Shown: positions 1 to 33,167 of the stretch, one piece after another
Numbering within the stretch: the first letter of the stretch is position 1
Layout of the letters: every line of letters starts with the position of its first letter
Assembly (NCBI GenBank): GCA_014727915.1
Contig: WJMO01000013.1
Span: 1-33,167 of the forward strand
Length of the DNA: 33,167 nt
Origin: Candidatus Altiarchaeales archaeon
GTDB taxonomy: Archaea > Altiarchaeota > Altiarchaeia > IMC4 > SCGC-AAA252-I15
Direction of reading: 5' to 3'
Notes under the pieces: generated by a model
What the model saw: the letters and a program-made list of their open reading frames with translations, nothing else
The model's database searches: none
What the model was told of the DNA's origin: nothing
Position numbers and translations under genes: made by a program

Positions 1-342
1 CTCTACGAGAATGCAGTCGCAGTCAAACTAAAGAAAACAGAACTCCAGGAAAAAACTGAAACATACTTCTGGAAAAACCAACAACAAGAAGAAGTAGACT
101 TCCTGACAAAGAAAGGACAGAAAATAACACAGCTAATACAAGTGTGCCAAGACATAAGCAACCCTGAAACCAGAAAACGAGAGGAAAGAAGCCTCTTAAA
201 AGCCGGTAAAGAACTCAAATGCAAAAACCTCCTGGTGATAACAGGAGACTACGAGGCGAAAGAAGAGGCCGAATGGTACGGCATAAAAGCAGATATAGAA
301 TACATACCCCTACACAAATGGTTGTTAACAAACAACCACTAG
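1..342 (+). CDS. AAA+ ATPase (AAA_14/DUF4143 type), C-terminal fragment, 5'-truncated by the window edge
   Basis: Frame 1 is open from base 1: LYENAVAVKL...YFWKNQQQEEVDFL...LIQVC...LLVIT...IPLHKWLL*. EN, Y(F/W)...EVDF and IQV are typical DUF4143 motifs. Confidence 0.85.
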   Translation, partial: LYENAVAVKLKKTELQEKTETYFWKNQQQEEVDFLTKKGQKITQLIQVCQDISNPETRKREERSLLKAGKELKCKNLLVITGDYEAKEEAEWYGIKADIEYIPLHKWLLTNNH

Positions 343-549
343 CTAAAAAGAGAAATCAAAAAGAGTTTCAAGCACATCAGTTGATTCTCCCCTGAAATCA
401 GATGGATTAAAACACGGTGCTTGATTCTTTGATACGAGAAAACTGGATCTTGGTCTTGTATACTTTGAGGGGAGGAGATAATATTTATCTAAAGGGATGA
501 TCTCAACAGTGTTAAAATAAAAAATGGAATTATCATATCTGTTATATGT

Positions 550-1029
550 TCATCTGCTGAATCTACTGTCGGATAGGTGTTTGCCTTTTATTTTTCCCTG
601 TAACCATCCGATGCGTGCTCTCTCAGGGGTGTCGAATTCTGGGACGTGGGGTTTTATGTCTAATAATGGTGTTTCGTCCACCATGTCGACGCCAGACACG
701 TGGAGGATGTTATCCTCCACACGGTCTAGTCTTACTATGGTAACTCCGATGGGGTTGGGTCTTCTGGGAGACCGTATGGAGAACACTCCGTGTTCCATGT
801 CGTCTAGGAATGGTTTCTGTTTTAGGTTGTAGCCGCTGGACTTGTGGAACACGTAGAGTGTCATTATGTGGCTGAACCCCTCCAAGCTCAGGAGTCCTTC
901 CGAGTATTCCTTGAACACCTCGACTGTCCCTTTTGAATCCTCGTGCAGGCCTCCCTGTATGGGTATGCCCTCTTTATTCTTGTATGGGGTGTGGATTACG
1001 CCAATGGGCTTAAGCTTGACTTCTCTCAT
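550..1029 (-). CDS. tsaA: TrmO/TsaA (UPF0066) SAM-binding tRNA methyltransferase family protein
   Basis: PIGVIHTPY, L.GFSHI, GVFSIRSPRRPNPIG and D.TPLLDIKP motifs; GGAGGT SD upstream. Confidence 0.92.
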   Translation of the reverse strand: MREVKLKPIGVIHTPYKNKEGIPIQGGLHEDSKGTVEVFKEYSEGLLSLEGFSHIMTLYVFHKSSGYNLKQKPFLDDMEHGVFSIRSPRRPNPIGVTIVRLDRVEDNILHVSGVDMVDETPLLDIKPHVPEFDTPERARIGWLQGKIKGKHLSDSRFSR

Positions 1030-1065
1030 TTGACCTCCCTCCTTTTACTCTTGCACATGAGGCAA

Positions 1066-1986
1066 TCACTTTACCCTCTCAAAGTAATATACTCCCTTGC
1101 AAGTTCTCTCCTTGCCGACGACCCCGTCTATTGAAAGCTGGTCCAAGATTTTCACCGCCTCGTTTTCGTGCAGGCCCAGTGCAGAGGATATATCCTTTAG
1201 CGTGCAAGGCCTCCTCCGCAGCAAGTCAAGCATCAAATCCTCTTTCTCGCCTTTACGATCATCGGCGGCACCTCTCTTGAAATCAGCTATCACCTCTGCA
1301 TCCAAGAATTTGCCGATCTCCTTTAACTTTTCCCAGTTAACGGGTTTCGCGTGTTCTTCAGCTGGGGGTCTTACAACAGTGTTCAGGTGAACTTTGTCCG
1401 GGTTGATCATGTCAATGACCTTCTTCAGGGACTCAATCTCGCTGTCGTCCGTGTTCAAGCCTTCTACCACCATCACCTCCAACCAGACCGAACCCTCAAA
1501 CTCTCTCTTCAATTTTATCAGGCCTTCCATGATGTCTGAGATCTTCATTTCATGGCAGGGTCTGTTGACTTTCTCGAAATTCTTCTGGGTTACTGCGTCA
1601 AGCGACGGCAGTATAACGTCTGCTGATGAGATATCCTCCCTGACACGGTAGTCGGAGAGTAGGGAAGAGTTTGTTAACACTGCTACTGGAATGTCTGACA
1701 TTGATTTGACAGCATCTATGACCTCGCCTATCCCAGAGTTGAGGGTGGGTTCGCCTGAGCCGGACATGGTTATGTAATCACACCTCTGGCCGGAGTCTAT
1801 GAAATCCTTCACTTCCGCGATCACGTCCTTCACGGGCATGTACTCATGTCTTTCTAGGGTCTTCTTTGTTGTTTCCCCTAGTTGACAGTAGATGCAGTCG
1901 AAGGAGCATATCTTACGTGGGGTCAAGTCCACGCCAAGCGAGAAACCAAGCCTCCTCGAAGGAACCGGACCATATATGTGCTTCAC
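1066..1986 (-). CDS. Radical SAM protein (COG0731-like) with C-terminal HTH-like extension
   Basis: YGPVPSRRLG.SLG, CSFDCIYC (CxxxCxxC), SGSGEPTL, LTNSSL, LNT.VRPPAE, and terminal LLRRRPCT..DIS. Confidence 0.9.
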   Translation of the reverse strand: MKHIYGPVPSRRLGFSLGVDLTPRKICSFDCIYCQLGETTKKTLERHEYMPVKDVIAEVKDFIDSGQRCDYITMSGSGEPTLNSGIGEVIDAVKSMSDIPVAVLTNSSLLSDYRVREDISSADVILPSLDAVTQKNFEKVNRPCHEMKISDIMEGLIKLKREFEGSVWLEVMVVEGLNTDDSEIESLKKVIDMINPDKVHLNTVVRPPAEEHAKPVNWEKLKEIGKFLDAEVIADFKRGAADDRKGEKEDLMLDLLRRRPCTLKDISSALGLHENEAVKILDQLSIDGVVGKERTCKGVYYFERVK

Positions 1987-2831
1987 CTTCCCTCACCGCC
2001 GCAGAACACGATACTCCCCCGTTCAACTCCGAGGTTTCTCGCTATCAACTCGCATTTGGCCATGAGCAAAAAGTAGATGTGATTTTCGCTGTTCAAGCCT
2101 TCATAGTTGCCCTGACCCTTGCTCAGCACAATGTCCGCATCCTTCAGTTTCGAGATAAACTCCGGGTCTGTCCTCTCATAGCCGGTTCCCGGAGTCCCGT
2201 TTCCCATTAATTCCACATTAACAATATCTTCTAGGCCGCAGGATTTCACGTCCTCTAATGTGGCGTCATTGATTATCGGGGCTCCCTTAACGACCAATGT
2301 TATATCCTTGTCTCCAAGTTCTTCTATCAGAACTTTGTCGAAGACTAGTTCCCCTGCATTGTCTGCTAGATACATTATGTTCCCAGCGTCACTGAGCTCT
2401 TCTCTGAATTCAGCGTATCTGTCCACTGCGAATTCTTTATCCAATACCTTATTTATGGTTTCTTTTACGTCGAATTCATGAATTACTCCATAGTCTATGA
2501 TGTTTCCCACGGCCGCCAGTTTCACGGCCGTATGCAGTCTGTCGTCTGATTTTTCCACAAGTTCCTTCAGCCAGGGGCACATTCCCAACGCCAGTCTGTT
2601 ATCCGCGTCCTTGACTTGCCTGTAGGGATCCGGGTTGTCTGTCACATCCCTTACTATCGCATGAACTTTGTGGGCAATCTCCGGGGGGGTATGGCTGTAG
2701 GATAAACCGATCATGAGGGTTGAAACCTCCCGCAGCACCTCTGTCTGAAGTTTCTCATCGTCCGTGGCCTTTCTGGCCGCCTCAAGAGCCTGACGCATGA
2801 AGCAGGGTATGCAGTCAAGATTAACCTTCAC
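1983..2831 (-). CDS. DUF89/ARMT1-like damage-control phosphatase
   Basis: CIPC N-terminus, DPY..VK, GNIIDYG, DNAGE..FD, PIINDAT, KGQGNYE and KC motifs. Start placed at GTG 2831, downstream of a GAGGTGA SD. Confidence 0.92.
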   Translation of the reverse strand: MKVNLDCIPCFMRQALEAARKATDDEKLQTEVLREVSTLMIGLSYSHTPPEIAHKVHAIVRDVTDNPDPYRQVKDADNRLALGMCPWLKELVEKSDDRLHTAVKLAAVGNIIDYGVIHEFDVKETINKVLDKEFAVDRYAEFREELSDAGNIMYLADNAGELVFDKVLIEELGDKDITLVVKGAPIINDATLEDVKSCGLEDIVNVELMGNGTPGTGYERTDPEFISKLKDADIVLSKGQGNYEGLNSENHIYFLLMAKCELIARNLGVERGSIVFCGGEGR

Positions 2832-2888
2832 CTGTTCACCTCTTTGATGGTCTCTTCCCATATGACACAGCAAAACATAGGGTCCGCA

Positions 2889-3245
2889 TCATCCGCTACC
2901 TTTGAAATCATCTAGTGCTTTGACTACGAGTTGAGTGTACATTAGTGAGGGTCCGCCGCCCATCAGCGCCGCCACAAAGCAGGTTTCCATTATCTCCTCC
3001 TCTGTGGCGCCCGCATCCAATGCGTTTTTCACGTGGAATGCGATGCACCACCTGCAGTGTTTGGCTACCGACAGCGCTATGCTTATCAACTCCTTGCTCT
3101 TATGGGATAGAGTACCTTCTTTCTCGGCTGACCGCATGAAGCTTCCGAATGCTTTCATCTGCTCCGGATACCTTTCGTTCAAAAGCTTCAAAGACCCGTT
3201 CACTTCCCCCAGCACATCATTCATCTGTTCCATCTTTTTTATCAT
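2889..3245 (-). CDS. Carboxymuconolactone decarboxylase / AhpD-like protein
   Basis: L..K.KELI.IALSV..HCRWCI.FH...A..AGAT.EEI.E...VA.LMGGGP, with a CxxC. Confidence 0.9.
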   Translation of the reverse strand: MIKKMEQMNDVLGEVNGSLKLLNERYPEQMKAFGSFMRSAEKEGTLSHKSKELISIALSVAKHCRWCIAFHVKNALDAGATEEEIMETCFVAALMGGGPSLMYTQLVVKALDDFKGSG

Positions 3246-3260
3246 TTGGGTATCATGATG

Positions 3261-3587
3261 CTAGTAGCTACTGTAACTACTTCTTTTACTATTCTTTTTT
3301 TTATTTCCCCTACCCCATATGGGGTCGTTCTGATATCTTTCCCTCCACATCTCTTCAGGGTGTTGTTTCCTAACTTCGTCGGCGCTGAAGGAGTAACGGT
3401 ATTCTTCTATGTACTCCATGAGGAGGTCATACGCCTCCTGTATACTCGTGAAGTTTTCGCCTTTACCGTTTCCGTCGGGGTGGTGTTTTTTCGCTAAATT
3501 CCTGTGGGCTTCTTTAATCTCGGATTCTCTGGCGTCCACACCCAATCCTAGCAGTCTCCTGGCTTTGTCTATCTCCTCGGCGTTCAT
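3261..3587 (-). CDS. Small J-domain (DnaJ-like) protein
   Basis: LGL...A...EIK.A.R.LAKKHHPD...F..I..AY..L, with the HPD motif. Confidence 0.9.
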   Translation of the reverse strand: MNAEEIDKARRLLGLGVDARESEIKEAHRNLAKKHHPDGNGKGENFTSIQEAYDLLMEYIEEYRYSFSADEVRKQHPEEMWRERYQNDPIWGRGNKKKNSKRSSYSSY

Positions 3588-3775
3588 CCTCTAGTAAGCC
3601 GTGTGCCGCATCTGGGGCATGTCTGCCGGTTGCACGGTCTACCACGGGCATGCTGGGTTCTGTAACCACATCTCTGGCATCGGCAGTAGGATGGCCCTCC
3701 CTGGCCTCTCCCTGCCCTCCGGCCTCCTCCTTTGCCCGAGCCTACTCTCGGGCCCCTGCCATCCCCTCCTGGCAT
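3584..3775 (-). CDS. Small Gly/Arg-rich (DUF5320-like) protein with C-terminal Cys-rich zinc ribbon
   Basis: MPGGDGRGP N-terminus; C.C..CG...H.RG.PC...CP.CG; GGAGGT SD; ATGA overlap with the next gene. Confidence 0.8.
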   Translation of the reverse strand: MPGGDGRGPRVGSGKGGGRRAGRGQGGPSYCRCQRCGYRTQHARGRPCNRQTCPRCGTRLTRG

Positions 3776-3797
3776 CTTAGATTACCTCCTTTCTTTA

Positions 3798-3983
3798 TTA
3801 CAAAGATTTTATGGCTTCTTTCAGTTTCTCAAACTGGTCTTTGTTCAAGTGGCATAATCCAATGCCTTCCCTGTCTTCGCCGATTATGGCGCTACCGTTG
3901 TCGTTCACAATCAACTGCGGGCAGTTGGGGTTAGGTCCCGGCCCGTCACATAGGTTTAGTACTTTCATTTTTTTTTTATTCAC
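3798..3983 (-). CDS. Hypothetical 61-aa protein with 3 Cys
   Basis: GGAGGTGA SD within the mrp 3' end, overlapping stop, and exact fill of the operon gap. Confidence 0.7.
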
Positions 3984-4791
3984 CTCCTATTATTTTTTCG
4001 ACAATCTGCTGAAATGATGTTCCTAAATCGGTTTTCGGGTTTTCAATCATGAATGATTTTCCGCTGTCCCCGGAGGAAACAACTTCAGGGTCTAACGGTA
4101 GTCTTCCGATGAATGGAACGTCAACTTCCTTGGCTGCTCTTTCACCGCCTCCGGATCCGAACAGGTTTATGTTATTTCCGCAGTGGGGGCAGTCAAGGCC
4201 TGACATGTTCTCTATTATACCCAAAACTGGCATACCAACCTTCTTGCTGAAGTTGACTGCCTTCCGCGAGTCCATTAGGGCCACATCCTGTGGTGTCGTG
4301 ACTATGACTGCCCCGGTTATCCCAGGCAGCATCTGCGCTACCGTCAGTGCCTCGTCTCCGGTGCCGGGGGGCAGGTCAATGATCAGGTAATCCAAATCAC
4401 CCCATTGTACGTCGGAGAGGAACTGTAGGATGAGGTTGCCTCTAAGCGGGCCGCGCCATACCACTGGTGTATCCTTGTCTTCCAATAGGAATGCCATTGA
4501 CATCACTTTTACTCCCTGATTTTCTGCTGGTATGATGCCATCGCCGTTTGATATGAGCTTCCTTTTGTCCAAGCCCATCATCTTGGGCACGTTAGGTCCT
4601 GTGATGTCTGTGTCAAGTAGGCCGACTTTGAATTTTTTGGCCAGGGAGCATGCTAGGTTGACTGACACGGTAGTCTTCCCCACGCCTCCCTTTCCTGAGA
4701 TGACTGCGATCTTATTTTTAATCTTGCCCATGGCTTCGGAAACATTTGCAACCATTTCTTCGTATTCCTGGTTTTCCATCCTATTCTTCAC
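3976..4791 (-). CDS. mrp: Mrp/NBP35 (ApbC) Fe-S cluster carrier ATPase
   Basis: [35 protein letters not shown] and ENMS..CPHC motifs. Confidence 0.95.
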
Positions 4792-5209
4792 GCACCTTGA
4801 TTTTTTTGCTGCTGCATTCGGGGCACTCCCTTGGTTTTCTCATTGACTTTTCAGCCTTCCACTCATGCTTGTCGTTGAGACATCTAAAGACCATCTCATC
4901 ATCTGAGACATAGTATCCTCCCCGGATTTCAATGGCTTTACCATAGAGCAGCGCCTCAATGACCTTACTAAGTCCTGACTTAAGTTCACGTTCCATGGTC
5001 CTTCTTGAAACGCCCATGCGCTTTGCTGCTTGCTCACGTTTTTCCCTGTCATAGTAAACTAGTTTCATGGCCTCCAATTCCTCAACCTTCAATTCTACAC
5101 CCTCCAGCTCGGTCAAGGGGATGCCACGTGGCTTGAAATAGTTAATGCCAGGCACCTCACTCACCTTACGCAGGCACTTAGGTCTTCCCATTCTGTTCTT
5201 AGACTCCAT
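4781..5209 (-). CDS. DUF134 (UPF0251) HTH DNA-binding protein with C-terminal zinc ribbon
   Basis: [35 protein letters not shown], then C...H.W...CPEC.S. Confidence 0.92.
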
Positions 5210-5221
5210 CTCACAGACTAA

Positions 5222-5278
5222 TGCCCATTAGGGCAAAAATAGAATGGAAACAAGGATATATAAATGCCCACTAGGTCG
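5222..5278 (-). promoter_or_regulatory. Promoter of the DUF134 operon: TATA box flanked by two TGCCCA.TAGG sites
   Basis: Minus-strand TTTATATA at 5257-5264; palindrome TGCCC-ATTA-GGGCA at 5222-5235; related TGCCC-ACTA-GGTCG at 5265-5278. Confidence 0.55.
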
Positions 5279-5378
5279 AAAGTGTTAAGTGCAAAAAACA
5301 TGGACGGACACCATGGAATTAGGCGGGTGATTCCAAGGCTGTTTACTACAGGGTGTATAATAATACTATAGGAGAAAG

Positions 5379-5816
5379 CTAGGTCTTGTTTGTTCTTGCT
5401 GTGTGTATGACCCTTTGTACTGCCATGCTGGTGATCATGCTGCAGAGGATGTACCATCCTAGCCATCCTAGGCTGAATCCGAATATTGTTGCCACTATCC
5501 CAGTTTGGGCGAAGTGGGTTTTCAGCCATCCGAAGATTACCAGGTAGGGTAGCATGCTGTATATCATCGGCTTCATGGAGTGCTTCATCTGCTCCATTGA
5601 CGCGGACATCATCTCCCTCTGGTGCCTCTGGACGGCCTCGTAGTCCTTTTTCTTCTGGGCGTCCTTCATCCTCTCCTGGTGCGCCTTTATCTTTTCCTTA
5701 TTCTCCGTGAGCTTGGGGATGTCGGTGAACTTGAACCTCACGAGGGTCCGCAGGCTGGCAATGGCGAATGAGATCAATGTAATGGCCTGTCCGGCGTGCG
5801 TCAGGTGTATGATCAA
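5379..5816 (-). CDS. EMC3/TMCO1 (DUF106) family membrane protein
   Basis: TM segment, coiled coil, MK.SMKPM....P, then LGWLGWYILCS; TTG start after GGAGGTTGA. Confidence 0.85.
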   Translation of the reverse strand: MIIHLTHAGQAITLISFAIASLRTLVRFKFTDIPKLTENKEKIKAHQERMKDAQKKKDYEAVQRHQREMMSASMEQMKHSMKPMIYSMLPYLVIFGWLKTHFAQTGIVATIFGFSLGWLGWYILCSMITSMAVQRVIHTARTNKT

Positions 5817-5902
5817 ACTATCAACCTCCCGATAGAATAAAAATTGCAGAACAGGAATAAATACCCCTAACAGTATTATTCTAAGAGTTCCCGATTATTA
5901 CC

Positions 5903-6466
5903 ATGGCTGAACGCGCTGTGGCTGGTGTCGCATCCTCGAAGGCGGGCGTAAGAAACCGTGTTCTAATGTTGGGATATGGAAACCCCGACGATGAGATAAT
6001 CGGTTTGGCGCATAGGTTCACAGACCTCAGGTTCGTTGGCGTGGACTCGGAGGGTGAGGGCGTCACCCGCCAGGATCTGCCGGAGAATCTGGAGCTCGTC
6101 CGGGGGGACATGAAATCCCAGCTCGAGGCTGAAGACCCTGGCAGCCTGGACATGATAAGCTCAAAACTGGCCTTCGGATACTACACGGACTATGGCCGGG
6201 AGGTGACTTTCAGGTATTCCCAGGAGGTGTCAGACCTCGCGTTCTCACGTCTAAAGCCAGGCAAAAGATTCCACATCATAGCTGGGGCAGGCCTCAAGGA
6301 CCCTATCAGCGGATGCCTGTCCAAATCAGGGTTCTCGGTCACCGTGGGAAGACAGGCTAATCCGTCTGATGGATTCGATTTGCTGGAGTTGGAGACTGCG
6401 TGGATGAGGGCCATGAAGGACTCCGGCGGCAAGCTAGTCCTGATAACAGGCGAGAAACCAGCTTGA
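5903..6466 (+). CDS. Divergent class I SAM-dependent methyltransferase-fold protein
   Basis: VLMLGYG, FVGVD, LVRGDM, SLDMI and LKPG..F motifs in Rossmann MTase order. Confidence 0.6.
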   Translation: MAERAVAGVASSKAGVRNRVLMLGYGNPDDEIIGLAHRFTDLRFVGVDSEGEGVTRQDLPENLELVRGDMKSQLEAEDPGSLDMISSKLAFGYYTDYGREVTFRYSQEVSDLAFSRLKPGKRFHIIAGAGLKDPISGCLSKSGFSVTVGRQANPSDGFDLLELETAWMRAMKDSGGKLVLITGEKPA

Positions 6467-6498
6467 AAAAAAGGAGGATTCTCTAATCTTTTTCCTTT

Positions 6499-6684
6499 TC
6501 AGATGGGGTTCCTCTCCTGTCTTCTTCGCATTAGCCGGTATTCGTGGCTGCATTCCCTGCTGCAGAACGCATAAAGCTGGTCTTTGATCCTCTTCTTATA
6601 CGGCAGTTCCTCGGATTCCAGGCTGCAGTACGCGCATTTCCCGACCACACCGTCTTTTCCCGTGATGAAATCCCATAATCCCAT
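6499..6684 (-). CDS. Small TRASH/YHS-like metal-binding protein
   Basis: CAYC...Y.FCSREC; a paralog lies at 21256-21468. Confidence 0.75.
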   Translation of the reverse strand: MGLWDFITGKDGVVGKCAYCSLESEELPYKKRIKDQLYAFCSRECSHEYRLMRRRQERNPI

Positions 6685-6759
6685 TTGACAACAATATTCT
6701 CACACATGTGAAAAGTCGCTTTTGGTTCAATCCCCGAATTGGTATATACGGCTGCTGGT

Positions 6760-6918
6760 TCAAATGCGGAAAGGGCGGTCCCACTGTTGGAGGTTATATA
6801 TCCTCCACCATAGGTTCTTTATCCTCCTGTAGTCCTTATTGGGCTTTCTAACTTCAAAGTCTATCTCCCTCATCAACTCCCTGATCTCCTCCCTTTCTGA
6901 AGAGTGTCTTCCATGCAT
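6760..6918 (-). CDS. Hypothetical 52-aa charged helical protein
   Basis: GGAGGTGAT SD just upstream of ATG 6918; MHGRHSSEREEIRELMREIDFEVRKPNKDYRRIKNLWWRIYNLQQWDRPFRI. Confidence 0.65.
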   Translation of the reverse strand: MHGRHSSEREEIRELMREIDFEVRKPNKDYRRIKNLWWRIYNLQQWDRPFRI

Positions 6919-7280
6919 ATAGATCACCTCCCATAGCCAATTGTATGTGGGTGGTGCCGGCCTCCCATCATATACTCTGAAGGTCATCTAAAACAGTTTT
7001 TGGGTTCACGACTCGAACAGAAATAAAAGGCCGTTGGTTCAAGCCTGGAAAACCCAATTAAAGGCCTGTTGTAAACCATTCCCCCTGGGTTTTTACTTTT
7101 ATATCTTGAATCACTGATTGTTTCTGCAAGAGATTTTTTCTCTGCTGATTGGAGTGGTTTGTCCTATTTCAAAAACCTTGAGTTTTTGGCTGCTTTGGTT
7201 GGTGGAGTCCCTTGGATAACTTTTGGAAATGGACGAAGCAAACACGACCGTTGGGTTAGGCAGCATGGAGCTGATGCTCT

Positions 7281-7613
7281 TTGGCTAGAGGACCGAGAAA
7301 ACCCCGTTGGATCGGGAAATCCAGGCGCAGAGGACCCGGCCACAATCGGAACAACAAGACAAACCGCAAGGTGAAGAAGAAGAAGTTGAACCTGAGCCGG
7401 GAGAAGGAGTTCCTCTTCGACCTGAAGGAGATATTCCATGAGAACGGCATAGAGGATCCGGGCGTTTTCTTGGCTAACACGTTGAACAAGGCCACACGTG
7501 ACGGCATAGACGATGCCATAGAGTACGTCCGTGACGTGGATGACAATAACCTCCCCGAGGACGTCACCGAGAGCATAGTCCGGTTATTGAAGAGATATTC
7601 GACTATGCGGTAA
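7281..7613 (+). CDS. Hypothetical protein with basic disordered N-terminus and acidic helical C-terminus
   Basis: TTG start after GGAGCTGA; host-like codon use; stop 1 nt before the asnO ATG. Confidence 0.75.
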   Translation: MARGPRKPRWIGKSRRRGPGHNRNNKTNRKVKKKKLNLSREKEFLFDLKEIFHENGIEDPGVFLANTLNKATRDGIDDAIEYVRDVDDNNLPEDVTESIVRLLKRYSTMR

Positions 7614-7614
7614 A

Positions 7615-9396
7615 ATGTGCGGGATAGCTGGCGAGTTCAGGTTCGACGGTGAAAGGCCCACACTTGAGACACTTCAGTCCATAAATGATATGCAGAAGTG
7701 CAGGGGCCCCGACGACGAAGGCATCGTAAACGACGGGGAATTCGCGTTCGCCCACACCCGACTGTCCATAATCGACCTCAGCAAGAGGTCGAGCCAGCCA
7801 ATGACCGACTCCGACAACGGGCTTGCGATAACATACAACGGGGAAGTCTACAATTACCGGGAAGTTAGGAAGAAGCTGGCTAAGAACGGTCACACCTTCA
7901 AATCCGACGGAGACGCGGAGGTGGTCCTCAAAGGCTATGCCCAATGGGGTCCCAGGGTACTATCCAACCTGAACGGGATGTTCGCCTTCGCCATCTACGA
8001 CTTCCGGAAGAAGAGGCTTTTCATGGCCAGGGACCGGCTCGGAATAAAACCGCTCTACTACCACATCAACGGCGATAGATTGAGGTTCGCCTCCACCCTA
8101 CCCGCTCTCCTCGAATACGACGACATCAAACCCGAGGTGAACCGTGAGGCCCTGAACTACTATCTCACATTCCACTCCGTAGTTCCAGCCCCCCACACGA
8201 TAATAGAAGGCATAAGGAAGCTGCCCAACGCATCCCACATGTTGGTGTGCAAGGACGGCAGCCACGAGGTAAAAAGGTATTGGAGCCTCGAATATAACCG
8301 GAAGAAATACGAACCCTCAGATGTCGAAGCCTGCAAGAAAGCGCTCCATAAGCTGCTCGCGAAATCGGTTAAGAGGCGCATGGTATCCGACGTACCCGTG
8401 GGGGTCCTATTGTCCGGGGGCCTTGATTCGAGCCTGATAACAGGCATGCTCTCGAAAAAGGGGCAGAAGGGCTTGAAGACGTTCTCCATCGGATTCGAGG
8501 ATGTTGAGGGGGAGAAGGGCAACGAGTTCATGTACTCGGACATCATCGCGGAAGAGTTCGGCACCGACCACACGAAGATACAGGTCAAGTCGGATAAGGC
8601 CCTGTCCCATATGCGCCCGTGCGTGAAGGCCATGAGCGAGCCGATGGTAAGCCATGATGTGATAGGCTTCTACCTGCTTTCAGAGGAGGTCTCAAAGCAT
8701 GTTAAGGTGGTGCAGAGCGGCCAGGGCGCGGACGAGATATTCGCAGGCTACCACTGGTACCCACCCCTCGCAGAGACCATCAACCCCGTCCAAGACTATG
8801 GACGACTGTTCTTTGACCGCGACTTCACCGAGTACAAACAGACAGTCGATGAGTCGATGGTCGAGGCGGACTACGCAACCCAGTTCTTGGAATCACATTT
8901 CTCAAAGAAAGGCGCTGATAGGAACATCGACAAGGTCTTCAGGTTGGACACCGAGGTCATGCTAGTGGAAGACCCTGTGAAGAGGGTTGACAACATGACA
9001 ATGGCATGGGGGCTTGAGGCGAGGGTTCCATTCCTCGACCACGAGGTTGTCGAGTTCTCAGCCCGCCTTCCACCCCAGTTGAAGCTGATGGACGGGGGGA
9101 AGGGCATCTTGAAGGCTCTCGCGAGGGACGTAATACCCTCCGAGGTTATCGACCGCCCGAAAGGCTACTTTCCAGTGCCTGGTTTGAAGTATGTCCGTGG
9201 AGAATACCTGGACTACATCCTGGAAGTACTCTCGGACTCTAACGTGAGGGATAGGGGCATATACCAGCCAGCGTACTTGAAGAACATCCTGAAAGACCCT
9301 GACAAGCACATAACACCCTTGAGGGGTTCTAAACTCTGGCAGATGGCTGTCTTGGAGCTTTGGATGCAAGCGCACATTGATGGGTTGAGCAAATGA
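7615..9396 (+). CDS. asnO: N-acetylglutaminylglutamine amidotransferase (asparagine synthase-like)
   Basis: MCGIAG Ntn start, RGPD, RLSIID, NGEVYN, LSGGLDSS, SGQGADE; subfamily-like segments EPMVSHD..GFYLLS, LVEDPVKRVDNMTMAWGLE and TPLRGSKLWQ; adjacent to ngg. Confidence 0.9.
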   Translation: MCGIAGEFRFDGERPTLETLQSINDMQKCRGPDDEGIVNDGEFAFAHTRLSIIDLSKRSSQPMTDSDNGLAITYNGEVYNYREVRKKLAKNGHTFKSDGDAEVVLKGYAQWGPRVLSNLNGMFAFAIYDFRKKRLFMARDRLGIKPLYYHINGDRLRFASTLPALLEYDDIKPEVNREALNYYLTFHSVVPAPHTIIEGIRKLPNASHMLVCKDGSHEVKRYWSLEYNRKKYEPSDVEACKKALHKLLAKSVKRRMVSDVPVGVLLSGGLDSSLITGMLSKKGQKGLKTFSIGFEDVEGEKGNEFMYSDIIAEEFGTDHTKIQVKSDKALSHMRPCVKAMSEPMVSHDVIGFYLLSEEVSKHVKVVQSGQGADEIFAGYHWYPPLAETINPVQDYGRLFFDRDFTEYKQTVDESMVEADYATQFLESHFSKKGADRNIDKVFRLDTEVMLVEDPVKRVDNMTMAWGLEARVPFLDHEVVEFSARLPPQLKLMDGGKGILKALARDVIPSEVIDRPKGYFPVPGLKYVRGEYLDYILEVLSDSNVRDRGIYQPAYLKNILKDPDKHITPLRGSKLWQMAVLELWMQAHIDGLSK

Positions 9397-11099
9397 AAAA
9401 GATAGAGCGCATAGTCCCGGAGACGTTGAGGAGCTGGGAGAATCCCACGGGCAAGATAGCCAAGAAGTTAAGGCCAAACAGCTTCGTTGACTGCGGTTGG
9501 GGGAGGCTCATATTCGGCCACACGTTCAAGAGCAATAAACGCCTCACGAAACTGCTTTCAGAGGAGGCAGATGACAAGAGGGACATAGCCTTCTACATAC
9601 CCAACCCCCACGTGCTCGTGTCCCTCAGGCCCAACAGGATATTCCTCGATCCATCCCACACCTACAGGATATGGCTTGAAGACAGGGAACCGGAGAATCT
9701 CGACATGGGCGATATAACGGTCAGGAAGGCTAGGCCATCCGATGAGGGCGAGATAAACAGGATCTACTCCGAGCGCCATATGGTCAAGGTTGACCCGGGA
9801 TTCATCAAAGAAAATTCCGAATCTGATAAACTATCGTATTTCATCGCCGAATACGCCAGCACCAAGGAGGTACTTGGCGTGGCTCTCGGAGTCGACCATG
9901 TCATGTGCTTCAACGACCCGGAGAACGGTTCCAGCCTTTGGAGCCTCGCTGTCAGCCCCCAGGTGAACATACCCAAGGTGGGGGAATGCCTGGTGAAATA
10001 CCTTATAAACCATTTCTCACGTATGGGTCGCAGCTTCATGGATGTGTCTGTGATGCACGATAACGCCCCTGCCATATCACTCTACGAGAAGCTGGCCTTC
10101 TACAGGGTGCCAGTGTATTGTGTTAAGAACAAGAACCCCATAAACGAGCCATTGTTCATATCCCCCGAGTTGGAGGCGGACTTGAACATCTACGCGAAGA
10201 TAATAGTCGACGAAGCCAGGAAACGCGGCATCGACGTTAACGTCCTGGACGCCAAGAACGGATATTTCGAGATGGTGTTCGGCGGGAAGGCCATAGTCTG
10301 CCGTGAGTCCCTCTCCCAGCTGACCGACGCGGTAGCCATGAGCCGCTGCGACGACAAGCACGTGACGAGCAAGCTCCTGGGGAAGAACGGCGTTGACGTC
10401 CCCGCACATGTCCTGGGAGACAGCCCGGAACTGGAGGATTTCCTGAGGTCACATGCCCGGTTCGTCGTAAAGCCCAGGAGGGGGGAGCAGGGCCATAAGG
10501 TTATGGTCGACGTCCCGCGGAGGCAGGTACGGAAGAAGATAGAGCAGGTTTCGGACAATCCCGGCGAGGTGATGGTCGAGGAGTTCATATCAGGAACCGA
10601 CCTCCGGATCGTCGTCATCGACTTCAAAGTGGTTGCCGCGGCCACCAGGGTTCCGCCTAAGATCCGCGCCGACGGAAAGCACACTGTAAGGGAGCTGATA
10701 GACAATCTGAGCAGGAGGAGGATGTCCGCCACCTCAGGCGAGAGCAGCATACCCGTTGACGGCGAGACCAGAAGATGCCTCAAAGAACAGGGTTACAGCC
10801 TGAAGGACATACCTAAGTCCGGCGTTTCGATAGTGCTCCGGAAGACCGCCAACCTCCACACAGGCGGCACCATAAAGGACGTCACCGACAAGGTCAGCCC
10901 GGAGGTCAGGGAGGCCGCGGTCAAAGCAGCGAAAACCCTGAACATACCAGTCGTCGGCTTGGACTTCATCGTGCCGAAGGTGACGAGCAGCAGATACGCC
11001 ATCATAGAAGCTAACGAGCGCGTGGGTTTGGCGAACCACGAGCCCCAGCCGACAGCGGAGAAGTTCATAGACCTCCTATTCCCCCAGACGAGGAAGTAG
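9393..11099 (+). CDS. ngg: N-acetylglutaminylglutamine synthetase (GNAT plus ATP-grasp)
   Basis: DCGWGRLIFGHTF, FLDPSHTYR, DPENGSSLWSLAV, D.SVMHDN..AI.LYEKL, KN.INEPLF; cyanophycin synthetase-like ATP-grasp (KP..GEQG, ANLHTGG, IEANER.GLANHEPQPTAE). Confidence 0.93.
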   Translation: MKKIERIVPETLRSWENPTGKIAKKLRPNSFVDCGWGRLIFGHTFKSNKRLTKLLSEEADDKRDIAFYIPNPHVLVSLRPNRIFLDPSHTYRIWLEDREPENLDMGDITVRKARPSDEGEINRIYSERHMVKVDPGFIKENSESDKLSYFIAEYASTKEVLGVALGVDHVMCFNDPENGSSLWSLAVSPQVNIPKVGECLVKYLINHFSRMGRSFMDVSVMHDNAPAISLYEKLAFYRVPVYCVKNKNPINEPLFISPELEADLNIYAKIIVDEARKRGIDVNVLDAKNGYFEMVFGGKAIVCRESLSQLTDAVAMSRCDDKHVTSKLLGKNGVDVPAHVLGDSPELEDFLRSHARFVVKPRRGEQGHKVMVDVPRRQVRKKIEQVSDNPGEVMVEEFISGTDLRIVVIDFKVVAAATRVPPKIRADGKHTVRELIDNLSRRRMSATSGESSIPVDGETRRCLKEQGYSLKDIPKSGVSIVLRKTANLHTGGTIKDVTDKVSPEVREAAVKAAKTLNIPVVGLDFIVPKVTSSRYAIIEANERVGLANHEPQPTAEKFIDLLFPQTRK

Positions 11100-11101
11100 G
11101 T

Positions 11102-12235
11102 TCATTTCCTTGCGTTTTCCAGTCGCTCAATGCTTTCCGCTGTTCCGAATTCGTTGCCGTTGAAGAACTTATCCCTCACAAAATCGTAGGTCTGCAGTGG
11201 CTGGCCTCTTGCTCCTGCCTGGATGACCTGGTCTCTAAGCCTGTCTCCTCTTGCAAGGTAGTAGGCGGAAAAATAGGACATGTCAGCGAGTGGATGGTAT
11301 TCCATGGGTTCTCCCCCGCCGGCGTCCCATCTGACATACCTCTCCCTTCCCGCGTTAACGGCGTCCGCGTAAACTGCAGTGGACACTGCACTGCAGATAT
11401 CTGGTGTTGCGTTGATCTTTCGCGGTCTGCGTCCGCTGACCTTTTCCGCCGCGTTTCCAAGCCACCTTCTCGCATCACCCTGTGACACCCTCAACCCCCT
11501 CAAGCCTATCCAGTCGTCCAACGTGTTCGTGAGACCCTCGTATCCTACTTGCATGTCGGGATTTAGGGTGTATCCAATCGACCCGGTCACTTGGCCTCTG
11601 AAGTACTCGTAGGCAACTTCCATCGGGTCCATGTTCCTCGAGTATATAGTCAGACCCGCTTCCCGTTCAGCGTCCACGAAAGACGAGGGTAGGCTGGCTT
11701 CCTCGAATCCCAGGTGTTCCAGGGCGGGGCGCATCTCCGCGTTCGCCCGGGACCAGAACATGTGAATCCCCTCTCCCTCCAGCTCGCTCATCACACGCCC
11801 AGCCAGTATCGTCCCTCCCCCGTGGGCGGGCCCTCCGAACGACGTTGAAAGGCTTCCCGCGGATTTATAACCAAGGCCAAGCTGCTGTTCCATCGGGTAT
11901 GCTCCAGCCCTTACCCTGGTCAGGTTGTACCCTTCCACCGGAGATTCCTCTCCGGGCTTCATCACCGTTAGCCTGTACGAGTACCCGGCACGGCCTGGGT
12001 CCACACCAACCGCCAGGGAGGATATGATCCCTCTGAGGTCTCCCGTGGCCGGCCCCACAGCCGCAGCCAACTCCATTATCCTGCCAACATCACCTTCCCT
12101 TGCAGGCCCTGTTACGGTCTCCAGGTTCCTGTCCACACGTTTCCTGATCAGAGCATCCAACAGACAGTCCAAGTCTGCCGCAGGCCTTTCAACATGCCTT
12201 TGCGACCCTCCCCTCTCGCCCTTACCATGGGACAT
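11102..12235 (-). CDS. Hypothetical protein with a degenerate central GNAT-like domain
   Basis: 377-aa ORF; HGGGTIL (motif A-like) and ANAEMRPALEHLGF (motif B-like). Confidence 0.55.
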   Translation of the reverse strand: MSHGKGERGGSQRHVERPAADLDCLLDALIRKRVDRNLETVTGPAREGDVGRIMELAAAVGPATGDLRGIISSLAVGVDPGRAGYSYRLTVMKPGEESPVEGYNLTRVRAGAYPMEQQLGLGYKSAGSLSTSFGGPAHGGGTILAGRVMSELEGEGIHMFWSRANAEMRPALEHLGFEEASLPSSFVDAEREAGLTIYSRNMDPMEVAYEYFRGQVTGSIGYTLNPDMQVGYEGLTNTLDDWIGLRGLRVSQGDARRWLGNAAEKVSGRRPRKINATPDICSAVSTAVYADAVNAGRERYVRWDAGGGEPMEYHPLADMSYFSAYYLARGDRLRDQVIQAGARGQPLQTYDFVRDKFFNGNEFGTAESIERLENARK

Positions 12236-12283
12236 AAAGATAATAGGGGATTCCAGGCCATTAAACCATTTTAAGCCAATGTT

Positions 12284-12856
12284 TCACTTGCCTTTTCTGA
12301 GGGTGGCGAGTATGCTTCTTCTCCTCCGGTCCTTTATCATCTCTTCCCTAACGTGCTTGACATCCTCTATGCTGTAGAAGGCTTTCGGGTTGAAATTGTT
12401 TATGATCTCAAGCGCCTCGGGAAGCCTCTTCCGCCTTATAACGGTGAAGGTGAAGGTAGCTGGTCCCTCGTTGCCGTCGGCGTTCACCTGAGTATAGGGG
12501 AACCCAGCCTCTTTAAGGGCGGATCTGAGGTCTTCGGAATCCCTCTGGGTTATTATCTGCAGCACGACCCTGCCCAAAGCTATCTTACCCTCTAGTATCA
12601 TGCCCACGTAGGTGCCGGTCGCGAAGCCCGCCGCATAGGCTAGGTAGTTCAACGGGTTGTCGAGGTTCTGCATTATGTGGGTTATCACCATCAGCCAGAT
12701 CATCACCTCGAAGAAGCTGAGAACAGCCGAGACAATCTTCATACCCCTTGATATGAGTATCAGCTTCACAGTGCCTATGGACACATCCACTATCCTCGCC
12801 AGGAATATCAAACCCGGTATCACTACGAAACCCAAAAAGTCAACGTCCTGCATCAT
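12284..12856 (-). CDS. UPF0316 (DUF5698/DUF2179) membrane protein
   Basis: IFLARIVDVSIGT, FFEV.IW, YAAGFATGTYVG, G..G and PKAFY...D motifs. Confidence 0.9.
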   Translation of the reverse strand: MMQDVDFLGFVVIPGLIFLARIVDVSIGTVKLILISRGMKIVSAVLSFFEVMIWLMVITHIMQNLDNPLNYLAYAAGFATGTYVGMILEGKIALGRVVLQIITQRDSEDLRSALKEAGFPYTQVNADGNEGPATFTFTVIRRKRLPEALEIINNFNPKAFYSIEDVKHVREEMIKDRRRRSILATLRKGK

Positions 12857-12925
12857 CTCTCATAAGTATTCATCTTTCTAGAACAAAAATGTTATGGTCT
12901 GAAGACCGCTATACCCCTGAAAAAG

Positions 12926-13479
12926 TCAGCCTTTGTTTATCTCCTTAAGCATCTCCATGGTCTCTATGAAATCGTCCACTTTTATGATACCCGGTATCTC
13001 GAACACCAGCTTGTCAGAGTCCCGTATTATCTTAACGCTTCCAGACACGGATTTAAGCCTCTCCGCTTGCTCCTCATCGACTTCGAGGTCGTATACGACC
13101 CTTATGGTCCCGGAAGGATAGTATTCAAGCCCAAAGCTATTTCCACCAGGGTATCTCCACTTTTTTCCAAGTTTATGCGCTCGCCATTCAGCGTATAGCT
13201 AAAATGTTCTCCCCTCTCGAAGCCCAGCATCCACAGACTGTTGTCCTGCTTTCCCTTGCTCCTGACCGACGCATACGTTGCTAACCCCATGAAAATCAGA
13301 AAGCCGAAGAGCATGATCTCGATGTAGTCAATCTCCTTAAGCCATGACGGGCCGGTGGCGAGGAAATATATGTTTAGGGCTAATGTGCCGACAAACACTG
13401 ACATCATGATGATTTTCCTGTATGAGGCCCTACTTCTTTCAAAGAAAACCTCCGATATGCTGCTATCCCTCCCGATCAT
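12926..13479 (-). pseudogene. Two-TM membrane protein gene split by a -1 frameshift (about 184 aa if restored)
   Basis: ORF 13102-13479 ends early. The -1 frame is open from about 13198 to TGA at 12926 (PSGTIRVVYDLEVDEEQAERLKSVSGSVKIIRDSDKLVFEIPG...) with no start codon in its 5' part. An A6 run lies at 13161-13166. Confidence 0.65.
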
Positions 13480-13567
13480 ACAGTTTAACCTATTATCCCT
13501 GTACGTTAATTAACTGCAGATGCCTCCTCCCGGTTCGATAATCGATATACGGCTCCCCTGCAACTCT

Positions 13568-15040
13568 TCAGTTGATGTATCCGAGCGATTTCAGATCTTC
13601 AGCGGTCTCAGCGCCGTATTGTACGACCTTCCGATCTCGGTCGTACGGCCTGTACTCTTCTTCCAGGAACCTGTCCATAAGGGGCTTGAGGTACATGCCC
13701 TCCGTTGGCATCCCGTATATGTTCCTCGCCTCCCCAGGGTCGTTCTTGAGGTCGTATAATTCGTATTCGCCGCCGGTCATGATCTGCCGGTCTATCTCAT
13801 CCGGGACTTTTATTAGCTTCCACCGGCCGTCGGTGAGTATCTTCTGGTAGTCTATCGCGTAGCCTGCGCTCGAGAATACCACCCGGTCCTCCTCCTTCCC
13901 CAGCATCAGGGGCTTCAGGCTTTCTCCGTCGCTGGGGTATTCCAAACCCAACATATCCAAGAGCGTGGGAAACACGTCTATCAGGTTGACGGCGGATTTC
14001 ACACGCCTGCCCTTGAGGCGGGGGTGGTATATCATCAGCGGAACCTTCAATGATGGGTTGTAGGCCAGCCTCCCATGTTGGAAGTATGAGCTGTGTTCGC
14101 CCAGGTCCTCCCCGTGGTCCGCCCAGATAACGATGATCGAGTTCTCCATCAGGCCCATCTCCCCTATCTCATCCAATAGCACCCCGATCTGGTCGTCGGT
14201 CTTCCTGACTTCCCCGTCGTATCGTGCGATGTAATCGCCCAAGACCTTTGTCTTCCCTGACACGACGGTGCATGTGACGTCCGGGCTGTTTATGGAACCC
14301 TTCCTCTGCTTCTCATAATCGTTCGGCCAACCGCCGCTTACCAGTTGGAGGCTGAACCTCTTGTCCTTGGGGCAGATCTTGACCTCTATGCTGCCGTTAT
14401 AGTGCCTGTCGTTCATGTACATCGTCTGGTATTCTCCGCCCGGGCTGTAGGGCGTGTGCGGGTCTATGTAGTGGACCCAGTAGAGGAACCTCCCGCCATC
14501 GAGTCTTTTGAGGTCCTTCACGGCGTATTTTGTGGCTCCCCTGGCGTTATAGCCCCTGGTGAGAAGGAAGTCGAATCCCTGGTCCAGGTTGCTCATGTTC
14601 CCTGCGCTGGGATTCGTCACCAGCCCCCCAGTACTGTAGCCCTGTGCCTTCAGTATCTCCGGCAGCAGCACCAGGTCCTCGTCAAGCCACTGATACAGTG
14701 TTATGCGCTCTATACCCGTCTTATAAGGGTGCAATCCCGTGAAGAAGGATGCGAAGCTGGGCGTGGTCTTCGGCCAGGGAGTGTATGCGTTCTCGAACAG
14801 GACGGCCTTCTCGCTGAAACCGTCCAGGTAGGGGGTGGTATCCCTCCCATAACCATACATGCCCATGTGATCCGCCCGCAGAGCATCCACTGATATGAGT
14901 ATGACATTGCAGTCCTGGCAGGAGTAGTCTGCGTACCCCATCAAGTACCCGATCTCACCCCAGTTGAGCTTCAAAAAAACCGCAAGTAAGACTGCAAGCC
15001 CACATGCCAGCAGGATCCTCACCCTAAGCTTCTTTTCCAC
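13568..15040 (-). CDS. Membrane-anchored sulfatase-like hydrolase/transferase (alkaline phosphatase superfamily)
   Basis: N-terminal TM; NVILISVDALRADH, TP.LD, PKTTPSFASFFTG, HYIDPH.PY, YDGEV..D, ADHGE, VPL and ELYDL..DPGE motifs. Confidence 0.88.
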   Translation of the reverse strand: MEKKLRVRILLACGLAVLLAVFLKLNWGEIGYLMGYADYSCQDCNVILISVDALRADHMGMYGYGRDTTPYLDGFSEKAVLFENAYTPWPKTTPSFASFFTGLHPYKTGIERITLYQWLDEDLVLLPEILKAQGYSTGGLVTNPSAGNMSNLDQGFDFLLTRGYNARGATKYAVKDLKRLDGGRFLYWVHYIDPHTPYSPGGEYQTMYMNDRHYNGSIEVKICPKDKRFSLQLVSGGWPNDYEKQRKGSINSPDVTCTVVSGKTKVLGDYIARYDGEVRKTDDQIGVLLDEIGEMGLMENSIIVIWADHGEDLGEHSSYFQHGRLAYNPSLKVPLMIYHPRLKGRRVKSAVNLIDVFPTLLDMLGLEYPSDGESLKPLMLGKEEDRVVFSSAGYAIDYQKILTDGRWKLIKVPDEIDRQIMTGGEYELYDLKNDPGEARNIYGMPTEGMYLKPLMDRFLEEEYRPYDRDRKVVQYGAETAEDLKSLGYIN

Positions 15041-15082
15041 GTCATATGTATTCGTTTAAGGAGTAAAATAATCCCCTGAACC

Positions 15083-16480
15083 TCATGTCCTTTCAGCCAC
15101 TGTCGTCCCGTCCTTCCTGTCAACAACCCGTATGCCCCTCTCCAGCAGCAGGTCCCTTATCCTGTCAGCTTCAACATAGTTCTTCTCCCTTCGATGCCTG
15201 TTCCTCTCCTCCATTAGATATCTCTCATCATCTTTTAGTGTGACTGTGTCGTATTCCACGTCCAACCCTGTAACAGACATCAGCTCGTCGAATATGCGGA
15301 TGGAATTTTCGATGGACTTCCTGGACTGGCCTCCACCTTCCAAGAGCGTGTTTATGTCCCGCAAGGTTTCGAACACCGCTGCCATCGCCTGTGGCGTGTT
15401 GAAATCATTGTCCATGTGGCTGATGAAATTCTCTCTCAGCTCCTCCGACATCTTTCCCGCGCTGTTGCCTCCGTCCTCGCCGGCGTCATCCAGATTCTCC
15501 CCCAATTTTTTCCTGTAGTTCCTGAGCCTCGCCACTGCCTGCTCCGCGCTCGCAATGTTGTCTTCGCTGTAGTCGACGGGGCTACGGTAGTGCGTCTGCA
15601 ATATGAACAGCCTGAGCGCGTCCCTGCTGTGGAACTTGAGGAATTCCCTGACTGGGAGTATGTTGCCGAGGCTCTTGCTCATCTTCTCCCCGGAGGACTG
15701 GAGGAACCCGGTGTGCAGCCAGTACCTGACAAAGGGTTTTCCACCCGTCAACGACTCGCTCTGGGCTATCTCGTTCTCGTGGTGTGGGAATATGAGGTCC
15801 AACGCCCCGCCGTGGATGTCTATCCTGTCACCCAGGCACTTCCTAGACATGGCCGAGCATTCGATGTGCCAACCCGGACGACCCCGCCCCCAGGGACTTT
15901 CAAAACCGGGTTCATCCTCTCCCACGCTCTTCCACAGTGCGAAGTCCACCGGCGACCTCTTACCCGGGTCGTGTTCTATCCTATGCTCCACCAGCTGCTC
16001 TACATCCTGGTTGGACAGCCTCCCATACTCTGGATGCGATTCCACGCTGAAGTAGACGTCTCCCCCAACCTCATAGGCGCAGCCCTTCCCCACCAATGTC
16101 TCCACCGCCCCAATGATCTCCTCGATGTTCTCCGATACCCTGGGGTAGTCGTCCGCCTCCAATAGCCCCAGCTCACGCCGGTCCTCGGCTGCCCTGTCCG
16201 CGTACATGCTCGCCAGCTCCAGCGGGTCAACCCCTCTCTCGCCTGCCCTCCGGATTATCTTGTCATCCACGTCCGTTATGTTCTGCACATGGGACAACTC
16301 ATACCCCCTGTACTTGAGGTACCTGAATATGACGTCGAAGGCGAGGTAGGTTCTCGCATGCCCTATGTGCATGTCGTCGTAGACGGTCAGCCCGCACACG
16401 TACGCCCTAACCCTACCCTCCTCTAACGGCGTGAACGCCTCCAACTCCCGGGTCAACGTGTTGTAAACCTTCAAGGCCAT
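15083..16480 (-). CDS. cysS: Cysteine--tRNA ligase
   Basis: YVCGLTVYD, HIGH, NITDVDDKII, DFALWK, GRPGWHIEC, DLIFPHHENE and KMSKS motifs. Confidence 0.98.
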   Translation of the reverse strand: MALKVYNTLTRELEAFTPLEEGRVRAYVCGLTVYDDMHIGHARTYLAFDVIFRYLKYRGYELSHVQNITDVDDKIIRRAGERGVDPLELASMYADRAAEDRRELGLLEADDYPRVSENIEEIIGAVETLVGKGCAYEVGGDVYFSVESHPEYGRLSNQDVEQLVEHRIEHDPGKRSPVDFALWKSVGEDEPGFESPWGRGRPGWHIECSAMSRKCLGDRIDIHGGALDLIFPHHENEIAQSESLTGGKPFVRYWLHTGFLQSSGEKMSKSLGNILPVREFLKFHSRDALRLFILQTHYRSPVDYSEDNIASAEQAVARLRNYRKKLGENLDDAGEDGGNSAGKMSEELRENFISHMDNDFNTPQAMAAVFETLRDINTLLEGGGQSRKSIENSIRIFDELMSVTGLDVEYDTVTLKDDERYLMEERNRHRREKNYVEADRIRDLLLERGIRVVDRKDGTTVAERT

Positions 16481-16489
16481 GTTATCTTT

Positions 16490-16563
16490 AGCGAGGGGAG
16501 GGATTCGAACCCTCGAATAACAGCTTTGCAGGCCGCCCCATTAAACCGCTCTGGCACCCTCGC
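16490..16563 (-). tRNA. tRNA-Cys(GCA), intronless, CCA not encoded
   Basis: Acceptor stem GCGAGGG/CCCTCGC, discriminator U73, anticodon arm GCGGC-CTGCAAA-GCTGT, T arm GAGGG-TTCGAAT-CCCTC. Confidence 0.95.
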
Positions 16564-16571
16564 ATAATCTT

Positions 16572-17156
16572 TCATATCATCCACTCCGGCTCCTTGCTGC
16601 ATGCTTCACAGGGGTCTTTGAGCCGCTGGTAGCATCCCTCCATTATCCTCAACCGTCCCTTGGGGCACACTACAGTCGAGTCCTCTGGTATGTCGTCGAC
16701 TATGACCGCCAGCGCCCCAACTTTGGAGTTCTTCTTCACCGTCACAGGACCGAGTATGGTAGCTCCCACACCCACTGTGACGTTGTCCTCTAATGTCGGG
16801 TGTCTTTTCTCCCCTTTCCTGTCCCTCCACCACCCATGACCTCCCAGTGTCACCCCATGGTATAGCATCACGTTGTCGCCTATCTCGGCAGTCTCCCCTA
16901 TCACCACCCCGGTGGCGTGGTCTATGAAGAATCCCTTGCCTATCCTGGCGGCCGGGTGGATTTCCGCCCCCGTGAGGAACCGGCCGAAGTATGATATCGC
17001 CCTGGGTACCACCGGCACACCCATGCTGTGGAGGCCGTGGGCTATCCTGTATAGTAGGATGGCCTGGACCCCTGGGTAAAGCAAGACTTCAACGTAGCCT
17101 AGCCCGCCCTTCAATGCCGGGTCCTTCTCATATGCGGCTTTGACCGTGTCAAGCAT
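16572..17156 (-). CDS. cysE: Serine O-acetyltransferase
   Basis: [44 protein letters not shown] and KRHPTL motifs; GAGGAGG SD before ATG 17156; C-terminal Ile. Confidence 0.95.
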
Positions 17157-18075
17157 GTTCCCTCCTCTCATACAATGGTGTAGACAGGTATCTTTCCCCG
17201 GTGTCCGGGAGTATCACCACCACCCTCTTGCCCCTGCCGAGTTTCCCAGCCACTTGCAGTGCGGCCCAGGTGTTGGCCCCGGATGATATGCCCACGAGCA
17301 GCCCCTCCTCCGATGCCAGTCTTTCGCTTGTGTTGAAGGCGTCTTCGTTCTTCACCTTGATGATCTCGTCTATCAGGCCAACGTCGAGTATGTCCGGCTT
17401 GAACCCTGCTCCTATGCCCTGTATCTTATGGGCTCCTGGTTTTCCGCCTGAGAGCACGGGCGAATCCTCCGGCTCTACTGCGATGAACCTGGCCGTTGGG
17501 TGCTTCTCCTTCAGCGCCTGGGCGACTCCGGTTATGGTTCCGCCTGTGCCGACCCCCGCGATGAACGCGTCGAATTCCCCGATTTCATCTTCCAGTTCCC
17601 TGGCGGTGGTTTCCCTGTGGGCTTTCACGTTGGCGTTGTTCTTGAACTGCTGGGGTATGAACACGTGGGGGTCTTCCCCGCCGAGTTCCTCCGCCTTATC
17701 GACCGCGCCCTTCATGCCCTTCGCGCCTTCGGTTAGCACGAGCTCCGCGCCGTAGGCTTTCAGTATCTTCCTCCGTTCCATGCTCATCGTGTCTGGCATG
17801 GTTAGCTTAAGACTGTAGCCTTTCACAGCCGAGACCATTGCCAGCCCGATCCCGGTGTTGCCGGATGTGGGTTCCACGATGATGCTGTCCTCTTTCAGCA
17901 CTCCCTCTCTCTCGGCCTCTTCTATCATGTAAAGTGCTATCCTGTCCTTGACAGAGGAGCCGGGGTTGAAGTATTCTATCTTGGCTATGACTTCCGCGTC
18001 TTCCGGTCCTGTCATATTGTTCAAACGCACGTGCGGCGTTTTTCCGATGGTTTGTGTTATGTTGTCGTATATCAT
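17149..18075 (-). CDS. cysK: Cysteine synthase A (O-acetylserine sulfhydrylase)
   Basis: [14 protein letters not shown] (PLP Lys), [24 protein letters not shown] and DTGERYLST motifs; ATG 18075 follows a GAGGTGA SD. Confidence 0.97.
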
Positions 18076-18129
18076 GAATATCACCTCATATCTTTTTTTT
18101 TTGGTTTTTAGGGATAGGATAAGTGGAAA

Positions 18130-18147
18130 GTAGGGACTAACCCCTAC
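18130..18147 (-). terminator. Candidate attenuator hairpin overlapping the leader ORF stop codon
   Basis: GUAGGG-G-UUAG-U-CCCUAC (6 bp plus a G.U pair, 4-nt loop), followed by the pyrimidine tract UUUCCACUUAUCCUAUCCC. Confidence 0.55.
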
Positions 18148-18193
18148 AGCAGCAACAGCGACAGTCGCCGGACCTAGGATGAAAACCATTCAT
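18137..18193 (-). CDS. Poly-cysteine leader peptide [18 protein letters not shown] upstream of cysK
   Basis: ATG AAT GGT TTT CAT CCT AGG TCC GGC GAC TGT CGC TGT TGC TGC TGT AGG GGT TAG; 5 Cys in 6 codons; ends 61 nt before the cysK ATG. Confidence 0.8.
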
Positions 18194-18195
18194 TT

Positions 18196-18209
18196 TTAAC
18201 AATTGTTAA
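18196..18209. promoter_or_regulatory. Operator-like palindrome TTAAC-AATT-GTTAA at the cys leader promoter
   Basis: Perfect 14-bp palindrome between a minus-strand TTTTTATA (18227-18234) and the leader ATG. Confidence 0.7.
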
Positions 18210-18354
18210 GTATAAGGCGTGGCTCATATAAAAACATGGCAGTTCCCGACAGGTCCCAATAAAACAAAAATAATATATAATATATAAAATTTTTCTTAAA
18301 TTATTTAAAAAAAATGCTACTGTCCTCTCTGTTCTGCCTTTGCTGCTTTTATAC

Positions 18355-18367
18355 TTAACGGCGTTAA
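18355..18367. promoter_or_regulatory. Operator-like palindrome TTAAC-GGC-GTTAA at the regulator promoter
   Basis: Directly after TTTTATA (18347-18353) and 8 nt before ATG 18376. Confidence 0.6.
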
Positions 18368-18375
18368 TCTCTACT

Positions 18376-18675
18376 ATGAAGCTGCCGTGCGAGACTGCAT
18401 TGTGGTATGTGCTCCCCCAGATACGGGCCGACCTGAGCCGCGCCCTCGTCAAGGAGGGCATGAGCCAGAAGGAAGTCGCGGACGTGCTGGGCATAACCCC
18501 CGCCGCAGTATCACAGTACATCCATAAGAAGCGCGGGGGCAAGATCAAGAGGACCAAGGAGTACAATGATCTGGTCAGGGATTCGGCCAAGAAGATACTC
18601 AAGTCAAAGGACGATGTTGCGGTGAGGGGGATAATCTGCAGGTGCTGCGCCGTCGGCCAGAAGTCAATGGACTGA
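18376..18675 (+). CDS. Archaeal HTH transcriptional regulator (COG2522-like, without ThiN domain)
   Basis: MKLPCE...YVLP.IRA.L...L...GMSQ.EVA..LGITPAAVSQY...KRG; C-terminal ICRCC; apparently leaderless. Confidence 0.88.
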   Translation: MKLPCETALWYVLPQIRADLSRALVKEGMSQKEVADVLGITPAAVSQYIHKKRGGKIKRTKEYNDLVRDSAKKILKSKDDVAVRGIICRCCAVGQKSMD

Positions 18676-18678
18676 ACC

Positions 18679-19815
18679 TTAACTGCCGTACTCCCTTTCT
18701 TCGCGTTCTATGAAGCCAACCAGCACGTTCCCCAACGTGTTGTTGTATACTAGGAAGGCGTCGTGGCCGTAGGGCAGGTCCAGCTTCCTGTATGTGGTGG
18801 GCGCCCCCGCCTCCGCCAGGCCCTCGTATATCTCCTCGACCTGCTCTGGAGGATACAGCCAGTCCGAGGTGAATGATACGAGCAGGAACCTGGACTTAAC
18901 GTCTTTGAACGCGTCTCTCAAACTCTTTGCCCCTCCTTCTGTGAGGTCGAACTGGTCGATGGCGTGGGTTATGTACAGGTAGCTGTTGGCGTCGAACCGC
19001 CTTACGAAGCTGTTGCCCTTGTACTGCAGGTAGCTTTGTATCTCGAACTCAACGCCGAACTTCTTCCTCGGCTTCTCGTTCTTCCGGTTCCTGTTGAACT
19101 TCCTCTCCAGCGTGTCCTGGCTCAGGTATGTTATGTGCCCCACCTGCCTTGCCAATGCCAGCCCGTCCGCCGGCCTGGATGAACCATAGTAGTCGCCTCC
19201 CTTCCACCGGGGGTCCTTTTGTATGGCCTGCCTTCCGATCTCATGGAATGCTATGCCCATGGGGTACTGTTTGGCTGCCGTGGCTATCGCGATCACCGAA
19301 TGCACGTATCCGGGGTATTCCAGACTCCACTGTAGCGCCTGCATGCCTCCTAGGCTACCCCCCGCCACCGCGAACAGCTTCTTAACTCCCAGGTGGTCGA
19401 GCAGCTTCCTCTGGGCTCTCACCATGTCCCTCACCGTCACAATTGGGAAGTCCAGGCCGTATGGTCTTCCGGTCTCCGGGTTTGTCGAGGAGGGTCCTGT
19501 GGAGCCCTTGCAGCCTCCGACCACGTTGGAGCAGACTATGAAGTACTTGCGCGTGTCGAAGGTCTTGCCCGGCCCCACTGCCACGTCATACCACCCGTGC
19601 TTCCTGCTGTTACGCCTGTGCTTTCCCGCTGCGTGGGCGTCGCCGCTCAGCGAGTGACATATGAGTATCGCGTTCGTGCCTTCTTTGTTGAGACCGCCGT
19701 ATGTTTCATAGGCTATGCGGACGTCCTCCAGTTTTTCGCCGCTTTCCAACTCTAATACGCCCAAGTCGTAGTGTCTGGCCTTCACGACCCCCATTGAACC
19801 ATCTTTCTTCGCCAA
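18679..19815 (-). CDS. metX: Homoserine O-acetyltransferase
   Basis: [29 protein letters not shown] nucleophile elbow, RFDANSY, DWLYP and GHDAFL motifs. Confidence 0.95.
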
Positions 19816-19820
19816 TTACC

Positions 19821-21113
19821 TCACACTCCCTTCAACGCTTGGTTGATGTCTTCTATGATGTCGTCGATGTTCTCCAACCCTGTGGAAAGCCTTACCAGCC
19901 CTGGTGTTATCCCCCCGCTCAACTGCTGTTTCTCTGTCAGCTGGCTGTGTGTGGTGCTGGCAGGGTGTATCGCCAGGCTCTTCGCGTCCCCCACGTTAGC
20001 GAGGTGGGAGAAAAGTTCCAGTGATTCTATGAACTTCCTGCCTGATTTGGCTCCGCCTTTGACCTCGAATATGGCCATCGCCCCGTATCCGTTCTTCAGG
20101 TACTTTTTCGCGTTGTCGTGGGTTGGGTGCGTGTCCAATCCGGGGTACCTGACCCACTCGACGTTTTCATGCGCTTCAAGGTGTTCCGCGACCGCTTGAG
20201 CGTTCCTACAGTGCCTTTCCATCCTAACGGGGAGGGTCTCAAGCCCCTGGAGGAAGATCCATGAGTTGTCCGGGGATATGCACCCTCCCAGGTTCCTCAA
20301 TGGCACGAGCCTCATCCTCAGTATGTAGGCCAGTGGTGTCAGTTCGCCCAGGTCGTGGGCGTATCTTATCCTATGGTAGCTTTCGTCTGGTTCCGTTAGC
20401 AGCGGGTGCTTGTCCGATTTGCTCCAGTCGAAGTTTCCCGAGTCGACAACTGCCCCTCCTATGCCTGTGCCGTGTCCGCCTATCCACTTTGTCAGCGAGT
20501 GTGCTACTATCTCGGCTCCGTGTTCGATGGGCCTTAGCAGGTAGGGTGTCGTGAACGTGCTGTCGACTATGTAGGGTATGCCGTTGTCGTGGGCGATCTC
20601 GGATATTGCCTTGAAGTCGGGCACGTTCAATACGGGGTTCCCGATGGTCTCGGAGTATAGTGCTTTCGTGTTTTCTGTTATTGCCTTACTGTAGTTGTCT
20701 GGGTCTGTGGGGTCTGCGAAGTTGACTTTGATGCCGAGGTCTGGCAGTATGTTGTTGAACTGGGTGTAGGTTCCCCCGTACAGGTCGTTCGCGGACACGA
20801 TCTCGTCCCCGACTCTCGCAAGGTTTATTATGCTGTAGAATATGGCGGTGGTGCCTGATGACAGGGCGAGTCCTCCGACTCCTCCTTCAAGGGAGGCCAG
20901 CCTCTTCTCGAGCACGTCCGTTGTGGGGTTCATCAGCCTCGTGTATATGTTTCCCAGTTCCTTCAACCCGAACAGGTTCGCGGCGTGTTCAGTGTCTTTG
21001 AAGATGTAACTGCTTGTCCTGTACAATGGAACCGCCCTTGACAGTGTCGTCGGGTCAGGCTCCTGCCCTGCGTGGAGCGCTTTTGTCTCCAGTCTTTCTC
21101 CTTCTGACTTCAT
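19821..21113 (-). CDS. metY: O-acetylhomoserine sulfhydrylase (aminocarboxypropyltransferase)
   Basis: [35 protein letters not shown] (PLP Lys) and [20 protein letters not shown] motifs. Confidence 0.96.
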
Positions 21114-21128
21114 CTTAACACCAACTTC

Positions 21129-21142
21129 TTAACAATCGTTAA
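21129..21142. promoter_or_regulatory. Operator-like palindrome TTAAC-AATC-GTTAA at the metY-metX promoter
   Basis: 13/14 identical to the cys site; lies between a minus-strand TTTAAAA (21148-21154) and the metY ATG. Confidence 0.7.
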
Positions 21143-21255
21143 TCATGTTTTAAATACTTGTCGGTGGTTTTTATTCTAAATAGAATATTCTATTTTTTAT
21201 TGCATGGGCGAATCCACTGTCGTCTTTATAGTCTCTGGTTCCTAATGGGTTGGGT

Positions 21256-21468
21256 ATGGGTTTATTCGACCTTTTCAAGGGGCCTCCCAAGGACCGGAGC
21301 GGCAGGTGCGCCCAGTGCAGGGCTGAAGGGGAGGATATGCCGTTTTCCAAGAAGTTCAACGGGGAAACCCACTATTTCTGCAGCAAGGAATGCAGCCGAA
21401 AGTTCAGGATCGCGCGGAAGAAGGCTGCCAAGAACCCTCCCACCGGCGGGTCCTCTCTCCCCTGGTAG
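21256..21468 (+). CDS. Small TRASH/YHS-like metal-binding protein
   Basis: MGLFDLFK...CAQC...HYFCSKEC; paralog of 6499-6684. Confidence 0.75.
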   Translation: MGLFDLFKGPPKDRSGRCAQCRAEGEDMPFSKKFNGETHYFCSKECSRKFRIARKKAAKNPPTGGSSLPW

Positions 21469-21507
21469 GGGCCTTTTATTGCTCTGCTTCCCTGGTTTTA
21501 ACCGAAT

Positions 21508-22845
21508 ATGAAGCATAGGCACGCTTCACCCGAAGGTCAGGCTAACGTCGAAGCCCGCCCGGTCAGCCTGCAGCACGAGGGACTTCCCTCGCCCGCCGCG
21601 TCTAGCCTTGGAACCGAGGAAAAACGCTCCGAGATCTACAGGATAGTCCGGGACCTGGCAGGTCGAAACCACTCTGAACTAGAAGGATACTTGGACAGGC
21701 GAATGGGAGGGACCATCGCACCCGGGTCTACATTACGGCGTGTTGACAGGATTTATGGTGTTTGCAGGGCGTTTGACGAGAAAAGGAGCTACTGGCGGCC
21801 CTCCAAGGCGATGAAAACACTGCTGGGACTATACAGCTACAACGTCGAATTCGGCACGGGCAAGGGCGTCTACGCGGTTCCCCTGTCGGATGGGAAAAGG
21901 CCTACCCTGACCCCGGCCCAGGAGGAGCTCGCCTTCTACACGCTGACCAGGGGCTTCACGGACCAGCCCCGCCCCGACCGCTTCCTCCGGAGCTTCGCCA
22001 AAATACCCGAGTCCAATGACATGTGCCGTGTGATGCTCACCACACTGGAGCGCGCCTACATCAGCGGCGTTGAGATCCCCGTCGATAACGCGGCTAAGGC
22101 GTTGGACCTGCTGGTCAACCGCCCGTCCGTGAGGAACGCCTACTCTGGGGAAGGCGATCTAATGGATGGTGAAACCTATCTGACCGCTCGGGGGTTGGCC
22201 ATTGCGTCCTGCCTGCGTAAGCCGGACAGGATGCAAGAGTTCGCAGACTCAATAGCGCCCGGAGAGTGTCTAACACCCCTCCAAAGGGCCTTAAGGAGGA
22301 TCGGCTTGTCGATGCCAGGGTCCTCATGGTTTCACAAATGGGCTGAGAAGATGTCTGAACACGGTGAACTGGACGCGTGGAACCATGTGCTGAATCTCCG
22401 GAAGGACGACCCCGATTGTGTTGTGAGGATGAGGGTGCATCAGGCCACGCGTGTCGTGGACGTCATACCCGGGGAGGGACCCATGCCCGGAGACTGGAGC
22501 GAGTACATCACGGCCCGGCTGAGGGGCCACAGCGACAAAGGTCACATATCCATCTACGGGAAGGACCTCTGGTGGTGCAACGCCGTTGAAGCCTGCCGGG
22601 GCGCTGTCAGGGCGTTGAGGGCCAACGGCTTCCCTGATGAGATGCCAGTTAGGATACGCTTCGACCCCAACGACCCGCTGATAAGCACGATGCCGGAACC
22701 GGAGCACCTAGACGACGAGGGCCTCCTGTCCTCTCCGAAATACCCTCTCAGGGACTTGGACGAGAGGCAGGGGTTCGGCAGGGCGATGATATTGGAGATG
22801 GTCAAGTATGGCAGGCCGCTATCGCATCAGCCCAGAAAAAAATAA
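21508..22845 (+). CDS. Hypothetical protein (445 aa)
   Basis: Long ORF with host-like codon use; no motif recognised. Confidence 0.7.
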   Translation: MKHRHASPEGQANVEARPVSLQHEGLPSPAASSLGTEEKRSEIYRIVRDLAGRNHSELEGYLDRRMGGTIAPGSTLRRVDRIYGVCRAFDEKRSYWRPSKAMKTLLGLYSYNVEFGTGKGVYAVPLSDGKRPTLTPAQEELAFYTLTRGFTDQPRPDRFLRSFAKIPESNDMCRVMLTTLERAYISGVEIPVDNAAKALDLLVNRPSVRNAYSGEGDLMDGETYLTARGLAIASCLRKPDRMQEFADSIAPGECLTPLQRALRRIGLSMPGSSWFHKWAEKMSEHGELDAWNHVLNLRKDDPDCVVRMRVHQATRVVDVIPGEGPMPGDWSEYITARLRGHSDKGHISIYGKDLWWCNAVEACRGAVRALRANGFPDEMPVRIRFDPNDPLISTMPEPEHLDDEGLLSSPKYPLRDLDERQGFGRAMILEMVKYGRPLSHQPRKK

Positions 22846-22898
22846 AAAAAATCTAGGATTAGTTTCCCGCTAACCTTCATGTTAGCCGTTCTCCGCCT

Positions 22899-22934
22899 TT
22901 AATGGCATCCTGGTCCGCATCCTGGCCCGAACAT
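22899..22934 (-). CDS. Candidate 11-aa micro-ORF MFGPGCGPGCH
   Basis: GGAGGTG SD (22941-22947) 6 nt before the ATG; downstream hairpin at 22869-22886 and minus-strand T tract at about 22836-22851. Confidence 0.5.
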   Translation of the reverse strand: MFGPGCGPGCH

Positions 22935-23038
22935 GTCTCCCACCTCCTGTTTAGTGTGCTACTCTTTATCTTCTGCATGTCACAGGTAATAAATGCAATG
23001 GTAACCTTTTCTTAACCAATGCCTCCCATCCTTTTAAC

Positions 23039-23518
23039 ATGGGAAACCCTAAGCCTAAACCCCCTGCTAGCGGCGGATTACCCGCCTCTGAGAGCCTGTG
23101 GCTCCCACCCCACTACGGTGGTGAGCTGAGGAAGAAGGGGGGGTTGGACAAGACGGTCTACTGGGATGTGGAGGAGGTGGTTGACTTCATATTCCCCCGC
23201 AGGTACCAGCCCACCTACCACGCCGTTGCCTGCGACTTCCTGGCGTTGGTGTTGGAACGCGACTATGTGATGAAGAAGGACATCAAGGACTTCCTCAAGG
23301 CGAAAAACTACAGCAAGAGCACGCTGGAGAACAAGATAATACCCAAGCTGGTCCGGTTCGGCCTGCTGAAGAGGGAGCGCGAGATAACTTCGGGGCTGGG
23401 GAAGGGCAGGGCTTTGATACTGAGCGAGTCGCTGACGTTCTCCAACTACCTCGAGCGCATCGGCTTCGCCTGGAACATGCTCGTTTCGACCAGCCGGAAG
23501 AAGAAGGTGAAGGGATAA
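23039..23518 (+). CDS. Hypothetical winged-helix-like protein
   Basis: K.DI...L....YSKSTLENKIIPKLVRFGLLKRER followed by a wing-like beta hairpin. Confidence 0.7.
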   Translation: MGNPKPKPPASGGLPASESLWLPPHYGGELRKKGGLDKTVYWDVEEVVDFIFPRRYQPTYHAVACDFLALVLERDYVMKKDIKDFLKAKNYSKSTLENKIIPKLVRFGLLKREREITSGLGKGRALILSESLTFSNYLERIGFAWNMLVSTSRKKKVKG

Positions 23519-23525
23519 GGCTAGG

Positions 23526-24278
23526 TTAAAGGCTGTGTACCCTGACTCCCTCCCCTCTCTCGAACTCTATGGTGTTTATGTTCTCGCTGTGCTTTGTGTT
23601 CCTCATCTTCCTCACTATGAGGTGCCGGCCCGCGTCGGGTCCTTCGACGTTGTAGTGCATCGTGATGACTCCGTCGACCATGAACTCTTCGATTCCGTAC
23701 TTGCTGATCTTGCCGTCGTCCAAAACATCGGATATCAGGACCGACGTGAGTCCCATGCTCTGGAGCCTGTAGTTTATCCCCAGCATGGTCCTGCGCACGT
23801 TCTCCGTGTTGCTGCTGCCGTAGGTCTTCACCGTCTCGATGAGGCTGTCCAAAGCGCTGAAGCTGTCCACGATGGCTCTCTTCGCGCCTACCGTCTGCAC
23901 AGCCTTCGATATTATCCCCAGCACGGAGTCCAGGGTGAAGCTGCTCTGCGTCGAAAGCGTGTACTCCCCCGCCCTCTCGGGGAAGGCTATCCCGGACAGG
24001 CTCGCATCCACTATTATCAGCTTCTTCTCGTCCTCCAGCTTCTGGAGGTCGAATCCCATGTGCATCATGTCCTCCTTTAGTATCTTGGGGTTCTGCTCGA
24101 AGCTGACCAGAACACCGGCCTCGCCGTGTTCGACAGCCCCGTTGTATAGGAACTGTGTTGCCATTATGCTCTTCCCCGTTCCGCAGCCTCCGGCCAGGAG
24201 CATCACCCTACCCCTTGGGAAGCCGCCTTCCAACAGCTCGTCCAGTCCAGGTATCCCGGTAGGACATCTCTCCATCAT
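23526..24278 (-). CDS. Single-domain KaiC/RAD55-like RecA-fold ATPase
   Basis: TGIPGLDELL.GGFP, GGCGTGKS, SFEQ, R.IVDS, EEFMVDGVI and VRKMR.T.HS motifs. Confidence 0.93.
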   Translation of the reverse strand: MMERCPTGIPGLDELLEGGFPRGRVMLLAGGCGTGKSIMATQFLYNGAVEHGEAGVLVSFEQNPKILKEDMMHMGFDLQKLEDEKKLIIVDASLSGIAFPERAGEYTLSTQSSFTLDSVLGIISKAVQTVGAKRAIVDSFSALDSLIETVKTYGSSNTENVRRTMLGINYRLQSMGLTSVLISDVLDDGKISKYGIEEFMVDGVITMHYNVEGPDAGRHLIVRKMRNTKHSENINTIEFERGEGVRVHSL

Positions 24279-24841
24279 TTTTTACCTTCCCCCTTTCTTT
24301 TTTTGATCTTGGTCTCCAACTCTATTAGCTTCTTCTGGTAGTCCTGTGTTATGTTGCTGAAGCTCTTCTCGTCCAGCATCCTCTTGTGGTATTTGTCCCT
24401 GGTGGCCTCTATCATCCTCTCGATCTCCTCCCTCTCCTCCTCAAGCCTCCCCAGCTCGCTGCCTTCTCCAGTGCTCGTCCTTTCCATCTCCCCCAGCCTG
24501 TCCCAGTGGCCCCTCTTTATGCCGTCGCTCATGGGCTTGTTGGCTGTTACCTTGTCGATCTTCTCGACCTCGGAGGACAGTATCGAGTCCAGGTCCCCCC
24601 TTCGCGCCTTCAGCTCGGCGTTCACCTCCTTCAACTCCGCGCTCACGCGCATTAGGGCTCTCTTCTTCTGCCTGATCTGCTTTTCAAGCCCGTCCCGGGT
24701 CTGTGTGAGGTTGTAGGTGTAGAGAAGCGCCAGGATCCCGAAAACGAAACCTACCAGCCCTAAAGTGCTCAGGTCCATCCCCCCATCCTTTGGGGTTGCT
24801 GTCGCTATGGCTGTCGTCGCCAGCATCAATAATGGATTCAT
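24275..24841 (-). CDS. Membrane-anchored coiled-coil protein
   Basis: TM segment LGLVGFVFGILALLY, long heptad helices, YHKR.LDE.SF tail; ATGA overlaps on both sides. Confidence 0.75.
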   Translation of the reverse strand: MNPLLMLATTAIATATPKDGGMDLSTLGLVGFVFGILALLYTYNLTQTRDGLEKQIRQKKRALMRVSAELKEVNAELKARRGDLDSILSSEVEKIDKVTANKPMSDGIKRGHWDRLGEMERTSTGEGSELGRLEEEREEIERMIEATRDKYHKRMLDEKSFSNITQDYQKKLIELETKIKKRKGEGKK

Positions 24842-25164
24842 CCTTCCTCTTCCCCTTCCTCCGCCTGGGCCTCATCTCCCCCCTCTTTGGAGACTCTCTC
24901 CAGGTATCTTACCAGGCCTTCGAGCTCGTGCGCCACGTCCTCGCCCAGCTCCGTTAATGTGACGAATTTTATGCGTCCGTCCCGTTCGAACTCGACCAGA
25001 CCGTATTCCCTGAGCTCCTCGATTATCTTCAGCGTGTGGGTGTATGTGCAGTCGTTCTCCTTTGACAGGACCGAGGCGTACTTCTTCTCCTTGCTCTTCA
25101 GGCTCAGTATTATCCCAGCCGGCTTCTCATGCAAAAGCAGGTTGACTATCCCTCGCTCACTCAT
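24838..25164 (-). CDS. Archaeal MarR-like winged-helix regulator
   Basis: EKP..I..L, YASVLSK..DCTY.H..KI...L...GLV.F...GRIK.V.LTE.G motifs. Confidence 0.88.
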   Translation of the reverse strand: MSERGIVNLLLHEKPAGIILSLKSKEKKYASVLSKENDCTYTHTLKIIEELREYGLVEFERDGRIKFVTLTELGEDVAHELEGLVRYLERVSKEGGDEAQAEEGEEEG

Positions 25165-25216
25165 CCAAACCACCAGTAAGATATACACATCTATTAATAT
25201 ATTCCACAGTATGCTT

Positions 25217-25579
25217 CTATCTCTTCTCTGCTTTCACCGTGACCTTACCCTCCTTGTGCTCCACAACCAACGTTTCCTCGTCTATGGGGGAGGGTGTGAA
25301 GTAGCTGTTGTGGAATTTGACGTCTCCGTCCTCCTTCTTCTCCAGTATGAGGTCGACGCTTATCGCGTTTGGGGTGGCTGAAACCTCAACATCCTCCTCG
25401 CTGTAACCCTTGACCCTCGTCTCCAAGACAACCCAATCCCCTTCCTCCCTTATCTCGGCGTGCAATTTCAAGGTTGCTGGCTTATGGCTGCCGTGGCGGT
25501 TGAAGAAAGGGGTCATGACTATGTCTTCGACCATGTACCTGTGCTCTTTTCCACCGCCTCCCTCGAGGCCGTCTTCCAT
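25217..25579 (-). CDS. Hsp20/alpha-crystallin-like domain protein
   Basis: GYSEEDVEV, F..SY..P.PID and G.VTV.A.K pattern. Confidence 0.7.
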   Translation of the reverse strand: MEDGLEGGGGKEHRYMVEDIVMTPFFNRHGSHKPATLKLHAEIREEGDWVVLETRVKGYSEEDVEVSATPNAISVDLILEKKEDGDVKFHNSYFTPSPIDEETLVVEHKEGKVTVKAEKR

Positions 25580-25600
25580 GGTAAAAAAATAGTAGGGGTC

Positions 25601-25858
25601 TTATTTAAGCTTGGCTGACAGTTCCTTGGAGAACTGTTTCCAGGTCTTGTCCAAGCCAGTGACCGCCTTCTTCAAATCGGCCATGGCATCATCCCCCTCC
25701 ACGTGAAGCCTCACATCCTTGTAAAGCGGGTGGGGCTCATACCAGTAGGCGTCGACTCCCGAATCCTGCAGGAGCTTAGACAAGGCTACCGCAACCTCCT
25801 TCTCGTCGAACTTCACCTCAACGACGCCCTTCTTCTTCTCCAAAAACTCGAACTCCAT
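25601..25858 (-). CDS. rpoL: DNA-directed RNA polymerase subunit L (Rpo11), divergent
   Basis: Y..PHPL motif, 85 aa, C-terminal helix, directly downstream of csl4 as in many archaea. Confidence 0.8.
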   Translation of the reverse strand: MEFEFLEKKKGVVEVKFDEKEVAVALSKLLQDSGVDAYWYEPHPLYKDVRLHVEGDDAMADLKKAVTGLDKTWKQFSKELSAKLK

Positions 25859-25859
25859 C

Positions 25860-26417
25860 TTAGAAATCACTCACTTTACCGTAGTCCTTGGCTATCTTCC
25901 GCTTCTCGATGTGCCCGCATGATGGGCACTTCAGCTTGTCCTTGCCCTTGTCCGACTTCTCCATCTCCTTCCTGCACCTCTTGCAGAAGGCCTTCACGAC
26001 GCCGTAGTCCCCTTTGGTGGAGATGTCGATGACGTTACCGTCCATCTTCACGACGGTGGCCTTCACTATGTCCCCTATGCCGAACAGGTCCTCTGGCTTC
26101 TCAACGTAGCTGTCGTCTATGTTGGAAACGTATATTGCGGTCCTCTCGTCTATGTTGCCCTTCTGGCCTGCGATCTTGCTCACGATTACCGTGACCATGC
26201 TGGTCCTGAAGCCCATGACCTGCCCGAACACCGTCTGCCCGACAGCCAAGGCGGGAAGTCCCTTGCCCTTTACCTCGGCCACGTGCCTCTTGGAGTCGAT
26301 AGCCTTGAAACCGACTTTCGCCGCGTATATCTTGCCTTCTTCGGCGTATGTACCCTCCCCGGGCGTGAACTCCTCGATGGTGCCCAGGTAATCGCCGACC
26401 ATAACCTTATCATCCAT
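25860..26417 (-). CDS. csl4: Exosome complex RNA-binding protein Csl4
   Basis: GD.LG..EEF.PGEGTY, S1 domain (F..GDIVKA.V), GVVKAFC..C...C..CG..E.RK.A..YG. Confidence 0.95.
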   Translation of the reverse strand: MDDKVMVGDYLGTIEEFTPGEGTYAEEGKIYAAKVGFKAIDSKRHVAEVKGKGLPALAVGQTVFGQVMGFRTSMVTVIVSKIAGQKGNIDERTAIYVSNIDDSYVEKPEDLFGIGDIVKATVVKMDGNVIDISTKGDYGVVKAFCKRCRKEMEKSDKGKDKLKCPSCGHIEKRKIAKDYGKVSDF

Positions 26418-26500
26418 TCTGCAAAAATATCCTCTCTCTTAGACCTATATACTATAAACTACGCATATAAAAAACCCCTAGAACGTCTGTTACCGGGGGA

Positions 26501-27745
26501 TCAAGTGCCCTCCTCCCAGCTTTCCAGGTATTTCCGCTGCTCGGGTGTGAGCTCGTCTATCCGCACTCCCATGGTCTCCAGCTTCATCCGAGCCACCATC
26601 TCATCCACTTCCCTCGGTATCATATGCACGCCGGCTTCGAGGTCGTTGTCTTGGATGTACCTGCAGGCCATGCTCTGGTTGGCGAAGCTCATGTCCATGA
26701 CCTCGCTCGGATGCCCTTCGGCTGCCGCGAGGTTCACCAGCCTGCCTTCGGCGAGGAGGTAGATGTGCCTGCCGTCCTTCAGGTCGTACCTTTCCACGTT
26801 GTCCCTTATGGTCTTCTTGCCCTTGCTCATCTTCTCGAGCTCGGGTATGTCTATCTCGATGTTGAAGTGCCCGCTGTTGCAGACCACCGCGCCTGATTTC
26901 ATCTTCTCAAAGTGACGTTTGCCTATGATATCCCGGTCCCCGGTGACCGTTATGAAGATGTCTCCCATGCAGGCCGCGTCGTCCATGGGCATGACCATGT
27001 ACCCGTCCATGGCCGCCCGCAACGCGAGTATCGGGTCGACTTCCGTGACGATGACCTGCGATCCCATGCCCTTCGCCCTGGCTGCCACCCCCCGGCCGCA
27101 CCACCCGTATCCTCCGACCACAACGACCTTGCCCGCGAAGAGTATGCTGGTGGCCCGGAGTATGCCGTCGATGGTGCTCTGCCCCGTTCCATAATGGTTG
27201 TCGAACATGTGCTTGGTGTCCGCGTCGTTGGTCGCCATCACCGGATACTTCAGCGCACCGTCATTCTCCATCGCCCGCAGCCTTATGATTCCGGTGGTGG
27301 TCTCCTCGCACCCTCCCCTAATGTCCTTCAGAAGCTCTGTCCGCTCCTTGTGGACGGTGAATATGAGGTCGGCGCCGTCGTCGATTGTTATGTTGGGCTT
27401 GTGGTCCAATACCCTGTTGATGTTCTCATAGTACTCCTCGTTGGTCTCCCCCCTCCACGCGTAGACGTCCACTTTGTTCTTCGCGAGGGCGGCGGCCACG
27501 TCATCCTGAGTGGACAACGGGTTGCAACCGGTTATGGCGACCTTGGCTCCCCCCGCTATCAGCGTCTCCACCAACACGGCGGTCTCCTTAGTAACGTGCA
27601 GCGCGAAGCCTACGCTAACGCCCTTCAACGGCTTGTCTCTCCTGAAGCCCTCCCGTATCCTCATCAGCACGGGCATGTGGGCTTCAGCCCATTCTATCTT
27701 CATCCTACCAGAGCCCGCAAGCTTCATATCCTTTACGCCGCTCAT
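26501..27745 (-). CDS. ahcY: Adenosylhomocysteinase
   Basis: [49 protein letters not shown] and [13 protein letters not shown] motifs; true start is ATG 27745. Confidence 0.97.
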
Positions 27746-27799
27746 TTTGAATGAAACTATTAAGAGTATAATATTAATAACCTTGGAAGGTGTTCCCTC

Positions 27800-29023
27800 A
27801 TGGATGGTAAGGCCCGGAAGAAGATACGGGAGGTCGGCGACGCCGACATAGTGGTCGCGACCCCAACCTACAATAATGTCTCCACGGTGGCGTTCGTCAT
27901 CTGCCAGATCGCCCGGGGCTTGGAACGGAATTTCCCCCGGCGGAAGTCCGTGATACTGGTATCGGACGGCGGCTCGACCGACGGAACCCCTGAGGTCTCG
28001 CGTGTGGTGAAGACCAAGGCAGACAAGATAGTATTCAAATACGACCCATACGATGGGGTGGTGGGGAAGGGCGCTGCCATCCGCTCCACATTCGAGATAG
28101 CGGAGGAGCTTGGCGCGAAAGCCTATGCGATGATAGACTCTGACATGCGGAGCGTCAGCCCCGAGTGGATGAAGCTGCTCCTGGGCCCCTGCCTGAAGCG
28201 GGAGTGCGACCTCATCACGCCGTACTACAGCAGGTACAAGTATGACGGGACCATCACCAACTTCATAACCCACCCTATGACGCAGATGCTGTTCGGCAAG
28301 CGGATACGACAGCCCATCGGCGGCGACTTCGGCCTGTCCAAGAGGCTGTTGGATAGGATGCTGGGCAGCCCGTTGATCGACAGGCCGGAGACGAACAGGT
28401 TCGGCATCGACATCTTCATGACAGGCACCGCGTTGGGGGAGGGCCTGAAGGTCGGGGAGGCCGTTCTGGGCGTTAAGACGCACGATGCCAAGGACCCGGC
28501 GGGGGACTTGAAGCCCATGTTCAACGAGGTATTGAGGAGCCTGTTCAACGTCATGGACCACTACCGGGAAGTCTGGTGTGGTGTTCGCGACAGCCATGCT
28601 GTTAAGAGGTACAGGGGGGATATAAGGTTCAGCGAGCCGGAGCCGTTCGAGGTGAACGTGCAGGTCATGCTGGACAGCTTCCTGAAGGCCCGGAAGAGGC
28701 ATTCAACGTTCCTGAAGAAGGTGTTTCCCGCGGAACTTTCCCGGAGCATCGAGGCCATCTCCGACATGAAGGAGTCCTTCTACTTCGGCAGTGACCTCTG
28801 GGTCGACACGGTATACAACATAGCTCCAGCCTACCTCGCGGCTGACGAGAAGGCGAGAGCGAGGATCCTGGACCTTTTCTGCGGTCTCTGGCTGGGTAGG
28901 GTGGCATACTTCACCATGGAGAGCAGGGACATGAACAACCGGGAGGCGGAACACCTTATAGAGGATCAGGCTTTGAAGTTCGAGGAGCGGAAGAGCGAGC
29001 TAGAAGAGCTCCTATGCATGTAA
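27800..29023 (+). CDS. GT-A glycosyltransferase, glucosylglycerate/mannosylglycerate synthase-like
   Basis: [47 protein letters not shown] and K.HD.KDP...L.PMF motifs. Confidence 0.8.
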
Positions 29024-29024
29024 A

Positions 29025-29600
29025 GTGGCTGAAGAGTACGTTGGGCGGAAGTTCGAGACGGAGTTCGTGGAGGGTGACCCACCTCATTCAGAGATTGTGG
29101 GAGAGATAATCTCGGCGGGTAAGGCCCTTCACGCCATGGGCTTGACCCCGGAGAACGCCGGCAACATATCAGTGCGCACTGAAAATGGGCTGTTGATAAC
29201 GGTCGGGGGAGTGAGCAAAGGCGAACTGAATCCAGATGACGTTGTTGAAGTGGTCGACTTCAACTTCTCAAGGGTGAAGGCAGTCGGCAGGAAAGAACCT
29301 TCGAGCGAGGTGCCCATGCACTGGCTCATCTACCAATGTTACCCGATGGCCAAGGCCGTGATACACGCACATGACATGCTGGCAGTCGATAACGCGGACA
29401 AGCTAAAGCTTACCGCCGGCGTTCACTCGACAAAGGAGATGGCATCATATGGCACCGAAGACCAGGCCTACCAGGTCGTGGAGGCTTTGAAGCACGTCCA
29501 ATACGCAGTGATACGCGGGCACGGCATCGTGTGCATGGGAGAATCACTTGATGAGGCGTTGGAGCTCATAATCAACGTCCATAAATCTTTGAAAAAATGA
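29025..29600 (+). CDS. Class II aldolase/adducin family protein
   Basis: GNISVR, PSSE.PMH..IY, VIHAH and RGHG metal-ligand motifs. Confidence 0.9.
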   Translation: MAEEYVGRKFETEFVEGDPPHSEIVGEIISAGKALHAMGLTPENAGNISVRTENGLLITVGGVSKGELNPDDVVEVVDFNFSRVKAVGRKEPSSEVPMHWLIYQCYPMAKAVIHAHDMLAVDNADKLKLTAGVHSTKEMASYGTEDQAYQVVEALKHVQYAVIRGHGIVCMGESLDEALELIINVHKSLKK

Positions 29601-30091
29601 AGGTAGCCTTCAGGCGGGTCCGTGAAAAAGACCTGAAGAGGCTGAATGACATAGTGAACGACGAGGAGACCGCCCGCTTTCTCCATCTAATCCCGCCCGT
29701 TTCGTTGAAGAAGACCCGCGAGGCCTATGAGGAATTCAAAAGGAAAAGACACCATTGGTATGTGGTTGTCGTGGACGGAGACATCGCGGGCTCGTTCACT
29801 CTGAACCCCAACCCGAAGAACACTAAATGCGCTCACGTCGGGCGGTTCGGGATATGCATCGCCCGTGAATACTGGGGCTTGGGCGTCGGCGACAGGATAA
29901 TACGCTACGCGCTCCGGGAAGCGAGGAAGCTAAACCTTAAAAGGGTCGAATTGACGGTTGTGAAAGGCCATAGGCGGGCTATCCGCCTCTACAGGAGGCA
30001 CGGGTTCAAAAAGGAGGGGGTTAAAAAGGATGCGTTCAAAATAAAGGGTAGATACCATGACATGATGGTCATGGCGAGGTGGTTGGGTTGA
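29597..30091 (+). CDS. GNAT family N-acetyltransferase
   Basis: GI.I..EYWGLGVG, R.ELTV, AIRLYRRHGF..EG motifs. Confidence 0.9.
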   Translation: MKVAFRRVREKDLKRLNDIVNDEETARFLHLIPPVSLKKTREAYEEFKRKRHHWYVVVVDGDIAGSFTLNPNPKNTKCAHVGRFGICIAREYWGLGVGDRIIRYALREARKLNLKRVELTVVKGHRRAIRLYRRHGFKKEGVKKDAFKIKGRYHDMMVMARWLG

Positions 30092-30561
30092 AATCATTGG
30101 TGGTCTACTACTCCCGGTCGGGCAACACGAGAAAGGTCGCCGAGGAGGTCGCGAATCTCTTGGGCGCTGAAATCGACGAGATAGAAGAGGACAAGTCCAG
30201 GGGAGGCCCCCTGGGTTTCATATTCTCCTGCCTTGATGGTGTCCTGAAGAAGGAGGCCCGTATCAGGATGCCCGAGGCCAACCACTCCCAGTATGACCTG
30301 CTTGTGTTAGGCACTCCCGTGTGGGCTGGCAGCATGTCCACTCCGATGAGGTCCTATCTGAAGCTCGCGTGCAAGTCCCTGCCCCGGGTGGCTTTCTTCT
30401 GCACCCACGGAGGTTCGGGGGCGAGCAAGGCCTTTTTGGAGATGTCCAAGGTCTGCGGGTCGGACCCCATAGCCACACTGGCTTTGACCGAGAAGGAGCT
30501 CGCCCAACAACGCTATGGGGGGAAGGTCAAATCCTACGTGGAGGAGATTATTAACTCATGA
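30088..30561 (+). CDS. Flavodoxin family protein
   Basis: YYSRSGNT, YD...LGTPVW and AFFCT.GG motifs; start TTG 30088 (GTG 30079 is an alternative). Confidence 0.9.
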   Translation: MKSLVVYYSRSGNTRKVAEEVANLLGAEIDEIEEDKSRGGPLGFIFSCLDGVLKKEARIRMPEANHSQYDLLVLGTPVWAGSMSTPMRSYLKLACKSLPRVAFFCTHGGSGASKAFLEMSKVCGSDPIATLALTEKELAQQRYGGKVKSYVEEIINS

Positions 30562-30576
30562 GACAAATCATTATCA

Positions 30577-31560
30577 ATGACCTCTGAATCCCGGTTCTTC
30601 AAGAGGGCCAGGGCGGTCGTTGACCACGTTAAAAGGCTGAAAGGCCTTCGCAACGACGGCAAGCTGGGGGAGGCCGAGTATTCCGAGAAGGTCAAGCGCT
30701 TGAGCGCTGAGATGCTGGTGTTGAGGGATGAGCACATAAAGCTTTTGGAGTCCAAGATATCCTCGGCGGACCTGGCCATCGGGGGGCTGGAGGGCCAGAG
30801 GGACTCTGGAGTATTGTCCTCCGACGAGTTCCACAGGCTCAAGCGGAAGCTCAGCATGGAACGGCGGGAGCTGGACTCCGAATTGGACATGCTCCAGCTC
30901 TGCGACAGCGAGGAGTATGCCTCATACCTTCGGAAGCAGGTGGAAGCCGACGCCCTGAACAAGAGGTTCGAATGGACTGACGGTCTGGAAATGTACGGGA
31001 AGGCGGTCGGCTCTTCCGACACAGACTCTCCTCCGCGATGGGCTGCTGCCGTGGTGTTGGCCATGGTCGGATTGTCGGTCTTGGCTGCGGTAGCGTCGGG
31101 CAAAGAGCATGCCCTCGTCCTCTTCCCCTCGTTTACTCTAGCGCTCATAGTCCTGTACTCGTACCTATTGCATGCTTCCACGTACCTGGCGGGGTTGGAT
31201 CTTGCGTCTGTCGGCCGGGCCCTCACCTGCCTGATGATGACAGCGCTCATGTCGACCGCTATAATGTCCGTCGTCCTGCTAATAAGCGCCGTAGTCCTGT
31301 CCATAACCTTCTCCACTTCCCTGCCGGGCGCTTTCACGTCTGAGGTGCTGAAGGCATCATACCTGAACCTGCTCGAGGTGGTCTGTCTGGTTGTGGTGTT
31401 GGTAGTGTTCGTGTTCAGCGTCCATGAAGTATATCACACCACCCTGTGGGCGTCCGTCCTGACAGTCATCGTCCACTGCATACTGTCGGTGCTGGCCGCC
31501 CTGTCGATGTTCCTCCTGTTCCTCTCCCTTCCAGAGGAGGTTTTTATTCTTCTCCTCTGA
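30577..31560 (+). CDS. Hypothetical membrane protein (N-terminal coiled coil, about 5 TM segments)
   Basis: Charged helical first half, hydrophobic second half; in operon context. Confidence 0.7.
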   Translation: MTSESRFFKRARAVVDHVKRLKGLRNDGKLGEAEYSEKVKRLSAEMLVLRDEHIKLLESKISSADLAIGGLEGQRDSGVLSSDEFHRLKRKLSMERRELDSELDMLQLCDSEEYASYLRKQVEADALNKRFEWTDGLEMYGKAVGSSDTDSPPRWAAAVVLAMVGLSVLAAVASGKEHALVLFPSFTLALIVLYSYLLHASTYLAGLDLASVGRALTCLMMTALMSTAIMSVVLLISAVVLSITFSTSLPGAFTSEVLKASYLNLLEVVCLVVVLVVFVFSVHEVYHTTLWASVLTVIVHCILSVLAALSMFLLFLSLPEEVFILLL

Positions 31561-31570
31561 TAATGGGAAC

Positions 31571-32551
<981 letters not shown>

Positions 32552-32596
32552 ACAATGTTCAACACTTTTTAAGGTGTTTTGCCCTGATAATCCCTT

Positions 32597-33082
32597 ATGG
32601 ACTTCGGGTTGGGGTTTATCATCGGCCTCTGCGCGGTCTCAGTGCTGGGGGCCTACATATACTCCAGGTGGTATGCTCACTTCTACAAGCTGCCCCACCT
32701 CTCCCGGACGGAGATAAGCCTGCAGATCGACGAGAAGGTCGTCTACCTTCCCCACGTCTCCTCGGTCCGCGAGGAGTTCGTGTTCAGCATGTTCCTCATG
32801 CTCGTGACCGCCCTCCTGGGCTTCATAGTCTACCTTCTAGCCTTCTACCTGCTGGACATGTACTTGGACGGTATCATGGCCAACATGGCCTTGGCCATGC
32901 TGCTGACCGGCTTGGGCGGAGCCTTGGGTTTTGCTTTGAGCCTGTCGAAGAAGACGGTCATCTACGAATCCAGCGGATCCCATCACACCCTGCATTTGAA
33001 GGACATTGACACGGTCCAGTTCCGCCAGGAGCTGACCAGGGACATCTGGGACTACTACAAGCAAATACACAAAGTCAAATAA
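32597..33082 (+). CDS. Hypothetical membrane protein (3 TM segments)
   Basis: Three hydrophobic segments; TTTTAA box about 25 nt upstream, so probably leaderless. Confidence 0.7.
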   Translation: MDFGLGFIIGLCAVSVLGAYIYSRWYAHFYKLPHLSRTEISLQIDEKVVYLPHVSSVREEFVFSMFLMLVTALLGFIVYLLAFYLLDMYLDGIMANMALAMLLTGLGGALGFALSLSKKTVIYESSGSHHTLHLKDIDTVQFRQELTRDIWDYYKQIHKVK

Positions 33083-33167
33083 ATCATAAAATATTCAAAA
33101 TTATTTGAAAAAAAATATAAACTGTTTGAAATACCAAGCTTTTTTATTTCCTGGTCTGAATACTCTA

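Follow-up and report, generated by a model that had tools for sequence, protein, structure and literature searches.

A tRNA-Cys gene embedded in a cysK-cysE-cysS operon of an altiarchaeal genome: a putative self-contained module for the direct route to Cys-tRNA

Introduction

In a Candidatus Altiarchaeales genome, a tRNA-Cys gene is wedged between cysE and cysS, in an apparent operon for cysteine synthesis and the charging of tRNA with it, with fewer than ten nucleotides on either side. How does such a tRNA leave its transcript, why is it kept at this site, and is the operon coupled to the supply of its own product? These questions were addressed in a window of 33,167 nucleotides (the whole stretch of DNA that was analysed, from contig WJMO01000013.1), in the remainder of the genome and across the phylum. 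We lean towards a reading in which the locus is a self-contained direct-route cysteine module, transcribed as one RNA from which the tRNA is excised, in a phylum that otherwise uses the SepRS/SepCysS route.

Gene content and junctions of the operon

The features of the locus are listed in Table 1. In profile searches, the cysK product scores 439.1 bits against TIGR01139 (cut-off 351) and the cysS product 502.7 bits against TIGR00435 (cut-off 340). The cysE product lies under the cut-off of TIGR01172 (194.6 bits, cut-off 210.65) and over that of NF041874, serine O-acetyltransferase EpsC (190.4 bits, cut-off 150). cysE overlaps cysK by 23 nt, and an 8-nt spacer (AAGATTAT) separates its stop codon from the tRNA. 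Direct reading of the window finds no Shine-Dalgarno (SD)-like motif ahead of cysS; ahead of cysK, GGTGA is kept in all 10 leaders that were folded. A first, sequence-only reading of the window had described the order cysK-cysE-tRNA-Cys-cysS, spacers of 8 and 9 nt and an SD-less cysS, and all of these coordinates hold.

Table 1. Features of the cysteine operon and its upstream region, in transcription order of the operon
Feature	Positions	Strand	Description	Evidence
Divergent HTH_3 regulator	18376..18675	plus	99 aa	Pfam HTH_3 28.6 bits; synteny
TATA-like box of operon promoter	18226..18234	minus	TTTTTATAT	Read from sequence; function putative
Palindromic putative operator	18196..18209	.	TTAACAATTGTTAA, between TATA box and leader ORF	Putative binding site of the neighbouring HTH protein
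Cys-rich leader ORF	18137..18193	minus	5 Cys in 18 codons	Codon counts and relatives
Hairpin GUAGGG/CCCUAC	18130..18147	minus	Leader ORF stop codon in loop	Folding
SD of cysK	18080..18087	minus	GAGGTGAT, 4 nt 5' of ATG	Read from sequence
cysK	17149..18075	minus	O-acetylserine sulfhydrylase (cysteine synthase A), 308 aa	Pfam PALP
cysE	16572..17171	minus	Short-form serine O-acetyltransferase, 199 aa	Pfam Hexapep
tRNA-Cys(GCA)	16490..16563	minus	'Type A' isodecoder	ARAGORN and Rfam RF00005
Spacer from tRNA U73 to cysS ATG	16481..16489	minus	9 nt, AAAGATAAC / AAAGAUAAC	Read from sequence
cysS	15083..16480	minus	Cysteinyl-tRNA synthetase, 465 aa	Pfam tRNA-synt_1e and DALR_2

The wedged tRNA scores 57.8 bits against RF00005 (gathering score 29). 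It has the anticodon GCA, A37, U73 and a G13-A22 mismatch; it contains no intron, and its CCA end is not encoded. Among nine genes of this type A, 12 of the 19 stem pairs show compensatory changes and none is broken. U73 is an identity element of tRNA-Cys, according to the available part of PMC8762117.

Recurrence among relatives

cysS, cysE and cysK were found in 17, 15 and 16 of 61 phylum genomes, respectively; these sets are nearly identical, and the module is therefore gained and lost as a unit. The four-gene module that had been proposed from the window is thus real and conserved, its three protein genes being present or absent together across the phylum. A synteny survey, suggested along with that proposal, recovered the order cysK-cysE-tRNA-Cys(-cysS) in 12 genomes belonging to three families of one order. 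Judged by these genome comparisons, the cysK-cysE-tRNA-Cys arrangement is not due to chance. Our literature searches yielded no description of a direct-route cysK-cysE-cysS operon with an A37 tRNA-Cys.

The tRNA lies directly before cysS in nine genomes (relatives are given here as G numbers), with a spacer of 97-185 nt in seven of the nine; very tight junctions occur only in the window (9 nt) and in G013 (11 nt). In G001, of the same genus, the tRNA 3' end recurs as a copy 10 nt 5' of the cysS ATG.

Two tRNA-Cys types and two routes to Cys-tRNA

To our knowledge, cysteine alone among the amino acids reaches its aminoacyl-tRNA by two routes, and this genome encodes both. SepRS (492.4 bits against TIGR00470, cut-off 380.65) and SepCysS (500.8 bits against TIGR02539, cut-off 365.25) are each encoded on another contig than the operon. 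Two further tRNA-Cys genes are present, both of a type other than the wedged one; a G37 tRNA-Cys occupies 288354-288426 of contig 12. One of the two, a G37 tRNA-Cys interrupted by a 49-nt intron, is found 241 nt upstream of SepCysS, in the order tRNA-Cys(G37), small ORF, SepCysS; Rfam missed this intron-bearing gene at the gathering score, and ARAGORN run with introns and our own model R1 (55.7 bits) found it. Introns in the tRNA genes of this genome are a sign of an archaeal host. The second route and the two tRNA-Cys genes of the other type are the main context absent from the sequence-only reading.

On the evidence of position 37 and of the acceptor and D arms, in all of which the two types differ, the wedged tRNA-Cys (A37) is of a type distinct from the other tRNA-Cys (G37) of the same genome. 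The A37 type was found in 14 of the 15 phylum genomes that encode a full-length CysRS of at least 52% identity, and in 12 it lies directly 3' of cysE. The G37 type tracks SepRS: phylum genomes without CysRS yielded G37 tRNAs, and G004, G016 and G022, with such a CysRS and SepRS not found, yielded the A37 type only. There are exceptions, namely G007 (CysRS at 52% identity, only a G37 tRNA, SepRS not found), G035 (an A37 variant, CysRS not found) and G002 (SepRS present, G37 type not found). Across these genomes, each tRNA type goes with one of the enzyme routes, although the link is not absolute.

Archaeal CysRS and SepRS have common identity elements, m1G37 included, as stated in the accessible portion of PMC8762117; that statement counts against dedicated tRNA types.

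Transcription and processing at the junctions

In this genome, standalone tRNA genes mostly follow AT-rich, TATA-like DNA, and several have T-rich DNA downstream. The wedged tRNA has neither, and no TATA-like stretch occurs at -25 to -45 of it. The earlier argument that the junctions are too short for promoters is borne out as regards archaeal promoters of the TATA type. The sense strand between 18193 and 15000 (3194 nt) contains no T-run of five or more. The tRNA thus abuts same-strand coding regions with promoter- and terminator-like signals absent between them, as in tRNA punctuation. A weak promoter might lie within cysE: GATAAT occurs about 85 nt 5' of the tRNA, and positions -19 to -7 read GATATGAAAG. 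The processing machinery is encoded: RNase Z (344.8 bits), an archaeal CCA-adding enzyme (403.4 bits) and an RNase P RNA that matches the archaeal model over its full length with 80.5 bits, against a gathering score of 84; these, too, mark the host as archaeal. A search for sequencing runs over 15000-18400 listed none, whether RNA or DNA. The features of the junctions and the encoded enzymes make it plausible that the genes are co-transcribed and that RNase P and RNase Z cut the transcript.

The lack of a T-run over 3.2 kb is in itself only mildly unusual, about two being expected by our own estimate.

The relatives show that this junction varies. In G024 a TATA-like box lies in the tRNA-cysS spacer, about 25 nt ahead of the ATG; in G013 a T7 run, resembling an archaeal terminator, lies between the tRNA and the cysS ATG; and in G001 a T7 run lies ahead of the tRNA. 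Given the long spacers of most relatives, the one TATA-like box and the T7 run of G013, punctuation is not a conserved necessity, and the box in G024 together with the T7 runs of G013 and G001 makes independent transcription likely in some relatives. A clear SD before cysS is absent in about 13 of 16 relatives, as judged by eye, and TATA-like boxes precede several of the standalone cysS genes at positions that suit short or no leaders.

Could the window then be a case of separate transcription, with the tRNA made from a weak promoter in the 3' part of cysE, cysS transcribed as a primary leaderless mRNA that starts within the tRNA gene or just past it, and the spacing a product of compaction? 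The relatives lend this some weight, in that their tRNA-cysS gaps are long and the box of G024 is placed for a leaderless cysS mRNA. In G001 the conserved end of cysE, GTGATATAG, lies at about -25 from the tRNA and is followed by the T7 run, and the standalone cysS genes of G004, G016, G020 and G022 have AT-rich upstream DNA of their own, which in G020 includes an operator-like AACAATTGTT. The window itself speaks against it, however: the 70 nt 5' of the wedged tRNA are GC-rich coding DNA whose sole AT-rich stretch, at -18 to -1, is too near the tRNA for a TATA box; the 30 nt 5' of the cysS ATG, which correspond to the tRNA's T arm and acceptor stem (GGTTCGAATCCCTCCCCTCGCT), contain no TATA-like box; and T-runs are absent both after cysE and after the tRNA. 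We consider separate transcription rather unlikely here, though it is the alternative to be taken most seriously.

Two other explanations concern the tRNA itself. Integration and duplication often occur at tRNA genes, and the wedged gene could be a passenger, a scar of such events that is functionally unconnected with the genes around it. Duplicated tRNA pieces do occur around this site in relatives: a second tRNA 3' end in G001 and G012, tRNA 5' fragments in G008, G011, G013 and G020, an array of 5'-fragment hairpins after cysE in G004, and hairpin repeats (CTTTCTTTC...GAAAGAAAG AAACGTTGACGA) in spacers and introns. Yet an intact tRNA stays after cysE throughout the 12 genomes and three families, its cloverleaf covaries with no broken pair, and it is of the distinct type that co-occurs with CysRS; moreover, among the matches listed, which are mostly bacterial, only one of 80 cysS loci has a tRNA-Cys within 3 kb. 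A mere scar is for these reasons highly improbable. Similarly improbable is that the unprocessed tRNA serves as a cis operator, with CysRS binding the precursor and blocking the AUG in the manner of E. coli thrS, a scheme that would be compatible with processing. The geometry is suitable, the acceptor end being 9-11 nt from the cysS AUG in the window and G013, and the 3'-end copy of G001 being at 10 nt; but spacers are long in most relatives, so a cis operator cannot be a conserved mechanism.

The leader ORF and the promoter region

The sequence-only reading had also placed the operon under a leader that senses Cys-tRNA. A Cys-rich leader ORF does precede cysK. The leader is not a T-box or any Rfam riboswitch, and folding gave no RNA switch model for the window. 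No T-box match in the window reaches the gathering score, and a T-box is absent even among the five weak matches obtained at E values up to 10 in 17900-18500.

A comparable leader ORF is found in 13 of the 14 cysK upstream regions examined. In 10 leaders, TGY codons make up 37 of 236 codons in frame, vs 3 of 226 in each other frame; the Cys share of long ORFs in the genome is 1.6%. The operon thus has at its 5' end a short ORF enriched in codons for the end product, as is characteristic of leader-peptide attenuators. Minimum-energy folds place the stop codon of this ORF in a hairpin loop in all 10 leaders. The hairpin is weak in the window (-9.5 kcal/mol, z -0.84), and z ranges from -0.35 to -5.9 among the leaders, several of which fold no better than shuffles. 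The evidence for it consists of single-sequence folds: RNAalifold did not recover the hairpin from an ungapped alignment around the leader stop, because loop lengths differ. A T-run of at least five lies 41-54 nt past the leader stop in 7 of the 10 leaders measured, and is absent in the window; when G003 and G020 are counted, 9 of 13 leaders have a T-run.

Sequestration of the SD by the Cys tract was considered and is unsupported by constrained folding of 10 leaders. Masking the tract changes the unpaired probability of the SD from 0.47 to 0.32 in the window and by 0.05 at most in eight of the nine other leaders; in G006 it rises from 0.16 to 0.39.

The promoter of the operon also carries the putative operator of a candidate protein regulator. 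TTAAC-N4-GTTAA has four matches in the 1.81-Mb genome, vs about one expected: the operon site, one ahead of metY (21129-21142), one at C5:80241 ahead of a membrane-anchored wHTH gene with no obvious sulfur link, and one at C11:1179 (TTAACGTAGGTTAA). The operator is kept ahead of the leader ORF in relatives, and a TTTTTATA-like box lies 17-18 nt 5' of it in the 10 genomes having one; G004 has a TATA-like box and no recognisable operator. The divergent HTH_3 protein has Cys5 and a C-x-C-C motif near its C-terminus, conserved in eight orthologues, and its own promoter contains TTAAC-GGC-GTTAA at about 18355-18367 (our own count). It is the candidate repressor of the operon. A 142-aa minus-strand ORF at 18174..18602 was rejected, having no family match and being a shadow of the plus-strand HTH gene.

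A model of the module

If the locus is indeed co-transcribed and the tRNA excised, expression would begin in one promoter region, where the TATA box is joined by the putative operator for the divergent HTH regulator, and a single RNA would run from the leader ORF through cysK, cysE and the dedicated A37 tRNA-Cys to cysS. RNase P would cut 8 nt past the cysE stop and RNase Z past U73, and the excised tRNA would receive its CCA from the CCA-adding enzyme. The cysS mRNA would be left with a 5'-phosphate, predicted at 16489, and a 9-nt, SD-less leader, and would probably be translated as leaderless archaeal mRNAs are. In the uncut precursor, the acceptor stem, which is stable and ends 9 nt ahead of the AUG, should hinder initiation; processing would therefore switch on cysS translation. 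Ribosomes on the leader ORF may meanwhile report the supply of charged tRNA-Cys. A fuller version combines two largely separate Cys-decoding systems (A37 tRNA and CysRS with cysteine from CysK and CysE; G37 tRNA with SepRS and SepCysS), a leader-stall switch and a cysS mRNA produced by tRNA excision; taken as a whole, this combination strikes us as unlikely.

Several consequences would follow. If ribosomes do stall on the Cys-rich leader, it would be the first leader peptide to be described in Archaea as sensing an amino acid, and sensing of charged tRNA-Cys would extend ribosome-mediated attenuation to that domain. Archaeal termination needs only a T-run, and attenuation there must work differently from that in bacteria. 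If RNase Z makes the cysS mRNA end, the locus would be a naturally occurring example of a leaderless-type mRNA produced by excising a tRNA in a free-living prokaryote. For a division of labour between the two Cys-tRNA routes, the phylum is a natural experiment, in which each route has its linked tRNA type and genomes hold one, the other or both routes.

Comparison with known systems

In mitochondrial tRNA punctuation, tRNAs lie between same-strand coding regions, and cuts by RNase P and RNase Z set the mRNA ends and leave an almost leaderless downstream mRNA. The present tRNA likewise lies directly between same-strand genes, and the putative cuts would give a near-leaderless mRNA; unlike the mitochondrial case, this is a single such junction in a 3-kb operon of a free-living archaeon that has ordinary promoters elsewhere, its spacing is not conserved among relatives, and its processing is predicted from sequence. 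In Firmicutes, T-box leaders place cysE-cysS or cysS under a sensor of tRNA-Cys charging. Cysteine biosynthesis and cysS similarly share a putative charging sensor here, but the window has no T-box match and the candidate sensor is a predicted translated ORF.

In Haloferax volcanii, as far as the available text of PMC4326828 goes, RNase P and tRNase Z cut embedded tRNA-like structures (t-elements), and the cuts fix where the downstream RNA (5S rRNA or an engineered crRNA) begins and leave it with a 5'-phosphate. Those tRNA-like elements, in the portion available, stand beside non-coding RNAs, whereas here a true tRNA stands beside the mRNA of its own synthetase. Linkage of tRNA-Cys to its loading enzymes has a precedent in 'Ca. 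Bathyarchaeota' BA2, for which the available part of Mukai et al. (2017, PMC5424206) gives a tRNACys-SepCysSn-SepCysS-SepRS operon and describes tRNACys adjoining SepCysS or SepRS genes; the tRNA-Cys(G37)-small ORF-SepCysS locus of the present genome is of this kind. BA2 and the published cases, so far as that text covers them, concern the indirect route; the window concerns the direct route (cysK, cysE, cysS) with an A37 tRNA.

A likeness to the leader is known from mycobacteria. The accessible part of Canestrari et al. (bioRxiv 10.1101/834739) describes polycysteine leaderless sORFs, including Rv2334A before cysK1-cysE, whose Cys tracts base-pair with the SD of the gene that follows. Common to those sORFs, as there described, and to the present leader are a short first ORF that starts at or near the transcript 5' end, Cys codons clustered at its 3' side and a position directly before cysK-cysE. 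The systems differ, within the same portion of that source, in that the 10 leaders examined by constrained folding here show no consistent Cys tract/SD switch, 9 of 13 leaders have a T-run instead, the stop codon lies in a hairpin loop, the host is archaeal, and the operon also includes the tRNA and the synthetase.

A published archaeon likewise combines the two routes with at least two tRNA-Cys, features that it has in common with the present genome. Unlike in that archaeon, the tRNA-Cys types here are told apart by position 37 and by their acceptor and D arms, and each is chromosomally linked to, and co-inherited with, one route across the phylum.

Organization of the cysK-cysE-tRNA-cysS gene cluster

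The sequence-only reading had described a tRNA-Cys wedged between cysE and cysS, and all four genes were found on the minus strand in the order and at the positions it had assigned. The cysK and cysE genes overlap by 23 nt. Direct reading of the junctions bears out the rest of that description: 8 nt (AAGATTAT) separate the cysE stop codon from G1 of the tRNA, 9 nt (AAAGATAAC) lie between the discriminator U73 and the cysS ATG, and no Shine-Dalgarno (SD) motif comparable to the GAGGTGAT found 4 nt 5' of the cysK ATG precedes the cysS ATG in the window sequence. The wedged tRNA gene has no encoded CCA. Also on the minus strand, a sulfatase-family gene (13568-15040; Pfam Sulfatase, 156.3 bits) begins approximately 40 nt past the cysS stop; in G004 (G numbers denote surveyed genomes of the phylum), a sulfatase-like gene lies approximately 3 kb upstream of cysS.

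Features of the cys locus and of the type G tRNA-Cys genes in the host genome (window positions unless a contig is named)
Feature	Position	Strand	Evidence or remark
metY	21113..19821	minus	synteny and tblastn query only
metX	19815..18679	minus	NF001209, 493.5 bits
HTH_3 protein, 99 aa, divergent	18376..18675	plus	Pfam HTH_3, 28.6 bits
TATA-like box	18226-18234		
Palindrome TTAACAATTGTTAA	18196-18209		17 nt past TATA-like box
Leader ORF, 18 codons	18193..18137	minus	ATG 2 nt past palindrome
cysK	18075..17149	minus	TIGR01139, 439.1 bits
cysE, short-form serine acetyltransferase	17171..16572	minus	NF041874, 190.4 bits (over cut-off); TIGR01172, 194.6 bits (slightly under cut-off)
tRNA-Cys(GCA), wedged	16563..16490	minus	Rfam, 57.8 bits
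cysS	16480..15083	minus	TIGR00435, 502.7 bits
tRNA-Cys(GCA), type G	contig 12, 288354-288426		
tRNA-Cys(GCA), type G, 49-nt intron	contig 12, 398294-398415		241 nt before SepCysS

Two types of tRNA-Cys

The assembly is 1.81 Mb in length (13 contigs). The genome is archaeal, because it has introns in several tRNA genes, an archaeal RNase P RNA (whole model matched at 80.5 bits, slightly under the gathering score of 84), RNase Z (344.8 bits) and an archaeal CCA-adding enzyme (403.4 bits), both proteins scoring over their cut-offs. Besides the direct route (CysK, CysE and the cysS product CysRS), it has the tRNA-dependent pathway for making Cys-tRNA, encoded by genes for SepRS (492.4 bits) and SepCysS (500.8 bits), and two additional tRNA-Cys(GCA) genes on contig 12. 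A 57-codon helical ORF lies between the intron-bearing one and SepCysS (398294-399763), a gene order matching the tRNACys-SepCysSn-SepCysS arrangement reported for other archaea by Mukai et al. (PMC5424206). The gene after SepCysS resembles, by eye, a ThiI-like PP-loop protein.

Sequence comparison divides the three tRNA-Cys genes into two types. The wedged gene (type A) carries A at position 37 (anticodon loop CUGCAAA), together with acceptor stem GCGAGGG and D arm GCCAGAG; the two type G genes carry G there (anticodon loop CUGCAGA), and their acceptor stem is GCUGGGG and their D arm GGCCAAG or UGCCUAG. PMC5424206 and PMC8762117 give A37 as the state usual in bacteria and G37, in the form m1G37, as that of archaea, where SepRS uses m1G37 as an identity element.

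The 41 nearest genomes were searched with a covariance model derived from ten tRNA-Cys genes, and the matches were fetched and aligned; since these genomes are related and incomplete, the resulting counts should be read as a pattern, not as a statistical test. Type A occurs in 14 genomes (G000, G001, G002, G004, G006, G008, G009, G011, G012, G013, G016, G020, G022 and G024), which are all but one of the 15 whose CysRS is full-length with at least 52% identity. The remaining genome, G007, encodes the most divergent CysRS of the 15 (52%), in convergent orientation to cysK-cysE. Compensatory changes are seen at 12 of the 19 type A stem pairs, with none broken, and four genomes (G001, G006, G013 and G022) carry an intron in type A, which is therefore handled as an archaeal tRNA. 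Type G was recovered from 26 genomes, three of which have intron-bearing copies reached only by BLAST of the 5' half. It accompanies type A in 10 of the 11 type A genomes with SepRS (G002 lacks it), and neither SepRS nor type G was found in G004, G016 and G022 (92, 88 and 82% complete). Genomes without CysRS gave type G only, except for a second tRNA in G035. This tRNA-Cys (L165, a fetched locus; G035:C4:59230-59303) has A37 on a type G body; no CysRS was found in that genome, which is 84% complete. The 24 matches to the tRNA model in G007 (loci L168-L172) include 71-nt tRNAs that look bacterial, as well as two unusual tRNA-Cys(A37) genes (contigs 4 and 38); contamination or a mobile array of tRNAs may account for them.

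By sequence and distribution, the wedged tRNA is a distinct isodecoder linked to the direct route; the default of the phylum is the SepRS route, which has a linked tRNA of its own. Our literature search found no description of a separate direct-route tRNA-Cys isodecoder in a SepRS-default phylum, and we regard this as the more notable result.

Distribution of the module

Across the 61 phylum genomes, cysS is present in 17 (E <= 1e-40), cysE in 15 (E <= 1e-30) and cysK in 16 (E <= 1e-60), in almost the same set of genomes, whereas SepRS is present in 31 of the 41 nearest; the direct route is therefore a minority add-on, gained or lost as a unit. This co-inheritance makes the self-contained cysteine-decoding module proposed earlier a well-supported prediction. 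Type A lies directly 3' of cysE in 12 of its 14 genomes (on another contig in G004 and G016). The tight spacing to cysS is not kept: the spacer is 97-185 nt in 7 of the 9 genomes with the tRNA directly before cysS. Outside the phylum, among the matches listed (mostly bacterial), 1 of 80 cysS loci has a tRNA-Cys within 3 kb, a G37 tRNA 2.4 kb from cysS.

Proposed co-transcription and excision of the tRNA

On balance, the sequence slightly favours co-transcription of the wedged tRNA followed by excision by RNase P and RNase Z. In most standalone tRNA genes of the host, the DNA 25-45 nt upstream is AT-rich and TATA-like, and several have T-rich DNA behind them. Unlike those standalone genes, the wedged tRNA has GC-rich coding sequence in front of it and AAAGATAACATG behind it. 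In Archaea a run of five or more T signals termination; the 3194 nt of sense strand reaching from the leader ORF past cysS contain none. For the favoured excision, RNase P (RNA), RNase Z and the CCA-adding enzyme are all encoded in the host. In Haloferax, RNAs flanked by tRNA-like elements are freed by RNase P and tRNase Z, leaving a 5'-phosphate on the downstream piece (PMC4326828). Cleavage by RNase Z would give a cysS mRNA with a 9-nt leader, the same kind of mRNA as in relatives, where standalone cysS genes often have a TATA-like box at the distance for a short or absent leader; approximately 13 of 16 relatives have no clear SD before cysS (by eye).

The tight tRNA-cysS junction may be old in these genera, as suggested by an 11-nt gap between tRNA end and ATG in G013 and, in the same-genus G001, a repeat of the final 20 nt of the tRNA located 10 nt before the ATG (the intact intron-bearing tRNA is approximately 125 nt further upstream). 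Separate transcription is nevertheless likely in some relatives, given the long spacers, a TATA-like box in that of G024, and T7 runs between tRNA and ATG in G013 and just 5' of the tRNA in G001. In the window, too, a weak promoter inside cysE may be present. The punctuation mechanism is plausible for the window, with a tRNA-cysS spacing that is not conserved.

The leader upstream of cysK

An Rfam search of the window found no T-box or other Rfam element in the leader. The arrangement of TATA-like box, palindrome and short leader ORF is conserved among relatives, a comparable ORF being present in 13 of the 14 cysK upstream regions examined (all but G007). The N-terminal parts vary; the last ten codons are Cys-rich, ending mostly in C-Q-C-R-L/V. 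In 10 leaders, TGY codons make up 37/236 in frame versus 3/226 in each other frame; Cys is 1.6% of long ORFs in the host genome. In the minimum-energy fold, the last sense codons form the 5' arm of a hairpin that has the stop codon in its loop (10/10 leaders); these hairpins are modest (z -0.35 to -5.9; window -0.84).

The archaeal ORF is like the mycobacterial polycysteine leaderless short ORFs, one of which precedes cysK1-cysE and which bioRxiv 10.1101/834739 describes as cysteine-responsive attenuators. In mycobacteria, pairing of the Cys tract with the SD underlies the switch, a mechanism that constrained folding of the archaeal leaders did not support; instead, 9 of 13 leaders have a T-run of at least five (absent from the leaders of the window, G001, G008 and G004), located 41-54 nt past the stop in the 7 of 10 measured. 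It is therefore reasonable to propose that the leader may sense charged tRNA-Cys, more tentatively for the window, whose own leader has no T-run. The putative closed feedback loop suggested previously has a real sequence basis in the Cys-rich ORF. A search of open-access papers and preprints returned nothing on leader peptides that sense amino acids in Archaea.

A putative sulfur amino-acid regulon

The HTH_3 gene adjoins cysK in six genomes and occupies another position of the locus in two others. Its Cys5 and, close to the C-terminus, a C-x-C-C motif are kept in 8 orthologues. Its own promoter contains TTAAC-GGC-GTTAA, and the full palindrome (TTAAC-N4-GTTAA) occurs 4 times in the host genome versus approximately 1 expected. 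One of the four sites, TTAACAATCGTTAA at 21129-21142, belongs to metY and metX (18679-21142, minus strand), just upstream of the cys genes; it is flanked by a TATA-like box on one side and the metY ATG on the other. A single regulator thus seems to be shared by the methionine and cysteine genes. Given the conserved divergent gene, the site in its own promoter, the palindrome excess and the metY site, the operon is most likely repressed by the HTH_3 protein, with presumed binding at the operator next to the TATA-like box, and would belong to a small regulon for sulfur amino acids. A third perfect copy of TTAACAATTGTTAA lies on contig 5 at 80241 (L226, 3042-3055); 7 nt further on is the likely start of a gene that encodes a winged-helix regulator with a membrane anchor (MarR/DUF7343 domains).

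Repeats and tRNA fragments near the junction

Hairpin repeats are frequent in the 97-185-nt spacers. One, CTTTCTTTC...GAAAGAAAG then AAACGTTGACGA, occurs in tRNA-cysS spacers and G37 tRNA-Cys introns of several genera (seen at L031, L034 and L205, from G009, G002 and G011) and looks like a small mobile or processed element. Pieces of type A tRNA-Cys are present around the cysE-cysS gap in relatives (loci L230, L033, L039, L042, L036 and L043), among them 5' fragments carrying GCGAGGGTGCTGGAGT, mini-hairpins of the acceptor stem and 3' ends in duplicate; they are possible duplication or integration scars. In G004 (L230, contig C48), cysE is followed by an array of at least four tRNA-fragment units.

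Follow-up and report, generated by a model that had tools for sequence, protein, structure and literature searches.

The 33,167-nt stretch of DNA analysed here (the window) carries on its minus strand a group of cysteine genes in the order cysK-cysE-tRNA-Cys-cysS, an order given in the original prediction and borne out by family matches and a tRNA call (Table 1); the cysE product also matches TIGR01172, at 194.6 bits and just below the cut-off. The genome is archaeal, as it encodes TBP and an FttA/aCPSF1 orthologue (917.9 bits, over the cut-off). Close to this biosynthetic operon, 61 nt upstream of cysK and in the same orientation, lies a small open reading frame (ORF) that begins with an ATG at 18193, comprises 18 sense codons and ends in TAG at 18139-18137. 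Five of its codons specify Cys (TGT, TGT, TGC, TGC and TGT, in this order, at 18163-18146, with CGC after the first), and since TGT and TGC are mixed the run is no simple repeat. Re-reading the sequence gave the ORF and its Cys codons as originally claimed, including the lack of a Shine-Dalgarno (SD) sequence of its own, as none precedes the leader ATG in the window.

Table 1. Features of the leader, its promoter and the neighbouring genes in the window.
Feature	Position	Strand	Evidence or remark
cysS (cysteine--tRNA ligase)	15083..16480	-	TIGR00435, 502.7 bits
tRNA-Cys(GCA)	16490..16563	-	8-9 nt from both neighbour genes
cysE-type serine O-acetyltransferase	16572..17171	-	NF041874, 190 bits, over cut-off; start overlaps cysK end
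cysK (O-acetylserine sulfhydrylase)	17149..18075	-	TIGR01139, 439 bits, over cut-off
cysK Shine-Dalgarno, GAGGTGA	18081..18087	-	genome-wide GGTG peak 9-12 nt before start codons
G-poor C/U/A spacer	18088..18129	-	ends in A10 run (18093-18102); without oligo-T run and GGAC box
Hairpin GUAGGG / CCCUAC, stop UAG inside 6-nt loop	18130..18147	-	MFE and centroid folds
Leader ORF, 18 codons + TAG	18137..18193	-	read from sequence; kept as ORF in relatives
Block of 5 Cys codons (TGT CGC TGT TGC TGC TGT)	18146..18163	-	last TGT is the invariant anchor codon
Palindromic operator TTAACAATTGTTAA	18196..18209	.	over predicted transcription start, 2 nt before leader ATG
TATA-like box TTTTTATA of leader/cysK promoter	18227..18234	-	sequence; relatives' TTTAWA 16-17 nt before palindrome
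Operator variant TTAAC-N3-GTTAA	18355..18367	.	between regulator's TATA box and ATG
Divergent small HTH_3 (Xre-type) regulator gene, 99 aa	18376..18675	+	Pfam HTH_3, E = 1.5e-6
O-acetylhomoserine sulfhydrylase-metX (metY-metX) operon	19821-21113 and 18679-19815	-	promoter carries second operator
Second full operator TTAACAATCGTTAA (+ strand reading)	21129..21142	.	between TATA-like box and metY-metX operon

The TATA-like box predicted upstream of the ORF is present, and two relatives without a leader (L014 and L016) carry the same TATA box and operator immediately ahead of cysK itself; a single promoter therefore serves both leader and cysK. The main TATA box stands 30-39 nt before the leader ATG among the leaders compared below. 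In the window the end of the TTTAWA lies 33 nt from this ATG, as against a genome-wide TTTAWA-to-ATG peak at 21-29 nt, taken as the leaderless class, and the predicted leader 5' UTR is therefore about 8-10 nt. The ORF is thus probably not strictly leaderless, and the likeness to leaderless ORFs of the actinobacterial type drawn in the original prediction may not hold in this respect.

That prediction had also overlooked a second layer of control, namely a palindromic operator over the promoter and a divergent HTH regulator gene. The motif TTAAC-N4-GTTAA occurs at four sites in the 1.8-Mb genome, two of which are in the window, at the cysK-leader and metY promoters, and the form TTAACAATNGTTAA stands ahead of the ATG in 13 of 16 leaders. 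The variant with a 3-nt spacer suggests that the regulator controls its own gene, and a similar site is found at the same place in L003. The divergent regulator gene is visible upstream in many relatives and was checked with Pfam in one of them (L110); for the window's HTH_3 regulator, no curated NCBIfam family scored over its cut-off and no solved close relative of use was found. The HTH_3 protein probably represses the cys and met promoters, and the putative TTAAC-N4-GTTAA operator defines a small sulfur-amino-acid regulon in which cysK and metY-metX would be under this uncharacterised regulator.

Taken alone, the window would not make a case for the leader. Its hairpin has a z of -1.0 and is matched in folding by 33 of 200 shuffles, the whole leader has a z of -0.63, and 9 of the 22,386 ATG-ORFs of 10-40 codons in this genome are as rich in Cys (at least 4 Cys within the last 9 residues); the shuffle-like folding and these other Cys-rich small ORFs mean that the window by itself is not beyond chance. 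From comparison of the sequences, it is conservation in relatives, not the window alone, that makes the leader a real feature.

The relatives belong to an Altiarchaeota-like order, and the leader is conserved across three families of this order and in metagenome contigs. Of 18 upstream regions drawn from 41 related genomes, 16 have the module ahead of cysK or of a PALP+CBS paralogue, and it is also found in 6 of 73 metagenome matches to a promoter-anchored pattern that used TTTAWA before the palindrome. When the 61 genomes of the class were all scanned with a covariance model, 12 matches reached 29 bits or more; every one of them was at a leader, and two were new. The module is carried by the 16 cysK upstream regions, the six metagenome contigs and these two further genome matches. 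The counts given below refer to 23 complete leaders, six of them chosen by eye among the pattern matches. Left outside the counts were L015 (cysK cut, without upstream DNA), L018 (29% identity, not cysK), L190 (leader complete, with the contig stopping before cysK) and L021 and L022, which are on the same contigs as L005 and L008.

The order of the module is a TATA box, the palindromic operator, the ATG, a variable N-terminus, Cys codons, a hairpin opened by UGU, and a stop codon in the hairpin loop. The distance from the ATG to the anchor UGU is a multiple of three in all 23 leaders, over eight distinct lengths, and the leader frame has no in-frame stop, whereas the two remaining frames contain 17 and 12. 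The leaders end in TAA (11), TGA (7) or TAG (5) at a common loop position. Cys makes up 74 of 508 residues (14.6%), as compared with 1.64% for the genome's long ORFs, and all of these Cys lie within the last 12 residues, with one at position -3 in 22 of the 23. The anchor Cys codon is invariably TGT although TGC is preferred, which points to a constraint at the RNA level, and UGU accounts for 59% of the non-anchor Cys codons, its share in long ORFs nearby being 32%. Neither the sequence nor the length of the N-terminus is constrained; in close pairs the N-terminal codons drift and the stretch from hairpin to GGAC is identical. The conserved end reads C-x-C-R-[LV], the Arg found after the -3 Cys in most leaders being spelled AGG, CGG or AGA, and divergent ends are CRG in the window, CCL in L004, CSQ in L006 and CRLC in L013.

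The prediction that relatives would carry Cys ORFs upstream of cysK is therefore confirmed in that a Cys-rich leader is conserved in frame; conservation does not extend to the poly-Cys run, as leaders have from 1 to 6 Cys codons and five of the 23 have a single one, which would make a weak starvation sensor. In the aligned leaders the invariant core is the UGU, the hairpin and the stop, not the poly-Cys run. In the window the cysK frame is open upstream to 18189, but entry into it by a +1 frameshift from the leader and an N-terminal extension of CysK were both rejected, because the frame relation of leader and cysK differs among relatives: the distance between the two ATGs, modulo 3, is 1, 2, 2, 0 and 2 for L001-L005. 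The open extension of the cysK frame in relatives gives 306 to 346 codons. A crude scan of this genome for other amino-acid leader ORFs gave 75 candidate rows, and none of them stood before a cognate biosynthetic gene, the downstream genes being judged by eye.

The hairpin that had been proposed over the stop codon is present in both the MFE and the centroid folds, GUAGGG at 18147-18142 pairing with CCCUAC at 18135-18130. The invariant last UGU is the first codon of its 5' arm, and the stop lies within the apical loop in 22 of 23 leaders. RNAalifold gave no pairs on the MAFFT alignment of the leaders, in which the 3' arms are out of register, and for this reason we used an arm-swap test and a model-fitted alignment. 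Native arm pairs have a mean of -11.0 kcal/mol, versus -8.4 when swapped, and none of 20,000 permutations was as good, a figure that overstates independence because the relatives are kin. In the model-fitted alignment, which leans towards structure, 82.7% of cells pair, as compared with 69.2% in shuffles (none of 500 reached the native value, with the same overstatement of independence); pair 11-20 is CG in seven leaders and GC in seven, and pair 8-23 is AU in eight and CG in two, so that the 3' arm compensates for the change between AGG and CGG. The window's own hairpin was missed by covariance models R1 and R2, and its loop register differs. Seven R2 matches at or below 23.3 bits were not leader-like, most of them by eye inside coding sequence. 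Across the whole window, only tRNA scored above the gathering score of Rfam, and at 17950-18450 the best Rfam matches (E of at least 0.56) were to unrelated eukaryotic families, with no T-box among them. Only one hairpin is conserved, RNAalifold on the leader alignment and inspection of the leaders giving no further pairs and no mutually exclusive antiterminator and terminator hairpins, and alternative hairpins of the trp type were rejected on these grounds. No pairing partner for the hairpin 3' arm or for GGAC was found in the leaders.

Between the leader and cysK, 18 of the 23 leaders have a run of at least five T, without a hairpin (shuffle mean 3.1, maximum 9), and 17 of 23 spacers contain GGAC (shuffle mean 1.2). 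The spacers are 11.7% G, and in most leaders that have an oligo-T run this run ends 27-41 nt before the cysK ATG. No T5 run is found in the window, L003, L009, L013 and L110; the 61 nt from the window's leader stop to the cysK ATG contain A24, C15, G5 and T17, the longest T run being 3 and the longest A run 10. In this genome T5+ runs occur in 21% of 558 intergenic 3' flanks, versus 15% for A5+, and oligo-T is thus no sharp terminator mark.

It had been suggested that CACUUAU in the C/U tract could pair with the region of the cysK SD and that occlusion of the SD might be the off state. The pairing is present in the MFE fold of the window and absent from the centroid fold. Folding with and without a ribosome footprint left the mean predicted SD accessibility of the leaders almost unchanged, a simulated stalled ribosome raising it from 0.27 to 0.29-0.30; shuffling the spacers made no difference to how well the SD is sequestered (p = 0.39), and the predicted pairing of the SD with the Cys tract and 5' arm has a mean of 0.04. 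In the window alone a stall at the last Cys changes the predicted accessibility from 0.28 to 0.42, and 85% of shuffles have a less open SD than the native sequence. Neither the C/U tract nor the Cys tract is thus accepted as occluding the SD by a conserved mechanism.

In our view, the 18-codon ORF is a translated leader that senses Cys-tRNA and is layered on the repressor, as in the E. coli trp operon, a reading to which we assign a probability of about 60%. We infer that leader and cysK are co-transcribed from a start about 25 nt past the TATA box, within the palindromic operator of the divergent HTH_3 regulator, giving an SD-less 5' end of about 8-10 nt, and that a ribosome would read the variable N-terminus and then the Cys codons, five here and 1-6 in relatives. 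Decoding of UGU by the GCA anticodon needs wobble. With scarce Cys-tRNA(Cys) the ribosome would stall at the Cys codons and occupy the 5' arm, so that the hairpin would be unfolded (ON), and, with the ribosome remaining on the leader, transcription and translation would run on into cysK. With ample Cys-tRNA(Cys) it would complete the leader and depart, the hairpin would fold (OFF) and the G-poor spacer RNA would be left bare, the transcript being terminated or cleaved upstream of cysK; in most relatives the end would fall at the GGAC box and oligo-U tract, probably via FttA/aCPSF1.

The conserved ORF, the covarying hairpin and the oligo-T run of most leaders fit a translation-coupled attenuator, as originally predicted. 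The window has neither the oligo-T run nor GGAC and does not bear this prediction out in full, and the OFF device proposed for its relatives is therefore absent here. More tentatively, these parts may form an archaeal attenuator of a new build, a possibility that we hold doubtful, in which the hairpin that swallows the stop is itself the OFF state and a starved ribosome blocks its folding, whereas the folded hairpin and GGAC would be read by a trans factor (FttA/aCPSF1 with Spt5, or a nuclease) and the transcript would end, independently of any hairpin, at the oligo-U tract. Termination in archaea is not known to us to be affected by a hairpin upstream or by a ribosome that trails the polymerase by 40-55 nt. 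According to two reports, oligo-T suffices for termination by archaeal RNA polymerase, with no hairpin needed, and U-tracts act together with aCPSF1 (PMC13675443, PMC13681488).

The HTH_3 protein and its operators could also do all of the regulating, the small ORF being a separate short gene whose transcript ends at the oligo-T run and whose peptide, with its conserved end, acts in trans, with thiol or metal ligation and partnering of the regulator among its possible roles, and cysK being transcribed from an internal promoter. We regard this as unlikely. It agrees with the overlap of the operator with the predicted start and with the like sites at the regulator's own promoter (the 3-nt-spacer variant) and at that of metY, and the distance from the end of the oligo-T run to the cysK ATG resembles the TATA-to-leader-ATG spacing; TTTAWA, a possible internal promoter, is present in 3 of 23 spacers. 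The other 20 lack a TATA consensus, so that an internal cysK promoter at the oligo-T run was rejected in general and survives only as part of this explanation. Where the T5 run is missing, in the window and four relatives, leader and cysK must be one transcript, the relatives without a leader carry the same promoter directly on cysK, and a strong cysK SD is kept in nearly all 23 leaders, as expected of an internal cistron. The variable N-terminus and the five peptides with a single Cys are unlike a metal-binding peptide, and the unvarying TGT of the anchor likewise speaks against a function of the peptide in trans. That the leader ORF has no function at all and arose by chance between genes is scarcely credible: the window ORF and hairpin by themselves are statistically ordinary, and 4 of 72 unrelated cysK loci (from a CysK scan of genome contigs, mostly bacteria, with only two loci of this lineage) have a small ORF in which 10 residues include 3 Cys or more, but frame, Cys position, hairpin and stop position are conserved across the three families and the metagenome contigs, and the diverged N-termini of the relatives argue against recent copies of one sequence.

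Two further explanations keep the conserved core and read it differently. The hairpin and GGAC could be the functional unit, bound by a nuclease or another RNA-binding protein or touching tRNA-Cys in the manner of a T-box, with translation incidental; the stretch from hairpin to GGAC is the best conserved part in close pairs, GGAC is strongly enriched and has no pairing partner that we could find, and the UGY codons might in principle pair with the GCA anticodon. This is quite unlikely in our judgement, as a conserved frame, start and stop, with all three stop codons at one loop position, would be unexpected in an untranslated element; in addition, no Rfam family matches, T-box included, and GGAC is absent from the window. 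The conserved end and the hairpin might instead arrest the ribosome near the stop, the nascent peptide sensing cysteine, O-acetylserine or sulfide in the manner of TnaC or the fungal arginine attenuator peptide, and not tRNA charging. The sole universal coding feature is indeed the last three codons and the stop, with the -3 Cys and mostly an Arg next to it, and single-Cys leaders retain this end too. Yet the same nucleotides form the compensated 5' arm of the hairpin (pair 8-23), and RNA structure therefore explains the codon conservation without a role of the peptide; the motif is loose, as the four divergent ends show, and we know of no evidence for arrest peptides in Archaea. We consider this explanation very unlikely.

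Leader-peptide attenuation is a textbook outcome of coupled transcription and translation in bacteria, and the locus bears on whether Archaea use it. A full-text literature search, incomplete in coverage, returned no description of an amino-acid leader-peptide attenuator in an archaeon. Sensing of the Cys supply by a ribosome on a leader, so far shown only in bacteria and unreported in Archaea, probably takes place in this archaeon and its relatives. If the more tentative reading given above, with the hairpin as OFF state, is true, it would be the first translation-coupled attenuator in Archaea, built unlike the bacterial ones, and the loop would control, besides cysteine synthesis, CysRS and a gene for tRNA-Cys, which together make what the sensor measures. 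The candidate is compact (about 150 nt), conserved and defined in sequence, with clear mutational predictions for the ATG, the Cys codons, the stem, GGAC and the oligo-T run, and as the leader is portable to reporters in tractable archaea it could serve to test the gating of FttA-type termination by ribosomes.

Among known systems, the E. coli trp operon combines a TrpR operator with the trpL attenuator, in which a hairpin has the cognate codons in its 5' arm, the stop is near the loop and a U-run precedes the first gene. The locus described here resembles it in its two layers, a repressor site over the promoter and a leader ORF with cognate codons in a hairpin arm. In contrast to trp, it has neither a 2:3 antiterminator nor a 3:4 terminator hairpin, most relatives having an oligo-T run alone and the window none. 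T-box leaders of bacterial cysK, cysE and cysS genes exert control by tRNA-Cys charging in the 5' leader; the kinds of genes and the proposed control are the same here, but there is no T-box or other Rfam match, and a conserved ORF takes the place of the tRNA-binding RNA. TnaC senses free tryptophan through its nascent peptide and induces a catabolic operon, the held ribosome blocking Rho-dependent termination. Like tna, the leader would hold a ribosome within a few codons of its stop and is followed by a G-poor, C-rich, unstructured spacer, and a factor (FttA) is encoded in the genome; unlike tna, the proposed signal is starvation at Cys codons and the operon is biosynthetic. FttA-dependent termination is described as a mechanistic analogue of Rho-dependent termination (PMC13681488), and the tna operon is cited as an analogy for Cys leaders (PMC1262725).

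The closest likeness is to the mycobacterial polycysteine sORFs (Canestrari et al., 10.1101/834739) and the predicted actinobacterial Cys leaders (Seliverstov et al. 2005, PMC1262725). Actinobacterial cys and cbs operons have leaders with Cys codons near the stop and without terminator hairpins (PMC1262725; 10.1101/834739), and the mycobacterial Cys tract base-pairs with the downstream gene's SD, control being translational and not by termination (10.1101/834739). The archaeal leader shares with them a short first ORF without an SD and with Cys codons by the stop, a place upstream of cysteine-synthesis genes, cbs-type ones included, and the lack of a terminator/antiterminator hairpin pair; no sequence relationship to the actinobacterial leaders is implied. 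It differs from the mycobacterial sORFs in being archaeal, in having no SD pairing that we could find and in a start codon probably 8-10 nt from the 5' end, and from the actinobacterial leaders in its conserved element, which here is a local hairpin over the stop, followed by the GGAC box and the oligo-T run.

The features described in the original prediction are all present in the window: an 18-codon leader ORF, whose Cys codons mix TGT and TGC and whose ATG has no SD, a 6-bp hairpin with the stop codon inside its loop, a TTTTTATA box, and the SD GAGGTGA ahead of cysK. On their own, the leader and hairpin in the window do not exceed chance: the fold scores are z = -1.0 for the hairpin and z = -0.63 for the whole leader, and equally Cys-rich ends are found in 9 of the 22,386 small ATG-ORFs of the host genome (1.8 Mb, 13 contigs).

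Coordinates of the leader, the surrounding genes and the operator sites (positions in the window, except where another contig is named)
Feature	Coordinates	Strand	Location or remark
TTTTTATA box	18234-18227		
Leader ORF	18193-18137	minus	ATG 18193; TAG stop 18139-18137
Hairpin	18147-18130	minus	
A10 run	18093-18102		3′ end of spacer
cysK	17149-18075	minus	
cysE-type acetyltransferase	16572-17171	minus	
tRNA-Cys(GCA)	16490-16563	minus	
cysS	15083-16480	minus	
O-acetylhomoserine sulfhydrylase	19821-21113	minus	upstream of cysK
metX	18679-19815	minus	upstream of cysK
HTH_3 protein, 99 aa	18376-18675	plus	between metX and cysK
TTAAC-N4-GTTAA site	18196-18209		over predicted leader transcript start
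TTAAC-N4-GTTAA site	21129-21142		between TATA-like box and O-acetylhomoserine sulfhydrylase-metX operon
TTAAC-N4-GTTAA site	G000 (host genome) C5:80241-80254		other contig, before 288-aa membrane-associated HTH-like ORF
Operator variant, 3-nt spacer	18355-18367		between regulator's own TATA box and ATG

The cysK frame is open upstream as far as an ATG at 18189 (18076-18189, minus strand), and the resulting 346-aa ORF overlaps the leader, though in a different frame; an automatic gene caller could choose this start and thereby hide the leader. We rejected the extended frame, as neither the length of the extension nor its frame relation to the leader is conserved among relatives. At the other end of the operon (16470-16590, minus strand), tRNA-Cys lies 8 nt downstream of the cysE stop and 9 nt upstream of the ATG of cysS, which has no SD, and excision of the tRNA would make the cysS mRNA nearly leaderless. 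The host genome has a second tRNA-Cys(GCA) copy (C12:288354-288426), and the order cysK-cysE-tRNA-Cys was found in 5 of 17 scanned loci (L001, L002, L005, L011, L012).

Using CysK as query, we searched 41 related genomes, then every genome of the order (49) and of the class (61) in the collection, and obtained 18 readable upstream regions, leaving out L015 (no upstream DNA) and L018 (not cysK). A small ORF of 18-25 codons occupies the same place in 16 of the 18; in the two exceptions, L014 and L016, there is no leader, and the TATA box and palindrome of the other relatives stand immediately ahead of cysK. Run against the 61 genomes of the class, a covariance model built on the hairpin gave 12 matches of at least 29 bits, all at leaders and two of them new, and seven weaker matches unlike leaders, most of which fall within coding sequence by eye. 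Metagenome contigs were scanned for the promoter-operator-ATG pattern only, yielding 73 stretches, six with a leader-type ORF, followed by cysK in five cases and by a PALP+CBS gene in one; a leader upstream of a PALP+CBS gene is also found at L019 (genome G024). In total 24 leaders were found, and the counts below use the 23 that extend to the downstream gene. The genome bin G008 contains the leader region twice, in slightly differing versions (L009 and L190, on contigs C149 and C79), which could mean that the bin mixes strains or that the region is duplicated. At two cysK loci of Bacillota/Clostridia MAGs (L028, L062), small ORFs with 4 Cys within 10 residues lie 170-222 nt upstream of cysK, and might be bacterial Cys leaders or chance occurrences.

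An invariant UGU Cys codon (the anchor) lies a multiple of three nucleotides from the ATG in 23/23 leaders, over eight lengths from 45 to 66 nt; in-frame stops are absent from the interval, whereas the other two frames contain 17 and 12. Cys accounts for 74 of the 508 leader residues (14.6%), compared with 1.64% in long ORFs of the host genome; every leader Cys falls within the last 12 residues, position -3 is Cys in 22 of the 23, and the N-terminal residues of the leaders show no conservation. Since the number of Cys per leader ranges from 1 to 6, the window with its poly-Cys run represents one variant of a feature that differs among leaders: what is kept in relatives is the presence of Cys codons, not the run that had been expected. 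The anchor codon is TGT in every leader, and TGT makes up 59% of the remaining leader Cys codons; in long ORFs its share is 32% for neighbouring ones and 16% for those of the host genome. UGU is decoded through wobble by the single anticodon GCA. Nearly all leaders have a strong SD ahead of cysK. In our view, the ORF is very likely a conserved, translated Cys-codon leader.

The 5′ arm of the hairpin begins at the anchor or at the following codon, and the stop codon lies within the apical loop in 22/23 leaders, with all three stops in use (TAA 11, TGA 7, TAG 5). The two arms covary. Native 5′/3′ pairs have a mean of -11.0 kcal/mol versus -8.4 when swapped, with none of 20,000 permutations reaching the native value, and when 15 leaders are aligned by fitting to the model, pair 11-20 is CG in seven and GC in seven, pair 8-23 is AU in eight and CG in two, paired cells amount to 82.7% versus 69.2% in shuffles (0/500 as high), and sliding the partners lowers every pairing measure; the relatedness of the leaders, and the use of the structure in fitting the alignment, make these figures generous. 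A second conserved helix was sought in the leaders, and none was found.

The spacers between leader stop and cysK ATG (54-105 nt) are G-poor (11.7% G). GGAC is present in 17 of the 23 (shuffle mean 1.2, maximum 5), 14-29 nt past the leader stop in 16 of these 17, and a T5+ run in 18 (shuffle mean 3.1, maximum 9), in most leaders starting 39-54 nt past the stop and ending 27-41 nt before the cysK ATG. When close pairs are compared, conservation is highest over the segment that begins at the last Cys codon, includes the hairpin and ends at GGAC (identical across ~57 nt in L130 and L178), whereas the N-terminal codons have drifted apart. The 61-nt spacer of the window lacks a GGAC box, and its longest T run is 3 nt, so that the window appears to hold the sensor half of the module without the part most plausibly responsible for the OFF state in relatives; L003, from the same genus, keeps GGAC and has no T run. 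In the window, the spacer finishes with an A10 run immediately upstream of the cysK SD. Runs of at least 5 A are present in 17/23 spacers, and by inspection those of several relatives, such as L106, are complementary to the upstream oligo-T run.

The original prediction saw in these elements a Cys-sensing, ribosome-mediated attenuator, with an OFF state by termination or by SD occlusion. We assign the leader-sensor reading a probability of about 0.6, and find that the read-out is not SD occlusion. The predicted pairing of the SD to the Cys tract averages only 0.04 across leaders, a simulated ribosome at the first Cys, last Cys or stop takes SD accessibility from 0.27 to just 0.29-0.30, and sequestration of the SD by the spacer is 0.265 in native versus 0.258 in shuffled sequences (Wilcoxon p = 0.39). 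There remains a single hairpin, whose folding would be set by the presence or absence of a ribosome on the Cys codons; in most relatives the GGAC box and the oligo-T run lie after it. A ribosome that completes the leader and departs would let the hairpin fold and leave the RNA bare, and the transcript would be terminated or cut; a ribosome stalled at the Cys codons would be retained, keeping the hairpin open while the polymerase reads through. This is the model that we favour; the sign of the response and every output step are what we infer, and the specific hairpin-gated termination is tentative, with a fairly low probability. The host genome encodes both TBP and an FttA/aCPSF1 orthologue. 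According to PMC13675443 and PMC13681488, archaeal RNA polymerase needs no hairpin to terminate at oligo-T, termination becomes more effective with aCPSF1/FttA, which binds U-tracts, and FttA-dependent termination is described as mechanistically analogous to the Rho-dependent kind.

The leader promoter of the relatives has the layout TTTAWA, 16-17 nt, TTAACAATNGTTAA, 0-8 nt, ATG. Over the host genome, the interval separating the end of TTTAWA from the start codon has its peak at 21-29 nt, best read as a large leaderless class, whereas it is 33 nt for the leader ORF of the window and 30-39 nt in relatives by promoter geometry; the 5′ UTR, lacking an SD, is accordingly predicted to be some 6-14 nt long, and the leader mRNA would not be strictly leaderless. 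The palindrome TTAAC-N4-GTTAA has four sites in the host genome, the fourth of which looks like a chance occurrence. Judging from the placement of the sites, the operator family (N4 and its N3 variant) appears to link the HTH_3 regulator, the cysK leader promoter and the metY-metX promoter, in a repressor-type layout. In many relatives the regulator gene and the leader are divergently oriented (confirmed by Pfam in L110); a match of the 99-aa protein to curated families was sought, and none was found. On metagenome contigs, the TATA-N16/17-palindrome-ATG pattern stands directly before SufB-type Fe-S assembly genes (L121, L122, L127, L158; SUFBD_core Pfam confirmation covers L127 only), which may point to a wider sulfur/Fe-S regulon under this type of operator in other archaea. 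On an AT-rich metagenome contig (L165) the same pattern precedes a 30-residue ORF with 12 Cys in C-x-C / C-C-K repeats, which from its sequence looks like a metallothionein; a membrane-protein ORF follows immediately, and there is no hairpin-over-stop module and no cysK nearby.

Leaders of the Cys-codon kind are already known from bacteria, and the archaeal case is without a report in the literature searched, in which, at partial coverage, we found no amino-acid leader-peptide attenuator in Archaea. The E. coli trp operon has a repressor-plus-attenuator design, of which the putative repressor-type layout would make the present locus an analogue. In mycobacteria, according to 10.1101/834739, the Cys tract pairs with the SD of the next gene, a mechanism that does not apply to the archaeal leaders. 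For actinobacterial Cys leaders without terminator hairpins, Seliverstov et al. favour a Rho- and tna-like mechanism (PMC1262725), a view similar to the model that we favour for the archaeal leader.

Follow-up and report, generated by a model that had tools for sequence, protein, structure and literature searches.

A 99-aa helix-turn-helix protein predicted to control cysteine and methionine synthesis genes through a palindromic promoter element in Altiarchaeota

In an Altiarchaeota MAG, the genes for cysteine and methionine synthesis flank the gene for a 99-aa helix-turn-helix protein (P0001), which very probably represses these genes and its own gene through a TTAAC-N4-GTTAA operator. The circuit, which is predicted from sequence comparisons, is small, with three promoters in a 3-kb stretch, a 14-bp site and one protein of 99 aa. 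The circuit is located in a window of 33,167 bases, by which we mean the whole stretch of DNA that was analysed, and the source genome is 1.81 Mb in size. Full-text literature searches gave no published description of this protein-operator circuit, and no archaeal transcription factor described as acting on cysteine, methionine or sulfur assimilation. The genes and predicted control elements of the locus are listed below; the TATA boxes, like the transcription starts at all promoters, were inferred from the sequence.

15083..16480, minus strand: cysS, cysteinyl-tRNA synthetase (PF01406, E 1.4e-119)
16490..16563, minus strand: tRNA-Cys(GCA), between cysE and cysS (Rfam scan)
16572..17171, minus strand: cysE-like serine O-acetyltransferase (NF041874, 190.4 bits, cut-off 150)
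17149..18075, minus strand: cysK, O-acetylserine sulfhydrylase (TIGR01139, 439.1 bits, cut-off 350.95)
18137..18193, minus strand: leader, a Cys-rich ORF predicted to be transcribed from the promoter overlapped by O-cys
18196..18209, no strand: O-cys, predicted operator, TTAACAATTGTTAA, a perfect 14-bp palindrome
18226..18234, minus strand: putative TATA box of the cysK-leader promoter, TTTTTATAT, 16 nt from O-cys, with the spacing seen in relatives
18347..18354, plus strand: putative TATA box of the regulator gene, TTTTATAC, abutting O-reg
18355..18367, no strand: O-reg, predicted operator, TTAACGGCGTTAA, a 13-bp variant with a 3-nt spacer
18376..18675, plus strand: 99-aa HTH regulator P0001 (ORF translation; Pfam HTH_3)
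18679..19815, minus strand: metX, homoserine O-acetyltransferase (NF001209, 493.5 bits, cut-off 331)
19821..21113, minus strand: metY, O-acetylhomoserine sulfhydrylase (TIGR01326, 633.6 bits, cut-off 495.1)
21129..21142, no strand: O-met, predicted operator, TTAACAATCGTTAA
21147..21156, minus strand: putative TATA box of metY, TATTTAAAAC, 4 nt from O-met

The identities that an earlier note on this DNA had given to the flanking cys and met genes were borne out by the profile scores (cysK, cysE-like, cysS, metX and metY), with the cysE-like gene falling under the cut-off of a further profile, TIGR01172 (194.6 bits, cut-off 210.65). The gene for metX is the second in a metY-metX operon. Cys-containing ORFs comparable to the leader precede cysK in 14 of 15 regions that were examined. 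An Rfam scan over the window returned no riboswitch at cysK or metY, the tRNA-Cys being the sole match. The regulator is indeed 99 aa long and has cysteines at both ends, with MKLPCE at the start and ICRCC near the C-terminus.

A pattern scan of the 33,167-base window for TTAACN{3,4}GTTAA yielded three matches, which are O-cys, O-reg and O-met, against a mean expectation of 0.05; none of 100 dinucleotide-preserving shuffles reached three. The earlier note had described these palindromes with exact coordinates and sequences, and it correctly stated that 13 of the 14 positions are identical between the cys and met sites. The element that it found in both divergent promoters is TTATACTTAAC, located at 18349-18359 on the plus strand and as the reverse complement of 18205-18215. 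The cysK operon has a Cys-rich leader ORF, and O-cys ends 2 nt 5' of its ATG; O-reg is 8 nt from the regulator ATG and O-met is 15 nt from the metY ATG. A TATA-like box had been noted just upstream of each palindrome; such boxes are present, but on the cysK side it is TTTTTATAT, not the abutting TTATAC, that is kept in relatives.

In the 1.81-Mb genome as a whole, the pattern has five matches. Four of them, the three window sites and one at another promoter, have a TATA box on one side and a start codon on the other; the fifth is inside a gene. With about 2.7 matches expected from scaled window shuffles, the genome-wide count taken by itself does not stand out. What does are the clustering of the sites, their positions at promoters and the occurrence of a stricter pattern, TTAACNATNGTTAA. 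The concern that the motif might be common at unrelated promoters is answered by the same scan, with only five sites in 1.81 Mb. The stricter pattern has 3 sites in the present genome, where its reversed control has 0. Across 41 related genomes it was found 63 times, in 24 of them, and the reversed control gave a single site. In AT-rich relatives the loose pattern is uninformative, the control giving more matches than the real pattern in G021 and G029.

Homologues of P0001 are encoded in 23 of the 41 related genomes, and 61 of the 63 TTAACNATNGTTAA sites fall in these 23, although the genomes are kin and such counts therefore overstate independence. Regulator and motif were both present in 22 genomes, the regulator only in 1, the motif only in 2 and neither in 16, a table that is confounded with the presence of the Cys module because regulator, cysK and motif travel together. 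In 14 of the 15 regulator-less genomes that were tested, cysK was not found. An exact site was present no more than 120 nt upstream of the P0001 homologue in 17 of the 23 genomes. It was missing from this position in the other 6, of which G016 and G008 have near-sites, and no site was seen upstream of the regulator gene in G006, G007 and G040 or of the best paralogue in G021. G040 encodes the regulator and has no TTAACNATNGTTAA site anywhere in its genome. Taken as a whole, the comparison supports the view that the palindrome is a rare promoter element tied to the P0001 family.

The arrangement of the promoters is recurrent. At regulator promoters, the order of TATA box, 0 nt, site, 7 to 9 nt and ATG recurs in orthologues, and the 13-bp variant was also found upstream of the regulator gene in G001 (at the same position), G024 and G028. 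At metY promoters, the spacing of 4 nt between TATA box and site is kept in G003, G009, G012 and G015. At cysK promoters, the TATA box is followed after 15 or 16 nt by the site and after a further 1 to 5 nt by the ATG, and at cysteine desulfurase promoters the site ends 1 to 14 nt before the start codon. The site consensus is a-TTAAC-[A/G/T]AT[T/C/A]-GTTAA-t, plus the 13-bp N3 variant.

At most curated promoters, the site follows the TATA box and precedes the start codon, or it overlaps the expected transcription start. The archaeal repressors MDR1, LrpA, Phr and TrmB have their operators in this position. The placement points to repression and the own-promoter site in 17 of 23 genomes points to autoregulation, and both fit the autoregulated repressor that had been proposed from the sequence. 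We suggest that P0001 (18376-18675) binds the palindrome, most likely as a dimer given the dyad symmetry of the site, and that the bound protein would block recruitment or initiation of RNA polymerase. The predicted targets in this genome are the cysK-cysE-tRNA(Cys)-cysS operon, the metY-metX operon, the regulator's own gene and the gene for a double winged-helix regulator, located on another contig with the fourth promoter site. Binding, dimerisation and repression by P0001 are all inferred from these sequence features.

A natural loss of the regulator bears on this prediction. G004 is 92% complete and congeneric with G013, G016, G018 and G020, and it has cysK, metY and a cysteine desulfurase. 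No match to P0001 was obtained in G004, TTAACN{3,4}GTTAA is absent from its whole genome, and its cysK, metY and desulfurase promoters have no site within 2 mismatches, whereas its congeners carry sites at the cysK, metY and cysteine desulfurase promoters. Such a clean case of loss is limited to this single genome.

The G004 comparison also helps to weigh other explanations of the palindromes. That they are chance features of AT-rich archaeal promoters, with no specific binding protein, is extremely improbable. Both the pattern and the promoters are AT-rich, and the five loose-pattern matches amount to only about twice the scaled expectation, but a reversed control of the same composition gave 1 site against 63 real ones, the spacing is fixed at orthologous promoters, and the regulator-less congener is devoid of sites at those very promoters. 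It is also very unlikely that the palindrome is the operator of another regulator, with P0001 merely a member of the regulon. Besides P0001, the predicted binder, the obvious candidate is the 288-aa double winged-helix protein (MarR/TrmB-like, DUF7343): TTAACAATTGTTAA abuts the TATA box of its gene in G000 (this genome), and its orthologues or relatives carry a site in G002, G013 and G011. Full-length orthologues (E below 1e-60) were, however, found in only 7 of 41 genomes, G004 has two copies and zero motifs, and G001, G024, G028 and G029 have sites without a full-length orthologue. Motif-less genomes, too, have shorter relatives (about 138 aa), and in distant archaea the site adjoins a member of the P0001 family instead. 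On this phyletic pattern we reject the double winged-helix protein as the palindrome binder.

We consider it unlikely, if less so, that P0001 binds the palindrome as an activator or dual regulator, switching on the sulfur-assimilation genes when sulfur or cysteine is scarce. The direction of control is not readable from sequence alone, some archaeal factors, SurR among them, act in both ways, and a one-mismatch site upstream of an MTA-phosphorylase-like gene lies beyond the putative TATA box. Most curated sites, on the other hand, occupy the position that is used by the archaeal repressors named above.

We curated 69 sites in 22 genomes and identified the genes with Pfam and NCBIfam. The regulator's own promoter accounted for 17 of these sites, cysK for 14, cysteine desulfurase for 9 and metY for 6, while 4 were located at CBS, thrC-like or cysS genes, 5 at SufB, ThiS, Thi4 or Fer4 genes, 4 at genes for winged-helix regulators and 10 at other or unknown genes. 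Genes for Thi4, ThiI, ThiS, SufB, CDGSH and Fer4 proteins were among those preceded by sites in relatives, with Thi4 (thiazole synthase) preceded by the motif in G015 and G035. The Cys/Met regulon proposed in the earlier note holds in so far as cysK and metY are supported as core targets by sites in many genomes, but it was drawn too narrowly. To it are added the cysteine desulfurase, Thi4, ThiI, ThiS, SufB, CDGSH and Fer4 genes, the PAPS reductase and sulfite reductase genes in a distant archaeon and the double winged-helix gene in this genome. The predicted regulon is hence broader than Cys and Met synthesis and covers sulfur assimilation and trafficking; across the order, one protein-operator pair would control cysK, metY, cysteine desulfurase, Thi4, ThiI, ThiS, SufB and Fe-S proteins.

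In the genome under study, neither the cysteine desulfurase nor the Fer4 homologue has a site. Two one-mismatch sites are candidates only, one before the MTA-phosphorylase-like gene (TIGR01694, 185 bits, under the cut-off of 275) and the other before a gene for a 660-aa secreted protein.

P0001, termed COG2522-like in the earlier note, was assigned by Pfam only to HTH_3 (PF01381), with 28.6 bits (cut-off 23, E 1.5e-6) over profile positions 3-33 of 55, corresponding to residues 22-52, and the helix-turn-helix covers approximately residues 31-49. Scores were under the cut-offs for the Tfx family (TIGR00721, 16.5 bits, cut-off 60.25) and for HTH_20 (17.9 bits, cut-off 27), and Rrf2 (PF02082) was not among the 13 Pfam families matched at E up to 0.01. 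The AlphaFold2 model (pLDDT 88.3) is compact, with five helices and no separate ligand-binding domain. No natural relatives were found among solved structures, the best sequence match being a designed repeat protein. A Foldseek search of the model against the PDB gave no match at E up to 0.001, and the wide VIA-align search gave a best Z of 5.5, which is within noise for helical models. The family comprises 1,261 cluster representatives at E up to 1e-10, with members in Altiarchaeota, DPANN-type archaea, methanogens, Bathyarchaeota and Chlorobiaceae, and the names on the homologues are generic, for example 'helix-turn-helix domain-containing protein'.

The cysteines of P0001 are Cys5, Cys88, Cys90 and Cys91. 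Among 101 close homologues, Cys5 is present in 98, Cys88 in 100 and Cys91 in 100. Another residue, Glu6, is invariant. The wider family, examined in 106 representatives, has both Cys5 and Cys88 in 76 cases, neither in 29 and Cys5 alone in 1. The covariation is complete in the sense that Cys88 never occurs without Cys5 among these 106, which fits a thiol or Fe-S sensor. Conservation and covariation of these cysteines are the only evidence that P0001 would sense sulfide, thiol or metal status, as the earlier note had proposed. We regard it as an evenly balanced question whether the cysteines are a sensor at all. If they are, the Cys5/Cys88 pair together with Cys91 could hold an Fe-S cluster or a metal, or could form a redox- or persulfide-sensitive bridge, and the DNA-binding repressor form might, speculatively, be the sulfur-replete form. 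Genes adjacent to the regulator gene encode CDGSH in G024 and G028, SufB in G007 and a cysteine desulfurase in Pacearchaeota.

A possible though less favoured interpretation is that the cysteines are structural, for example as a zinc site stapling helix 1 to helix 5, and that the signal is a partner protein or a small molecule (for example, cysteine, O-acetylserine or S-adenosylmethionine). Absence of the Cys5/Cys88 pair from 29 of the 106 wider-family representatives, about a quarter, would be in line with this, and there are precedents. MetJ is a protein of about 105 aa that uses S-adenosylmethionine as corepressor, so that small size is compatible with a ligand, and CymR senses through CysK and O-acetylserine. 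The lack of a separate ligand-binding domain in the model and the location of the regulator gene beside Fe-S genes in several lineages both speak for sensing by the cysteines themselves, but neither is decisive.

The proposed repressor can be compared with known regulators of sulfur metabolism. IscR is an Rrf2-family protein with a [2Fe-2S] cluster, encoded in the iscRSUA operon of Proteobacteria. Both IscR and, by prediction, P0001 are small autoregulated HTH repressors encoded beside their targets, which include cysteine desulfurase and Fe-S assembly genes, and in both a few cysteines serve as the sensor, a role that is only proposed for P0001. Unlike IscR, P0001 has no Rrf2 signature and has its cysteines as Cys5 plus C-x-C-C in the last helix; its promoters are of the archaeal TATA/TFB type and its regulon is centred on cysK and metY. 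In Bacillus and Staphylococcus, cysteine metabolism has as its master regulator CymR, another member of the Rrf2 family, which requires a complex with CysK and senses O-acetylserine. Repression of cysteine and methionine synthesis from palindromic sites would be common to CymR and P0001, with CymR also acting on sulfur-uptake genes, but CymR is bacterial and from a family unrelated to P0001.

The SurR protein of Thermococcales is a winged-helix regulator that responds to elemental sulfur through a CxxC redox switch. As an archaeal sulfur-responsive regulator with a cysteine switch, SurR, which is named in a part of PMC10746257, is comparable to what is proposed for P0001. It differs in belonging to another fold family, given the sub-threshold HTH_20 score of P0001, and in controlling hydrogenase and sulfur-reduction genes rather than Cys/Met synthesis. 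ThiR, an archaeal thiamine regulator, reportedly has an N-terminal HTH fused to a ThiN domain. A paper on ThiR, Rodionov et al. 2017 (J Bacteriol 199:e00743-16), is listed among the references of PMC10746257. The Atlas model of P0001 (residues 1-99) aligns to ThiN-fused proteins with TM scores of 0.74-0.78 by query, a resemblance with no support at the sequence level, and a thiamine-related target, Thi4, is under the P0001 motif in G015 and G035. P0001 differs from ThiR in having only 99 aa and no ThiN domain (PF10120). A search by sequence, which is weak evidence on this point, detected no ThiN-fused relatives of greater length, and the ThiN proteins of the relatives G001 and G005 are without an HTH. 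The structural resemblance to ThiR may be a lead.

We tentatively raise the possibility, which we think doubtful in its full form, that the P0001 family is the master regulator of sulfur assimilation that has long been missing in Archaea, a minimal five-helix repressor with an Fe-S cluster or persulfide-sensitive bridge at Cys5/Cys88/Cys91, of which Glu6 is perhaps a part. If true, sufficiency of sulfur or Fe-S would directly shut off the supply of cysteine, homocysteine, thiamine thiazole and Fe-S clusters, the family would be a functional analogue of IscR and CymR with an unrelated fold, and at cysK its control would be layered on the conserved Cys-rich leader peptide. The repressor prediction itself provides a protein-operator pair with a coherent regulon that is predictable across lineages, and a predicted function for a family of more than 1,000 sequence clusters. 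Sets of co-regulated sulfur genes can likewise be predicted from it for uncultured Altiarchaeota and other archaea, giving a first handle on the control of sulfur use in such organisms, and the covariation of Cys5 and Cys88 suggests a specific way in which the sulfur state might be sensed.

Pairing of regulator and motif was also seen in distant archaeal lineages. In Archaeon SCG-AAA382B04, the gene for the P0001 homologue follows cysK. The motif is found there at cysK/metY, with a site 9 nt before cysK, and between the genes for PAPS reductase and sulfite reductase. In Pacearchaeota, the gene for a homologue is preceded at 20 nt by a site with one mismatch and followed by a cysteine desulfurase gene. 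The Chlorobiaceae homologues are 47-51% identical to P0001 of the window and have TPAAVSQYIHKKRG in common with it, corresponding to the third helix and the residues after it. We extracted 49 Chlorobiaceae loci, each consisting of the match plus up to 4 kb on either side. The archaeal palindrome was present in none of the 49, and no alternative palindrome was common to more than 10 of the 49 upstream regions; the Chlorobiaceae comparison neither supports nor clearly refutes the pairing of P0001 with the operator. At one Chlorobiaceae locus, the neighbouring genes encode a Haem_bd protein and BshC.

The window corresponds to contig C10 in a 13-contig, 1.81-Mb genome, and its nearest protein relatives carry the name Candidatus Altiarchaeota in their sources. 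A pattern scan for TTAACN{3,4}GTTAA returned three matches in the window and no others, exactly at the positions where an earlier note had placed three palindromes, while shuffled windows contained 0.05 matches on average and at least three in none of 100 shuffles. The sites lie among the following genes.

15083-16480, minus strand: cysS
16490-16563, minus strand: tRNA-Cys(GCA), inside the cys cluster with cysE on one side and cysS on the other
16572-17171, minus strand: cysE-like acetyltransferase
17149-18075, minus strand: cysK
18196-18209: palindrome on the cys side
18355-18367: palindrome of the regulator
18376-18675, plus strand: ORF of the 99-aa regulator, divergent from the cys genes
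18679-19815, minus strand: metX, convergent with the 99-aa ORF
19821-21113, minus strand: metY
21129-21142: palindrome of metY

Since the tRNA-Cys gene sits between cysE and cysS, the genes cysK, cysE, tRNA-Cys and cysS appear as a single unit downstream of the operator, one that would combine cysteine synthesis with the tRNA and the synthetase for cysteine. Divergent from metY is a gene for a 70-aa protein (21256-21468, plus strand) with a zf-FCS/YHS-like cysteine motif (PF06467, 23.4 bits, cut-off 22.4); the next ORF (21508-22845, 445 aa) had no match in Pfam or NCBIfam.

Genome-wide, the pattern matched five times, including the three copies in the window. The fourth, a perfect TTAACAATTGTTAA on contig C5, has a TATA-like box on one side and the ATG of a gene for a 288-aa protein on the other, and the fifth, about what is expected by chance, is located within a 674-aa ORF on contig C11. 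Five matches are only about twice the number expected by scaling the window shuffles, so it is position and conservation, rather than the raw count, that carry the case.

We compared 41 genomes of the same order, all kin of each other, and found a homologue of the 99-aa protein in 23, the window's genome included. The strict pattern TTAACNATNGTTAA yielded 63 sites spread over 24 genomes, against a single occurrence of a control with the letters read backwards, and 61 of these sites fall in the 23 homologue-bearing genomes. Protein and motif were both present in 22 genomes and both absent in 16; one genome (G040) had the protein without the motif and two (G023 and G031; one off-consensus site) the motif without the protein. 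In 17 of the 23 genomes the 120 nt upstream of the homologue contain an exact site, and in 14 of the 23 loci cysK, cysE, metX or metY lies within 1.5 kb of the homologue.

This comparison is confounded: among 15 regulator-less genomes tested, cysK turned up in only one, so that protein, motif and cysteine module come and go as a set. G004 departs from this pattern and is informative for that reason; it is a 92% complete genome, congeneric with four that bear sites in front of cysK, metY and the gene for cysteine desulfurase. It retains all three genes, but the homologue search gave no regulator match, the whole genome contains no TTAACN{3,4}GTTAA, and the three promoters have no site even at up to two mismatches. 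The cysteine desulfurase promoters of regulator-less genomes, from G004 and three others, had a site in none of four cases.

The spacing of the site is conserved and specific to the gene class.

Promoter layouts by gene class
Regulator (most homologues): TATA box, 0 nt, site, 7-9 nt, ATG
metY: TATA box, 4 nt, site
cysK: TATA box, 15 or 16 nt, site, 1-5 nt, ATG
Cysteine desulfurase: site ending 1-14 nt ahead of the start codon

The bound protein would cover the transcription start or the stretch that separates it from the TATA box, which are the positions where archaeal repressors act. Because the site has dyad symmetry, binding would be by a dimer. Several relatives have one TATA element flanked by two sites, which seems to drive cysK in one direction and the regulator in the other, and the desulfurase gene of G024 and G028 is preceded by an N4 and an N3 site, 21 nt apart from start to start. 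The window regulator's own promoter carries a 13-bp variant of the site; a 13-bp variant is also found at the same position in G001 and upstream of the regulator genes of G024 and G028, which would fit a weaker autorepression. Site positions, conservation and adjacent genes bear out the core of the earlier interpretation (a predicted operator, autoregulation, control of Cys and Met genes and repression by position), and we consider it likely, with good confidence, that the 99-aa protein is a repressor acting at this predicted operator.

All 61 strict sites of regulator-bearing genomes, together with 8 neighbouring variants, were assigned to adjacent genes (69 sites in 22 genomes).

Sites by adjacent gene
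Regulator's own promoter: 17
cysK: 14
NifS/IscS-type cysteine desulfurase: 9 (seven genomes)
metY: 6
SufB, ThiS (two), Thi4, a 4Fe-4S protein: 5
Cystathionine beta-synthase, two threonine-synthase-like PLP enzymes, cysS: 4
Winged-helix regulator genes: 4
Others (ApbE, HMA, PdxS, BcrAD-type ATPase, ModA-like binding protein, SQR-like oxidoreductase, PurN, unknowns): 10

Sites at cysK or the regulator are shared with genes for ThiI, for CDGSH iron-sulfur proteins and for a second Thi4. Beyond the order, a homologue with 37% identity is encoded right after cysK in Archaeon SCG-AAA382B04, with a palindrome 9 nt ahead of cysK, which is divergent from metY, and two more between the PAPS reductase and sulfite reductase genes. 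On a Pacearchaeota contig, a cysteine desulfurase gene comes after the homologue, which has a one-mismatch site 20 nt ahead of it. These loci and the assignments within the order thus define a predicted regulon for the assimilation and trafficking of sulfur, centred on Cys and Met synthesis; the proposed limit to Cys and Met was too narrow, since desulfurase, SufB, ThiS, Thi4 and 4Fe-4S genes also have sites.

The 288-aa protein has two winged-helix domains of the MarR/TrmB/DUF7343 type, and its gene (C5:79370-80254; locus L001:7368-8255) carries the perfect operator at its promoter. A site also accompanies its orthologues in G002 and G013 as well as a 160-aa relative in G011, which points to a regulatory cascade with the 99-aa protein above it. 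At C3:44933-44946 (locus L125:934-947), a one-mismatch site, TTAACTATCGTCAA, directly precedes the putative TATA box of an MTA-phosphorylase-like gene (TIGR01694, 185 bits, under the cut-off of 275); through this gene the regulon may extend to methionine salvage.

Some evidence does not fit the operator reading: an exact upstream site is absent at 6 of the 23 archaeal regulator genes, the cysteine desulfurase of the window's own genome has no site, and the archaeal palindrome was found in none of 49 Chlorobiaceae loci (L062-L110), which had no alternative palindrome in common either. The Chlorobiaceae homologues share 47-51% identity with the window protein, as well as its cysteines (Cys5/C-x-C-C) and the sequence TPAAVSQYIHKKRG around the third helix; the family thus spans both domains. 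In the one such locus annotated (L062), the homologue's gene is divergent from that of a small Haem_bd protein and adjoins bshC. G021 encodes five paralogues of the regulator's long form (L021, L026, L028, L029, L030; 109-132 aa), which has additional Cys/His at its C-terminus; the L026 paralogue is preceded by two copies of a one-letter site variant ending in GTCAA, which hints that the paralogues may have diverged in operator specificity.

The 99-aa protein (MKLPCE...ICRCC...) exceeded the Pfam cut-off for HTH_3 only (28.6 bits vs 23), and no NCBIfam model passed. An AlphaFold2 model from 101 sequences gave five confident helices (4-26, 31-38, 42-49, 61-76 and 80-98; pLDDT 88.3, pTM 0.81), with Cys5 at the start of helix 1 and Cys88, Cys90 and Cys91 in helix 5. 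Among 101 close homologues, Cys5 is conserved in 98, and Cys88, Cys91, Pro4 and Glu6 in 100 each. The family comprises 1,261 representatives at E <= 1e-10, of which 106 were scored for Cys5 and Cys88: 76 had both, 29 neither and one Cys5 alone, so that Cys88 never occurred without Cys5. Being kept or lost together at 83 positions' distance, the two residues probably touch, and may be joint ligands of a metal or cluster or make up a redox pair. The earlier note had proposed sensing of sulfide, thiol or metal; from this covariation, taken together with the Fe-S genes of the predicted regulon, we speculate that the protein may be a switch based on Fe-S, metal or persulfide and that its sulfur-replete form would repress.

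By function, as generally understood, bacterial IscR and CymR and archaeal SurR are closest to the 99-aa protein, but a Pfam search gave no sequence kinship with them. The N-terminal part of ThiN-fused, ThiR-like thiamine regulators resembles the Atlas model of the protein (TM 0.74-0.78), a resemblance for which sequence searches gave no confirmation; among solved structures, neither sequence nor fold search returned a convincing relative. In full-text searches we found no account of the family, the motif or an archaeal Cys/Met regulator of like kind. A classical repressor-operator circuit would here rest on an uncharacterised archaeal protein family.

Upstream of cysK is a short ORF rich in Cys codons (18137-18193, minus strand); a hairpin (plus strand 18130-18147) holds its stop codon in the loop. 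The same type occurs upstream of cysK in L004, L007, L010, L013, L014, L016, L017, L019, L044, L047, L050, L055 and L116. Among 15 such regions examined, 14 had an ORF of 18-25 aa with at least one Cys (two to five in 13), ending in Cys-Arg-X in 11 of the 14. It starts 1-5 nt past the operator in most relatives and farther downstream in G018 and G004, the latter retaining it without regulator and operator. It looks like a conserved leader peptide, unusual for an archaeon.

A second palindrome, TATTCTAAATAGAATA, at 21172-21187, precedes the TATA box of metY by about 15 nt, and TATNCTANNTAGNATA matched only there in the whole genome. Close variants precede a thrC-like PLP gene in G015 (L041) and the ThiS gene in G024 (L054), with looser ones in the metY promoters of G003, G009 and G015. 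A second regulator, dedicated to the methionine or sulfur-carrier branch, may bind at this palindrome.
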